Positions 1 through 64,000 of a stretch of DNA of 64,000 bases are shown here, in pieces. The notes below the pieces were generated by a model, which was given only the letters and a program-made list of their open reading frames with translations, made no database searches and was not told the origin of the DNA. Position 1 is the first letter of the stretch, and the number at the start of each line of letters is the position of its first letter. Location: contig NC_043014.1 in assembly GCF_006345805.1 (NCBI RefSeq), positions 41,912,001-41,976,000 on the forward strand, read 5' to 3'. The stretch is from Octopus sinensis. Lineage: Eukaryota. Position numbers and translations under genes: made by a program.

Positions 1-477
1 TCTTTGCTAGGTGTCTTCCCAAATTAACAACAGGTTGGAAATTAACACTCACTATCTTAATTAACAACATCGACCCTGCACGCACGATGATAACAAGCTC
101 ATATAACAAAACAGTATATGAAGAAAAATTCACATATAATATATAACTTGGAAACAGAACTATGAATATACCAACACACACGAGTTCAAGACATGTCTAT
201 CCTCACGTACACCTCATGAGGAATTTCGGAAAGAACTTCGTGAGACCATTACAGGAACGCTTCCGACAGGTTACAGTAACCGTTAGAAGAATAAGAAAAC
301 CGACTATAACTGTGACTCCGTTACTTCCTAGCGATCTCTGAAGGAGGAATTTTTATATTCCGAAGTATTAGACTATGAATAATTAAATCATTTCTAACAG
401 TTATTATAGTCCACTCTGCATTGTTAAAGCATTCAAGACACGTTACATTTCACAAACAATACGCAATGATTCCTGTG

Positions 478-698
478 AACTACAATACTCACTCATATAT
501 ATATAACTACAATACTCACTCATATATATATAACTACAATACTCACTCATATATATATAACTACAATACTTACTCATATATATATAACTACAATACTCAC
601 TCATATATATATAACTACAATCACTCACTCATATATATATAACTACAATACTCACTCATATATATATAACTACAATACTCACTCATATATATATAACG
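478..698. repeat. 27-bp minisatellite, ~8 copies (AACTACAATACTCACTCATATATATAT)
   Basis: Direct tandem copies seen; explains the repetitive ORFs 421-642 and 443-628. Confidence 0.95.
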
Positions 699-880
699 GG
701 AAGCTTTATGAAAATAAACAAAAGACGAAGGCAGGTGGAATACAAACAAACAATTGTATTAGTATGGCGCTCAGGAATATAAATAAAACAAGTCTTTTAC
801 GTTTCGAGCCTACGCTCTTCAACAGAAAGATACACAGAAAAGAAACACAGAAAGAAACAAGGAGAGAAAAAAATGCGTAT
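697..880 (-). mobile_element. Short PLE-like terminal fragment with hammerhead-like motif, copy 1
   Basis: Reverse complement matches 7826-7995; both copies end CCCGT followed by TATATA. Confidence 0.7.
793..830 (-). ncRNA. Minimal type I hammerhead-like motif (variant core CUGUUGA)
   Basis: UCUUU CUGUUGA A GAGC-GUAG-GCUC GAAA CG UA AAAGA: stems I and II pair; palindromic ACGU helix III as in PLE hammerheads. Confidence 0.6.
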
Positions 881-903
881 ATATATATACTCACACACGC
901 ACA

Positions 904-1887
904 CGAGGTCTGATCAATAAGAATCCGGACCGTTGCCATAGTAGCCATAGAAGCAGAGCTAAAGCGCTCAGAGTGAAGCCGCTAGTACAGATCGACCTTC
1001 AACGCTGCTGTGCATGCGCACTAGGTTTTAACGTTCTGGATTACTTCCGCTGTTTACAACAGTGCTTTGAAGGAACGTGTTTAGCGTGTGATCGTCGCAA
1101 TGTCCATGACAAAGAAAGCTGTCATGGCCATACAAGCTCAGAAGCCTACGCAAAGTTGAAGAAAGTGCATGGACGGGAGTGCACGAGCTACACACAACCG
1201 TACGCGTGGTTTAGATGCTTCCAAAACTGTCGATACTGACGAACGTTCAGGGGAAACCCGCAACAAGTAGAACTGAGAAAGAACATCACAGTTGTGCGTG
1301 CAGCTGTGAGAGGAAGCGTCGAATCACCATTCGGGAGTTATCAGAGAATGTGCAGATTAGTTAGGGTTCAGTTACTCTCTCTCTTTACTTGTTTCAGTCA
1401 TTTGACTGCGGCCATGCTGGAGCACCGCCTTTAGTCGAGCAACTCGACCCCGGGATTTATTCTTTTTTTTTGTAAGCCCAGTACTTATTCTATCGGTCTC
1501 TTTTTGCCGAACCGCTAGGTGACGGGGACGTAAACACACCAGCATCGGTTGTCAAGCAATGCTAGGAGGACAAACACAGACACACAAACAAACACACATA
1601 CATATATATATATAAATATATACGACAGGCTTCTTTCAGTTTCCGTCTACCAAATCCACTCACAAGGCTTTGGTCGGCCCGAGGCTATAGCAGAAGACAC
1701 TTGCCCAAGGTACCACGCAGTGGGATTGAACCCGGAACCATGTGGTTGGTTAGCAAGCTACTTACCACACAGCCACTCCTGCGCCTATGTTCAGTCCATT
1801 ATCCCTGAAGATTTGGCTATGAGTGCGTGCCTGCAAAGTTTGTGCCCAAACTGCTTTCAACTGACCAAAAAGACATTCGGTTTTCAG
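904..1887 (+). mobile_element. Decayed mariner DNA transposon, left TIR plus transposase N-terminus, split by a SINE
   Basis: TIR-like CGAGGTCTGATCAATAAG; frameshifted SEAYAKLKKVHG..YAWFRCF..DERSG..RITIRELSENVQIS*GSV|QSIIPEDL..AKFVPKLLSTDQK (HTH plus WVPK-like motif). Confidence 0.85.
1373..1788 (-). mobile_element. SINE-B full length (tRNA-like head, internal microsatellite)
   Basis: Head GGCGCAGGAGTGGCTGTGTGGTAAG..GGTTCAATCCC; tail GACTGAAACAAGTAAAGAG; TSD GTTCAGT at 1366-1372 and 1789-1795. Confidence 0.92.
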
Positions 1888-2030
1888 TTGTACAAGAGCG
1901 CCTTCTTTCTGTTTTTCTTCTCCTCCCCTTCATTTTTTTCTCTTCTTTTCTCTTCCTCACTATTCCTCTTTGACTCTCTCGTTGCTCACACGTGACCAGC
2001 GGCTATCGCTCTTTTTACCTCTTGCTTTTC

Positions 2031-2067
<37 letters not shown>

Positions 2068-2088
2068 ATCTATCTATCTGTACACATA

Positions 2089-2147
<59 letters not shown>

Positions 2148-2207
2148 TATATATATATATATACATGTATGTGTATGCATATATGTATATATACTTTTAA
2201 ATATAAA

Positions 2208-2286
<79 letters not shown>

Positions 2287-2289
2287 GTT

Positions 2290-2634
2290 CTTTTATTCTT
2301 TTATTGTTTCAGTCATTTGACTGCGATATACTCAAGCAACCGACCCCAGGACGTATCATTTGTAAGCTTAGTCCTTATTCTTTCAGTTTCTCTTGCTGAA
2401 CCGCTCGGCTAAATGACGGGAACGTAAACACACCAGATGTTGGGAGTACAAACACAGACACACAAACGTATATATATATATATATACGACGGGTTTCTTT
2501 CAAGTTTCCGTCTACCAAATCCACTCATAAGGCTATAGTAGAAAACACTTGCCATAGGCGCAATGCAGTGGGACTGAACCCCGAACCATGTGGTTCGTAA
2601 GCAGCTACTTACCACTCAGCCACTCTGGCGTCTA
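2290..2634 (-). mobile_element. SINE-B with internal deletions
   Basis: Homology to 1373-1788. Confidence 0.85.
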
Positions 2635-2635
2635 T

Positions 2636-2698
<63 letters not shown>

Positions 2699-2699
2699 T

Positions 2700-2754
<55 letters not shown>

Positions 2755-3143
2755 TAGAATAGATATAGATATAGATAGATAGGTAGATAGATAGACAGAC
2801 AGATATGCATACACATGTATGTCTGTATATATGTATTATGTAAGTGGATAAATACATACATGTATATGTACATATGTGTGTGTGTATGTGTGGATATGCA
2901 TATACACATGCATGCATAGGCATGTATATAGGTATGAATGCATGTATACGTCATTTATCTACACCTCAATATCTATCTACCTTTTCTGTGTGTAGTGTGT
3001 GTGTCTGTATACACACACATACATATACAACATACATACATACATACATTACATACCTACATACCATACATCCATATATATATATATATATATATATATA
3101 TCTATATAGATATATATATATATATATATATATTAATATAAAT

Positions 3144-3174
<31 letters not shown>

Positions 3175-3811
3175 TATATATATATAATATTATAGGTTTG
3201 TGTGTGTATGCCTGCACATATGTATGTATATTCCAGTCTAGCAAACTGTCTAATTACATGTCTCCACTTCGTGTGTGTTTTTTACTAAACTTCTAAACAC
3301 GTGTAAAATATGTGTTCATACAAATTTACTCAATGCAATTATTATGCATTCATGTTGTTAATGAAACAAATAGCTAACCCCATACAACACAAAAATTGAA
3401 CGAAACAAAAGAAACAAATATCAAATATATAATAAGAATACTGAATAGTTGACTGGAAGTAAATGTACTATCGTATCCTCTGAATTGACGATCAAAGCCT
3501 CCGGTGAAACCCGGAACGAAAGGCCGGCACCAAAATCCGTATTTGCTGGCAAACTTAGTTATTAGAAAATTCGAAATTCGTCACAAGTTGTGGCTAGGCA
3601 ATAATTGGAATATCTGTTGTATTCATTAATGGATAAGCCGCTAATTAATTTCTGGTTATCTCAGACATTTCCTCCTGTGTATGAAACGATTGAAGTTACA
3701 TGCAGTGGAGTTAGTAGTTGGCCCTATGTGTATATATATACGCACACACCACATATATGTATGTATGTGTGTGTTTAGTTACGTATGTGAATTGTATGTG
3801 TTCGCATATGC

Positions 3812-3872
<61 letters not shown>

Positions 3873-4721
3873 GCATGTATGTATATGTATCTTGTATGTA
3901 TATATGGATGGATGGATGAATGGATGTATATGCAAATATAACCTTTTTGTCGGCCATGGATGTGCTCGAGCGCGTGTATAAGTGCCTATTTGTATCTGCG
4001 TGAATATATATGATATACATGCATACATATATATATATATGTGTGTGTGTGCGTGTGTGTGTATAATCATTATCTAATTATATATATATATAAATACACT
4101 CACACATTTTTAACTACCTTTTTTTTGTGTTCTCTTTTATATTTCATATTTCTAGTTTTCGTTCACGCCATTTCGTATATATTTTACTTTATTCATATAT
4201 ATATATATATAATATATATATATATATCTATATAATATATTGTTCAGTAAATTCAAAAAATAAAAATGAATAAAAAAGTATAAAAAAAACTATTCTTTAT
4301 GTTCTCTCTTCCTTCCTTCTTTTCTTTCTTTCCTTGTCTTCTCTAACTCGTCTTGCCTTGTTACAAGGTCTGCTAGTCTCCAGCGGAACACATTGCTCTC
4401 AAGCTGAGTAATGTCCCGACGGCGCCACGAAAAAAATTAGATAAGAGAAGAAAATGAATTTGCTGCTGAGCTGTAAGACATATAAAGTTATTAGCAAAGA
4501 GTTCTTCCCCGCTACGCATAAACGTTGCACACACGCGCGCACACTTACAGGCACACATACACACATCTATCTCCCGTTTTCTGTCTGTCTATTGTTTATT
4601 TCGCTTACTACGTTTCAATCTATCTTTCTACTGCCGCGTGTACAATGTTATAATCATTTTTCAAAAGACTGTCTACTGGACTGCCACCTCTCTCCCTTCT
4701 CTCTCTCTCTCTCTCTCTCTC

Positions 4722-4754
<33 letters not shown>

Positions 4755-4883
4755 TTGTCTCCACCTACACATTGTTTTATATTTTTAGTCGTTTTTCTTT
4801 TCTGTTTTCAGCTTCTGGACTTTGGCCAAGCTGGAGCACCATCCTTGATGTTTTTTAAAATTTCTTTCCTGTTATCGATCTTG

Positions 4884-5165
4884 GAGAAGGACGAAAGGAT
4901 AACACCAGGTGTAAGGGACATGTATATAATAGAACTGCCATAAATCCTTGTGTATAATCCGCATGTTTTTCCCAAAATTTAACGGTCAAAATCTCCAGTT
5001 TTTATGTTTTTGTGTATTTTATGTTATCAAGCTTGCAGAAGAACGAAAGGATAATACCAGGTGTAAGGGACATGTATGTAATAGAATTACCGTAAATCCT
5101 CGAGTATAATCCGCATTTCCCCAAAAAATTTAAAGGTCAAAATACCTAGTGCGTACTATATACGA
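4884..5165 (+). repeat. ~153-bp tandem duplication containing a pogo/Tigger-like TIR start
   Basis: GAAAGGATAA..CCAGGTGTAAGGGACATG occurs twice; TACCGTAAATCCTCGAGTATAATCCGCA resembles pogo-family TIRs. Confidence 0.55.
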
Positions 5166-5359
5166 AGTTAAAAATGAAAAATATTTTCTAAGCAATGTCC
5201 GAGTCTCTATTTGCTGTCCGGCAATGTTTATTCAGATGCATTTTGTGGTGTCGGGCGCAAAAATACCTTAAGCTAAGCCTGAAATCTATGAAGTCATAAA
5301 AGAATCATCCATAAACTTGCAATAAGCAACATTTATTTCTTTATTTTCAGCAAACAAAT

Positions 5360-5626
5360 ATTCTTTTATTTGTTTCAGTCATGTGAGTGCGGCCATATGG
5401 GAGCATCGCGCTTTAGTCGAACATATCGACTCCAAGACTTATTCTTTGTAAGCCTAGTATTTATGCTATCGGTTTGTTTTGCCGAACCGCTAAATTACGG
5501 GGACGTAAACCAACCAGCATCGGTTGTCAAGCGATGTTGGTGGGGGCGGGGGACAAATGCAAATACACAAACACACACACACACATACATACATACATAC
5601 ATACATACATACATACATACATACAT

Positions 5627-5691
<65 letters not shown>

Positions 5692-5832
5692 CGACGAGCT
5701 TCTTTCAGTTCCCGTATGTCAAATGTACTCACAAGGCTTTGACACTTGCCCAAGGAGCCACGCAGTGGGACTGAACCCGGAACCATGTGATTGGGAAGCA
5801 AGCTTCTACCCACACGGTAACTCCGCGCCTAT
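5360..5832 (-). mobile_element. SINE-B with expanded internal (CATA)/(CA)/(TA) tract
   Basis: Homology to other SINE-B copies. Confidence 0.88.
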
Positions 5833-5951
5833 ATGTATGTATAATTGTTTGGAGGATCCAGTGGAATTTTAAATAGAAGGTATTTTAGTAAGAGGTATTT
5901 TAATAAGAACATCAAGGTAGAGTCAAGGACAAGATAACCGTAGACTAAGTT

Positions 5952-6182
5952 GATTTCTTAACTACCCACAAGGGGCTAAACACAGAGGGGACAAACAAGG
6001 ACAGACAAAGGGATTAAGTCGATTACATCGACCCCAGTACGCAACTGGTACTTAATTTATCGACCCCGAAAGGATGAAAGGCAAAGTCGACCTCGGCGGA
6101 ATTTGAACTCGGAACGTAACAACAGACGAAATACGGCTACGCATTTCGCCCGGCGTGCTAACGTTTCTACCAGCTCGCCGCC
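5952..6182 (-). mobile_element. SINE-A monomer (tail type 1)
   Basis: Head GGCGGCGAGCTGGTAGAAACGTTAG, B-box GAGTTCAAATTCC, central GCCTTTCATCCTTTCGGGGTCGATAAATTAAGTACCAG. Confidence 0.9.
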
Positions 6183-6484
6183 TAGTGTACTAAGTGTACT
6201 AGAGTACATACGGATTTGTCCTTCAGTTATACATACATCTGCATGTACCAAATATTCTCAACGGGTACGTAAAATCACAAAGGAATATCTTTCTGCTTGT
6301 ACATTTGTACCTGCGTATATATTCCTCAATTCTGGTTGTGCACACATTTTAACTTTCGACCCAACCCGGTGCCGTACTATTTAAGTGTCTGATTTATTTG
6401 GAACCTGATCTATTTTATATATATGTATACATTATTTACATTATTTACATTTGACGGTTATTTCTCTCCATCTTGTTTGTTGTT

Positions 6485-6530
6485 AACACTTCGTTTCGGC
6501 TGATATACCCTCCAGCCTTCATCAGGTGTC
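6485..6530 (-). ncRNA. Minimal type I hammerhead motif
   Basis: GACAC CUGAUGA A GGCUG-(10)-CAGCC GAAA CG AA GUGUU; canonical core except A in place of U16.1. Confidence 0.65.
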
Positions 6531-6689
6531 CTGGGGAAATTTCGAAACCCAAAATTATGAGTTTTAAACTCAAGATTATGAGTTAAACTGTTTGCTAATT
6601 CTAGCATTTGTTATTTGGTCAATTGATTTTCGATCAGCAGTTTTCGATGAACTGACACCAATGATGATTTAATTATTGCAACAAATAGA

Positions 6690-7645
6690 ACGGAAGAGAG
6701 GGATAAACTTAAAGATAGTTCCTAAAATATTTCCATCTTTCTCTTATAACCTAACATCCTTCCTACGTAAATTCAGAGCACAACACAGACCACGACGTAG
6801 ACCACATCACACCATTCTTAAATATATACTTTATAAACAAGAGGAGAGAACAATAAATACAGCATCTCTGTATATAGGAAAACACAAATATCTATAGATG
6901 TAGACATATTATGAGTGGCTATATACATAAATATATGTAATAAAATCTCTTCTCAAACGAATTTTTCAGTTTCGTCCACTTAAGATGTTTTGAATAAAGA
7001 AATCTTAGAAGCAAAACCAACATTAATTAATAAACGACACCTTTATAAATCAATAGCACGTGCTATAGAACAGTACAGTAAAATATCACCTACTTTGGTA
7101 CAACAGATTCAAAAGACAATAAATAAACAGAAACCATACATATAGTACAAAAACCAAAATACTCTAATTGCAGAATGCACTCTAATTACAGAATGGATAA
7201 ATACGTTATTAAAGAAATTGATAAAACAAAATAAAGTAACGCATCTAAATATAAAACTTAAACACATAAAACTGAATCAAAAAAACAACCTCATCATCAT
7301 GAAAACAAAATTTCATACACAATGTTCTTCTAAAATACAATGTAACAGATAAATACCAAAGCACCATGAAAGTTATAAACTTCACGACTTTAATTGTTAT
7401 ATAGGATATTTTGTTACTGGTTGATCATACCTTTACAATAAGAAGCTATTGCCATACATAATACAATATAGGAAATAAAATTAGATATTAGAAATTGCAA
7501 AGATAATCTGGAACTCGACTGAGGAAAGAAAACTCCGAATGACTCGTCCTTGTTTTCTTTGTATCGCCTAACTGGATGTTTTGTTTCCCTTTTTTGTATC
7601 ACCTAACTGTCTGGATGTTTTGCGTTCTTGTCCCATTTTTGCATT
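6690..7645 (+). mobile_element. Possible decayed Penelope-like 3' portion (GIY-YIG remnant plus terminal region)
   Basis: YILYK...SLYIGK resembles GIY-YIG; KEILEAKPTLINKR resembles the PLE C-terminus; 7490-7550 matches the motif at 31950 and 48500. Confidence 0.4.
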
Positions 7646-7702
7646 TTTATATATATCTATGTCTATATCTATATCTAGATCTCTCTCTCTCTCTCTCCCT
7701 CC

Positions 7703-7733
<31 letters not shown>

Positions 7734-7819
7734 GTCACTTGACCCTGTTATCTCCCCTACTATCCTTCTCGCGTCTGACCACTGTCCGATGTCAGGACGC
7801 CATGATAGATCGTTAGCTC

Positions 7820-7995
7820 CTGCACGCATTTTTTTCTCTCCTTGTTTTTTTTCTGTGTATCTTTCTGTCGAAGAGCGTAGGCTCGAAACGTAAAAGACTT
7901 TTTCTATTTCTATTACTGAGCGCTATACTAATACATTTGTTTGTTTGTACTCCACCTGCCTTCGTCTTTTGTTTATTTTCGTAAACTTTCCCGTT
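7820..7995 (+). mobile_element. Short PLE-like terminal fragment with hammerhead-like motif, copy 2
   Basis: Same family as 697-880; motif at 7860-7897: UCUUU CUGUCGA A GAGC GUAG GCUC GAAA CG UA AAAGA. Confidence 0.7.
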
Positions 7996-8017
7996 ATATA
8001 TATATTTATATATTATA

Positions 8018-8515
8018 CTAGCAGTATCGCCCGGCGTTGCTCGGGTTTGTAAGGGAAATAAGTATATAAGCATTTTTAGAGAGTTATAGCCAAAAAATAG
8101 CAAAAAAATGCATTAAAAATGGGGAAAAAATGATGGTAAATTTTTTTTTAAAATCATTGACTAATCGTAGACATTTTTAGAGAGTTACTTCCCTTATATA
8201 ATAGCGAAAAAATGCATTAAAATGGAAAAAATGATGGTAAATTTTTTTTTAAAATCATTGACTAATCGTAGACATTTTAGAGAGTTACTTCCCTTATATA
8301 ATAGCGAAAAAATGCATTAAAATGGAAAAAATGATGGTAAATTTTTTTTTAAATCGTAGACTCATCGTAGACGCGCGCTAATACCCAGAAGAGCTCGATA
8401 TGAATCACGACTATAAGATACCCGGTTGTGGTTACACTGCACCGCAAAATGTGGGAGTAGTTAGGAATCTAATTCGTAGGAGACAGACACACAACTTCAC
8501 GTGTATATATAAAGA
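8018..8515 (-). mobile_element. Non-autonomous Helitron with internal ~112-bp tandem repeats
   Basis: A|TC 5' end, 3' hairpin CCCGAGCAACGCCGGG then CTAG|T, no TSD. Confidence 0.88.
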
Positions 8516-8996
8516 TATTACTATGGTAATACAGGTAAAGGAGGTTTGCTCTTCAGATCAAAGTATGTCATAGTTACATTCATTCATCAACTCAGTATGT
8601 ACATACATAATCTGGTATGGAAGACAATAATTGACAAGACGGTTTTCTATCTAACTAAATCTCCTTCGTCTCTCCCTATAGAAGCTGATGAGTCAGTCAT
8701 GCAACAAATTGTACTGGGTTGCCTCCAGCGCTTTCATACAACCTGACAAAGCCGCATAACTATGAACTTTGTTATACATTACAACAACAATAAAAACGAC
8801 ATAAATAGCAGTATACAAATTTACAGTTCTTGCATATACTAGCCTGTCCAAAAATGTCATTAGAATTCTATACCTTGAAATATATTTCGCTCCATTGCAA
8901 TCACGTTTGCTTTAAGTACAGCGGGACTGGTTCTACACAAACCATGCCCTTTATAATAATATTCATCGTGTAGGTTGTTCAGCAGCTAAGTGATAT

Positions 8997-9035
<39 letters not shown>

Positions 9036-9158
9036 CAGCAGCAGCAGTGGTAGTGGTAGTGGTAGTAGGAGACGAAGAAGACATAGCAGTAGCACCAGTA
9101 GTACTACCACTTGTAGTAGTAGTAGTAGTTAGTAGTAGTAGTAGTAGTAGTAGTAGTA

Positions 9159-9237
<79 letters not shown>

Positions 9238-9238
9238 A
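8997..9238. repeat. (TAG)n microsatellite
   Basis: Seen directly. Confidence 0.95.
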
Positions 9239-9659
9239 TGGCATCAAGAGCAGCAGCAGCTGCAGAGGAGCACTACAGATGTTCACTCACAACCCCACCA
9301 ACGGACCTAGTGCAGATGAGGTCTTTCAGCTCTTTAGCCACTGATCAAAGAGAAGGTAACTCCGTACAAATCCTACATCCTGATACCGACTGAGCCTTTT
9401 GTCACTTCTAGCTCCAAACCAATACAAGTCTGGATGTCCATACACCATTCCCTTTATTATAATATTCATCGTGTAGGTTGTTCAGCTGACAGTTGTTCGA
9501 ATCTTATCAAAGGCGTAATTAATCGAATTTCACTAAAGTCAATCAAATTTCACAGAACGAACAGTTAGCAAATTTCAACAAGCAGGCAATTCATCGAATT
9601 TTTCCAAACAGTCAGCTGATCGAATTTCACTAACTCAGCAATTGATTGAATATTCTCCT

Positions 9660-12600
9660 ACGGACACTTGATAGAACAAACAGGTCAATGCTGTGGTCAT
9701 GGAGTGTTACTACCTGAACAACCCTGTAGACAAAAATGTTGCTCATATTAGGGGATACAGACTGGTACGTATGATCAATGGAGTGTTTCAAATCACGGAA
9801 CTGAGATTATGTGATCAAGCTTGAGCAATAAAAATAAATCGTTGGTTCACAGACGTAGAGCTCGAAGATCTAATTCTACGTGAAAAGACGTGTATTGGAA
9901 AAAGGCAGCAGTAGAAACGATGAAAACACAGTTCTTATTGATAAAAGTAATCTCATAGCAGAAAACAGAGGTGAGATCCTGAATAAACCACTGGAAAGGA
10001 ACAGTGACAGCTTACTCGATGAGAGACATGTAGATGGTCTGGAAGAAGACAATAAAATTAATGGTGGCAAAAGAGATGAGCAAAAGGCAATCGATGTCAG
10101 AATAAAGGCAAGGCTACAGGAGAACGATAGCGACATTATTTGCAGCCTTAAAAAGGTTAATCGGTGGAAATTGAATCAAGAAACGAAAAATGTGAATGAA
10201 ATTCTGAAATACATCAGAACAAAAAACATCACAGAAACAAATAGTTTGATCAAGGCAGCAAGTATTGTTGTAGCAGAAAATGTCGGTTTTGATGTCAAGA
10301 AAAAGAAATATAATGGAAGTGACAAAAGAAAAGATTCATGGTAGAAAAGAAGAATACAGGCGGGGTTAGATATACTCTCGAAGGACATTTCTGTGTCAGA
10401 TATTAAAGAGAAGTGGGAACTTAAAAGCGAACAAAAGTGCAGGGCACTGAATAAGCAGCATGATTTTGAAAGAAAGGGCCTGAAAGTAGTAATGGTGGTA
10501 CTGCAACAGCGCCTCGTAGCAAATAAAGCAAAGATGGTAAGATACGACCAAAGAATGAATGGATACAGGTAGAATAGGTTATTCAGAGTAGAGTAGATCA
10601 GAAGAGATTCTACAAAGAAATAAATGGAGAGTGTACAGATGAAAAGTTGATACCAGATAACATTGAAAGACAAAAGTTTTGGAGAGACATCTGGAACAAA
10701 GATAAGGAGCACAAGAAGGATGCTGAATGGATGCAAGTACTGTAACAAACAGTAGTCTGTCCACAACAGCCAGAACTAGTCATTTTAGTGAGGGAGGTGA
10801 AGGAAATCAGAAAAAAAAATGGGTAACTGGAAGGCCCCGGGACCAGATAGAGTTCGAGGCTACTGGATCAAAAGATTTGGTGAATGTCATGCATGAACTC
10901 AAGACTTTGTCAAATGCCAACCAAGTAACACCAGAGAGGCTGACAGTGGGCAGGAAAGTGCTGTGCTTGAAAAACGTCGAAAAAGGCAATGCGGTAGACA
11001 ATTACAGGCCGATATCCTGCTTGTCAATTATGTGGAAATTATTGACTAGAATAGTTGCAGAGTCAATGTACGGACATCTGGAAAAGAATGGAGTCCTGCC
11101 TCATGAGCAGAAGGGATGCAAGCGTAGGTGCAGTGGTACCGGGAGGTACCAAGGTCATGGATGGATTATCGTAAGGCATACGATATAATCCCACATTCTT
11201 GGATTATGGAATGTATGAACCTATTTGGTATCGAATACTGAGCGATACCAAATAGGTATGAACCTATTTGCATCGAATATTGAGCGATTGCTCGGAAAAT
11301 GTGTGTTGTTTTGGAGGACGGAACCGGCAGCATATGGAAGAAGCTTCGGGACAACAGAAATCAAGAGAGGCATCTTCCAAGGGGATTGCATGTCCCCACT
11401 GACCTTTGTACTGTGCATGATGTCACTAACACTGATTCTGAGGAAAGCAAAGGCTGGGTATGTATTCAAAAGCCGCCAACAAAAAGTTAACAAATTGTTA
11501 TTCATGGACGATCTCAAACTTTATGGTAAAGATGTATCCTAAGTCAGTTCCCTCGTTGAAACGGTGTATACTTTCAGTGCTGATACCAGAATGGAGTTCG
11601 GACTGAAAAGGCGTGGTTTGTTAGTCTTGAAGAGAGGTAAAGTTAAATGTATAGACGGGCTAGCGATACCGTCGGGAGAGGTTACGAATCAAATACAAGA
11701 GATGGGATATAACTACTTGAGGATTTTGGAAATGGATAAATTGATGGAGAAAGAAATGCTAGAAAAATTTAAGGTGGAGTACTTGCGCAGACTGAGACTG
11801 ATAATTAAGTCGAAATTAGACGGACGGAATAAGATTGAGGCTATCAACACTTGAGCGGTTTCCCTTCTTAGATATGGAGCAGAGGTAATCGCATGGACAG
11901 TAGACGAACTAAACAGCTTAGACAAGGAAGTTGCTGACTAGGTGTGGGGTACAACGCCCCAAAAGTGACACAGACAGACTGTATGTACTAAGAAAAAGAG
12001 GGGAAGAGGACTGATTGGATGCGAACACAACATCAGTGTAGGAGAAAACAATATATCATAGTATGTAAAAAATGCCACACATCCGCTATTATTAGCAGTA
12101 AGGTCAGACTTGTGTAGGATGGAAGATTGCAAAGATAAAGTACTGTACAAGTGCTTGAGAATGAATGAAACTGAAAATAGGTGGATGAAGAAAAGAATGC
12201 ATGGACAATTTCACAGGGATGTTGAAGATAAGAGAGACAGAGAAAAAAGATGGCTGTGGATGATTAAAAGTGATCTAAAACCGGAAACGGAGACTCTAAT
12301 TTGTGCTGCCCAAGAGCAAGCACTAAGAACAAACTTCGTAAAATACAGAATAGACAACACAGCAGAAAGTGGTAAGTGCAGAATTTGTGAAGAAAATGGT
12401 GAAACCGTATGGCATATTACCAGTCAGTGTGCGCCACTAGCCCAGAAATAATATAACAGACGTCATCTCAACATAACAAGGATTGTCTATTGGACACTTT
12501 GCAACAAGTATGGACTTGACAGAGCAAAAAAAGTGGTACGCGCATAAATAAACCCAGAGGCATAATCGAAAATGATAATGCAAAGATCCTTTGAGATTTT

Positions 12601-13032
12601 ATGATTCAGTACGACCATAAGACAGAGAATAGGAAATTAGATATAGTGCTAATTGAGAAAGAAAGCAAACTATGGTGGATCATAGATATAGCATGCCTAG
12701 CTGACAACAAGGTATGCAATAAGGAAGAAAGAAAAATCGATAGATATGACAGGTTAGATTGGGAGGTTAAGCAGTTGTGGTGGTTGAAAAGGTGGTAGTA
12801 GTACCAATAATTGTCAGAGCCCTGAGAATAGTAAGTAAAAATCTTGAGACGTATATGGAAGAACTAGGGGCTGCAATAAGGGTAGAGCACTTACAGAAAA
12901 CAGCACTACTTGGGACCACTCGAATACTCCGAAAGGTGCTCGAAAAATAAGAGGTGTTACCTTAGTTCATTGGTAGTGAACAGCTGACACCGTAGTACAT
13001 CTCCTGTGCTAGAAGCTGTGCAAAGACAGTAA
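9660..13032 (+). mobile_element. Decayed R4/Dong-clade non-LTR retrotransposon (RT plus restriction-like endonuclease)
   Basis: N-terminal VMECYY..ITELRLCDQA; RT NYRPISCL, PHEQKG, DYRKAYD, GIFQGD, LFMDDLKLY, MEFGL; HGQF..LKPETE..AAQEQAL; zinc knuckle CRIC..ETVWHITSQC; RLE RK(P>L)DIV..IIDIA..KEERKIDRY; stop at 12948-12950; many stops and frameshifts. Confidence 0.93.
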
Positions 13033-13098
<66 letters not shown>

Positions 13099-13099
13099 T

Positions 13100-13130
<31 letters not shown>

Positions 13131-13342
13131 GATGATGATGATTTCAAGTTTTTCCTACATCGATTCCAGTGCGTAACTGGTACTTATTTAATCGACCCCG
13201 AAAGGATAAAAAGGGCAAAGTCGACGTCCACGGAATTTGAACTCAGAATGTAAAGAACTCAGAAATGCCGCTAAGCAAGTTCTTCGGCGTGCTAAAGATT
13301 CTGCAAGCTCACCGCCTTCGCCGCCTTAATAGAAGAAAACTA

Positions 13343-13727
13343 TATAGGAGCACTCCGTCGGTTGCGACGATGAGGGTCCCAGCTGATACGATCAACGAAA
13401 CAGCTTGCTCGTGATATTAACGTGCAAGTGGCTGAGCACTCCACAGACACGTGTACCCTTAACGTAGTTCTCAGGAGATTCAGCGTGACACAGAGAGTGA
13501 CAAGGCTGGCCCTTTGAAATACAGGTACAAGAGAAACAGGAAGAAAGAGCGAGAGAAAGTTGTGGTGAAAGAGTACAGCAGGGTTCACCACCATCCCCTG
13601 CCGGAGCCTCGTGGAGCTTTTAGGTGTTTTCGCTCAATAAACACTCACAATGCCCGGTCTGGGAATCGAAACCGCGATCTTCCGACCGCGAGTCCGTTGC
13701 CCTAACCACTGGGCCATTGCGCCTCCA
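13343..13727 (-). mobile_element. SINE-C (tRNA-Arg-like head, tail 1)
   Basis: GGAGGCGCAATGGCCCAGTGGTTAGGGCAACGGACTCGCGGTC..GGTTTCGATTCC (A/B boxes, TCG anticodon-like); possibly the octopus OR-type SINEs. Confidence 0.88.
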
Positions 13728-13735
13728 CAACAACA

Positions 13736-13800
<65 letters not shown>

Positions 13801-13801
13801 T

Positions 13802-13832
<31 letters not shown>

Positions 13833-14045
13833 GATGATGATGATTTCAAGTTTTTCCTACATCGATTCCAGTGCGTAACTGGTACTTATTTAATCGACCC
13901 CGAAAGGATAAAAAGGGCAAAGTCGACGTCCACGGAATTTGAACTCAGAATGTAAAGAACTCAGAAATGCCGCTAAGCAAGTTCTTCGGCGTGCTAAAGA
14001 TTCTGCAAGCTCACCGCCTTTCGCCGCCTTAATAGAAGAAAACTA

Positions 14046-14430
14046 TATAGGAGCACTCCGTCGGTTGCGACGATGAGGGTCCCAGCTGATACGATCAACG
14101 AAACAGCTTGCTCGTGATATTAACGTGCAAGTGGCTGAGCACTCCACAGACACGTGTACCCTTAACGTAGTTCTCAGGAGATTCAGCGTGACACAGAGAG
14201 TGACAAGGCTGGCCCTTTGAAATACAGGTACAAGAGAAACAGGAAGAAAGAGCGAGAGAAAGTTGTGGTGAAAGAGTACAGCAGGGTTCACCACCATCCC
14301 CTGCCGGAGCCTCGTGGAGCTTTTAGGTGTTTTCGCTCAATAAACACTCACAATGCCCGGTCTGGGAATCGAAACCGCGATCTTCCGACCGCGAGTCCGT
14401 TGCCCTAACCACTGGGCCATTGCGCCTCCA
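14046..14430 (-). mobile_element. SINE-C duplicate
   Basis: Near-identical to 13343-13727. Confidence 0.88.
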
Positions 14431-14485
14431 CAACAACAATAATAATAATAATATAATAATAATAATGATAATAATAATAATAATA

Positions 14486-14525
<40 letters not shown>

Positions 14526-14588
14526 GATGATGATTTCAAGTTTTTCCTACATCGAATCCAGTGCGTAACTGGTACTTATTTAATCGAC

Positions 14589-14816
14589 AAGGCGGCGTGT
14601 TGGCAGAAACGTTAGCACGTCGGGCGAAATGCTTAGCCGTATTTCGTCTGTGAGTTGTGAGTTCAAATTCCGCCGAGGTCGACTTTGTCTTTCATCCTTT
14701 CGGGTCGATAAATTAAGTACCAGTTACGCACTGGGGTCGATGTAATCGACTTAATACCTATGTCTGTCCTTGTTTGTCCCTTCTATGTTTAGCCCCTTGT
14801 GGGTAATAAAGAAATA
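14589..14816 (+). mobile_element. SINE-A (tail 1) nested in an antisense SINE-A
   Basis: 18-bp TSD GGTACTTAT(T/C)TAATCGAC at 14571-14588 and 14817-14834. Confidence 0.92.
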
Positions 14817-15206
14817 GGTACTTATCTAATCGACCCCGAACGAATGAAAGGCAAAGTCGACCTCCACGGAATTTGAACTCAGAATATTAAAGATCGACGA
14901 AATGCCGCCAAGCAGCAAGTTATCCGGCTTGCTAAAAAGATTCTGCAAGCTCACCGCCTTTCGCCGCCTTAATAGAAGAAAACTAATAAGATGATAAAAG
15001 AAAAAAGCGTGTATTTAGGTGATCGTTATTATTGACATCCGTTTTCCCCATCAGCTTCTCCTCCACTATATAAGAACCTCGAGACCATAACTCGCAATTT
15101 CGTTGAAGAAATTGGCGTAAAATTACTTAACTATCTGCCGCCGCCGTTCCTTCTTCTGTTCGCAGACATCGAGACGTTACAAGAAAATAGAAACTAGTGG
15201 GTGTGA

Positions 15207-15240
<34 letters not shown>

Positions 15241-15365
15241 ATATATATATACATTATATATATATATAAATACATTATATATATAGTTTTATATATATAT
15301 ATATATAATTATGTATATAATATATATATATATACATATGTATATATATATATGATATATATATA

Positions 15366-15412
<47 letters not shown>

Positions 15413-15641
15413 TAAGTATATATATATATATATATATAGATATATATATCTATATATATATATATATATATATTTGTATATATGATGTATGCATATATAT
15501 AGATATATTTATACATTTATACATAAATATATTTTATGCACATAGTTACCTAAATCTTCAATAATACACATACACACCGCACACATATATGTATGTATAT
15601 ATGCATATATATATATGAATATATATATATATATACATATG

Positions 15642-15677
<36 letters not shown>

Positions 15678-15741
15678 TTTATAAGTTTATATCTATCTAA
15701 CCATCTGTCTGTCTCTGTCTCGCGCTCCCTCGCTCAGCCTG

Positions 15742-15817
<76 letters not shown>

Positions 15818-15914
15818 GGATGTGCGTGCGTGTATGGACATGTATACATACATACATACACACACACACACACCACACACATATATATATGTATATGTAT
15901 ATATGCATATTAAG

Positions 15915-16215
15915 GTTACGACGACGAGGATCCCAGTTGATCCGATCAACGGAAGTGCATGCTCGTGTAATTAATGCCCAGATGACTGGCCATTCTACAA
16001 TCACGCGTACTCTTAACGTCGTCCCCAGGGAAATTCCTTCTGGCACAGAATATGACAATGTTGGCCTTTCGAAATACAAGTACTACTCCAATTTTTGCCT
16101 GTCGAGGACTGTGAAATAAACCGTCTTACCCAAGGACAAAACCGTGCCGCCAGTTATCGAACTCACAGCCTCACGATCGCGAGCAGAATTCCCTAACCAT
16201 TTAGCCACCTGTCTT
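15915..16215 (-). mobile_element. Diverged SINE-C-related copy
   Basis: Shares GGTTACGACGACGAGG..GCTCGTG..TTAACGT with the SINE-C tail; tRNA-like head near 16150-16210. Confidence 0.7.
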
Positions 16216-17532
16216 CATAGAGTCACGCGCCTTCACACAGATAGATATACATCCATATATACACATGCACTTATCCACTTCGTTATTATTTATCTCAATA
16301 TCAAATCGGTACCAACATCATCTCAATGAATCAATTTCTTGTTCAATATATTGCTAAAGGCGTGACTAACAAAGCCTCGAATAGATTCCATCAAAGACTT
16401 GGTCATCACAAAGAACTTCGATCAAAGAACACCAAACTTCACACCGATGTTTATAAATCATTTACCAATATATGGCAATGAATGTTATACAAGTCGAATT
16501 TTCACGTAATCATACACCCACAAACACATACACTTGAACGCATTTATGCATGCACCACACTACTTCCATATATATAATGTCTAAGTTCGCTCAGAGACAA
16601 CGTAAGAATTTTTTTTCCTTATCAGATAAAATAGTAATTATTTCGAATATATTCATTGTCAAACCCTACAATTTTTTAAGTTACAGTAACACAACACCTT
16701 TGCCTAAAACCAAAATGAAATGAAAGAACACTCCTGTAACAAAGCAAGGTACTAAATATAGTCTTTTACTCTTTACCGTTTCTGTGTTATCACATGTGAT
16801 ACATGGGGCGTATATCCCTGGGGTCAATGCATCATATTCGATATACAGTACCAATCTTTTCAACCTCTTGTGTAACACGTAACTGATGAAACAAAAGCTT
16901 TATATCATTCAGAACGTATGAAACCAGTGGTAACTAAAGGTCTGAAAACAAGCATGGACGTTTTGAAGAAACTTACGAAAATGTTCTGGACTGTCAGCTG
17001 GATAAATTTCCTCATGTAACTCCCAAGCGTCTGAAAACTTGGGAAAATACATTTCATGAAGCAGTTCCAAACACATGCTGTCTCAAAACAGACGGATGGT
17101 ATGTGTGGATTGTCTTTTAGCATGAATTTTATGTAGCAGGGATAATAGGGTTAAAAAATTCAAAAGTTTAGTAACGTAGCTTTCTTGTGATGTTTAGACA
17201 ATATGAAAGCTGTTTTCCGGAAACCTTTAAAGAGCGGCCACGTAGAGTTTCCCATATGACACGTATTGTGCTTTCGTTGATGTCGGAATTGATGACTTCT
17301 GTAAAATTGTATACGATCAACAAGCGAGTGTCTTTCTTCAAATTTCCGTATGCGAAGAACAAAAATGTATTCAAATAGAAATAAATCAACAAGAAATATT
17401 TGAGTGATTATTGTTCGTCGAAAGAGGGATACGATAAATTCTTCACTCAACAAAAGAAGAACCGGAGTCGAATTCATCGACTAAGTCTTCAAGACGGTGC
17501 TACACCATGGACTGAACCAAATAAAAATCAGT

Positions 17533-17584
<52 letters not shown>

Positions 17585-17589
17585 TCTTT

Positions 17590-17765
17590 AGGTGTATGCA
17601 TGGTTGTGTGGGTGTGTGGTAAGAAGCTTGCTTCTCAAGCACATGGTCCCGGGTTCAATCCCACTATGTAGCATATTGGACATGTGTCTTCTTGGGTCCA
17701 CTAAAACACTCCAAGACGGTACTCCAGCAAAACCGCAGTCAGATGTCTGAAACAAGTAAAAGAAT
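17590..17765 (+). mobile_element. SINE-B, internally deleted
   Basis: Head GTGTGGTAAGAAGCTTGC and tail CTGAAACAAGTAAAAG. Confidence 0.75.
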
Positions 17766-17853
17766 AACGGAATAGAAGAATACATATATGCATTTATGTT
17801 TGTATATGTGTACGTATATGAATGATGCACATGTATCCACACATATACATACA

Positions 17854-18218
17854 CGAGCAAAACGCCCCCGTCCAATGGACGGTACTGAGTTGTCAAACAT
17901 TTAAACCAAATTTTCACAAAAACAACTTGTTCGACCGTCCCATAGACCTCCCCATTGAGAAACACTGATTTAACCTAAATTTGAGACACCAGCAAAAGAA
18001 GAAATAAAGATAGACATTTTTTCTATTCCAATGAAAAACGATTTCTTACGGCTTTATCGATTGCATTCTCCCCTGGAATCGATTTTTGAAATTTTTGAAG
18101 ACTTATACACGCCCTGATACCGTCGGTATCTACATATCTAATTTGAGCGCAATCGGATGGAGGATGCCCGAGATCTTAGAAGCATCACACACACACAGAA
18201 CGGATTTTATATAAGAGA
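17854..18218 (-). mobile_element. Non-autonomous Helitron-like element, copy 1
   Basis: A|TCTCTTATATAAAA start, ..TTTTGCTCG|T end; homologous to 40980-41364. Confidence 0.75.
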
Positions 18219-18572
18219 TATAGATACATTAATATATATACACACAGACAAACACCGATACACGCGCGCGAGCACTCGCGTATACACACCTCCTTTCTTT
18301 TTAGGACAGTAGAGTGTGTGGGTTTGTGGTTATTGCGAATTGTGTTGCTATGTCTTGCAAGTCGAGCGCTAGTGTTTAAAGGCAAATATGAATCATGCCT
18401 GTGTGGGTGTGAAGTTAATAGTTGTTGGAATGTAGTGACTAAATGAATATCTAAAGTTTTCATGTTTGAACGTCAATAAAACTGGGCCGATCTATACCTT
18501 CCCTCTTGTACACTGTTTACTCGCTAGCTTGTTTAAGATCAAAAGGTCTGCTTGCGCAAGTATCAGCCAACG

Positions 18573-18955
18573 TATGTATGTATGTATGTATGTATGCATT
18601 TATGTATGTATGTATGTATGTATGTATGTATGTATGTATGTATGTATTGTGTATGCATGTATGTATGTATGATGTATGTATGTATGTATGTATTTGTATG
18701 TATGTATGTATGCATGTATGTATGTATGTATGTAGGTATGTATGTATGTATGTATGCATTTATGTATGTATGTGTGTATGTATGTGTGTATGTATGTATG
18801 TATGTGTTGTATGTTATGTATGTCTGTATGTATGTATGTATGCATTTATGTATGTATGTGTGTATGTATGTATGTATGTATGTATGTATGTATGCATTTA
18901 TGTATGTATGTATGATGTATGTATGTATGTATGTATGTATGTATGTATGTATGTG
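18573..18955. repeat. (TATG)n tetranucleotide tract
   Basis: Seen directly. Confidence 0.95.
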
Positions 18956-19024
18956 GGTTTATATGTATGCATGTATGGATGGATTTGTGCATATGTGTGT
19001 GTGTGTGCATATGTGTGTATACTC

Positions 19025-19442
19025 ACTTTTACTCTTCTACTTGTTTCAGTCATTTGAGTGTGGCCATGCTGGAGCACCGCCATTAGTCGGGCAAATCGAC
19101 CCCCAAGAAATATTCTTTGTAAGCCTAGTACTTATTCTATCGGTTCTCTTTTGACGAACCGCTAAGTTACGGGGACGTAAACTCACCAGCAGCGGTTGTC
19201 AAGCGATGTTGGGAGGTGGGGACAAACACAGACTCACAAACATATACACACACATACATATATGTATACATATATACGACGAGCTTCCTTCAGTTTCCAT
19301 CTACCAAATCCACTCACAAGGCTTTGGTCGGCCCGAGGCTATAGTAGAAGACAATTGCCCAAGGTGCCACGCAGTTGGACTGAACCCGGAACCATGTAGT
19401 TGTGAAGCAAGCTACTTTACCACACAGCCACTCCTGCACCTA
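19025..19442 (-). mobile_element. SINE-B full length
   Basis: Homology to 1373-1788. Confidence 0.9.
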
Positions 19443-20014
19443 TGTACGTATTATATAGACGATGTGTGCCTCTGAATATCTGTATGCATGTGTGTGTGTG
19501 TGTGTGTGCGTGCGTGAGTTATATGTGTGTAAGAGTATATTGTTGCGTTTATACATGGATATATATATATATGTGTGTATGTGTATGAGTGTATACACAC
19601 ACACACTCACACACATATGTGCGTGTGCAAATATATGTGTGTGTGTGTGTGTGTATGCACTCATACACATAGACACATATATATTTCTATGTATGAATGT
19701 AATAATATACACTTGCAAACATATTACACACACGCACACACACACACACTACTCAGGCACACCCACACACACAAACACACACAAACACACACACATACAT
19801 ACATACATACATACATACATACATACAGATATTGAGAGGCACACATCGTCTACATAATACATATATACACACATGTGCACACACACACACACACACATTT
19901 ACAAATATTCTGCGTGTGTATTAGTATTTGCACACATACCTATATACATATATATAGATATTTATAAAGCATATTTGTATTTTATATATGTGTATATCTA
20001 TGTATTTGTGTGCG

Positions 20015-20056
<42 letters not shown>

Positions 20057-20777
20057 TCTTTCTCTCTCTCTCCTCTCTCTCTCTCTCTCTGTATGTGTGT
20101 GTGTATGTGTTTTTGATATTACAAAAGTGAGAAACATAACTCAGTTCATAAGCGCTTTTAAGCAAATTGGAAGGACCTTTTAAGCTGTGTCCGTGTTTGT
20201 ACTTATAAACAGTGATAGGTTATACATCTCTCTTTTTATATTAAGGATCTCAAAAGATTACAAACTTGTCAGGTTGGTCACAAATTTTCTGTCCGCATAG
20301 TGATGAAAATCAAAGAAAACCAATCTGATGAAGATTATCCTTTCAAATACATTTCATATTATCCAATAACGATAACTTATGAAATATTCATTAATTAAAA
20401 AAATCACTCTACCACTCTAATTAGAGGGCTGTTACTAACATTATATACTTTATAAGTATCTGAGTAACAGCTTTTGTTATATTTCTGCTGCTTTTAAATA
20501 AAGCATATTACTCTACCGCTGGTATTTGAGTACTCTTTTTTCCACCTTGTTTCACATTTATCTGCTTACTCCGGTATATATATATATCACCGTGATCACT
20601 GTGACCGACCAGGCTATCAAATGTTGCTACACATCGCTGGTCACAATGCGCTTCGCATTGATTTAGCCTTCAAATGACGCCACCCCGCTGGCTAAGCGAG
20701 CGGGCCATATATATATAGATATATATATATAGCTATTATATATATATATAATATATATTATATATATAGGTATATTC

Positions 20778-20829
<52 letters not shown>

Positions 20830-20834
20830 GACAT

Positions 20835-20879
<45 letters not shown>

Positions 20880-21632
20880 TAGATATATAATATATACAAT
20901 AATATATATAATATATTATATTATATAGTATATATGTGTTGGTGTGGGTGTGTGTGTGTGTGTTTGTGTGCATAGGTATGTGTATGTGTGTGTGTGTGTG
21001 GTACACGCAACATTCTTTAACAGAAACAAATACAGAAATAAACATACACGCACGCATAAATCTATTACTCCAAGAATGCTTATATCTATGCAGGTATGCA
21101 TGCAAATATACCTTTGCGCGCGCGAATGTTTCTGCATCTGTTGCTGTGTTCATGTGTGCATGCATGCATGTGTGCATTAATGTGTGTCTGTGAGCATGCG
21201 GGTGCGTATTTGAGTGTCTGAGGGTGTGTGGAGACACGAAAGACGAGTCAGGAACGAGAGGTGTCTATAAATATCTTAAGCTTTATAGATATCAATGTGA
21301 ACAATACGGAATTGTTCGTCACAAAACCTGCTGTTTGTTTTCGTTAGGTGTGTCTCTAACCGTTTACTAAAATGTGATAGGTGTCCGTGTATGTGCACAT
21401 AAATGTGTGCGCACTCACGCATACACATATATATGTATATGTGTGTCTGCGTCTGTGTTACTGTGTGTGTATGTATGCATGTATGTATGTGGGTGTGTAC
21501 ATGTGAATGCGTGTGTATGTGTGTATGTATGTATATGTATGGGTGTTTATATATGTGTATGTCTGTATGACAGTATGGCAGTATGGCAGTATGTATGTAT
21601 GTATGTATGTATGTATGTATGTATGTATGTGT

Positions 21633-21663
<31 letters not shown>

Positions 21664-21852
21664 TGTGTGCGTGTGCATACGTATCCTATCTCAAACATCT
21701 GTTGGGCTCTAAAGTTAATCAGCAGTGATCAATCAGTCGATGTTTGTGTCTATGTGCACGGTCGTTTATATATACATATACATATGCATGCATACATACA
21801 TACATGCATACATACATACATACATACATACATACATACATACATACATACA

Positions 21853-21883
<31 letters not shown>

Positions 21884-22091
21884 GTCTGTGTGTGTGTGTC
21901 TGTGTCAATATATATGTGCATATATACCTATGTATTTGTATATCTTTTTATTGCTTTTCTTTTGTCTTGCTCGATTACGTTTTGGTTGTTTGCTACATTT
22001 TTCTTCAGAACATTTCTTAGTGGTAAGACCATAGCGCATCTACTTCTAGCATAAGGGTGTCCACCTAGTGGTTATTCCTCTCGTATGGTAT

Positions 22092-22191
22092 NNNNNNNNN
22101 NNNNNNNNNNNNNNNNNNNNNNNNNNNNNNNNNNNNNNNNNNNNNNNNNNNNNNNNNNNNNNNNNNNNNNNNNNNNNNNNNNNNNNNNNNN
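22092..22191. other. Assembly gap (100 N)
   Basis: Run of N. Confidence 1.
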
Positions 22192-22589
22192 TGCGCGTGT
22201 GCGAGTGCGTGCGTGTGTTTTCGAGAGTGTAGATGGGTTTGCGTGTATGTCTGACAGGAAAACTGGATATCATTTACCTACATATGCTGCTTGCATTTCT
22301 GAAAGATCTATGTTCCCTATTGTTAATTGGCCGGAAAAAAATATATATTTGTGGATATTTCTACATCTTATGTATAAACTTTTAAGAGGTTTCTCATCTT
22401 ACAAAATATCAGATACGTAAAGATGTTTTCACTCGTATATTCATATTCCAACATACACACACACACACACACACGGACCCAAATATGTGTGAACAAATTG
22501 TATACACACGTGTAGAGATGAGTTTATATGTATGTATCCCCACGAAAATACACATTCATACACGCACACATATATTTGTACATAACTAC

Positions 22590-22655
<66 letters not shown>

Positions 22656-22769
22656 ATAAGTTATATTTATATATATATGACGTATATATATATATATACA
22701 TATGCATACACATACGTTATGTACACACATATATATATGTATATATAAACACACACACACACGCATATA

Positions 22770-22821
<52 letters not shown>

Positions 22822-23377
22822 AACACACACGCACATATATATATGTGTGTATGTATATGTGTGTGTGTGTACGTAGGTATGTATGTATATATGCAGATGT
22901 ACATTAGTGCCATCACCCCCGACCCGCACCGGTTACGCCGCGCCTTTTTTTTTTCACTGTTGAACACTTCCCCCGTGACTATAATTACTATATTTTCGTC
23001 GTTCCTCACTCCATTACAACCACCTTTATCATCTCACCCGACAGCTGCTGCTACAGCTGTATGTTCCCCACAACAGTTATTAAAAATCATCGTCGCAATC
23101 ATTATCATCTATATCTATATCAACTATCGCTCGACTTCTTCGAAATAGCGCTGAATGTTTCGCAGCCAGCATCCTACCATCTTAAAACATTAAAAAAAAG
23201 AAATCCGTTGCGTAATGTAGCGCAAGGTATGTATTAAATTACGGATAGTACCGGCTAGAATTCTTTTATTCATAAGCCTCTTTGTTCTATCAAGTTTTGG
23301 ATGCTTACTAGTAAAGGCTATGGATTTTTTCATCACTGGAGTGGAACAGAAATTCAATATTATTTGTGTCTTTGTAA

Positions 23378-23957
23378 AGCGGCGAGCTGGCAGAATCGTT
23401 AGCACGCCGGGCGAAATGCTTACCGGTATTTCGTCTGCCGTTACGTTCTGAGTTCAAATTCCGCCGAGGTCGACTTTGCCTTTCATCCTTTCGGGGTCGA
23501 TAAATTAAGTGCCAGTTACGCACTGGGGTCGATGTAATCGACTTAATACCTATGTATGTCCTTGTTTGTCCCCTCTATTTTAGCCCCTTGTGGGCAGTAA
23601 AGAATAGGTATTTCGTCTATCGTTTGTTTTGAGTTCAAAATTCCGCCGAGGTCGACTTTGCTTTCATTTTCGGGGTCGATAAATTAAAGTACCAGTACGC
23701 ACTGAGGTCGATATAATCGACTTAATACCAGTCTGTCCGTTCTCCTCTATGTTTTTTTGTGTTTAGCCCCTTGTGAGCAGTGAAGAAAATAGGTATTTGT
23801 CTATCTTTATGTCCTGAGTTCAAATTAGCCGAGGTCGACTTTGCCTTTCATCCTTTCGGGGTCGATAAGTTAAGCACTAGTTACGCACTAGGGTCGATGC
23901 AATCGATAGCCCCTTCCCCCAGATTTCAGGCCTTGTGCCTATAGTAGAAAAAATTAT
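23378..23957 (+). mobile_element. SINE-A concatemer: head + unit (tail 1) + unit (tail 1) + unit (tail 2)
   Basis: Three GAGTTCAAA..GAGGTCGACTTTGC cores joined at ..AATAGGTATTT. Confidence 0.9.
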
Positions 23958-24389
23958 TTGTGTCTTTGTGATGTAGAAAGATAAAATGTTGCTATGTATC
24001 ATTGGAGGATTCTTTGAAGTCTCTGTTCTTTGGAGTGAATTTTTCTAGGTTGCATGTTGCTTTCTGTCTGAAATAGAATAAAGAATGTTTAGATGTCAGC
24101 GTGCTAGAAGTGAAAGCAAACAAGCCAACGAAAAATGAGACAGTTACAAATGATCATTGGGACACACGTGAGTTGATAAGATTTAAATCAGAGATATTCC
24201 GTTACTGCTTGTTGCAACTGAATAATCTTACAAGATGCTTTCGGTTGGTTTGACGTAAAAGCCAGGCACATTTTAAAGCCTGACATTATTTTCTTCGAAC
24301 TTTCTTTATCACTTTCTGCAACGGTTTTGTTATCGTTCTTTTATTATTTTCATTCCTTTTTCTTTCCACCTTTGTCTTTCTCGTTCATT

Positions 24390-24392
24390 TTT

Positions 24393-24424
<32 letters not shown>

Positions 24425-24583
24425 CGACGGGCTTCTTTCAGTTTCCGTCTACCAAATCCACTCACAAGGCTTTGGGTGGCCCAAGGCTATAGTAGAAGAA
24501 ACTTGCCCAAGGTGCCACGCAGCGGGGACTGAACCCGGAACCATGTGGTTGCTAAGCAAGCTACTTAGCACACAGCCACTCCT
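24390..24583 (-). mobile_element. SINE-B 5' half
   Basis: Homology; breaks at the internal microsatellite. Confidence 0.85.
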
Positions 24584-25029
24584 TTGTCATCTTTTTTAAT
24601 TAATTCTCACACTTTCCCTCGGTATAGTAAACCCGATCATTTAACCAATGTCAGTAATATTTTGTGAATTTGTACTACAATTGTTTGGAGCTCTGCGTTC
24701 GACCTGTCACGTTCCTAGAACTCAATCCCTCTTCGATGTGCGCTCTCGTTGGATTTTCTTTTCTTTTTATGTTTAACGGACAGTTTTTACCGATTGTTAT
24801 AATTCTTATCCAAGTAAAACAAGTTACGAGTTCTTTTCTAGGTTATATTTTATTAGTCTAGGAACTCAAGGCTCAAATTACAATTACCATTGCACCTTTA
24901 AAATTGAGTTCTTTTATTAAAATCATGTCTGGTCATTTTAACATCTAAATTTTTAAAGATTAAAATTGCTGCTTTGCGTCTTTTAATGAAAGCTTTTGCA
25001 CTTCATATATTAATTTGCTCGTATCGAAG

Positions 25030-25365
25030 GTCTGGCTGAGTAGTTAAGAAGCTTGTTTGGCAACCAAGTGGTTTCGGGATCAATCCACTGTGCAGCACCT
25101 TGAGCAAGTGTCTTCAACTATAGCTCCGAGTCGACCAATGCCTTGTGAAAGAGTATGTTCCGCAAAAAATCTGTGAGGAAAGCTCGTTGTGTGTATGTAT
25201 GTGTTTGTAAGTATGTCTTTGTGTCTTTCTCCCCCGACAGAATAAGTACCACACTCTTAAAAAAGTAAGTTAAGTTCTGGGATCTATTTGTTCGAATAAA
25301 CATTTCAAAGTTCGAATATGGCCGCTGTCTAATAACCGAAACTAGCAAAAGATAAGAGATAAAAG
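25030..25365 (+). mobile_element. Diverged SINE-B
   Basis: Head, CCTTGAGCAAGTGTCTTC and tail motifs present. Confidence 0.78.
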
Positions 25366-26642
25366 ATATAATATAAATCCGTTTGTTATAGATTGTTTTC
25401 TCGTTAAAGCATCACAACAGTTACTTGAAGTATATAAGATTATAAACATTCTATAGATTTTGAAAACTAGCGCTTAAATTACTTTTGAAAGTAGCTTATT
25501 TTTAATGTTTTAATAGTTTGAGTCAGTAGGCTGTGGCACCATAGTCCGTTGGCTATGTAGCATATATATTAAATACGATGTAATAATTAAGTATTATTTC
25601 TAGACTTAGGAAACACCAATCCACTTTGGATGATGAATGTCAGTACTTCCACTCTTTCATTTAAGACGAAGTCTGCTAAGAGCTTGCAATCTGTAGTAGA
25701 TTTTTCGAATGTGATTATCTAGCAAAATTTATTTATTGATTTGTCGAGTTCGTCGTTCGTATGTTGGGACGGTTTAGTTGAAAAGTATTTTTTCCAAGGA
25801 ACGGTGAAAATTATCTTCCAACTTTTCTCCGATATTCAAAGGTGTCCCTGTTGTGTATCATTCAACGAAATTGTTTCATGACAATCTAGAGACCTGATAC
25901 TGTATACATTTAGTATGTGGAACATAATTTCACAATATTTCCAACTTCATTACATACGATCTTCAAAAAAGAAAAAAATAACAAAGAATTACATTTTTCT
26001 CGTCATAGGAGGAAGGGCTTCACCATCCGAGAAAACGGACGATTCCTTTTTTCTGTCGAATTTCCTTGTCAAACATTTGGTCTACATAAAACTATGTTAG
26101 AAAGACACTTACTCGAAGAGTCACGCAATTAAACCGACCCTCAAATAAGTGTGAAAATAACTACTTAACTATATAGCCATTCCTACGTTCACATGTGGTA
26201 GATCTATTTGTATTTTTCTTTAAACTTAATATTTAAATCAACTTCCTCTAAGATTTTCGTAAACCTATTTCCTATTTCGCTATTGGGCGTGGCGTCTTTT
26301 GGCACCATATTATCAAATTTGATATCATGCCATATACTTATTTCGTTTTGCCATTCTTCCATGACTTGTTAGCACATACTCCAAATCGTTTATTGGGTTC
26401 TTTTTTTTCAGTTTTTTTTTATTCATAGATGAATAATGCAAATTAGACATGTCAGTAATTGTGACATTTTCAGGTCCTCGGAGTTCAAGAAGTTTTGTTT
26501 CACTAAAGGGAAATACTACACTTAATGATATAATTTTGGAAATATTGTATAACGTATGGGATTACCGTTAGGTATAATAAGAGTTTGTAAAGCCTAAAAT
26601 ATAGTGCGACTCGCTTTTTTTATTGTTATTCAGGATTAATGA

Positions 26643-26971
26643 AGGTACATGGTTCAGTGGTTAGAGTGTCGGGCTCACAATCATGAGGTAGTGAGTTCGA
26701 TTCCTGGACCGGGCTGTGTGTTGTTTCTGTATTTCACGTTGCTCCAGTTCACTCAGCTGTAGAAATATGAGTTGCAACGTCACTGGTGCCAAGCTGTATC
26801 GGCCCCTTTGCTTTTCCCGTGGGTAACATCGATAGCGTGGAGAGGGCAGGCTGGTATGCATGGGCGACTGCAGGTCTTCTATAAACAACCTTGCCCGGAC
26901 TTGTGCCTCGGAGAGTAACTTTCTAGGTGCAGTCTCATGGTCATTCATGACCGAAGGGTATCTTTACCCTT
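26643..26971 (+). mobile_element. SINE-D: tRNA-derived head with distinct (RTE-like) tail
   Basis: TGGTTCAGTGGTTAGAG..GAGTTCGATTCC A/B boxes; tail GGGCGACTGC..ACCTTGCC..CATGGTC unlike SINE-A/B/C (RTE affinity is inference). Confidence 0.75.
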
Positions 26972-27643
26972 TAGTATTCAGGATAACAGTACGAGGTATA
27001 ATATCGCTTTCTTTCTTTCTGTAGTAAATGAGTTTGTCTTGCTTATCAAGATTATCAGGGCTCTTCTCAAGGATATTCAGGGTTTCTGTTCATGGACTCA
27101 CTGTATGTGCAGCATCAAATGTCTTGGTTACGTGAAGATAATAACTATGTACGGAAGACTACGAAGTGAAGTGTGAAATCATTGAGTAGATGAGAGTGTT
27201 GTTGGAATAGATAGCAAGTAGTTACTTATTCTATTATCAGACGAGTGTGGGTGACATAAGAGAATCCTGGGATGTTTAAGAATTAGTAAAAGCAAAGTTG
27301 TAGAGAGAGAGGGGGGGGCAGAAAGAGAAGTGGAGACAGAAACCATCAGCAGACAGACATACAGAAGAAGGAAAAGCCCTGTCGGCATTCACCGCAATAA
27401 GGCTGTCTGAAGATAAAAAGAAAATCCGACACAAGAATTAAGAGACGAGTGTAAATCCAAGCGAGTAAGATAATCAGAAGGCTCTTGGAGGTCGAAAGCT
27501 TTATATCGAGTGTAACAACATTGCTTTCGACGCGACCATTGGTGAGACACAAAGACGTCAGTTCCACGAAAGCAATACTGATTGTCATTGAGAAGGAAAA
27601 GAGAATCAAATTGATGAAAGAAATAATTATTGACAAATTAAAT

Positions 27644-27827
27644 ACCGTATTTACTGGTGAATAGTCGCACTATATTAAAAGTCATTTTAAGTTGTACAAA
27701 TAGGGTGCGACTTATACGCGTGACAAAGCTAAAACTCTGAAGTGAAAACGATTTTTACCAAGACTTATCACCAAATTAAGGGTGCAAATTATACACGAAA
27801 GAGTCTAAAACACTGGTAAATAGGGCA
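27644..27827. mobile_element. pogo/Tigger-like MITE
   Basis: Imperfect TIRs TACCGTATTTACTGGTG / CACTGGTAAATAGGGCA; internal GGGTGCGACTTATAC motifs. Confidence 0.6.
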
Positions 27828-27869
27828 ATTTATTAATAAACATATTAACTAACAAATCTAAATAATTGA

Positions 27870-28710
27870 TAATTATCGGTCTCAACTTTTGGCATAATGC
27901 TAGCGACCTCGGCGGAGGCGTTAAGTCGAAAGAATAAAAGCGAAGTCGACATCGGTGGTATTTGAACTCAGAACGTAGAGACGGACGAAATGTCGCTAAA
28001 CATTTTTCCCAGTGTGCTTACGATTCTGCCAGCTCTCAGTCCTAACTCGTTGATAATTATCGGTTTCAAATTTTGTCACAAGGCCAAAAATCCCGGGAGA
28101 GGGACTAAGTCGATTACATCGACCACAGTACTCAGCTGGTACTTATTTGTCAACCCTGAAAGAATGAAAGGTAAAAATCGACCTGGGCGGAATTTGAACT
28201 CAGAACGTGTAAACGGCCGAAATGCCGCTAAGCATTTTGCCCGGCGTACTAACGATTCTTATTTCTTTATTGCCCACAAGGGGCTAAACATAGAGGGGAC
28301 AAACAAGGACAGACAAAGGTATTAAGTCGATTACATCGACCCCAGTGCGTAACTGGTACTTAATTTATCGATCCCGAAGGGATGAAAGGCAAAGTCGACC
28401 TCGGCGGAATTTGAACACAGAACGTAAAGACAGACGAAATATCTCTAAGCATTTCGCACGGCAAGCTAACGATACTTGTTTCTTTATTGCCCACAAGGGG
28501 CTAAACATAGAGGGGACAAACAAGGACAGACAAAGGTATTAAGTCGATTGCATCGACCCCGGTGCGTAACTGATACTTAATTTATCGACCTTGAAAGGAT
28601 GAAAGGCAAAGTCGACCTCGGCGGAATTTGAACTCAGAGCGTTAAAACGGCCGAAATGCCGCTAAGCATTTTGCCCAGTGTGCTTACGACTCTCCCAGCT
28701 CGTGGTCTTA
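27870..28710 (-). mobile_element. SINE-A cluster: 3-unit concatemer (28055-28710) plus older copy
   Basis: Tail-1 ends join directly into head sequence (AGAATCGTTAG / AGTATCGTTAG). Confidence 0.88.
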
Positions 28711-29636
28711 ATTAGACGAAAATTGTTGGTAACAATTTTCATTAGATTTGAAATATAAAAAATGAATGCGATACGCCTGCAATAACTTTATATGTTACAC
28801 ATGTAACTCCTCTAACCGAATTTTTGCATGCTAACTGTAAAATGTTGCGTATATTTTTACTGTACACGAGGTTACACAAAGGTATCATACATTCCTTACC
28901 ACACTTACAAAGCCTGTCATTACAATGTTGATTTTGGCATTCTCCGACATAGCGACATAGCTGACATTTCGTGGATCAATGAAGATACTTTTCCAAACAA
29001 GAAACGTGGCAGTTGCTCACTTACTACGTATCTTAAAAGTGTATTATTAAGTGTCTACCTACGGAGACGAAAGAAATGTATAACAAACATATAAATATTT
29101 TGATAGGGTCATATATGTATTTATAATATGTCTGTATGTTTATGTTGTGTGTGTGTGAATGTGCGTGAATTATTCAGCCATTTGTATTTATAAGAGCGTG
29201 TGTATGTGATATTCATAAACATCTTCTATACGGAAATGTATATGTTCATATAACCTTGATAACGGTATATAAACAAAATGAAGGAAATAATTCATATTAA
29301 GGAAGAAATTAAAGAATAAAAAGAGCAGATGAATCGGCTAAAAAATGGTGGAGGAAATGAGAAAAAAAATGAAAGGAGGAGATGGAAAAATAACGAACAA
29401 TGTATAACAAAGGGATAGGAGGTAGGTAATATTAAGAATAAAGCAAACAAGCAAAAATAAATACGAAGAAGGAATCAATAAATAAAAGGAACAACGCAAA
29501 GATTAATATCGGGTTAACTTTGTGATGGAAACGTGTGTATACATTCACTGTATAGGTACGAGTAACAAATTTTCACTAGTTTATTTGAAAGAATTCTACA
29601 CGCACATATACGTACATGTGCACACAGACACACTCT

Positions 29637-29668
<32 letters not shown>

Positions 29669-29669
29669 A

Positions 29670-29716
<47 letters not shown>

Positions 29717-29948
29717 TAATAAATAAAAGATATACATACATACATACATATATGGACGTACCTACATCTACATGTATATATACATGAATATATAAATAAT
29801 ATATACGTGAGTACAGGACACCACAATAGACGTAGAACTCAACGAGAAACGAAAACGGAAAAACAAGCATGGAACAAACCATTTTTTTACAACAGAAAAA
29901 CAGAGTACAAGACAAACTACACAAGGAAAAATCCCCTTCATCTGCTGT

Positions 29949-30015
<67 letters not shown>

Positions 30016-30391
30016 CTTAGAATTAAAAAACTGCAAATCTTCTAGTTACAGTTACCCAGGGTTTCCTGGTCGAAATAAAAGTTTATTTATTTCTGCCATT
30101 TATCAAGACAACTGACAAACGTTCATATTTTCATTTTGATAAATCGTGGAATTATTTCGACCAGGAAACTCTGGGTTGCTTTAATTCCAATATGATTTTG
30201 CAATAAGATTATCTTTACTCTCTTGACTGATCGAGCGCTTTTCTACTTCTTGAAGCATTACCTCATCACACACACACACACACACACCTTGTACGATTGT
30301 GTTCAAGTTTTATTTCTTATTGAAGTTAATTCCATGTAATTCCCCCCTAACACTGAACCAATTAATTTTACCCTTCCTGCTATATGCTTCA

Positions 30392-30610
30392 ATGGTTCAT
30401 TGGTGTTTTTCTTAATCCAGGAAGCATTGCTGTGGAAGAGAAGCGATTTCCTTCTTTCTAATATCGTTTCTATTTCGGTGTCGTTTATTGAGGTCATGGT
30501 ATTAGCGAAGTTCAAAGCATCAACAAAAAGAGGCTTTGTTATTGACGAGTAATAATCTATGACGACAAAGTGGAAGAAATGGCATTCGATTTTGATTATC
30601 AAAATAATCG
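30392..30610 (-). pseudogene. Penelope-like reverse transcriptase fragment
   Basis: FFHFVVIDYYSSITKPLFVDALNFA..IETILERRKSLLFHSNASWIKK matches the PLE RT pattern FDI.xFY.SI..AL.FA..RKSLLF..WVKK. Confidence 0.8.
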
Positions 30611-30626
30611 ATTACGTCATAGATAA

Positions 30627-30942
30627 GTGGAGGCACATGGCCCAGTGTTTAGAGCAGCGGACTCGCGGTCGAGGAATCGCGGGTTCGCGGGTTCGAATCT
30701 CAGACCGGGCGATGTGTGTGTTTATGAGCGAAACACCTAAGTCCCACGCGGCTCCGGCAGAAGTTAATGGCGAACTTCTGCTAACTCTTTCGCCACAACC
30801 TTCTCTCATTCTTTCCTTCCTGCATCTTGCAGCTCACCTGCGACGGACCGGCGTCCCGTCTTGGTGGGGAACATTTACACCAAGGAAACCGGAAAACCGG
30901 CCCTTATGAGCCAGGCGTGGCTCGAGAAGGAACAAAAAACTT
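30627..30942 (+). mobile_element. SINE-C head with alternative tail 2
   Basis: Same tRNA-Arg-like head; tail GAAACCGGAAAACCGGCCCTTATGAGCCAGG. Confidence 0.85.
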
Positions 30943-32333
30943 CATAGATAAGTAGACAGAGACACTGATAAATGGATATATATATATATATAGATAGATA
31001 GATAGAGAGAGAGAGAGAAAGAGGCGGGGATGTGTGTATGTGAGTACGCATTCGTACATGTATATACGTATGCATGTATGAATGTAGTAGGGCGTCGAGT
31101 TGGCAGATTTTTGTTAGAATGACCGATACCATGACACGCAGTTATTTGTTTCGATTCTCTGGGTTCTGGATTCAAATAGCGTTAAGTGCTCAGTGCATTT
31201 CATCCGTTCGGGTCGTTAAATTAACGACTATCATAAGGTTGTGGTCGTGCATAATGTTAAAGTGCAGCATCTTCTTTCAAGTTCTTACCTTTCAGAGTTC
31301 AAAATCCCACCTTCTGTCGTTAGATAACTGTGTCACTGGGGAGGCCGACAAAATTACGTGAAGATTGGAAAATCGCTAATCAAGTAAGCAAGGCCCAAAA
31401 TATTAGAGATTATCCGTTTCTATAGCAGCCCACTTACTGGGTAACAGAGAACGCAAGAAGACACCACATCCTGTGCACGAAAGAAAGGAATATGCTGATG
31501 TGTGTGTGTGTGTGTGTGTGTGTGTGTCGTGTACGTGTGTGTGCGTGTGTTATGAGTTACAAACGAGAAGAGAAAGTATTCATTATACATAGTAAAGTTT
31601 ATAGATATATTCGAAGCAGAGTCTACCATATTTCGCTTTTCAAAGTCTCGCGATTACCGTTTTCACAATGTTATTCTGAAAGCCGGATTCAGAAATTCAT
31701 GTACACACACACACACACACACACACATGAAACATTACCTACGTAATGAGACACTTCATTACATCACCTGATGAGATGTTTCTGCACCATGGGATGCAGC
31801 GAAATTCATTGTATAGTTTCCCACCCGCGAGGGAGCATTGCAGGATGTGTCGAAACGATCGTTGTATTGTTTACATATGTATGAATGCTTACAGCTTAGT
31901 TTTTTTTCTTGGGGCTGGCCGAGTTGGAGGCAAATATCAGAATTGAACAGCCGAAATTTGCTATGATGATGTCGGTGTCTGACTGAAGATGAAGGTTCGA
32001 ATGATTTGTCTGTGTTCCGTGTTCGTCCCTTCCTGTATTTCAACGTTCATTATATATAAAAACATTCATTTATATCTATATGTATATATCTATGTATATT
32101 ATATATATATATATATATATATAGTATGCATATGCTTCAACTTAAATACCTAATTCAACTGAATCTCAATTATATATATATATATGTGTATGTGTATACA
32201 TGCAAACATACATGTATATACATATATGTATGCATGTACGTATGTGTATATATATATATTGTAGATGTATACATATATATATATGCATATATATGTATTT
32301 TAATACATATGTATGCATATGTGTGTTTGTATG

Positions 32334-32368
<35 letters not shown>

Positions 32369-34185
32369 TGTGTGTGCGTAATACATAAATGATCATAATC
32401 TTTGTTTACTCTTATGTAAACATTTGTATATATATGCTCACGAATTATAACGATATACTAACAATCCAGAATTGCATGTGAATATGTATGAATCTATATG
32501 CATACACACACACACACACACATACACACACAAGTATGTACACGCACAAACAAGTATACACACAGACACACACAACCAAGTATACACACATACACACAGA
32601 CAAGCAAGCATGTATGTGCATAAATGTATCTGTGTAAATTCATATATTTTCTGTAGATACGTGCTGTTATGTGTCTATATGAATTTTTATGTGTGTAAGG
32701 CGGATAAACGGCCACGAAAATCCATTTTAAGGGAGATGAAAAAACAATCAAGAAGACAAAGAAACAAAAAGCCAAACAAACAAACAAACAAACAAACAAA
32801 CAAACAGCAAGCACGGGTGGTCCTTGTTAGAAGGAAGAGGAAGCAATCTCAGGTATGTCGAAAATACCTCCCTTGGGAGGGGTGTTTATGTATACATTTC
32901 GACAGGGTATAGAATATGTTGCATGATTATTCTGATAGAATGGCGCAAACAGTTTATGAGCAGGGTTTGCGGTCGGTTTTGGTTACATTTTCAGTGAGAG
33001 TTGAACGTTTGGTGTTACTGTCGTTTGTTGCGGATAGTGTAAAGATTTTGTGTATGTATATACGCGTGAATGTGTGTGTATGCACGTGTGTTTTTTGTAA
33101 TGAAGTTATCACAAAGATATTCGAGGAATACGGTAAGAATTAAAGAAGAATTAGAGAATGTTTCAACGTTTGTTCATGCAATGAGTGAAGATTTATTATT
33201 TTTTCTTTTTGTGATTTGTTTTATATATTTATGTATTTATTTATTTAGTTATGCAGTTTTGGGTGATAATGAGAATTCTGGGAGACGTGTAAGAGGAGGA
33301 AGCAGGATAATGATTATGATGAGGATGATGATGACGACGATGTTGATGTTAATGATAGTGAAGATGATGATGATGATGAGTTGTGAGATAGGAGGTAAAA
33401 CACCTTAATATTGAATAGGAATAAAACGAAATACTTTGTGTATGCAATGTATGTATGTATGTAGTATGTATGTATGTATGCATGTATGTATGCATGTATG
33501 TATGTATGTAAGTATGTATGTATGTACAATGCAATCCTCTGTCGTTGGTAGAATCTCGATAAAAATATTTTCCATCCAGCGAGAAATAAGTTCCATACTT
33601 GAATAGTGTGCCGTGTTGTATCCTGCTATCATTTAAACCCAAAATAAAACATAGCTACGTCTGATAAAAAGAAAAAAGAACGAAAAAAAAGACGAGAAAA
33701 GGCTTTAAAGTAAGATTTGTGTCTCTTTAATCTATTAGAAAGGAAACAGTTTCATATATAAACTCATTGTTTATATATGAATTAACAATGTGGAAAGGCT
33801 ATAATTTGTTAGACTATGCTTAATCCGAAGAATGTGGTGATCTCCAGTTCGATAGCAAAAACTTGTCGAGATGCTTGCATCTGGTGTAAATGTCTCATTT
33901 CGTGTTCACGAGGTCAGCAAATAATTAGATTATAAAGAATATATATGTTGCTTCAGCGATACAAATCCTGCAACTTCTTGGTCAATTAACATAAGACGTT
34001 GATCGCTATGTGATGCTCTATTTGACGGCACTGGGGGTAATGTTTTGGCTTTCAGGTTCTAGATGTACCTGGCTAGCTTAGTGTTTGGCGATTTGTTGCC
34101 TGTGTGGCACAAAAGTATCCTCTGCCAGTAGAGAATCACCAACAAATGATGGTTGCAGCGATGTGCTGTTACAGCGCATGCTCCA

Positions 34186-34267
<82 letters not shown>

Positions 34268-35224
34268 TTGAAAGGTTTTCGTTACTTATACCACTAAGAG
34301 AAAAAGTTATGAGAAGGTAATTCACGTATTTTAGCGAATATTTTCAGAATATTTACTAGAAAACTCAAACTCGTTTAAAATTTTTTAAAACGTGTAATAT
34401 AGCATTTGCTTTTCTTGGTGACAATATTCTGTTGTGTCTGGGGAGAGTCATTTTCTTTTTATGCATTATAATTGAACACACTCACCGGTAAAATTTCCAC
34501 TTATTTCTTATTTTTACAAGGCACAAAAACAAAATGACTCTCACTAGACACAACAGAATATGTTTCAACACACGAACTCATATAAAGAATCTTGCAAACC
34601 AAATCCCAAAACGAAATGGTGACAATATGTTTACAGCGAAAACGTAAGGGTATTCTGTCATAATCTGACTCCACCGTGCAAATAGTGGTGATTATATCTT
34701 TTATATCCCAGTTATATTTCGATAGGAATGTAGCAATATCTTTTCATCTTTTACTTTTTTCTAGGAATCTCAAAGGGAAGTAACTGAACTAGCTGCAGAA
34801 ATAAGATTTCTATTATTCCTATGTATCGAGACCACAAACTGATATTTCAAGTACAATTTGATTTCAAAAATGTTTGTATTACTATTTTACAAAAATTGAT
34901 ACATAAGGGGAAATATTAAATTTGTAAAATTTCATATATATAAATTTAATCATTAAAGAGAAATGCATATAAAATGGATTTAGCAAAAAATTTACTGATG
35001 TGTAAACGGGATGTTGAAACGATAGAGTAGGTTATGGTATAAACATCTTGCTTTTCCTGCTTCTTTTTTAACGATATTAGAATTATTATTTCTGAAACTA
35101 TAAGAAATAATTAGTATTTATGCTCTAGATTTTGTCTGAGAAGTCACTACATTTTAATACAGCATTAAGGTTTAGTATGAATAAGGAAATTGAATCAGAA
35201 ATATATGCTAAATATAATGTTATT

Positions 35225-35236
35225 TTATTATTATTA

Positions 35237-35288
<52 letters not shown>

Positions 35289-35311
35289 GATTATTATTAT
35301 TATTATCATCA

Positions 35312-35402
<91 letters not shown>

Positions 35403-35510
35403 TATTATTATTATTATAATCATTGTTATTATTGTTATTATCATTATTACTGTTGTTGTTGTTTTTAGTACTAGTATTATTATCATCATCATTATTACTA
35501 TTATTATTAT
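35225..35510. repeat. (TTA)n microsatellite
   Basis: Seen directly. Confidence 0.95.
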
Positions 35511-35511
35511 T

Positions 35512-36000
35512 TCTTTCAATCACCGGGCTGCGGCCATGCTGGGTCTCCGCATAAAAGGATTTAGTCGAACAGATCGACCTCAGTTCTTATTTTCTTAAGT
35601 CTGGTCTGTTATGCTGAACCACTAAGTTACGGGGACGTAAACAAACCAACAGCAGTTGTCAAGTGGTGGTGAATAAATATAAGCACAAAGACACACACAA
35701 ACAACATATATATATATATACACATACATCACACATACATACATACATACATACTTACATACATGCATACATATAAATATCTGAATACATACATGCATAT
35801 TGCTATATGAAGATATACATATATGCACGTATGTATATTTATACATACAGAACGGATTTAGACAATTTCTGTCCACCAAATTCACTGGCAAAGCTTACGT
35901 TGGCTTGAGGTGGTAATAGAAAGCATTTGGCCAAAGCAGCAGGCACTGAAACGGAACCAGAGACTATGTGGTTGAAAGGCAAGTTGTATAAAGGCCAAGC
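35512..36000 (-). mobile_element. Diverged SINE-B
   Basis: GCGGCCATGCTGG, AAGTTACGGGGACGTAAAC and related motifs. Confidence 0.8.
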
Positions 36001-36613
36001 TTGTATAAAGGAAACCAAATCAGAATACATGCTATATATGCGGTTACAGAAAAATCTGCTTTTTTGTTTTGAAATTGTGTCCTTGTATATATGTGGTGGG
36101 AGAATATTAACTGATAGCGTGTAATTTTTCTAATTAGACTTTTTGTAAGAGCAATAACTACAAAGTTAACAAAATATAAAACTGCAAACACGGTTTTAGT
36201 TTATGAAATTCACTTTATAACAACGTAGTACAACTCTACCGTATGGCATCCCGGCAAAGTCCCTTGTATTATCATCCAATTTCGCTCCAAACTTTGGGAG
36301 GGAAATCTGGTTGACGAAAATTATACAGACGTACGTTAGGTGAACTGAAATCACGGATAGTCTACTGGACAGGTCGGCCGTTTCTATAATGTTCATGGCA
36401 CAATGTTGGTCCATTGGCTGTAATACTTAATTTTCAGATCGGTACTATCTATTCGGCTGCAAATAATTACTGATTTCAGTTACACCTGTAAGTACAAATC
36501 GTATTGCTGCAAAGGAAATGGCAAATCACCTCTATGGTATGGCCAGGAAATAATAGGGCTCCACCATATGTCAGGTTTGACATGATGATTTAAACTTGCT
36601 CCCTCTGTGCGCA

Positions 36614-36645
<32 letters not shown>

Positions 36646-36646
36646 C

Positions 36647-36678
<32 letters not shown>

Positions 36679-36812
36679 GTGTGTGTGTGGTGTGAGTGTG
36701 TGCGTGTGTATGTATTATGTATTATTATATATATATATATATATATGCATGTGTGTGCGTGTGTGTGAGTGTGTTTGTGGATGCATGTGCATTCAAATGT
36801 CTCGTTTGGATA

Positions 36813-36854
<42 letters not shown>

Positions 36855-37023
36855 TGTATAACTATGTGTATATGCACATAATCCACGCTATACTCACACG
36901 TACACAAATGAGCATAGTTGTACATGTTCGTCACTTCCAGACATATATACACACACACATACAAACATACATACATACGTACATACATACACACACACAT
37001 ACATACATACATACATACATACA

Positions 37024-37059
<36 letters not shown>

Positions 37060-37879
37060 CCTATGTCTCTACACAGGCAAACGCATGTGCTAACAAAAAC
37101 ACATATATATGCGCTCACATCACGTACGCACGCACATACGAACATACATGTATGCAGTACACACACGCACACATACACACACACATGCACACACACTCAC
37201 ACTCACACACATACACACACACACGTAACCAGAAACATTGCCTGTATATACTCCCACACAAACATATGTATGCTTAGGCAATATTTCCTCCCCCACACAT
37301 ATATCTCCATACACATCCACATATATGCTCGTACACAGATATACACTCTCTTACGTACACCCATATATATATATATATATATATAATATGAGTGTGTGTA
37401 TGTGTAGTTGTGTGCGTGTGCACTTTTACGTATGTACATGTATGTGAGTATTGTATGTCTCTGTGTGTGCGTGAGAGAGAGAGAGACCCTTAAAGGGAGA
37501 GAGAGAGGGGGGATTGAGAAAGCTGACACGCAACCCCGAACGCATTCTCTCACAGACACCTATAGCGAGAGAAACAGATGGTGAGAAGCTGAGGAATTAG
37601 AACAACACCAACATTAGTGTTAGAACTCACCAGAATGTTTTTCCCACCATCTGGAACTAACTATTCATCCATGTGTTTCCTCAAATGGTTATGGTCTTGC
37701 AGTGGTTTAAACCTAAAGACCCTCAAATTTCCTATCCGCTCCCGTCTCATATTATCTCCCTTGCAGTTTTGTCCCCGTGTCATACGGAGATCTAAAAACC
37801 AATAAAATTACAAGAAAATTGATCATGATTAGAGTGAGGCACTTGTTTATTTTCTATGTTGATTTTTATTGGCTAGGAA

Positions 37880-38315
37880 TGAGTATTTCGAAGACAGACG
37901 AAATAGAGCTAAGCATTTTGTCCGGCGTGCTAACGTTTCTTATTTCTTTATTGCCGACAGGGGTTAAACAAAGAGGAGAGGGATGAAGTCGATTACATCG
38001 ACCCCAGTGAGTAACAGGTACTCAATTTATCGACTCTTAAAGAATGAAATGCAAAGTCGACCTCAGCGGAATTTGAACTCAGAACGTAACGGCAGACGAA
38101 ATACCTATTTCTTTACTACCCACAAGGGGCTAAATACAGAAAGGACAAACAAGGACAGACAAACGGATTAAGTCAATTATATCGACCCCAGTGCGTAACT
38201 GGTACTTATTTAATCGACCGCGAAAGGATGAAAGGCAAAGTCGACCTCGGCGGAATTTGAACTCAGAACGTAACGGCAGACGAAATACAGCTACACATTT
38301 CGCCTCGCCGCCCTC
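37880..38315 (-). mobile_element. SINE-A concatemer
   Basis: Junctions AAAGAAATAGGTATTTCG and AAAGAAATAAGAAACGTTAG. Confidence 0.88.
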
Positions 38316-39828
38316 GTACTTACAAATTAAAATTATACGATGACTGGGCATGCGTGGCCAACATTTCTTGGCTCAGCAGCAATGAGAACAGTATAAACGA
38401 CACATTTGAAGACTTCGTTTATTCAAATGAGAGTTCGAACTCATGCATAGCAAACTTCATCACCCCTTAATCTGAAAACTGTATAGCCTAGGGGTTAGCA
38501 TACCAAGATTTAAAGGAAAGCAACTGTACAAATATATTAGTCAAGTGGCCAATTAAAATCTTCAGAAAAATCCGATTTAACTTCTTTCCCAGTACAGCGT
38601 ATTGAGTAATCCCAGCTCTGTGCAAAGATGAAGGTTAATATTTATAAAATATGTCAGTAGACCTACTCCTATAATGCACCACTCTGCGTATTTTGAGCGC
38701 AGACGTTATCGTATACATATGCAGGGTCCGATATTTGTTCCACATCTGTGCAATAAGCGATTCTACATATGTCTACCACACGCATTAAAAATCTAGATGC
38801 ATCTGTACGCAAGAACTTTTGTATACGCGTCTAGAATTTCCCTTTGCTGAATATTCGGGGACATACACGCAACTATCTAAAGATTTTAGTTGAAAGATTG
38901 GGGCAGGCTGCTTGTAATGTGTTAAGATTTCCCAATTCTCAAGTAACCCAACAACATATTTAGGTATGTTAAAGTACTTTGTAGTATAAACGAGATAAGC
39001 CTAAAGCAAACAGCTGCTAAAATGTGTAAGTGTTTGCCTGTCGATTCGCTTAAGGTTTTCAGTGGAAAAAAAAGAAAGAAAAAGAAAAAAAGTTTTGGTA
39101 ACCGCGGAAGCAGCAGTATTCCAAATATCAAGTCTCTCCAGAGACATGGAATAGAGTTTCACATACTTTCATATTGCAAGACAAGGAAGCACGCACGCAC
39201 ACACATACACACATACACAAACGCACGCTCACAAACATACACACACACAGAAACAATCAAATACTTACACACAAACATACACACATACATAAATACAAAG
39301 ACAGTCAAATATACTGAAGCACAGGCTCAAATACTCACACATACACACACATATATATAGACAAGCATGGATACACAAACATAACTACTGACAAGCACAC
39401 ACACACACACATACATACACACACAGACATACACATTTACGTATGTACATGAACACGCCCATACATGCACAACAGTAAAGACACACACACAAACACACGC
39501 GCACACATATATGTGTGTAAAAATAGGGGCATTCATGTAGAATATACGCAAAAACACGACAGAGGGTAGATAATGAAAAGACGTTTGCATACATAATCAT
39601 GAATTCACATCACTCACTACGACTTACAAACATCCAAACATAACCAGAATGAATCATATAAACATGTGTAAATATATCTATCTATATATCTACCTATCTA
39701 ATATATCTATGTGCGTGTGTACACATACATACATACATACATACATACATACATTCATACATATATATCTATCTCTCTCTATATATATATATACATATAC
39801 ATACATACATTATATATATATAATATAT

Positions 39829-39860
<32 letters not shown>

Positions 39861-40012
39861 CATACATATATACATATATGTAAAGGGATGCGTATGTGCC
39901 ATTTGTATGGGTGTGTGTTCAATTATGGACGCATATCAATCTGAAATTACCAAAGAAATATTTAGAACCGCTTGTACATTATTCTCTCACTCGCTTTCTC
40001 TCTCCCTCTCTT

Positions 40013-40059
<47 letters not shown>

Positions 40060-40457
40060 CTATCTATACGCAAATAATATATTTGTAAATTTGTGTGTGT
40101 ATATATATATTATAATATATATATAATTATGGTGTGTATCATATATATATATATATAATATATATATATAATATATATATATGCATATATAATATGTATA
40201 TATATTTATTATATATATACATACTCGCGCGCGCGTGCACACACATATATTTTTAGTACATTTTGATTGGTTCCTCACTCATTGATCTTTGACCGGCAGT
40301 AGCATCACATTAGAGTGACGAAATCTATCACATCAACTTTAGTATATTTATTTATATATTTATTAAGAAGACAACGAGAACAACAGGTAGACAATGTGGG
40401 AAGGGCATGTTTTAACATATGTTGTATTAGACCAACGCTTAAAAAGAGTGGAAAGTG

Positions 40458-40495
40458 CTATGACGTATCGGACGCTAGTCCTTCATCAGAACAAA
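40458..40495 (-). ncRNA. Degenerate minimal hammerhead motif
   Basis: CUGAUGA A GGAC-UAGC-GUCC GAUA CG UC; stem I poor and GAAA mutated. Confidence 0.45.
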
Positions 40496-40979
40496 GATAG
40501 AGAATGAACAAAGGAAAGAGAAACAGTGGCTGGAGAAATATAAAGAATAGGTGAGAGTAGGTGTTGCAAAAAGAAATGAAGAAAGGGTTAAAAGCAGATG
40601 AAATTGCGGTTTATGGGAGGAGTTAAGAAGAGAGGAGCATGTAGGTTGGTGTGTGTAAGTATTGGAGGTTATCCGTGTACAGAGATAGGAACAAAAGTTG
40701 ACTTGTTTGAGTGGTAGTATGAATTAACACGGATTTATTAATTCATAAGAGAAATGCAATCGCTTGAATTTTATCTCACGATATTTTGGATAGGTCAGTT
40801 TAAAACATAGGCTTACAACTTTTAGTTAGACTGAGAAACTTGCTACAATCGGAATTGTTACTTCCAAACAATAGAATAGAAGGTTCCTGTTGTATGAAAA
40901 TGCGCCAAATAGACAGATAAATAGAGAATCTTAAAAATCCTTTGCTGATGACCTAACACTGATAAGATTTACTCCTATA

Positions 40980-41364
40980 TCTATTATATAAAATCAGTCC
41001 TGTCTGTGTATGTCTTGTAGGATCTCGGGCATCCTCCATCCGATTGTGCTCAAATTTAATATGTAGATACCGGCGGTATCAGGGCGTGCATAAGTCTTGA
41101 AAAAATTACAAAAATCGATTCCAGGTAAGAATGCGATCGATAAAGCCGTGGGAACGTGCATTTGTACGCGCAAGTACATTAGCTGTTGCGATCGATACTA
41201 CGCGTAGGCGAGAAAAATGCATGTGCAGTTTGCACAAAAAAAAAATGCCGGCTGGCTTGAAATAATGCCACAAAATGGGACGGTCGGACAAGTTGTTTCG
41301 AGAAAATTTGGTTTAAATGTTTGACAACTCAGCACTCTATATTGGACGAGGGGCGTTTTGCTCG
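40980..41364 (+). mobile_element. Non-autonomous Helitron-like element, copy 2
   Basis: A|TCTATTATATAAAA..GCTCG|T; homologous to 17854-18218. Confidence 0.75.
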
Positions 41365-41609
41365 TAACATATAAAATTATAGAATTTTTATATGTTAAAT
41401 TCACCTTAAATTTTCAGGTGATTTCTTTTGCACTGTTATTATTATTTTTATACGCTCGCAAATATGTTGCTATATTTACATTATATCCCTTGTATATATA
41501 CACGATTTTCTTATAAAAGAATGAGTATTTGCTAGTGTCTAATATAACGCGTTTCATTATCTTACCTTTTCCCTGATAGTATGCCCCTCTTTCAATTTTT
41601 AAAATATTC

Positions 41610-41812
41610 CTTTCTACTATAGGCACAAGAGATGAACATTTGGGGAAGGGTACTAGTCGATCAGATCGATGCCAGTGTTCAACTGGTACTTAATTTATCA
41701 ACCCCAAGAGAATTAAAAGTAAAGTCAACTTCGGCGGAATTTGAACTCAGAACGTAAGAAATAGCATGAAGCATTTTGCCCAGCGTGCTACCGATTCTGT
41801 CAGCTCGTCTCC
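41610..41812 (-). mobile_element. SINE-A (tail 2), diverged
   Basis: Core and head motifs present. Confidence 0.82.
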
Positions 41813-42029
41813 TCTAATTTAAAAAAAATAATGCTTATAGCGTCTAGTAATAAAATCGGATAGCTGGATTTTATCCATCCGAGGTTTGCTATGATATTCA
41901 AGCATTTCCTCTAAATTCTTATTATATAAGAAAAAAAAAAACTTTTTCGTATTTACATGGTCAGCAAAGAGAAACTCGGAATAACGGTTTCAAACGACTT
42001 CAGTTTCAAATAAATCATGAGTATATATT

Positions 42030-42350
42030 ATTCTTTTTTACTCTATGCACAGGGCCCGAAATTTTGGAGGAGGAGGCCAGTCGATCAGATCAACCCCAGT
42101 ATGCAACTGTTGCTTAATTTATCGACCCGAAAGGATGAAAGACAAAGTGGAGCTGGGCGGAATTTGAACTCAGACCCTAAAAACAGACGAAATACCAGAC
42201 GAAATTTGAAGTTCGGCAAAGGTGACCTAAAAAATAAGCATGACGTATAGAAAAAATAAGTACTGGGGTCGATTCTTTCGACTACAATTCCTTTAAGGCA
42301 GTGGCCCAGCAAGGCTTCAGTCTAATGACTGAAACAAGTTGAAGATAAAA
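42030..42350. mobile_element. SINE-A (-) remnant joined to SINE-B 3' fragment (+)
   Basis: Homology to both families. Confidence 0.72.
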
Positions 42351-42797
42351 GATATATGTATGTATGTAAGTATGTATGTATGTATGTATGTATGTATGTA
42401 TGTATGTATGTATATGCATATATATATAAATACATTAATTAATCAATATAAGGGTAGCAAAAAATTCAATAGAAATTTTTTTCGCCACCAGCGGTCTAGT
42501 GAGAAAGAAAAAAATAGTCAAAAGACTATATAATATACATTCAACAATAATATTAAGGAATGGCCTTAATAGGTCATTCAACTCACTAAACTTGCAGCTA
42601 TACTCAGACCGCTAAATAGTAGTAATTCAGAAATCAAAGGAAAATTAAAAACATCTACCCTAATCATCTTTCGACGTACTTTTTGGTAAACCAGCCTAAT
42701 TAAATTAGATTTAATTTAATCAAGACTATCTACCACTATTGTTGAATATATATAAATACAGATATACATTTATTCACACACACATGTGTGTTCGTGC

Positions 42798-42830
<33 letters not shown>

Positions 42831-42984
42831 ATGTGTGTGCGTGTGTGTGTGCGCGCGCGTATGTAAATGGTGTAATTTTATGAAGAAATACAAAATCCTA
42901 CACATTGAAATGGCAATACTTTCCACAATTCAGACCGCTTAAAACACTTAGTTTAGAACTATATGGAAATGATTCTGAAGTATA

Positions 42985-43240
42985 AAGCACCACAGATACC
43001 GATTTCGGTATTGCTTCGATAATGGTCTACAAAATGTCGGTATGAGGAGATGCCGTCATTCACCCTCTTTTCCAGTCTAGCCTCTTTATTTGTGTCATGA
43101 GTGAACGTTGCGCGGGTAAATGACACCGTGTACCAATATTGAAGGATTGCCCCGGATTTTAATATTGTACCAGAGACAGGATTCGATCTTTCGACTCCTC
43201 GGTCGCTAATTTGACACGTTACCGATTCGGCCAAGCTGCA
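42985..43240 (-). mobile_element. SINE-E: decayed tRNA-like head with unique body
   Basis: GCAGCTTGGCCGAATCGGTAACGTG..AGATCGAATCCTG (A/B boxes) at 43168-43240; poor acceptor stem, so not a tRNA gene; 3' limit uncertain. Confidence 0.5.
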
Positions 43241-43458
43241 ATTCTGGTAAAAATGTTACTCAAGAAAGTCTCCCTAACCGCTCACCCTCTTCTATCGACA
43301 AGATTTACCCCCACCACATTCTAACACTAACCCACCCCCCAATTTTTTTAATCTAGAATCCTATCCAGATGTCTGATATAACAGATATGTATATTGAGCT
43401 GGTATTTATATTTCCCCTCTTCTCTACTGTTTAACGTACTATTATTGTTATTAGTATA

Positions 43459-43508
43459 TCATCATCGTTATCATCATCATCATCATCGTCATCGTCATCA
43501 TCATCATC

Positions 43509-43569
<61 letters not shown>

Positions 43570-43571
43570 CC

Positions 43572-43603
<32 letters not shown>

Positions 43604-43609
43604 CATCAA

Positions 43610-43656
<47 letters not shown>

Positions 43657-43960
43657 CCATCATCATAATCACCATCATCATCATCATCATCATTATCCTC
43701 ATCATCATCAACATTATCATCATCATCATCATCATCATTATCATCAGAATCATCCTTATCCTCATCAACATCACTACCACAACTAGCCAACCAACCAACC
43801 ACCACCACCACCACCACCACCACCACCACCACCACCACCACACCAACACCACCACCACCACCACCACAACCACAACCACACCCGCCACCACTGCCGCCGC
43901 GGCCACCATCATCACCGGCCCCGATAACAGCATCATCATTATCATCACCATCATCAATGC
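43459..43960. repeat. (CAT)n/(CAC)n compound tract
   Basis: Seen directly. Confidence 0.95.
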
Positions 43961-44537
43961 TATTGTGGTTGTTGTCGTTTTTATCATATATATATATATA
44001 TATATATATACGATATTTTATATTTATATAACACATCTACCCTGGCCTAGTTTGGTTATCATTTGAACACGTACATATTCTTCGGCATGTGTGTATTTGC
44101 GTTTGTGTGTGTATATATGTATGTGAGTGTGTGCGTGAGAGTGACAGAGAGAGAGAGAAAGTGTGTGTGTGTGTGTATGATTGTGTGTGTTTGTGAATGG
44201 GTGTTTATGAATAGACTTATATGTTTGTGTTTATGTTTGAATCTGTGTATGTCATACAAAAAAGCAAAAAAAGAAGTCAACAAGCTGGAGAGGGCACACC
44301 CACAACACCCGTATTCATATCATACATACGCAAACGTAATGAAAATCATTTATCTGCGACAAAATACTTTCATAATTTCTCGCCTCTTTCTCCCTAGACA
44401 CACATTTGCTCTCATACGTATATATACCTCTCTATTTCTATCTCGCTTTCTCTCTCCCTCAATATACACACATGCAACCTACCTATATATATACATATAT
44501 ATACAATCATACATATATATATATATATATTATATAT

Positions 44538-44569
<32 letters not shown>

Positions 44570-44840
44570 GCAATCATCATATGTATACTATCTTATAATA
44601 TAAATATATATAATATATATATATATATATTATTATATATATATATGTGTGTGTTTATATAAACGGTTATGTGCGTATGTGGATATGTATATATATACTT
44701 TAAAGATTTGGATACAACATAAATGGTTACATTAAAGAATAACCACCGGAAGCTCATTTGTATTTCCAACGACACTTAATTTAGTAAATGTAAACACGTA
44801 TTCTTCGTTTAATAGTAGATTAGTCTTCAAAAACTGTAAC

Positions 44841-44876
<36 letters not shown>

Positions 44877-44896
44877 GTATGTATACATATATATCC

Positions 44897-44933
<37 letters not shown>

Positions 44934-45008
44934 AGGGTGGTTGTGTGTGCGTGCATGTCTGTTTGCGTGTATATCAATTATACTCACCTACATGCAAAAA
45001 GTTTGACA

Positions 45009-45173
45009 TAGGTGCAGGAGTGGCTGTGTGGTAAGTAGCTTGCTTACCAACCACATGGTTTCAGGCTCAGTCCCCGTGCGTGACACCTGGGGCAAGTGTC
45101 TTCTACTTTAGCCTCGGGCCGACCAAAGCCTTGTGAGTGTATTTGGTAGACGGAAACTGAAAGAAGCCTGTCG

Positions 45174-45206
<33 letters not shown>

Positions 45207-45420
45207 TTGTATATTTGTGTTTGTCTCCCCGACAGCGCTCGACAACCGATGCTGGTATATTTACATCCCCGTAACTTAGCGGTTCGGCAAAAGAGATCCG
45301 ATAGAATAAGTACTAGGCTTACAAAGAATAAGTCCCGGGGCCGATTTGCTCGACTAATGGTGGTGCTCCAGCATGGCCGCAGTCAAATGGCTGAAACAAG
45401 TAAAAGAGTAAAAGAGAATA
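45009..45420 (+). mobile_element. SINE-B full length
   Basis: Complete head to tail. Confidence 0.92.
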
Positions 45421-46813
45421 TATATTTAATAGTTGCTGTATATTATATGTATTCACATTACAACTTGAACTTTCGCGAATACAGGGCTTATCAGGCTGCG
45501 TGCAGTATATTTTGTGCTAAAATATGGTATGATATATAGATTTTAAAATTTGACACTCGTCAATCATTATGGCTTGATATTTTAGACGCTCTCTTTTTCT
45601 GACGTTTTATGTGGCCTTACTCAGCAAATCGATCTCACACACGACCCGTTCGCTGCATCCACATGCTGTCTTCTGCACGAATAGATTTGATGGAATTCAG
45701 CTTCTCTCTTGACCCATTTTACTGTTGGAATTAATTAATCCACATCGCCACAGCCGCATCACAGGCATTGACTGGCAATCAGCTTTTGCTCAGAGCTATC
45801 CTTCTTCTAGCCCGGCTTCTCCCCAAAGTTGTCCAGCCTGACCTCCTGCCCACTTTCATCACTGGTGTAGTAGTGAACTCAGTATTGCATTCTCTTGGAG
45901 ACATACTAAAATTAAAGTGCTGCTTCACTCCCAGTGGTCGTACATTACACTGGACACTAATCCGAAATTTCTGAGTCTCGGGTTAAACAGTATATGATAG
46001 TTGTTTACCTTACGTTGCATCCATCTATATTTCTGGCCGGTATTGTTTCTGTTTTACATGCCTCTAGAGACCGTCCTTTTAGGCAAATCAAATGTTGGAA
46101 CCGTTTCAGTTACCTTGGATCTAATCGCTCCAAAAGCTGTACCTGATAATATTTTGTCGGGAGCACAGCTGAGTGACCTCATAAAACAGCTTGCAATATA
46201 GTCTGTATAAACGTACATTTAGAACATTACAATTGGTTTTAGTCCCGAGTTTAGTAACATTTGTATATGTATAATATTTTAAAACGAACAACCTATCTTA
46301 CAATATCAGCAGGTATATTAACACAATGCAAACCATTATGTGCAATCTAACCTTTTCCTATAGTTTGTACATATTATAGGAAATTAATTTTAAAATACTA
46401 AATGAAAATATTTAATGACTGAGACTTTGTTTTCATGCCCACATAATGGAAAATATCTTCTCAGAAATTATATCTCACTTATATTCAGCAATATTTACGA
46501 AACAAGTTATTTTCTTACTCTATTAAAATTTGGCGATTTTTTAACGCTTCTTACATAAGGAGAAATTTTAAGTGACCTTAAATACACCTGGGAAAGTATT
46601 ATGTTTTCATAGTTTTCGTCTTTCAACGCTATATGAAAGATAAACCATGAACATATGCTTTCCAGCCCTTTCGTCCTGTACCTTACTTTCTAACAGCTTT
46701 CTGGACCTTCCAACTCGACTACTTTCGCTATGGGGAAAAATTATTTTTGTTAAAATGCGCTACAACCCTCTAATTCTCTGAGAAGTGTATCAGAAAAGAA
46801 GTTTATCAGTTTC

Positions 46814-47220
46814 TTGTTTCTTTACTACCCACAAGGGGCTAAACACAGAGGGAACAAACAAGGACAGACAAACGGATTAGGCCGACTTCATCGACCCCAG
46901 TACGTAACTGGTACTTAATTTATCGACCCCGAAAGGATGAAAGGCAAAGTCGACCTCGGCGGAATTTGAACTCAGAACGTAGCGGCAGACGAAATACCTA
47001 TTTCTTTACTACCCACAAGGGGCTAAACACGGAGAGGACAAACAAGGACCGACAAACGGATTAAGTCGATTACATAGACCCCAGTGCGTAACTGGTACTT
47101 AATTTATCGACCCCGAAAGGATGAAAGGCAAAGTCGACCTAGGCGGAATTTGAACTCAGAACGTAGCGGCAGACGAAATACCGGTATACATTTCGCCCGG
47201 TGTGCTAACGATTCTGCCAA
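46814..47220 (-). mobile_element. SINE-A dimer (head + 2 units)
   Basis: Junction AAAGAAATAGGTATTTCG near 47000. Confidence 0.9.
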
Positions 47221-48356
47221 GTACACAACCGAACGAAATCGCCAGTATCTGAAATAGAGAATATCCTCTCTTGCATCGGATAGATAAATTCCTTTTAAAT
47301 TCTCTTGGTGTATTCGGAACAAGAAATGTTTTCAAGCAACAAGGCTGCTAACCATACACAAACTCATAACTTAGGGAAACAAAGCACATGTTCAGCAATT
47401 TGTACATGGAAAAGCAGTAAATGATCTTCTTTGTATCACCTGGAGAGATTCCGAAATCAATGCAAGTAGATATGTATGTTACTACGTCAATATCAAAACA
47501 GTTGCAAGCGAAAACGCTTTAGTAATGAAATAGCTACAGTAAACCAAGTGTACTCACTTACAGTATGTCAGAATAAAAGTATTAATAGATCTGCTTTGAT
47601 TGTTCCACCAACTGGTGTTTGTACATGCTTTTGAATGGAGAGCGCCTCGAGAGGGATTTTTTACTGAAAAATATACTCTTGAAGAAACTACTTAACATAA
47701 AAAATATAATAGCTTTGTGCACATGCAAGAACACGATAACAATTGGAAATGAAACCGATGTAGTTTTAAACATTTAAAGCGAAATTTCATATCTAAAGAT
47801 GTGGTTAATACATTGAAATACTGTAATTTTATTTTGATAAAGCAACCTCTTTTAACTGATTTCTAACATTCGTTTCGCAACAAACTTATTGCATATAATA
47901 TCTATATAAAAGGATTCCAAGTGTTACGATGACGTTTCAGGCCAATACTACTAAACCAGATGCTCTATGGGTGATATTCCAAACGTGATAGTGGCACAGA
48001 CGAAATATATACTTTTAAAATGAGTTGGGTATTTTATTTATATCATATTATTAAAAAAGAAGCTGATCTCCGGCGGTCTGTCCGTAACGACATTTATATA
48101 TAGAGAAAAGAATGGGAAGAATCATAAGGAAGAATCAGAAGAGGAAGAATCAAAAGTTGCTGAGAGAGAAATACAGTGTGAGAGAGAGAGAGAGAGAGGA
48201 GCGAGAGCGAGAGCGTGTGTGTGTATGTGTGTGTGTATCTAAAAGATAGATAGGTAGTGTTGTCGCCATAGTAACTAACAACTTTTGATTTAAAAAGGTG
48301 GGTATTTCGTGTGCAAATCTGTCAACACAAAGTAACACAAGCTTTAAAAAATACGA

Positions 48357-48396
<40 letters not shown>

Positions 48397-48594
48397 TAAT
48401 AGATATATATATATATATATATAATATATATATATATAATATATATATAAAATACAAAATTGGACAGAATGCAAAATTCAAATAGACGATACAAAAAAAT
48501 GGGCGGGTCATTCGAAGCCTCTAATCTTCAGTCAAGAACCGGATCATCCTCGGAATTTCGGCTGATTAATCTTGATATATATATATTATATATA

Positions 48595-48677
<83 letters not shown>

Positions 48678-48709
48678 TAAATATAAATATATATACATAT
48701 ATACATAAC

Positions 48710-48860
48710 ATGCCTTTTTCAGTTTCCGTGTACCAACACTGCTCGCTAGGCTTTGGTTGGCCCGGGGTGATTGCACAAGATACCTGGCCAAGATTCCACG
48801 CAGAGACCGATCCCAGAACCTTGTTGTTGGGAAAGAAACTTCTTACCACACAGCTGCCAC
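48710..48860 (-). mobile_element. SINE-B 5' half
   Basis: Homology. Confidence 0.78.
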
Positions 48861-49409
48861 ACGCACATACACATACGTACATACATGTATACACACACAG
48901 ATATAAAGCACACATGCATAGTCACAAATACACATACACAAATACGCACATACACACACGTATCTGTCTCCTCAGTAGCATATCAACCCCCCATGCTCCT
49001 GAACATGATATAATTTAAAGTGATCCAATAAATTCGATGACAAAAATATTTCATTAAATTTATTTCATCGACTGAATGGAGTGTGCCAGATATCCACAGC
49101 CATCCGTAGCTGTTATGTATTGGTGAGTATTAATACAATAAACTGAACGCACGAAACACCAATGTACTCAAGCCACGACCCAACTGACTTTGCCAAAAAC
49201 AGCACACGTCTGTATGCGTCAGTCAGAATTGATACTGCTTAACGTCGTTAATCTGGGTGCTGCCGTTGTTTTCAATAGCAATTGGCCATCATATAGCACT
49301 TTATTTGCTTAACCCGGGAAGTCTATAATCCGTTTATATCGAAACAAGGATTAAATAGGCGAAAGAAAACAAGACCGATACAGAACGATACAGCGTGTCC
49401 ACCAATGTC

Positions 49410-49945
49410 GCCCACCACCGTCACCCACCACCATCACCATCACCATCAACAACAACGCCGTCACCACCACCACCACCACTATCGCCGCCTCCATCACCAT
49501 CGTCACCGCAACCTCTTCTATTAACACTATCTGCAGAACCACCATCATCACCACCTCCACAACCACCACCACTAGCACCACCAGCACCACTACCAGCACC
49601 AGCACCACTACCACCAGCACTACCACCAGCACCACCAACACCACCACCACCACCAACACCACCACCACCACCACCACCACCACCACACACCACCACCACC
49701 ACCACCACCACCCCACCACCATCACCACCACTACTACTACCACCATCACCATCACCACCACCACCAAAACCACCACTACCACCACAACCACCACTACCAC
49801 TACCACCACCAAAACCACCACCATCACCACCACTATTATTACCACCACCACCACCACCACAACTACCACCACCACCACCACCACCACCACACCACCACCA
49901 CCACTACCATCACTATCACCACCACTACCACCATCATCATCACAG
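49410..49945. repeat. (CAC)n-rich tract
   Basis: Seen directly; source of poly-Pro/Val ORFs. Confidence 0.95.
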
Positions 49946-50653
49946 ACGGTTAATTTTTTATTTATTTCTCCTTTGTGTTTACACCCCCCCCGCAACCGCC
50001 ACCCTAAATTTGCTCCACGTCTGCAGAATGGTTAATATCCTAAATAATGTAAGCACTATGATTGCCAGCACTAAATAAAAACTGTTACGACCGTACTTCA
50101 CGGGTCAATGAGAGATTTAGGCACCCAATGCGAAAAACCAGCAATGACACGAACAATCAGCATTATTATTTCGAAATATTGTCACGTGTTCTAAGCACGT
50201 AGATCACGTGCAAATCGGAGCATGCTCCTTTTATTCCTCATCGATTTACGCGCGTGCAAAACGACTGAACAAATATTGGCTGTTATATCGTTTCTATTTT
50301 GTTTCTAATAAAATAGATGTTGTCGCCATTTGCAAAATGTCGCCATTTGTAAAATGGCGAGATGGCTCATTAAGAGGAGCAGGCAGTAAAACATTTACTC
50401 TTGTTATCACCTACATAATGCCACGCAAACACAGACACACGTACACATAAAAGGCACATAGAATTCATAAACACATATACATAATTATAGACACGCGATA
50501 CAGTCACACACGCTGTGTATGGGAAGACTTCGTAGAGTCACTTAAACACTTCCTTTCATGACTTTAATCTCATTCACTTGCTCAGAGCTTATTGGCGTAT
50601 TATTGTTAAAATGACTGACGAAATCATTGTATTCATAGAAGGCGATGCGTCGG

Positions 50654-50925
50654 ACGAGCTGGCAGAAACGTTAGCACACCGGGCGAAATGCGTAGCCGTA
50701 TTTCGTCTGCCGCTACGTTCTGAGTTCAAATTCCGCCGAGGTCGACTTTGCCTTTCATCCTTTCGGGGTCGATAAATTAAGTACAAGTTACGCACTGGGG
50801 TCGATATAATCGACTTAATCCATTTGTGTGTCCATGTTTGTCCTCTCTGTGTTTAGCCCCTTGTGGGTAGTAAAGAAATAGGTATTTCGCCTGCCGCTAC
50901 GTTCTGAGTTCGAATTCCGCCGAGG
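50654..50925 (+). mobile_element. SINE-A plus start of a second unit
   Basis: Junction TAAAGAAATAGGTATTTCG at ~50880. Confidence 0.9.
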
Positions 50926-50962
50926 CTGTTTGTATAATATATATATATATATATATATACAT

Positions 50963-51032
<70 letters not shown>

Positions 51033-51097
51033 ATATACGTATGTATATAAATATATATATATATATATAATATATATAATATATATATATATATATA

Positions 51098-51186
51098 CTA
51101 GCAGAGATACTTGGCGTTGCCCGTTACAGTCAATTGAAGAATTAGACTTTTCTGTTATATATATACATGGATACACACACACACAC

Positions 51187-51219
<33 letters not shown>

Positions 51220-51803
51220 CACACACACCACATATATATATATATTATATATGTGTGTGTATATTATATAAAATACATGAAAGTACATGAAGTTTATTAA
51301 AAAAAGAGGATCATGTATATACCTCCTGGCTGTTGGGATTATAACACCGCGTTGTAAACAATGTTCCTTGTTTTTCCTTGTGGAGCATATACAAAAAGGT
51401 TTCTTTTAGTTCCTACTCTTGAGCAGCCAATATACAGTTGCCCATGCGAGAAGCAGGGCTCTTCCAAGAGAAGACCAGCTACAGAGAGGGTTTGACCCTG
51501 AGATTTGTTAATGGACATGGCAAAGCTGACACAAAGGGGGAATTGCAGTCTTCTGAATGTAAATGGAATTTCTGCTCCTGATGGAGGAAGAGGAATTCTT
51601 GAAATAAAGACGTCATCAGCTTTTCCACATCCAGAAAGAATGATCGCCTCGATAACGTGTGACAATATTTTCTTTATCACCAGTCGTGTTGCATTGCAAA
51701 GTCTTGGTGGTTCCAGATTGCGGAGTAGCATTACAGGAGTTCCAACTTTAAGTGCTAATATGTGTAGAGGTAGTCCAGGAGGCTCCAGTGAATTGAGAAA
51801 TTC
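51098..51803 (-). mobile_element. Helitron 3' remnant: Pif1 helicase C-terminal exon (51339-51803) and 3' terminus
   Basis: [61 protein letters not shown]; hairpin GGGCAACGCC then CTAG|T at 51098. Confidence 0.93.
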
Positions 51804-52025
51804 CACCACCACCGTCACCACCACCTCCACCAACGACAACAACAACAGCGACAACAACAATAGCAACGATATCGTCGTTTTGCCGTCTACCATAACTACC
51901 AACAACAACACCACTACTACAACCTCAACCACCACAAATGACACCAACACTACCTCCAACACTACCACCAAAAACAAATCCAATTTTGCACAAGCGTTAA
52001 AACCACAAAAAAGACATTACTAAAC

Positions 52026-53495
52026 TTCAAAAGTTTGTGTTTGGATAATATTTTTTATGTATTAGTTGTGCAACAACTAAAACATTCGGTTGTGCAAATT
52101 CTTTGCACGGGAAACCTTCCCTGTGTGGCGTGTTTCCCGATTTTGTAGAATTTGCTTTCAGCTTTCTTAGCCATTTCTGTTTTGGCGACTTCAAAGCCAT
52201 GAAGTCGTCGTTCTAAAAGAACGCTGGTCTCCTTGACAACGCTTACGACGTTGATTTCCCTACCCTGCCTTCCCCACAGCTTCATGAATGAGGGGGGAAG
52301 GGGAGGAGCAATACAGGTGCAAGTGCGAGCATGGACGCCAACTCCGCCACGGAAACACGAAAAAATTGGAAGAACCCAGACGGCAGCTTCACAAAGGACA
52401 ACTCTGCCACAAACACCACCACCATCACCACGACGACGACGACCATCACCACCACCACCACCACCACCACCGCCGTCGCTGCCACTACCACCCCTGCCGT
52501 CGCTATTCCCACCACCACCACCACCATACTATACCTCTGCTCTCTCCTTTTGGCTACTAAATCTATTACCATATTTCACAAGCACCATCGCCATACAATA
52601 TTGACTACAAGTTTGCCTTTTTATTGCCTTCAAAAGTTTGTGTTCGGATAATATTTTTTATGTATTAGTTGTGCAACAACTAAAACATTCGGTTGTGCAA
52701 ATTCTTTGCACGGGAAACCTTCCCTGTGTGGCGTGTTTCCCGATTTTGTAGAATTTGCTTTCGGCTTTCTTAGCCATTTCTGTTTTGGCGACTTCAAAGC
52801 CACGAAGTCGTCGTTCTAAAAGAACGCTGGTCTCCTTGACAACGCTTACGACGTTGATTTCCCTACCCTGCCTTCCCCACAGCTTCATGAAGGAGGGAGG
52901 AAGGGGAGGAGCAACACAGGTGCAGGTGCGAGCATTGTCGCCAACTCCGCCACCGACACAAAGAAAAAATTGGAAGAACCCAGACGACAGCTTCACAGTC
53001 AAAGGACAACTCTGCCACAAACACCACCACCATCATCACGACGACGACGACGACCACCACCACCACCACCACCATCACCACTACCACCATGACCACCACC
53101 ACCACCACCACCATGACCACCACCATCACCACTACCGCCATGACCACCACCACCACCACCATGACCACCACCACTACCACCATGACCACCACCACCACTA
53201 CCACCATGACCACCACCACCACTACCACCATGACCACCACCACCACCACCACCATGACCACTACCACCATCACCACCACCATCACCACCACCACTACCAC
53301 CATCACCACCACCACCACTACCACCATCACCACCACCACATCACCACTACCACCATGACCACCACCACAACTACCACCATGACCACCACCACCACCACCA
53401 CCACCACCGCCGCCGCCGCCGCCGCCACCACCGCTGCCACTACCACCTCCGCCGTCGCTATTTCCACCGCTACCGCCGCCACCACCACCACCAGT
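52026..53495. repeat. ~600-bp tandem duplication (unique ~385 bp plus (ACC)n block), likely Helitron-internal
   Basis: Units begin CTTCAAAAGTTTGTGTT at 52026 and 52629. Confidence 0.85.
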
Positions 53496-53579
53496 TATTA
53501 ATTGTAGTGGTAGAGTGTTTATGCCGAATATGTACGTATGCATGTATATATATATATATATGTATGCCTGTATATATGT

Positions 53580-53716
53580 ACAAAATCCACTGAGAAGGTT
53601 TTTATTAGTCTGAGGCTACAGCAGAAGACACATGCCAAGTCACCACACAGTGGGACTGAACCCAGGACCATGTGTTTGGAACGTAGTTTGTTACTACACA
53701 GCCACACCTGCCCCTA
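53580..53716 (-). mobile_element. SINE-B 5' fragment
   Basis: Homology. Confidence 0.75.
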
Positions 53717-54439
53717 TGTATGTGTGTGTGTGTGCGTATGTGTGTATGGGTAGATATATTATGCATGTATAAATGTGTATATATATGTGTACATATTACA
53801 TGTACATCTATATATAGACATCTACACATAAAATACAAAATACAAAGTTATATCTTGATATCGCTAGTGATAACAATACTCAAAATATATAACAGACTGG
53901 AATTGTAGGCCCGTCTCATGCAATTTAGATCAATTGGATCTTGTCCTCCCTCTTGTATAGAAGTGTACTGCTGCAGCGAAATTCATTTTAGGACTTCCTT
54001 CTATCGAAGGCATTTTAACAAAGATGCCTCCGTAAAGACGATGAAAATATTGTCAATTTTCCCAAACAGGGACACAATTCAATTTTTAAACAATAACCAC
54101 ATCCCCTCCTCCGAAAGGGGGAGGGTTACGGTTTACAATTATTTAACAAATGCAACACAACAACGTTTCCCTGACGAGGAACCAACAAACGTAATTACAA
54201 TAGTCAAACTGTAATAATAATAACAACAAACCTTTTTAACGTATCCCCATTTATGTGAAACCACTTATTCAAGTTCATGTCGTTGATGCAATTTTATACG
54301 AATTGCTAATACACACACACACACACATAATAAGGGTGAAAAATTGAATATTAATTTGATTAATATGAATTGAAAACCAGTGGTGTAGCATATAAGACCA
54401 TAGCGGATGTTCTTCTAGCAAAAAGGATGACCACTATTA

Positions 54440-54713
54440 ATGGTTCATCCATTTTAATAGTTTCAGTATTAAAATGAAAGTGCCTGCATTACAATAGAGA
54501 GATGTTTTTGTTTCACTTTTAACACGTAATACAGAAATAGTGGATGAGATATGATATTGGTGTGGGGTCACCCTAGGGAAAAAGTTAACATTTTTTTGCC
54601 GATGACACTCCCCGGACCTTAAGTAAGGCATGTGTAAAATTTGAATGAAATTGGTTGTGTAGTTCTCAAGTTTTAGGGAAACACACAGACAGACAGACAG
54701 ACACATATTCTCA

Positions 54714-54725
<12 letters not shown>
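54440..54725 (-). mobile_element. Helitron-like 5' fragment
   Basis: TATATAAAACTGAGAA..TGTCTGTCTG..AACTACACAACCAATTTCATTCAAATTT, typical of non-autonomous Helitron 5' ends. Confidence 0.6.
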
Positions 54726-54781
<56 letters not shown>

Positions 54782-54785
54782 CATA

Positions 54786-54846
<61 letters not shown>

Positions 54847-56019
54847 CATATACATATACATATATGAAACTCCGACTTTTTTCATGGCTACCGAATAATT
54901 GTCATATATATATACTATATATATATATATAATATATTAAAAATGAGGGTGTCTGACTAAATATCGATATTATCCTCGTATATAAATTTATATATATATT
55001 AATATATATATATATATAATATATGTATGTATCTATGTATGTACGTACGTACACACTTATATGCATAAATACTGAGGTCGATTCGCTCGACTGAACTACT
55101 TCAAGGGTGGGCTCCAGCATAGCCACAGTCTAGTGACAAATGCAAGCAATAATAAAAAGGAATAAATAAAAGATATTGCAAGTAATGATAGTATTCGAAG
55201 CGATAATAAGAAATTAATAAACAAATAAAATTAAATTAACATAAAATAAATATATTATTTTAGACGTATATGGTATTAGAAATATGTCAAGGCGTGTTCA
55301 TCATAAAATGATTTTTGTCAAATATTTACGTAAAATAAGATATATATATGTAAAATAATATATAGTTACGAACAGTGAAATTTTATCACTGACGATTCAC
55401 AATGGTGTGACGACTCATTGACGTAAGGGGAGCGCAATGGGTCAATATCTAAATGTTACAAAATAAGCGAAATAAGAATATTGAAACCATTTTGTGTTCT
55501 TAAATGGCTGAAAAGGTTTCTTTCGCGATGTAAATGTTTCTGTTTCAACTCGTAGCGCCGTATCATATACGGGTTCGTGTTTCTTTGTTTGCGTAATAAA
55601 AACAAGCAAACACACACACACACACACACACGCACGCACAGGATATATAAATATACACACACAAACACACGCACACACAAACACAGAATATATGTGTGCG
55701 TGTGTGTGTGTGCCTAAATCTATGTATGTATGCACATATATAAATATGTGTGGTGTATATATATATATATATATATACACATACATATATGTATGTATAT
55801 ATATATTTATATATATATATATATATTGTATATATATATGTTTATATATATATGTGTATATATATATATTATATATATATATATATGAAATATATATGAA
55901 TGTATATATGTATATACGTATATATATGTGTGTGAATATATATATATATATATGCATGCACACACACACACGCACATACACGCGCACACACATACACACA
56001 CACACATATACACATATGT

Positions 56020-56395
56020 GTGTGGCTCTGTGGTAAGAAGCTTGCTTACCAATCTTATAGTCCCGGGTTCAGTTCCACTGCCTGACACCTTTGGTAAGTA
56101 GCTTCTACTATAGAGTGGGGCCGACCAAATCCTTATGACTGGATTTAGTAGACGGAAACTGTAAGAAGCCCTTCGTATATATATATATATTTGTGTGTCC
56201 GTGTTTGTCCCCCCATTATCGCTTGACAACCGTTGTTGGTGTGTTTACGTCCCTGTAACATAGCGGTTCAGCAAAAGAGACCGATAGAATAAGTACTGGG
56301 CTTACAAAAAATAAGTCCTGATGTGGATTTCTTCGACTGAAGGCCGTCCTCCAGCTTGGTGGCAATCAGATGACTGAAACTAGTAAAAAAATAAA
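56020..56395 (+). mobile_element. SINE-B
   Basis: Homology. Confidence 0.88.
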
Positions 56396-56572
56396 AGAAC
56401 AAAAGAATAAATATATAACAAATTTAAATATTTGGATGTATATGTATGTTTACATATATTTATATATATTTGTACGTATGTATATATGTATGCATGTATC
56501 TATCTATCTATTTATTATTCTATCAATCTTTCTGCCAATCTATCTATCTTCTTATCTATCTATCTATCTATC

Positions 56573-56614
<42 letters not shown>

Positions 56615-56629
56615 AATAATGTCACATGT

Positions 56630-56933
56630 GTTAACATGTGACATTATTGACCGAGGTTACCGTGGTCCTTTCCGTGGGCTTTTCTTTCCACGGGTAAACC
56701 TTATCTGCTTTACCCTTTACACTTTACATCATGACATTTCTGTGATACACGATCCCTACTGATCGTTTTCTTTTCTCTCTCTTTTTTTACGATCCTTTTT
56801 GATTAAAAACCTACCACCCTTGTTATTTTTTATTTGTCTTTTTCTTTTTCTTTTCTTTTCTCTCCAAGAAGAAAAGCTCTACTTTGTAATTTGTCCCCTC
56901 TGTGTTCAGCCCTGTGTGGCTAATAAAGAAACA

Positions 56934-56935
<2 letters not shown>
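56630..56935 (+). mobile_element. 5'-truncated LINE 3' UTR inserted in (TATC)n
   Basis: Homologous to 63669-64000; flanked on both sides by (TATC)n. Confidence 0.8.
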
Positions 56936-57005
<70 letters not shown>

Positions 57006-57239
57006 CATCTAACTATCTATCCATGAATCTTTGTATCTGTCTATCTGTTTTTCAGTCAGTGTTTCTGTCTGTCTGTGCGTGTGTGTCCAAGCCTCCTTCT
57101 AATCCAGTGAACTCTTTCAAATGTAGGTGGAGACACTTAACTCTGATCCTTTCTACAAATATGTTGTTCAAGCAAATGCTAATAGAAATGTATACTCTAC
57201 AATAGGGAGGGAGAGGCAATGGTAAGGAGGTAGACAAGG

Positions 57240-57384
57240 TGGTGGTATGGTGATGGTGGTGGTGGTAGTGAAAGTTGTGACGGTAATGGTGGCGATGATG
57301 GTGGTGCTTGTGATAGTGGCTGAAACTGTCATGGTGGTTCTTGTAGTAATTTGATGGCCACGATGACAGTGGAGATGGTGATGG

Positions 57385-57439
<55 letters not shown>

Positions 57440-57805
57440 AGTGAAGGTAGTCATAGTAATGGTGGTGGAGGTCTAGTAGCGATGTTAATGGTGGTGGTGG
57501 TTGTGGTGGCGGTGGTAGCGGTGTGGCGGTAATGGTGGTGTTGGCGATGATAATGTATGTAGTGATGATGATTGTGGTCGATAAGGAGGTTACGATGGTA
57601 GTAGTGGTGGTCGCAGAGACTGTGATGATGATGATGATGATGATGATGATAGTAGATGTCTTGTTGATTTTCTTGTTGTTGTTGTTGAGAGTGGTGGAAG
57701 CGGCGGTGAAGTTATTGCAGAGATGGCGGCAGTGACGTCTGTGGTTGTGTTGGTGATATTGTTGGTATTGGTAAGGGCGGTGTAGCTGTTGTGTGTACCT
57801 GTACT

Positions 57806-57854
<49 letters not shown>

Positions 57855-57885
57855 CAGCAGCAGCTGCTGCTGCTGCTGCTGCAGT
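57240..57885. repeat. GGT/GAT/TAG trinucleotide low-complexity tract
   Basis: Seen directly. Confidence 0.9.
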
Positions 57886-58017
57886 AAATGTATTTATGCT
57901 GGAAGTTAATGGAATCGTTACTGAAATTGTATAGGTAGCAGTGTAGTGGTGGTAGTGGTCTCGTTAATAATAGTAGTTTAGCAGCAGCATGATGGTTGCT
58001 ATTATTGTTGCTGTTCT

Positions 58018-58236
58018 AAGGTGGTGAGCTGGCAGAATCGTTAAGCACGCCAAGCGAAATAGCAGTATTTCGTCTGTCACTACGTTCTGAGTTCAAATTC
58101 CGCCGAGGTCGACTTTGCCTTTCATCCTTTCGAGGTCGGTAAATTAAGTACCAGTAAATCACTGGGGTCGATGTAATCGACTTATCCCTCGCCAAAAAAT
58201 AATTGCTGCCCTTGTGGCAAAATTTGAAACCATTAT
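58018..58236 (+). mobile_element. SINE-A monomer (tail 2)
   Basis: Tail CCTTGTGGCAAAATTTGAAACCATTATT. Confidence 0.9.
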
Positions 58237-58409
58237 TTTTGCTGTTCTTGTCGTTCAACTTCAGTTCAATCTCTGTCAATGGACCATTAAGTCTTCTTTC
58301 AGGGACTTAACGATGATTACATAGTCGAATGTGTGTTCCTCTCCATTTTAGCCTGGTTAGGGAGAAACTTGCTGCTATGTCATGTATGGCCGAGTGACTA
58401 TGTAGAGAT

Positions 58410-58655
58410 GTAGTCCTTAGACATTTTCTGTCTGCGAACCCCCTTCGATTCCTATTTTACTCTAGTGGACCCTCATAGCCGTTCGATGATTAAGAAAACC
58501 TTATATTTGTATAATTAATTATAAGAAAATGTATAAATGTTTTTTAATGTTTTGTGCATTGTAGAAGAATAACCGATTTATTTCCCATAAATTTTTTACA
58601 ACAAAACCTTATATGAACCCCTAAGGGCCATGTGGGCTCCGATTGAGAACCGCTG
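58410..58655. mobile_element. Possible hAT-type MITE
   Basis: Right end TTGAGAACCGCTG and internal GAACCCC/GGACCC motifs; left TIR decayed. Confidence 0.4.
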
Positions 58656-59114
58656 ATGTAGAAGCTGTCCAATTGGTTGTTACTGTTGTTTAATCATAGA
58701 GTTAGTGGCGTAGCTACAGTGTATGCTACCTGGGACAACCCTTGAGTTTGCCACTTGGAGACCCAGACCATCTTCGGGTCCCCAAGTGGCAAAATCCCAT
58801 AGTAGCAAAATAGACCCAAAATGCCATCCCCATAAAAGCGTCACCCGGGGCAATCCTCAACCCTCGCTTCACAGTCCACCCTACTGCTTAGCACATCTCC
58901 AATGCAATAGACTAACAATCAAACGCATTCCAGTTGTGACTATCCCGTCTTTTCCCATGTACGATCTGTTTAGAGAACATATCATCGGATATGGCCATTT
59001 CTAAGAGATGAAATCTGATTGTAGACGAAGGTAGATTTGGCTGTTATTTCTGGCAGATTGAGCGACCACTAAAAAGCTCCATCAGAGGTAATGGTAATCA
59101 TTGTTATTTATTAT

Positions 59115-59490
59115 TTATGCGCCCTTTTCAAGCCTAGCCAGGCTCATGGGCCCGGTTTCCCGGTTTCTGTGGCTTATGTATCCCCCCCCCACAATTGGAC
59201 GGGACGCCAGTCCATCGCAGCGTTACTCAAGAAAAAGGAAGAAAGCGCGAGAGAAAGTTGGGGCAAAAGAGTACAACAGGGGTTACCACCACCCCCTGCC
59301 GGAATCTCATGGAGCTTTAGGTGTTTTCGCTCAATAAACACACACAACGCCCGGTCTGGGAATCGAAACCGCGAGTCCGCTACCCTAACCACTGGGCCAT
59401 TGCCACTGGGACAAACAAGGACAAACAAACGGTTTAAGTCGATATCGACCCCAGTGCGTAACTGGTACTTATTTGATCGACCCCGAAAGA
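59115..59490 (-). mobile_element. SINE-C (tail 2) fused to SINE-A fragment
   Basis: 59115-59405 matches 30627-30942; 59408-59490 is SINE-A. Confidence 0.82.
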
Positions 59491-59669
59491 ATCCATAGTA
59501 ATCATTGTAATCGCTGTTATTTCTAGCAGATTGAGCGACCTTCATAGGTAATGGCAATCGAGGTAGTCGTCTAAGCTTTACACTCTAAAGAAGGTATTCT
59601 TCGTAATGTGAGATTTGTTGGTATCTGTGACAATTATAATGATGGTGTAGCTGATATAGCATTAATGGA

Positions 59670-59673
59670 GGCG

Positions 59674-59732
<59 letters not shown>

Positions 59733-59879
59733 ACTACTACTACTATCACCACCACTACCACCATCACCACCACTACTACTACTACTACCACCACCACCAG
59801 TACTACTACTACTACTACTACCACCACCACCACCAGTGCTACTACTACTACTACTACTATCACGACCACGACCACCACA

Positions 59880-59922
<43 letters not shown>

Positions 59923-59967
59923 TACTACTACTACTACTACTACAACAACTACTACTACTACTACTAG
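59670..59967. repeat. (CTA)n/(CCA)n tract
   Basis: Seen directly. Confidence 0.95.
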
Positions 59968-60167
59968 ATAAGTACATGCATCCATACGTACATATAAAAG
60001 CAATGAATGCAGTGTTGCCATTAGTGAGTACTGACAGGGAAGTGGCGTTATTTTTAAAAGATACTTTAGAAAATTGGTGCTGAAATGGATATCTCTAATG
60101 ATTGCATGTATGTGCGCAAACATGTACGTATGTACGTGTGTGTGTGTGTGCGTGTGTGTGTCGGTGT

Positions 60168-60198
<31 letters not shown>

Positions 60199-60373
60199 GT
60201 GTGTATGCTTACGTCCTCCTACAAGTGAGTTCAAATTCCACCAAATTAAAAGCCTACCCTTCCACTCCCTCGGGTCGATAAATTATGTACCAGGCATGTG
60301 CTGGTATAGATTCCGTCAGCTATACTCTCTAAACCACTTCTCTCTCTCATTATATACATACATACATATATAA

Positions 60374-60413
<40 letters not shown>

Positions 60414-61519
60414 AAGGTATGTATGTAAATGTATGCAGTATATCTTTTCGGCAGTGTGGCAGTGCTAATAATAAAGCATACACACACACATACATCTATG
60501 TATATATATATATATATATATAGATATATATGTGTGTGTGTGTGTGTGTGTTGTGTGTGTGTGTGTGGGTGTGTGGTGTGTGCGAGTGCGTGTTCATATA
60601 AATATATATACATATGTATGCATATAATATATACCTGTGTGTATGTATATATTTATATATATATGCATGTATGTATGTATATATATATATATATTAAATA
60701 CTATATATATATTATATATAATATATCTATATATATATATATCATACATATATATATGTATGTATGTATATATATATATGCTTCATGTATGTGTTTTTGC
60801 CCACGTTCATATGACATCCGCCTGCGCACACACAACACACCACCCACACACATGGAGAAAGACGCAAGTATAGAATGCGTACGGAAGGGAGGGAGAATCC
60901 GAAAGTTTAAGACTAAATAAGATAAATAAAAAAATAAATAAAAAGAGCAGAAAAAGAGTATTGGTTTCTGTTTGGTTAGCCGCTACGTCTGTATATTTTA
61001 ATTTCCAAATTTAATTTACTTTGAGAGATAAATCACACAAAATTCTTATTTAACACGTAACGGAGTTTAACTGATTTTTTCATATGACTTAGCGTAGTGG
61101 CTTACATCTTGGCGAGTAGACAGGGTGCTAAAAAAAAAGTTAAGAGCCTTTTTGGACGAATCATTATAGAAAGTAAGCTTGGTTATTATTAATCCGCTTG
61201 AGTTTAGTGAGTCGTGAGAGATTTAGCATGTGTTTGAGGTTTAGGGATGTCTTGACAGACATGAAAATCTAAAAAAGGCACACTGAAAAAAAAAACCGAA
61301 TTGACGATGAATACTGAAGGGATCAGGGATTAGCGTAAAACCCAAACGATTTTTATCTTATTGACCCCGAGTCCTGCATTCTCCTTGGCCCCATACTATG
61401 TTTTAAACTCGTCGTCATCGTTGTTATGAAAATCGTTGTAGCTGTTGAATTCCAGATCTTGTCTAATGGAGCACAAGGACGACCAAAGACATTCCTGTAA
61501 TGACTTCTTTAATATGATG

Positions 61520-61898
61520 GAAGCACTCCGTCGGTTACGACGATGAGGTTTCCGGTTGATCCGAATCAACGGAACAGCCTGCTCGTGAAATTAACGTATA
61601 AGTGGCTGAGCACTCCACAGACACGTGCACCCTTAACGTAGTTCTCGGGGATATTCAGCGTGACACAGAGAGTGACAAGGCCGCCCCTTGAATACAGGTA
61701 CAACATAAACAGGAAGTAAGAGTGGAGAAAAGTTGTGGTGAAAGAGTACAGCAGGGATCACCACCATCCCCTGCCGGAACCTCGAGGAGCTTTAGGTGTT
61801 TTCGCTCAATAAACACTCACAACGCCCGGTCTGGGAATCGAAACCGCGATCCTATGACCGCGAGTCTGCTGCCCTAACCACTGGGCCATTGCGCCTCC
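61520..61898 (-). mobile_element. SINE-C (tail 1)
   Basis: Homologous to 13343-13727. Confidence 0.9.
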
Positions 61899-61922
61899 TC
61901 TTTATATATAATTAACTACAGT

Positions 61923-63080
61923 ATAGGTGCAGGCGTGGCTTATAGGCGCAGGGGTGGTTTATAGGCGCAGCCATGGCTACAGGTGCAGGCGTAGTTGTGT
62001 GGTAAGACGCTTGCTGCCCAACCACATGGCTCCGGGTTCAGTCCCACTGCATGAAATACCTATTTCTTTACTACCCACAAGGAGCTAAACACAGAGAGGA
62101 CAAACAAGGACAGACAAAGGGATTAAGTCGATTATATCGTACCCCAGTGCGTAACTGGTACTTAATTTATCGACCCCGAAAGGATGAAAGGCAAAGTCGA
62201 CCTCGGCGGAATTCGAACTCAGAACATAACGGCAGACGAAATACCTATTTCTTTATTACCCACAAGGGGCTAAACACAGAGAGGACGAACAAGGACAGAC
62301 AAAGGGATTAAGTCGATTATATCGACCCCAGTGCGTAACTGGTACTTAATTTATCGACCCCGAAAGGATGAAAGGCAAAGTCGACTTCGGCGGAATTCGA
62401 ACTCAGAACATAACGGCAGACGAAATACCTATTTCTTTATTACCCACAAGGGGCTAAACACAGAGAGGACAAACAAGGACAGACAGACGGATTAAGTCGA
62501 TTATATCGACCCCAGTGCGTAACTGGTACTTAATTTATCGACCCCGAAAGGATGAAATGCACAGTCGACCTCGGCGGAATTTGAACTCAGAACATAACGG
62601 CAGACGAAATACCTATTTCTTTATTACCCACAAGGGGCTAAACACAGAGAGGACAAACAAGGACAGACAAACAGATTAAGTCGATGATATCGACCCCAGT
62701 GCGTAACTGGTACTTAATTTATCGACCCCGAAAGGATGAAAGGCAAAGTCGACCTCGGCGGAATTTGAACTCAGAACATAACGGCAGACGAAATACCGCA
62801 AAGCATTTCGTCCGGCGTGCTAACGTTTCTGCCAGCTCGCCACTACATGAAATACCTTGGGCAAGTGTCTTCTACTAAAGCCTCGAGCAGACCAAAGCCT
62901 TGAGAGTAGATTTCGTGAGCGGAAACTGAAAGAAGCCCGCCGACACAAGTGACCGTTAGAATAAGCACCAGGTTTTAAAAACCTAAGTACTGGGTCGATA
63001 CATTAGACTAAAATTTCTCCAAAGCGATGCCCTAGTATGGTCACATTCTGATGACTGAAATATATGAAAGATAAAAGATA
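61923..63080 (+). mobile_element. SINE-B with reiterated 5' end, split by a SINE-A array
   Basis: Head to 62060; resumes TTGGGCAAGTGTCTTC at 62857. Confidence 0.88.
62061..62841 (-). mobile_element. SINE-A tetramer (one head + four ~184-bp units)
   Basis: Units start at 62061, 62246, 62430 and 62614; 15-bp TSD ACT(G/A)CATGAAATACC. Confidence 0.93.
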
Positions 63081-63360
63081 AGCTTTAAAGATGAATGGGT
63101 GTAACCAAAGGAATGTCGAGCAGCTATTTTTTATCTCGTCAAGCGATCATCGATCACGTGATGACTGTTTCTTCTTCCTTCGACGTGGTTGAAGAACCAG
63201 TTCCAACAAGTCTGGTTTCTCAGTACTGGTTGTACTATTCATCCTTTTGATCGCTGAATACAAAACGTGGTTCGCGAGACGCACATTTCGGGTGAGTTTT
63301 CTGAGACACCATCTCACTCTTGTGTGACAATCGATTACAAAGTTACTCATTAACAAGGAT

Positions 63361-63465
63361 ATAGGCGTAGGTATGGCTGTGTGGTAAGAGGCTTGCTTCC
63401 CAACCACATGGTTCTGTGTTCAGTCCCATTGCGTGGCAACTTGGACAGAATTCTTCTACTATGAC
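63361..63465 (+). mobile_element. SINE-B 5' fragment
   Basis: Homology. Confidence 0.8.
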
Positions 63466-64000
63466 CTCTGATCAATCTCTCATCAACTTCTTCAAGTATC
63501 ACTTGAAAAGGAAAGTGAGAGTAGAGAGGCAATTTTTGTCTAGTGAATGTTTTAAAAAAAGATGGGTGAATGTAGCAAGGATGGCACGTATGAATGACGA
63601 AGCCACCTTGACTATGATCCTATGAACCGTAACAATTAATTAGTTGCTTATTTGTAGAAAAAAATATAACATGAGACTTCATTGACCGAGGTTACTGTGG
63701 TCATTTCCGTAGGCTTTTCTTTCCACGGGTAAACCTCACCTGTCTTCCCATTTACACTTTATATTGACATTTCTGTGATAACGATTCCTATTGATCGATT
63801 TTTTCGTTTTCGTTTTCTTTTTTCTTTTTATTTTATCTTATTTTATTATATTTTTTTTCTTTGCTTTCCTCTTTCTTTCCATTTACGATCCCTTTTGATC
63901 GGAAACCAACCCATGTTATTTTTTTATCCCCAAAAAGAAAAGCTCTACCTTATAATTTGTCCCATCTGTGTGCATCCCTGTGTGGCTAATAAAGAAACAT
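63466..64000 (+). mobile_element. L1/Tx1-like LINE 3' end (ORF2 C-terminus plus 3' UTR)
   Basis: SLINFFKYHLKRKVRVERQFL...FKKRW resembles the Tx1/L1 ORF2 terminus; stop at 63625; UTR ends AATAAAGAAACAT; second copy at 56630. Confidence 0.6.

What the first reader, a model, noticed from the sequence alone, without database searches (positions are those of the whole stretch)
56890..56935. SINE-A tail 1 matches the 3' end of an L1/Tx1-like LINE: a SINE-LINE partnership visible in one window
The LINE ends TTTGTCCCCTCTGTGTTCAGCCCTGTGTGGCTAATAAAGAAACA (56890; again at ~63956). SINE-A ends TTTGTCCTCTCTGTGTTTAGCCCCTTGTGGGTAGTAAAGAAATA (50837-50880). Shared 3' ends are the established signature of stringent-type mobilisation, usually with L2/CR1/RTE partners. 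An L1/Tx1-type partner is uncommon, and Tx1 endonucleases are often target-selective, which could explain SINE-A junction bias (inference).
Basis: partly seen in the sequence, partly recalled or inferred. Interest (0 to 1): 0.72.

Follow-up and report, generated by a model that had tools for sequence, protein, structure and literature searches.

The report
SINE shares tail with Tx1-like LINEs
A very abundant short repeat in this genome, which is likely an octopus genome, ends in the same roughly 45-base tail as a group of long L1/Tx1-type jumping genes, so it is likely copied by their enzymes, probably by a sister of the one seen in this window; such pairings are known but rarely recorded for this group in animals.

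Summary
The 300-bp repeat at 56633-56933, seen again at 63466-63999, and SINE-A (50641-50880) share their last 44 bases (37 of 44 identical). The motif occurs 14-15 times in the window, against 0 expected.

The 300-bp repeat is the 3' UTR of a 6.2-kb LINE ("LINE-a/b") with APE endonuclease, RT and zf-RVT domains. Its best solved relative is human L1 ORF2p. It sits in (TATC)n microsatellites in one orientation.

The same tail type, a small hairpin with a CYUGU loop followed by UAAAGAAA, ends at least two more sister families. LINE-c ends in (ATT)n. LINE-d abuts an internal SINE-A site.

SINE-A has at least 76,448 tail ends in the genome:
- 0.05% are followed by TATCTATC, the window LINE's junction.
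- 53% are followed by GGTAT.
- 30% are followed by GGTATTTCG, a site inside SINE-A itself. This is the junction of 30 of 30 sampled LINE-d ends.

So the tail homology and the L1/Tx1-type partner are supported, but the window's LINE is probably a cousin of the real helper. L1-versus-Tx1 placement could not be tested by a tree. Earlier notes of this scan reported the same system on other DNA. This is a new variant of a known kind, of moderate interest.

The parts
56633..56933 (+). LINE-a copy A: a 5'-truncated 3' UTR (about 301 bp) of an L1/Tx1-type LINE. The shared tail is 56890-56933.
   Evidence: Genome copies extend 5' into an APE+RT+zf-RVT ORF2.
56499..56614 (+). (TCTA)n-type microsatellite at the 5' flank of copy A (limits approximate).
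   Evidence: Sixteen of 31 readable LINE copies have (TATC)n on both sides (read by eye).
56615..56648 (+). Inverted duplication at the 5' junction of copy A: arms 56615-56628 and 56635-56648.
   Evidence: Read directly. Other copies read straight through this point.
56934..57004 (+). (TATC)n microsatellite directly after the LINE end ...AAAGAAACA.
   Evidence: Thirty-four of 56 LINE 3' flanks have at least 2 TATC units and none has the reverse orientation.
63466..63999 (+). LINE-a copy B: the last roughly 56 codons of ORF2 (stop near 63631-63633) plus the 3' UTR. The tail is 63956-63999, and (TCTA)n follows just beyond the window.
   Evidence: The C-terminal reading is compared by eye with protein P0001.
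50641..50880 (+). Full SINE-A copy with tail 1 (tail at 50837-50880).
50881..50925 (+). Partial SINE-A unit starting at internal site A (GGTATTTCG) and joined directly to the preceding tail.
62061..62838 (-). SINE-A array: one head plus four 184-bp units. Each tail is joined to site A of the next unit.
62839..62855 (-). 5' copy of the 17-bp target-site duplication GGTATTTCATGYAGTGG that flanks the whole array. The 3' copy is at 62044-62060.
   Evidence: read directly.
46815..47225 (-). SINE-A head plus two units (184-bp period). The 5' limit is approximate.
37941..38310 (-). Two SINE-A units with a 165-bp spacing. The 3' unit has a shortened tail variant. The 5' limit is approximate.
28260..28698 (-). 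Two SINE-A copies joined tail to head-site B (AGAAxCGTTAGC) with a 217-bp period. They carry the GGGCAA tail variant. The 5' limit is approximate.
14590..14816 (+). Solo SINE-A copy with an 18-bp TSD starting GGTAC.
5952..6181 (-). Solo SINE-A copy with a slightly diverged tail end (...TTAAGAAATC).

Best explanation
SINE-A ends in a roughly 45-nt tail that it shares with a clade of L1/Tx1-type LINEs, and it is likely reverse-transcribed in trans by an ORF2 protein of that clade, predicted to recognise the tail's small hairpin.

Shown:
- The window's 300-bp repeat is the 3' UTR of a 6.2-kb LINE (LINE-a, with a younger subfamily LINE-b) that carries APE, RT and zf-RVT domains.
- That LINE lies in (TATC)n microsatellites in a fixed orientation.
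- Sister families carry the same tail type: LINE-c (70% aa identity in ORF2, ends in (ATT)n) and LINE-d (43-67% aa identity to LINE-c).
- SINE-A inserts with 8-19-bp target-site duplications that start RRTAT.
- 53% of SINE-A tail ends are followed by GGTAT and 30% by GGTATTTCG, a site about 58 nt into SINE-A itself.
- LINE-d shows the same GGTATTTCG junction at 30 of 30 sampled 3' ends.

Inferred:
- The helper of SINE-A is LINE-d or a younger relative of it, not the (TATC)n-specific LINE in the window.
- SINE-A took its tail from the LINEs and not the reverse, because the tail ends LINE families that differ by 30-50% in protein, while SINE-A copies differ by about 9% in DNA.
- Insertion at the SINE's own site A, or template switching there, builds the 184-bp tandem units.
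For: Tail identity and abundance:
- 37 of 44 identical, with 0 matches expected by chance.
- The match is present in 71 SINE and 56 LINE tails.

LINE nature of the repeat:
- Copies are truncated at variable 5' points.
- Near-full copies L065 and L067 are 97.8% identical over 5,475 bp.
- Pfam finds Exo_endo_phos, RVT_1 and zf-RVT.
- The best PDB hit is human L1 ORF2p, E 1.2e-54 over residues 10-864. The R2 proteins score 8e-21 or weaker.

Target of LINE-a/b:
- 34 of 56 3' flanks have at least 2 TATC units and 0 have the reverse orientation, against about 0.5-0.8% of 30-nt windows in the window.
- The repeat is on both sides in 16 of 31 readable copies and on the 3' side only in 1 of 12 copies that lack it at the 5' side (read by eye).
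- Full-length copies are embedded in (CTAT)n.

Sister families:
- 29 of 30 LINE-c copies end ...GTGGCCAATAAA... followed by (ATT)n.
- LINE-c has an intact 1,149-aa ORF2 that is 70% identical to LINE-b.

SINE-A junctions:
- 20 of 27 solo copies have TSDs of 8-19 bp.
- Of 76,448 tail ends genome-wide, 40,587 are followed by GGTAT, 22,716 by GGTATTTCG and 38 by TATCTATC.
- Per-position background is 0.00084 for GGTAT and 0.00016-0.00062 for TATCTATC.

LINE-d:
- 30 of 30 3' ends abut site A, and 29 continue into a SINE-A body.
- 3 of 3 independently fetched full-length 5' ends are preceded by the site-A sequence (L225).
- RVT_1 and zf-RVT are present.

Hairpin:
- Four of 4 stem positions pair in 60 of 71 SINE tails, 39 of 56 LINE-a/b tails and 20 of 30 LINE-d tails.
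- A second SINE tail has a flipped stem.

Ages: median pairwise identity is 0.91 for SINE-A and 0.90 for the LINE-a UTR.
Against: - No trans-mobilisation was tested.
- LINE-d looks old and rare. There were 341 first-look candidates, only 10 exact 26-nt tail matches, copies are 84-92% alike, and no ORF exceeded 372 aa in the 4 long copies. Some SINE-A copies are 95-96% alike. A younger helper was not found.
- By tail identity alone LINE-d is no closer to SINE-A than LINE-a is. My hand alignment of the sequences printed gives about 36-38 of 45, against 37 of 44.
- About 11 5'-truncated LINE-d copies have no SINE head at their 5' flank. Plain site-specific insertion does not predict this.
- The hairpin is tiny. 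Single-sequence folding gave z-scores of 0.17 and 1.12, and RNAalifold on 13 tails gave no consensus structure.
- ARAGORN and Rfam see no tRNA in the window, so the tRNA origin of the SINE head rests on reading box-like motifs by eye.
- Tx1-clade placement has no tree behind it.
Confidence: 0.5

Rival explanations
1. The window's own LINE family (LINE-a/b), or the intact LINE-c, is the helper. On this reading the enzyme recognises the shared tail, and the landing site is set by base pairing between the nicked DNA and the RNA beyond the tail: (UAUC)n in the LINE RNA and GGUAU... in read-through SINE RNA. The junctions would then differ although the enzyme is the same.
For: - LINE-b is young: 95-98% identity in the ORF region.
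- LINE-c has an intact 1,149-aa ORF2, whereas LINE-d looks dead.
- Outside microsatellites, LINE-a 3' flanks start TAT in 53 of 55 copies (TATAT, TATTA and similar), and SINE-A TSDs carry TAT at positions 3-5 in 23-28 of 36, so both prefer TAT-containing sites.
- Some SINE-A copies do sit inside (TATC)n on both sides, for example L134, L136, L137, L143 and L145.
- SINE-A has no run of four T (read), so Pol III transcripts would run on into the flank.
Against: - Only 38 of 76,448 SINE tails are followed by TATCTATC, about the background rate.
- 0 of 71 sampled SINE flanks have (TATC)n.
- In clear cases the TSD includes GGTAT, so the site is in the target.
- No copy genome-wide combines the LINE-a pre-tail with the SINE-type loop (0 matches, against 1,095 for the LINE's own pattern).
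Confidence: 0.25
2. The tail|GGTATTTCG junctions are not integration sites. On this reading the RT copies a SINE RNA up to position about 58 and then switches to the 3' tail of another SINE or LINE-d RNA, or LINE-d carries a downstream SINE unit along by read-through (3' transduction). Chains would then be made in one event. The enzyme is still of this LINE clade.
For: - The window array of one head plus four units is flanked by a single 17-bp TSD.
- Units after the first lack heads.
- About 11 5'-truncated LINE-d copies have ordinary DNA, not a SINE head, at their 5' flank.
- All 30 sampled LINE-d ends carry a SINE unit downstream.
Against: - Solo SINE-A copies have TSDs beginning GGTAT in non-SINE DNA, so GGTAT is a true target preference.
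- 4 of 10 full-length LINE-d 5' ends continue upstream into an intact SINE head with the site-A sequence duplicated on both sides, as an insertion with a 14-bp TSD would give. For 7 of those 10 the site motif was part of the search pattern.
- The downstream SINE units belong to different subfamilies (tail 1 or tail 2).
- Successive insertions resolved by homology would also give headless units inside one outer TSD.
Confidence: 0.15
3. SINE-A is moved by a LINE of another clade (RTE, CR1 or Dong/R4, all reported in octopus genomes), and the Tx1-like tail is a relic or a chance chimera.
For: - Octopus repeat surveys list recently active RTE, Dong-R4 and CR1 families (PMC13282606, Table 1 seen in passages).
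- The hairpin has weak thermodynamic support.
Against: - The tail is at the very 3' end in at least 76,000 copies and is well kept.
- The same junction is used by LINE-d.
- TSDs of 8-19 bp fit L1-group endonucleases; that typical range is recalled, not tested here.
- No other LINE with this tail turned up in the 452-kb sample: 4 tails of 156 hits were neither SINE nor LINE-a/b, and none lay next to an ORF.
Confidence: 0.05

Closest known systems
Stringent-type SINE/LINE pairs with a common 3' tail, such as UnaSINE1 with UnaL2 and most pairs with CR1, L2 or RTE partners (PMC3747384, passages and Table 1 in part)
   Same: The SINE's last roughly 45 nt copy the LINE's 3' end. A small stem-loop sits upstream of the end. 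The LINE ends in a short tandem repeat. The SINE vastly outnumbers the LINE (at least 76,253 against at least 1,095 exact tails).
   Different: The partner belongs to the L1 group. The SINE does not carry the LINE's terminal repeat. Several sister LINEs with different landing sites share the tail type.
L1-clade pairs of plants and a green alga: ZmSINE2/3 and sorghum SINEs with LINE1-1_ZM, and SINEX-3_CR with L1-1_CR (PMC3747384 passages; PMC3472496 abstract only)
   Same: An L1-clade LINE lineage keeps a conserved 3' end with a hairpin, and SINEs share it. Compensatory stem changes are reported there. Here a second SINE tail has a flipped stem.
   Different: Those elements end in poly(A) and are from plants or algae. 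Here the host is an animal, and the ends are (TATC)n, (ATT)n or a site inside the SINE.
Tx1-Mar LINEs with SINEU in crocodilians (Kojima 2015, PMC4494074; passages and section 16 read)
   Same: A Tx1-clade, target-selective LINE is inferred to move a SINE because both use the same landing site, as LINE-d and SINE-A do at GGTATTTCG.
   Different: SINEU has a poly(A) tail and shares no 3' terminus with any LINE, and its target is a Mariner transposon. Here the tail is shared and the landing site lies in the SINE's own head region.
Microsatellite-specific Tx1-clade LINEs: Kibi in (TC)n, Koshi in (TTC)n, and crocodilian Tx1 families in (TTCC)n or (TTTC)n (PMC4494074 passages, citing Kojima and Fujiwara 2004, which was not read)
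   Same: Orientation-specific residence inside one microsatellite type, with the repeat on both sides.
   Different: The repeat units are (TATC)n and (ATT)n, and the host is a mollusc. Clade membership is not shown by a tree here.

Membership tests
SINE/LINE pair with a shared 3' tail (stringent type) | The SINE 3' end is homologous to the 3' end of an autonomous LINE in the same genome. | tested here: met
   37 of 44 identical. The match is kept across 71 SINE and 56 LINE tails. The LINE has an RT ORF.
SINE/LINE pair with a shared 3' tail (stringent type) | A conserved stem-loop in the shared tail. | tested here: inconclusive
   A 3-4-bp G/C stem with a CYUGU loop appears in all families, and tail 2 has a flipped stem. 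Folding z-scores are 0.17 and 1.12, and RNAalifold gives no consensus.
SINE/LINE pair with a shared 3' tail (stringent type) | SINE and LINE have the same 3' terminal repeat or insertion junction. | tested here: not met
   For the window's LINE-a/b, 34 of 56 flanks have (TATC)n against 0 of 71 SINE flanks, and 38 of 76,448 genome-wide. The feature is met for the sister LINE-d: 30 of 30 ends abut GGTATTTCG, against 22,716 of 76,448 SINE ends.
SINE/LINE pair with a shared 3' tail (stringent type) | The LINE protein mobilises the SINE RNA through the tail. | not testable with these tools
   This needs a retrotransposition assay.
L1 group of non-LTR retrotransposons (L1 plus Tx1) | ORF2 with an N-terminal APE endonuclease, an RT and a C-terminal Cys/His (zf-RVT) domain. 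| tested here: met
   Pfam finds Exo_endo_phos, RVT_1 and zf-RVT in LINE-b pieces and in the intact LINE-c ORF2. The protein aligns with human L1 ORF2p over residues 10-864 at E 1.2e-54.
L1 group of non-LTR retrotransposons (L1 plus Tx1) | The RT groups with L1/Tx1 references in a phylogeny. | not testable with these tools
   No labelled L1, Tx1, CR1 or RTE reference proteins could be fetched. Named hits were uninformative. The PDB holds L1 and R2 but no CR1, L2 or RTE enzyme among the hits.
Tx1 clade | Target-sequence-specific insertion, a frequent trait of the clade that is not by itself defining. | tested here: met
   LINE-a/b in (TATC)n. LINE-c in (ATT)n, 29 of 30. LINE-d at SINE-A site A, 30 of 30.
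Tx1 clade | RT phylogeny with Tx1 references (Tx1, Keno, Kibi, Koshi). | not testable with these tools
   No reference sequences were available. Indirect support only: mollusc surveys list Tx1 as the named L1-superfamily clade, with a mean length of 5,851 bp for that superfamily (PMC10294476, section 10 and passages). Octopus annotations list L1-Tx1 (PMC13282606, PMC8967140 passages).
tRNA-derived SINE | A tRNA-related head with internal Pol III boxes. | tested here: inconclusive
   ARAGORN finds 0 tRNAs and Rfam gives 0 matches. A B-box-like GAGTTCAAATTCC and an A-box-like TGGCAGAA were read by eye, and the consensus boxes are recalled.
tRNA-derived SINE | A short, non-coding, highly repeated element flanked by target-site duplications. 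| tested here: met
   The element is about 230 bp. It has at least 76,253 exact tails. TSDs are seen in 20 of 27 solo copies.

The most novel reading that the evidence does not exclude
SINE-A carries, about 58 nt into its own head, the landing site (GGTATTTCG) of the Tx1-like LINE lineage whose tail it borrows. The SINE would then both use the LINE's enzymes and supply tens of thousands of fresh targets for LINE and SINE alike. This would build head-to-tail chains of 184-bp units and LINE-SINE concatenates: a self-homing LINE/SINE partnership in an animal L1-group lineage.
Probability: 0.4. Interest if true: 0.75.

Novelty: new variant of a known kind. Interest (0 to 1): 0.55.

Why it matters
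Tail-sharing SINE/LINE pairs are a textbook system, but the L1 group is the exception. A 2013 survey found only three SINEs with L1 tails, all in plants or an alga (PMC3747384). The one Tx1-SINE link I found in print rests on shared targets and not on tails (PMC4494074).

This genome offers several things together:
- A high-copy SINE (at least 76,000 tails).
- Four sister L1/Tx1-type LINE families with one tail type and three different landing sites.
- An intact ORF2 in LINE-c.

That makes two questions testable. First, how an L1-group enzyme reads a specific 3' hairpin. Second, whether the landing site is chosen by the endonuclease or by pairing with the RNA end.

It also bears on why SINEs came to make up a large share of octopus genomes. 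Of the 76,448 SINE-A tail ends counted here, 30% abut another SINE-A unit.

Tried and rejected
- **Chance similarity:** rejected.
- **The 300-bp repeat as a SINE of its own:** the first genome search returned copies that all started at query base 1. Their flanks showed that homology runs on upstream, so this was rejected.
- **Naming the clade:** best-hit names, cluster names and the ESM Atlas gave no informative names.
- **A LINE with a SINE-type tail:** the LINE-a pre-tail plus the SINE loop gave 0 matches. The LINE-c pre-tail plus the SINE tail gave 1 match, a mutated SINE. A LINE-type loop joined to SINE site B gave 16 matches: 15 SINE variants and 1 small unclassified element, L156, with no ORF2 upstream. 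A LINE-type loop joined to site A gave 38 matches; of the 30 fetched, 28 are SINE variants, 1 is a truncated SINE and 1 is the first LINE-d copy.
- **Folding of the tail:** no thermodynamic signal and no consensus structure. Only the motif count by family gives some support.
- **Simple nested insertion for LINE-d:** expected SINE heads at the 5' flank of truncated copies were not found. None of 24 junction rows had one, and 29 of 30 loci have no head motif within about 1.8 kb upstream.
- **Age comparison from 3' UTRs:** it is rough because the T-rich part aligns badly.
- **Literature:** searches with the terms found no paper that describes an octopus SINE sharing a tail with a Tx1-type LINE. 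PMC13282606 holds neither 'partner' nor 'tail', and PMC8967140 does not hold 'partner' ('tail' was not among its search terms). Repbase or Dfam entries and the supplements of those papers were not seen and may already hold these families.
- **Not tried:** structure prediction, complex prediction and read mapping.

Full report
**1. Observation**

The stated sequences are present. The LINE-type tail is at 56890-56933 and again at 63956-63999. The SINE-A tail is at 50837-50880. Ungapped identity is 37 of 44. Patterns built from the two halves of the tail hit 14 and 15 places in the 64-kb window, against 0 and 0.04 expected from shuffles. All hits lie in SINE-A copies or in the two copies of the 300-bp repeat. 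The similarity stops about 45-50 nt from the end.

**2. What the 300-bp repeat is**

- A genome search returned 44 matches from 2,846 first-look candidates. Homology runs on upstream of the window copy and stops at different points in different copies, as expected for 5'-truncated LINE copies.
- Walking upstream gave two near-full copies, L065 and L067, that are 97.8% identical over 5,475 bp.
- Their ORF pieces carry Exo_endo_phos (APE), RVT_1 and zf-RVT. An upstream ORF piece has a weak zinc knuckle (18.5-19 bits, below the 20.8-bit cut-off).
- Against solved structures the best relative is human L1 ORF2p, E 1.2e-54 with residues 10-864 aligned. R2 proteins follow at 8e-21 or weaker.
- The closest named protein is from the octopod Argonauta hians, at 67% identity over half the query.
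- The element runs from about L065:2248 to 8457, roughly 6.2 kb.
- The window holds only two 3' fragments. Copy A (56633-56933) is pure 3' UTR with a small inverted duplication at its 5' junction. Copy B (63466-63999) holds the last roughly 56 codons of ORF2 plus the UTR.
- No labelled reference proteins could be fetched, so I could not build an L1-versus-Tx1 tree.
- Indirect support for Tx1 comes from the target specificity below and from published surveys. Tx1 is the named L1-superfamily clade in molluscs (PMC10294476, section 10). L1-Tx1 appears among recently active octopus LINEs (PMC13282606, Table 1 in passages).

**3. Where this LINE sits**

I call the old subfamily LINE-a (the window copies) and the young one LINE-b.
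- In 56 distinct 3' ends the element stops at ...AAAGAAACA. In 53 of the 55 flanks long enough to read, TAT follows.
- 34 of 56 flanks have at least two tandem TATC units and none has the reverse orientation. Only about 0.5-0.8% of 30-nt windows in the window do.
- I read the 5' junctions of 31 copies by eye. Two further rows had a mis-set boundary and were dropped, and one row had no tail. Seventeen of 31 have (TATC)n at the 5' flank, and 16 of those also have it at the 3' flank. One more has (TCTG)n and one has the repeat in reverse orientation.
- Of 12 copies without the repeat at the 5' flank, only 1 has it at the 3' flank.
- Both full-length copies are embedded in (CTAT)n. Copy B is followed by a long (TCTA)n just outside the window.

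This is orientation-specific residence inside one microsatellite. The same behaviour is described for the Tx1-clade families Kibi, Koshi and some crocodilian Tx1 (PMC4494074, passages).

**4. Sister families with the same tail type**

- **LINE-c.** A search with the C-terminal 169 residues of protein P0001 found it (150 matches scored of 31,135 candidates). It has an intact 1,149-aa ORF2 with APE, RVT_1 and zf-RVT that is 70% identical to LINE-b (707 of 1,016). In 29 of 30 copies the tail ends ...GTCAGCCCTTGTGGCCAATAAA... followed by (ATT)n. Copies often lie head to tail about 5.8 kb apart.
- **LINE-d.** I found it only after earlier notes of this scan suggested a LINE that lands inside the SINE. 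A pattern joining a LINE-type loop to the SINE's internal sequence gave 38 hits. Of the 30 fetched, 28 are SINE variants, one is a truncated SINE and one (L182) is a LINE. Its ORF2 is 43-67% identical to LINE-c in pieces that cover residues 1-1144, with RVT_1 and zf-RVT. Its tail reads ...TTTGTCCATTTCTGTGTTTGGCCCCCTGTGGGCAATAAAGAAATT.
- **The common hairpin.** All families share a 3-4-bp G/C stem with a CYUGU-type loop a few bases before UAAAGAAA:
  - SINE tail 1: GCCC-CUUGU-GGGU (51 of 71)
  - LINE-a/b: AGCC-CUGUGU-GGCU (31 of 56)
  - LINE-c: GCC-CUUGU-GGC (28 of 29)
  - LINE-d: GCCC-CCUGU-GGGC (12 of 30)
  - A second SINE tail ("tail 2"): the stem is flipped, GGGC-CUUGU-GCCU
- Thermodynamic and consensus folding give no support, so the hairpin is a lead and not a result.

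**5. SINE-A and its junctions**

- SINE-A is about 230 bp. Its head has A-box-like and B-box-like motifs by eye, but ARAGORN and Rfam report nothing.
- Twenty of 27 solo full-length copies have target-site duplications of 8-19 bp that start right after ...AAATA, mostly with GGTAT, TATAT, AGTAT or GATAT.
- Genome-wide there are 76,448 exact tail ends. GGTAT follows 40,587 of them (53.1%). GGTATTTCG follows 22,716 (29.7%). TATCTATC follows only 38 (0.05%).
- Per-position background is 0.00084 for GGTAT and 0.00016-0.00062 for TATCTATC.
- GGTATTTCG is the SINE's own sequence about 58 nt from its start ("site A"). In the sample, 35 of 71 tails run straight into SINE-internal sequence, 30 at site A and the rest at a second site, AGAAxCGTTAGC. 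This gives the 184-bp and 217-bp periods seen in the window.
- The window array at 62061-62838 (minus strand) is one head plus four units flanked by a single 17-bp duplication, GGTATTTCATGYAGTGG.

**6. Which LINE fits**

- By tail identity the families cannot be ranked. LINE-a matches at 37 of 44. LINE-d matches at about 36-38 of 45 by my hand alignment of the printed copies.
- By junction they can be ranked. LINE-a/b and SINE-A do not share a junction. All 30 sampled LINE-d 3' ends abut the site-A motif, and 29 continue into a SINE-A body.
- At the 5' side, the three full-length LINE-d copies that I fetched independently (L223, L224, L225) are preceded by GGTATTTCGTC... (L225). Seven more were found with a pattern that contains the motif.
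- Of these 10 ends, 4 continue upstream into a SINE head and 6 into a SINE tail-1 end. That is what a 14-bp duplication of site A, followed by further hits at the same site, would give.
- The window holds no LINE-d body.

**7. What does not fit**

- LINE-d is scarce and old. There were 341 first-look candidates and 10 exact 26-nt tails. Copies are 84-92% alike. No ORF is longer than 372 aa in four long copies.
- SINE-A has copies that are 95-96% alike, so a younger helper may exist that I did not find.
- About 11 5'-truncated LINE-d copies have ordinary DNA, not a SINE head, at their 5' flank. This suggests that LINE-d often moves together with the SINE unit downstream of it, or that the RT switches templates at site A.
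- I could not separate homing insertion from template switching with the data at hand.

**8. Direction of borrowing and ages**

The tail sits at the 3' terminus of LINE families that differ by 30-50% in ORF2 protein. SINE-A copies found incidentally differ by about 9% in DNA, with a median pairwise identity of 0.91. LINE-a UTRs are at 0.90 (the UTR values are rough). I infer that the SINE took the tail from the LINE lineage.

**9. Comparison with what is known**

- Tail-sharing pairs are standard for CR1, L2 and RTE partners. For the L1 clade a survey found only three, in maize, sorghum and Chlamydomonas (PMC3747384, passages; PMC3472496, abstract).
- The crocodilian SINEU/Tx1-Mar case rests on a shared target. 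SINEU has a poly(A) tail and shares no 3' terminus with any LINE (PMC4494074, passages and section 16).
- Here tail and junction are both shared (with LINE-d), and the junction lies in the SINE itself.
- My searches found no paper that describes this for octopus. Repbase, Dfam and the supplements were not seen.
- Earlier notes of this scan had already reported the same system on other windows of this genome and in other octopus-like genomes. They gave me the lead to LINE-d, which I then checked on this genome.

**10. Verdict**

The reading "a SINE with an L1/Tx1-type tail partner" is supported at the level of the LINE clade. The specific LINE in the window is a (TATC)n-specific cousin and is probably not the helper. 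This is a new variant of a known kind, of moderate interest.

Noticed in passing
window 62044-62855 (minus strand): A SINE-A array of one head plus four 184-bp units is flanked by a single 17-bp target-site duplication (GGTATTTCATGYAGTGG) inside another SINE-like repeat. Genome-wide, 29.7% of SINE-A tail ends abut site A of another unit.
   Followed up: partly
window 56615-56648: The 5' junction of LINE copy A carries a 14-nt inverted duplication of the LINE's own first bases (arms 56615-56628 and 56635-56648). It looks like a snap-back or twin-priming footprint.
   Followed up: no
L133:524-3973 (minus strand); G000 C14 near 19.95 Mb: LINE-c has an intact 1,149-aa ORF2 (APE, RVT_1, zf-RVT). 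The ORF1 region of this copy is broken. Copies lie head to tail about 5.8 kb apart at several loci, each ending in (ATT)n.
   Followed up: partly
L195, L194, L204, L209 and other loci downstream of LINE-d tails; window 23928-23954 and 42031-42057: A second SINE tail ('tail 2', ...GGGCCTTGTGCCTAGAGTAGAAAAGAATA) sits on the same SINE body. Its stem is the mirror image of the tail-1 stem around the same CUUGU loop. It is often joined to head site B (AGAAxCGTTAGC) of another SINE.
   Followed up: partly
L020 (G000 C26:24905159-24906366): Four tandem partial copies of the LINE-a 3' UTR lie with a period of about 300 bp.
   Followed up: no
L156 (G000 C19 near 29.68 Mb): A small unclassified element ends ...GAGGCCTTTGTGGCCAATAAAGAGAGC and is joined to SINE head site B. 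No ORF2 similarity was found in the 1.5 kb upstream.
   Followed up: partly
L163-L191 (for example G000 C5:22877925, C7:116201824): A SINE-A subfamily carries the LINE-like loop end GGCTAATAAAG in place of GGGTAGTAAAG, together with TTAATACCTATG upstream. Some copies carry a duplicated GAAATAGAAATA before site A.
   Followed up: no
window 56916-56925 and 63982-63991: The shared tail contains AATAAA, a canonical polyadenylation signal, just before the LINE's end. Even so, the copies end in (TATC)n and not in poly(A).
   Followed up: no

Follow-up and report, generated by a model that had tools for sequence, protein, structure and literature searches.

The window, as we call the whole 64,000-nucleotide stretch of Octopus sinensis DNA analysed here, contains a tandem array of a short interspersed element, SINE A, at positions 62046-62856 (Table 1). 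As the initial annotation had stated, four units stand inside one 15-bp target site duplication (TSD), and the later ones indeed lack the A box. The array is a full unit followed by three that begin at SINE position 48. Unit 1 contains a target site, at 62798/62797, and its 3' end is LINE-like. The units are 96-98% alike, with 4-7 differences per pair. All four carry T67 (found in 5 out of 94 solo copies) and T195 (6 out of 94), while units 3 and 4 share two changes, G79 and C173, that are absent from units 1 and 2. Both TSD copies contain GAAATACC, and the sequence at the TSD start, GGTATTTC, is the family's preferred target and is identical to SINE positions 48-55. The internal junction motif is therefore present in the TSD, as had been pointed out, but it reflects the family's ordinary target preference.

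The array splits a SINE of a second family, represented by 106 copies in our sample. At the insertion site, 106 out of 106 sampled copies of this host family have other bases, and both focal TSD copies carry a variant that exactly recreates SINE positions 48-55; this variant may be a chance mutation or an earlier templated edit. Genome-wide, only one other insertion of the tail in this host was found.

Table 1. Components of the focal array, its flanks and the other SINE insertions in the window
Feature	Position in window	Strand	Remarks
5' part of split second-family tRNA-type SINE	61986-62045	+	start approximate; unrelated to array SINE
Downstream TSD copy	62046-62060	-	14/15 bases identical to upstream copy
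Unit 4, SINE positions 48-231	62245-62061	-	1-bp insertion; tail adjoins TSD
Unit 3, SINE positions 48-231	62429-62246	-	G79 and C173 common to unit 4 only
Unit 2, SINE positions 48-231	62613-62430	-	B box present, no A box
Unit 1, full SINE, positions 4-231	62841-62614	-	A-box-like 62834-62824, B-box-like 62772-62760
Upstream copy of 15-bp TSD	62842-62856	-	starts GGTATTTC on SINE strand
3' part of split second-family SINE	62857-62940	+	end approximate
Full SINE antisense inside another SINE	14574-14841	+	inserted at T|GGTAC; control case; limits approximate
A(1-228)+A(48-229)+sister SINE B(48-end)	23361-23970	+	one ~17-bp B-type TSD; limits approximate
A+A+B	28055-28702	-	joints at SINE positions 20 and 15 (AG.. 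target class)
Damaged head, deleted second unit	37880-38302	-	joint at 48, then joint at 15 after the deleted unit
Dimer	46817-47219	-	joint at 48
Full unit plus positions 48-92 (45 bp) of second	50655-50925	+	

SINE A is a tRNA-type element of 231 bp, of which the full copy in the focal array spans 228 bp (positions 4-231). It is short, non-coding, high-copy and TSD-flanked, as is typical of tRNA-derived SINEs. Its head has Pol III box-like motifs (A at 11-21, B at 73-85), judged against the consensus sequences of the A and B boxes. An Rfam search of L162, the stretch that contains the focal array, gave no tRNA match, only sub-threshold microsatellite-like matches. The unit consensus has no TTTT run. 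Among solo copies, divergence is 2.1% for subfamily ACA, 4.2% for CGT and 4.7% for CCT. A sister element, SINE B, has head and core in common with A and a different tail. The A/B pair and the split host SINE may correspond to the octopus OR1/OR2 CORE-SINEs and the OK SINE, which they appear to resemble.

All six loci at which the initial annotation had placed SINE multimers (23378, 28055, 37880, 46814, 50654 and the focal 62061) proved to be such. The proposed junction held for most of them, at position 48, but not for the array at 28055, which joins at SINE positions 15-20. Nor are the multimers uniform: those at 23378 and 28055 end in the sister SINE with its different tail, the second unit at 50654 is only 45 bp long, and at 37880 the head is damaged and an additional joint lies at 15. 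In the 28055 array, the first head shares alleles with the last unit. A TSD was looked for at 50655-50925 and none was found. The antisense control at 14574-14841 has an ordinary 18-bp TSD and no head loss. It lies in a region (13033-14990) where a ~700-bp block, made of a partial sister SINE and (AAT)n, occurs three times, and this antisense insertion splits the third block copy. At 56890-56931 and 63660-64000, as well as at L001, L045, L046, L055 and L069, the sequence (TATC)n follows another element, whose 3' end is related and which may be a microsatellite-targeting relative. A run of 100 N at 22092-22191 marks an assembly gap.

Tail-to-head joints are abundant throughout the genome. One tail 16-mer has 22,478 exact copies, of which 5,621 (25%) are followed by GGTATTTCGTC, and the joint itself was retrieved as 34,598 exact 21-base and 5,621 exact 27-base copies. 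Reversed-pattern controls for the joints gave 0 hits (0-7 over all patterns), so these joints are not due to chance. Nor is the joint an assembly artefact, since three public runs contain it in their contigs and a fourth in one raw read. We sampled 160 stretches of 10 kb, 80 picked by the tail alone, 40 by the tail plus GGTATTTCH and 40 by the exact joint; 159 of them come from one contig (C1), and all were picked on the tail motif and 80 on the joint. Copies away from the chosen centre of each stretch served as an unselected set. In this set, 90 out of 187 tails were joined to a SINE, 71 at position 48, 12 at position 15 and 7 elsewhere. Of the clusters formed by the first 100 joints listed on C1, 65 were single, 11 double and 2 triple, and 1 had seven joints.

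In solo copies, the insertion point is Y|GGTAT and the TSDs measure 9-23 bp. Across 72 TSDs, the consensus before insertion was C/T in 53, G in 47, G in 53, T in 58, A in 56 and T in 42. For each of the first five bases, the two TSD copies agree at 64-70 of the 72 sites, indicating that the motif is in the target DNA. An RNA-templated origin of GGTATTTC in TSDs was rejected in general because the motif is found in each of the two TSD copies. Outer TSDs that begin where the tail ends were detected in 66 out of 87 solos and 49 out of 66 all-A arrays, compared to 6 out of 756 mismatched controls. The SINE itself contains three target sites. Two lie in the head, C|AGAA at 14/15 and C|GGTATTT at 47/48, the latter flanked by the A-box-like and the B-box-like motif; the third, T|GGTACTT, is on the opposite strand of the core. 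All three are used. Antisense self-insertions (344 genome-wide, e.g. at window position 14594) consist of a full SINE with a plain TSD.

The site of the joint changes with the tail variant. Copies with C219/A221 have AG flanks in unique DNA in 21 cases and GG in none, and their joints lie at 15 rather than 48 in a ratio of 11 to 2, whereas T219 variants have 11 AG and 86 GG flanks and 6 joints at 15 vs 214 at 48. The unselected copies show the same switch (9 vs 1 for C219/A221, 0 vs 63 for T219). The junction used by each subfamily thus matches its target in unique DNA. Sister family B1, in which the site mostly reads GGCAT, is the host in only 4 arrays, against 47 solos; B2 hosts are frequent (11 arrays, 17 solos). 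In this comparison B1 is older too, and truncated copies count among the solos. How frequent joints are cannot be explained by the 6-bp motif alone, because sense joints outnumber antisense self-insertions 16-fold (5,621 vs 344) where the motif predicts ~4-fold, and SINE heads hold only 184 of the 1,278 YGGTAT sites in a SINE-enriched sample. The sense excess could be due to homology-aided completion, to RNA-guided priming or to open Pol III chromatin.

The order of units within arrays is polarized. Genome-wide, ACA stands upstream of CGT in 1,117 cases and downstream in 260, the reverse order thus making up about one fifth of ACA/CGT neighbours (260 out of 1,377). In the unbiased set, the younger subfamily was upstream in 24 out of 28 mixed neighbours, and the downstream unit was the more diverged in 20 vs 9 of 31 dimers; these values replace the first polarity and age counts (25 out of 27; 32 vs 13), which were biased by selection on the joint. 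Units within the 61 dimers are about as different as random copies, with a median identity of 0.91 compared to a mean of 0.914 between solos. Heterogeneous units with an age gradient are what the initial annotation had predicted for target-primed self-insertion, and both the dimer identity and the ACA-CGT order agree with it. B units stand at array ends, and one outer B-type TSD is kept in 26 out of 49 such arrays, compared to 23 out of 50 B solos with a TSD, figures that have no mismatch control for either class. Arrays keep the TSD of their last, oldest unit. From the age order and the B-type outer TSDs it therefore follows that the last unit is the resident and that newcomers were added in front.

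A plain insertion at position 48 is expected to leave the host head, a TSD and then a full SINE. Such two-headed forms number 195 genome-wide, compared to 34,598 joints, albeit with patterns of unequal stringency, and in most of the ten loci inspected the TSD occurs twice. Among 132 sampled arrays there are 4 clear cases, three of which end in old or partial units. The two-headed form with an internal TSD is therefore the exception, and a single head is the rule. Several markers bear on the origin of this head: in AB dimers, position 61 is of the host type in 3 out of 17 (5.5 expected by chance), arrays joined at 15 have host alleles in the first head in 3-4 out of 11, and the B allele T19 occurs in 15 out of 49 first heads, vs 13 out of 92 A solos and 43 out of 53 B solos. 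These counts suggest that the single head mostly comes from the newcomer. A fixed top-strand cut or homology resolution near position 62 is unsupported by the same AB dimers and arrays joined at 15. We infer that incoming cDNA aligns in register with the resident head, or else that the short head repeat collapses soon after, the crossover point being variable. The short head repeat is unstable, as tandems of the 65-66 bp head alone show; these head-only tandems, with up to 5 copies, were found in the assembly (G000) at C1:195358951-195359246, C7:15322780-15323080 and C1:194222255. At four further loci (L005:4800, L036 minus 2508, L025 and L045), extra bases lie between TSD and head. They are duplicated SINE positions 1-17 or partial TSD repeats, suggesting template jumps at the 5' junction.

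Longer arrays bear traces of another process. Two or more rare alleles are shared by 4 out of 61 neighbours in dimers, 7 out of 53 in trimers and 26 out of 76 in arrays of four or more units, compared to 7 out of 4,371 pairs of solos, and 24 out of 186 neighbours are 98-100% identical. The array at L109:4237-5330 has the unit order X Y Z X' Y' B, in which a three-unit block is repeated and Z is a hybrid of B and X, and may be seen as an incipient higher-order repeat. A hybrid unit of host and newcomer recurs in L120 and L073, and L159 has at least 13 near-identical units, a number that could be mis-sized in the assembly. The copied blocks would derive from unequal crossing-over or slippage, and later DNA-level duplication, a second step missing from the initial annotation, is likely both in the long arrays and at the focal locus. 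There, stepwise local expansion from one founder unit or a same-lineage dimer is likely, because T67 and T195 occur in all units and G79 and C173 in units 3 and 4 alone; the expansion was possibly helped by the 8-bp identity between the TSD and head positions 48-55. The first focal joint may stem from self-insertion or from duplication between these 8 identical bases.

Long arrays are rare, and most arrays comprise 2-4 units at thousands of dispersed loci. Windows with four joints at exact 184 spacing number 646 genome-wide, some counted from the other strand. The first 100 of these places are spread over contigs C1-C6 and include no large 184-bp satellite block in the assembly, where arrays may be collapsed. 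The proposed route to a nucleosome-length satellite was therefore overstated: the period equals 231 minus 47 (about 217 for position-15 joints). It is set by the target position, and the nucleosome length is probably incidental.

A candidate for the enzymatic partner emerged from L050, a 5'-truncated element with the same tail and a TSD, which led to a 5.4-kb LINE with ORFs of ~460 and 1,126-1,129 aa. This LINE has RVT_1 and zf-RVT domains (on L177), and L1 ORF2p is among the best PDB matches of its ORF2 (E 2.8e-10). PF03372 occurs on most full-length homologues of the protein. A copy at L212 has a 16-bp TSD. Two ORFs, reverse transcriptase, zinc knuckle and a TSD of 10-20 bp are features of L1-group LINEs, the endonuclease being seen on the homologues. 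The last ~45 bases of the SINE tail align with six LINE 3' ends, and a 3' end common to SINE and LINE is characteristic of tRNA-derived SINEs. On this sequence evidence, the L1-group LINE with the same 3' end is a likely partner of the SINE. Full-length 5.4-kb copies are present at L198 and L201-L206 (G000 C5:64.94 Mb, C6:38.65 Mb, C9:8.38 Mb, C15:1.01 Mb, C25:11.95 Mb), some with an intact ORF2 of 1,126-1,129 aa. These copies stand in head-to-tail runs at one fixed site of a repeat, an arrangement seen for one branch of the LINE, with a 16-bp TSD starting GAAATTCGG between copies. Rfam gave no match explaining the target at the LINE target loci, only sub-threshold microsatellite-like ones. 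These site-specific runs would be analogous in behaviour to Tx1 elements (PMC4494074), and no named references are among the LINE homologue matches. Inside the LINE copies at L204 and L211 there are open frames resembling LTR-retrotransposon protease, reverse transcriptase and integrase, a label given by eye.

We consider it probable that the arrays arise by sequential target-primed self-insertion at the head target with in-register head loss, are built youngest-first and are later lengthened at the DNA level. The preferred target sequence sits within the SINE's own head, where a new copy would land by target-primed reverse transcription, likely LINE-driven. The duplicated head would then likely be lost by homology, the new cDNA pairing in register during or soon after integration. 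Newcomers added in front would make arrays grow youngest-first, and unequal DNA exchange would likely lengthen them afterwards. Of the three models that the initial annotation had put forward, the one with target-primed self-insertion and a 5' junction resolved by homology is the best supported, because of the target motif, the subfamily-specific junction, the heterogeneous units, the age gradient and the host TSDs.

Another of those models, in which one SINE RNA closed into a circle between the tail and position 48 is reverse-transcribed by a rolling-circle mechanism or by repeated template jumps, would account for the precise joint and for the near-identical neighbours (24 out of 186). We regard it as very improbable and reject it for most arrays: most units are as dissimilar as copies taken at random and come from different subfamilies, two or more rare alleles are shared in only 4 out of 61 dimers, the junction site follows a DNA target preference, and even the focal array has two changes in units 3 and 4 that units 1 and 2 lack. 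A multimeric source, in which Pol III read-through yields a multimer RNA that is retrotransposed whole, so that arrays are copies of a few masters, appears unlikely as a general origin, though a small contribution is possible. Read-through is expected from a consensus devoid of TTTT, one outer TSD encloses 49 out of 66 all-A arrays, and such a source would account in part for the excess of sense joints. Of 5,253 locus pairs, 21 have rare alleles in common in both units, which exceeds the null mean (12.8) but lies inside the permutation range (maximum 26; swapped control 14), so that the multimer master that had been proposed was not detected. Units of dimers are no more similar at the same position (identity 0.906) than across positions (0.903), structures and subfamily orders are very diverse, and the masters themselves would need self-insertion to arise. 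Partial last units via internal priming on a multimer RNA were also rejected, since inspection by eye of the 27 arrays whose last unit is partial revealed, in most cases, no TSD at the break. A true dimeric SINE, like Alu, would be a fixed composite with position-specific shared variants, which these arrays are not.

Duplication of a monomer purely at the DNA level, by slippage or unequal exchange between the GGTAT.. of the head and that of its own downstream TSD, fits the focal locus, with its 8-bp TSD/head identity and T67 and T195 in all four units. Where TSD and head agree at four or more bases, the units of an array are also more similar (0.933 vs 0.902, p=0.005), but this trend is confounded by subfamily age, and rare-allele sharing is not related to match length (p=0.16). 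Because such duplication cannot yield dimers of two subfamilies or arrays ending in the sister SINE, it is refuted as the general route; with rare alleles shared in only 4 out of 61 dimers, we find it improbable for the arrays at large. An assembly artefact is the least credible reading. Near-identical long arrays such as L159 could be mis-sized, and the focal unit number is that of the assembly. However, the focal units differ at 4-7 sites, the joint recurs in the contigs of three runs and the raw read of a fourth, and age polarity cannot arise from assembly.

Self-insertion might be guided by RNA: a SINE RNA made by Pol III read-through of an array, carrying the tail and then the head from 48, may pair with the nicked strand of family members. 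We put forward this possibility tentatively, and doubt it more than we believe it. It would explain the 16-fold sense excess, of which the motif gives ~4-fold, together with the association of tail variant and target; the same data are explained by successive LINE endonucleases combined with homology-aided completion. If self-reinforcing homing of this kind occurs, arrays breed arrays, a subfamily inherits its target motif from its own 3' flank, and the promoters of older SINEs pass to young subfamilies at tens of thousands of loci.

Target-primed self-insertion would supply a countable first step from dispersed SINE to tandem repeat. The first joint would be written by retrotransposition at a fixed site, and unequal exchange would then have tens of thousands of substrate loci. 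Each insertion would part the host A box from its B box and reuse the upstream flank, a form of competition between SINE subfamilies. With the youngest unit first, the arrays may serve as a built-in clock by which to order subfamilies and trace the switch in LINE target preference, and as an extensive natural resource for studying the resolution of non-LTR 5' junctions in the presence of homology. Where these arrays are handled as single families, both repeat annotation and age landscapes will be skewed.

Parts of this process have parallels elsewhere. In L1/Alu chimeras, new cDNA pairs with an old copy, and R2 5' junctions are formed by homology. The in-register joining of new and old sequence at the octopus 5' junction would be analogous, but those cases are occasional or rDNA-specific, whereas here it is the usual outcome at one fixed site. 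Tandem architecture, sequential insertion and frequent multimers are known, and own-promoter targeting appears to be the part for which we found no account. The freely accessible main texts consulted contained no description of a SINE with a preferred target in its own promoter or of these arrays. The names OR1 and OR2 occur in two papers (PMC4824008, PMC4758252), and SINE tandems are not mentioned in the part examined of a recent annotation of octopus repeats (PMC13282606).

The closest architecture is that of another mollusc, the bivalve Scapharca broughtonii, whose HCD-SINE tandems are described as TSD1-(SINE)n-TSD1 (PMC11481361). There too, one TSD encloses the array, a complete tRNA head comes first and later units are cut at the same head position. 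In contrast, inner HCD-SINE units also lose part of the tail and tandems amount to ~3% of SINEs, whereas octopus tails are complete and 90 out of 187 unselected ones are joined. Unequal recombination between TSDs was suggested for the bivalve, while the motif, the subfamily switch and the age order point to self-insertion in the octopus. The squamate satellites sSat1-3 are likewise SINE-derived, with units shorter than the SINE, a longer terminal unit and a homogeneity that rises with length (PMC10702118). Homogeneity also rises with array length in the octopus; at least four middle monomers per locus, which define an sSat, are found in few arrays, such as L159 and L120, and the focal array has two. 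Unlike sSats, which reach hundreds of units, are subtelomeric and are attributed to unequal recombination (PMC10702118), octopus arrays mostly have 2-4 units and are dispersed, and their first joint would be fixed by the insertion target. This first step is left open by the squamate and bivalve papers.

The crocodilian SINEU-3 and Tx1 LINEs share with our system a target preference and tandems formed by sequential insertion, the SINE there being Tx1-related (PMC4494074). However, SINEU-3 targets another transposon and leaves a TSD between copies, while the octopus SINE targets its own head and leaves neither an internal TSD nor a second head. Rodent B2, B1 and Dip resemble it in their large share of multimers, given as 40-49% with up to eight units (PMC8466645). 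Their units are described as full-length, and integration into the tail of another SINE is one proposed origin, whereas in the octopus the target lies in the promoter and the host loses its A box.
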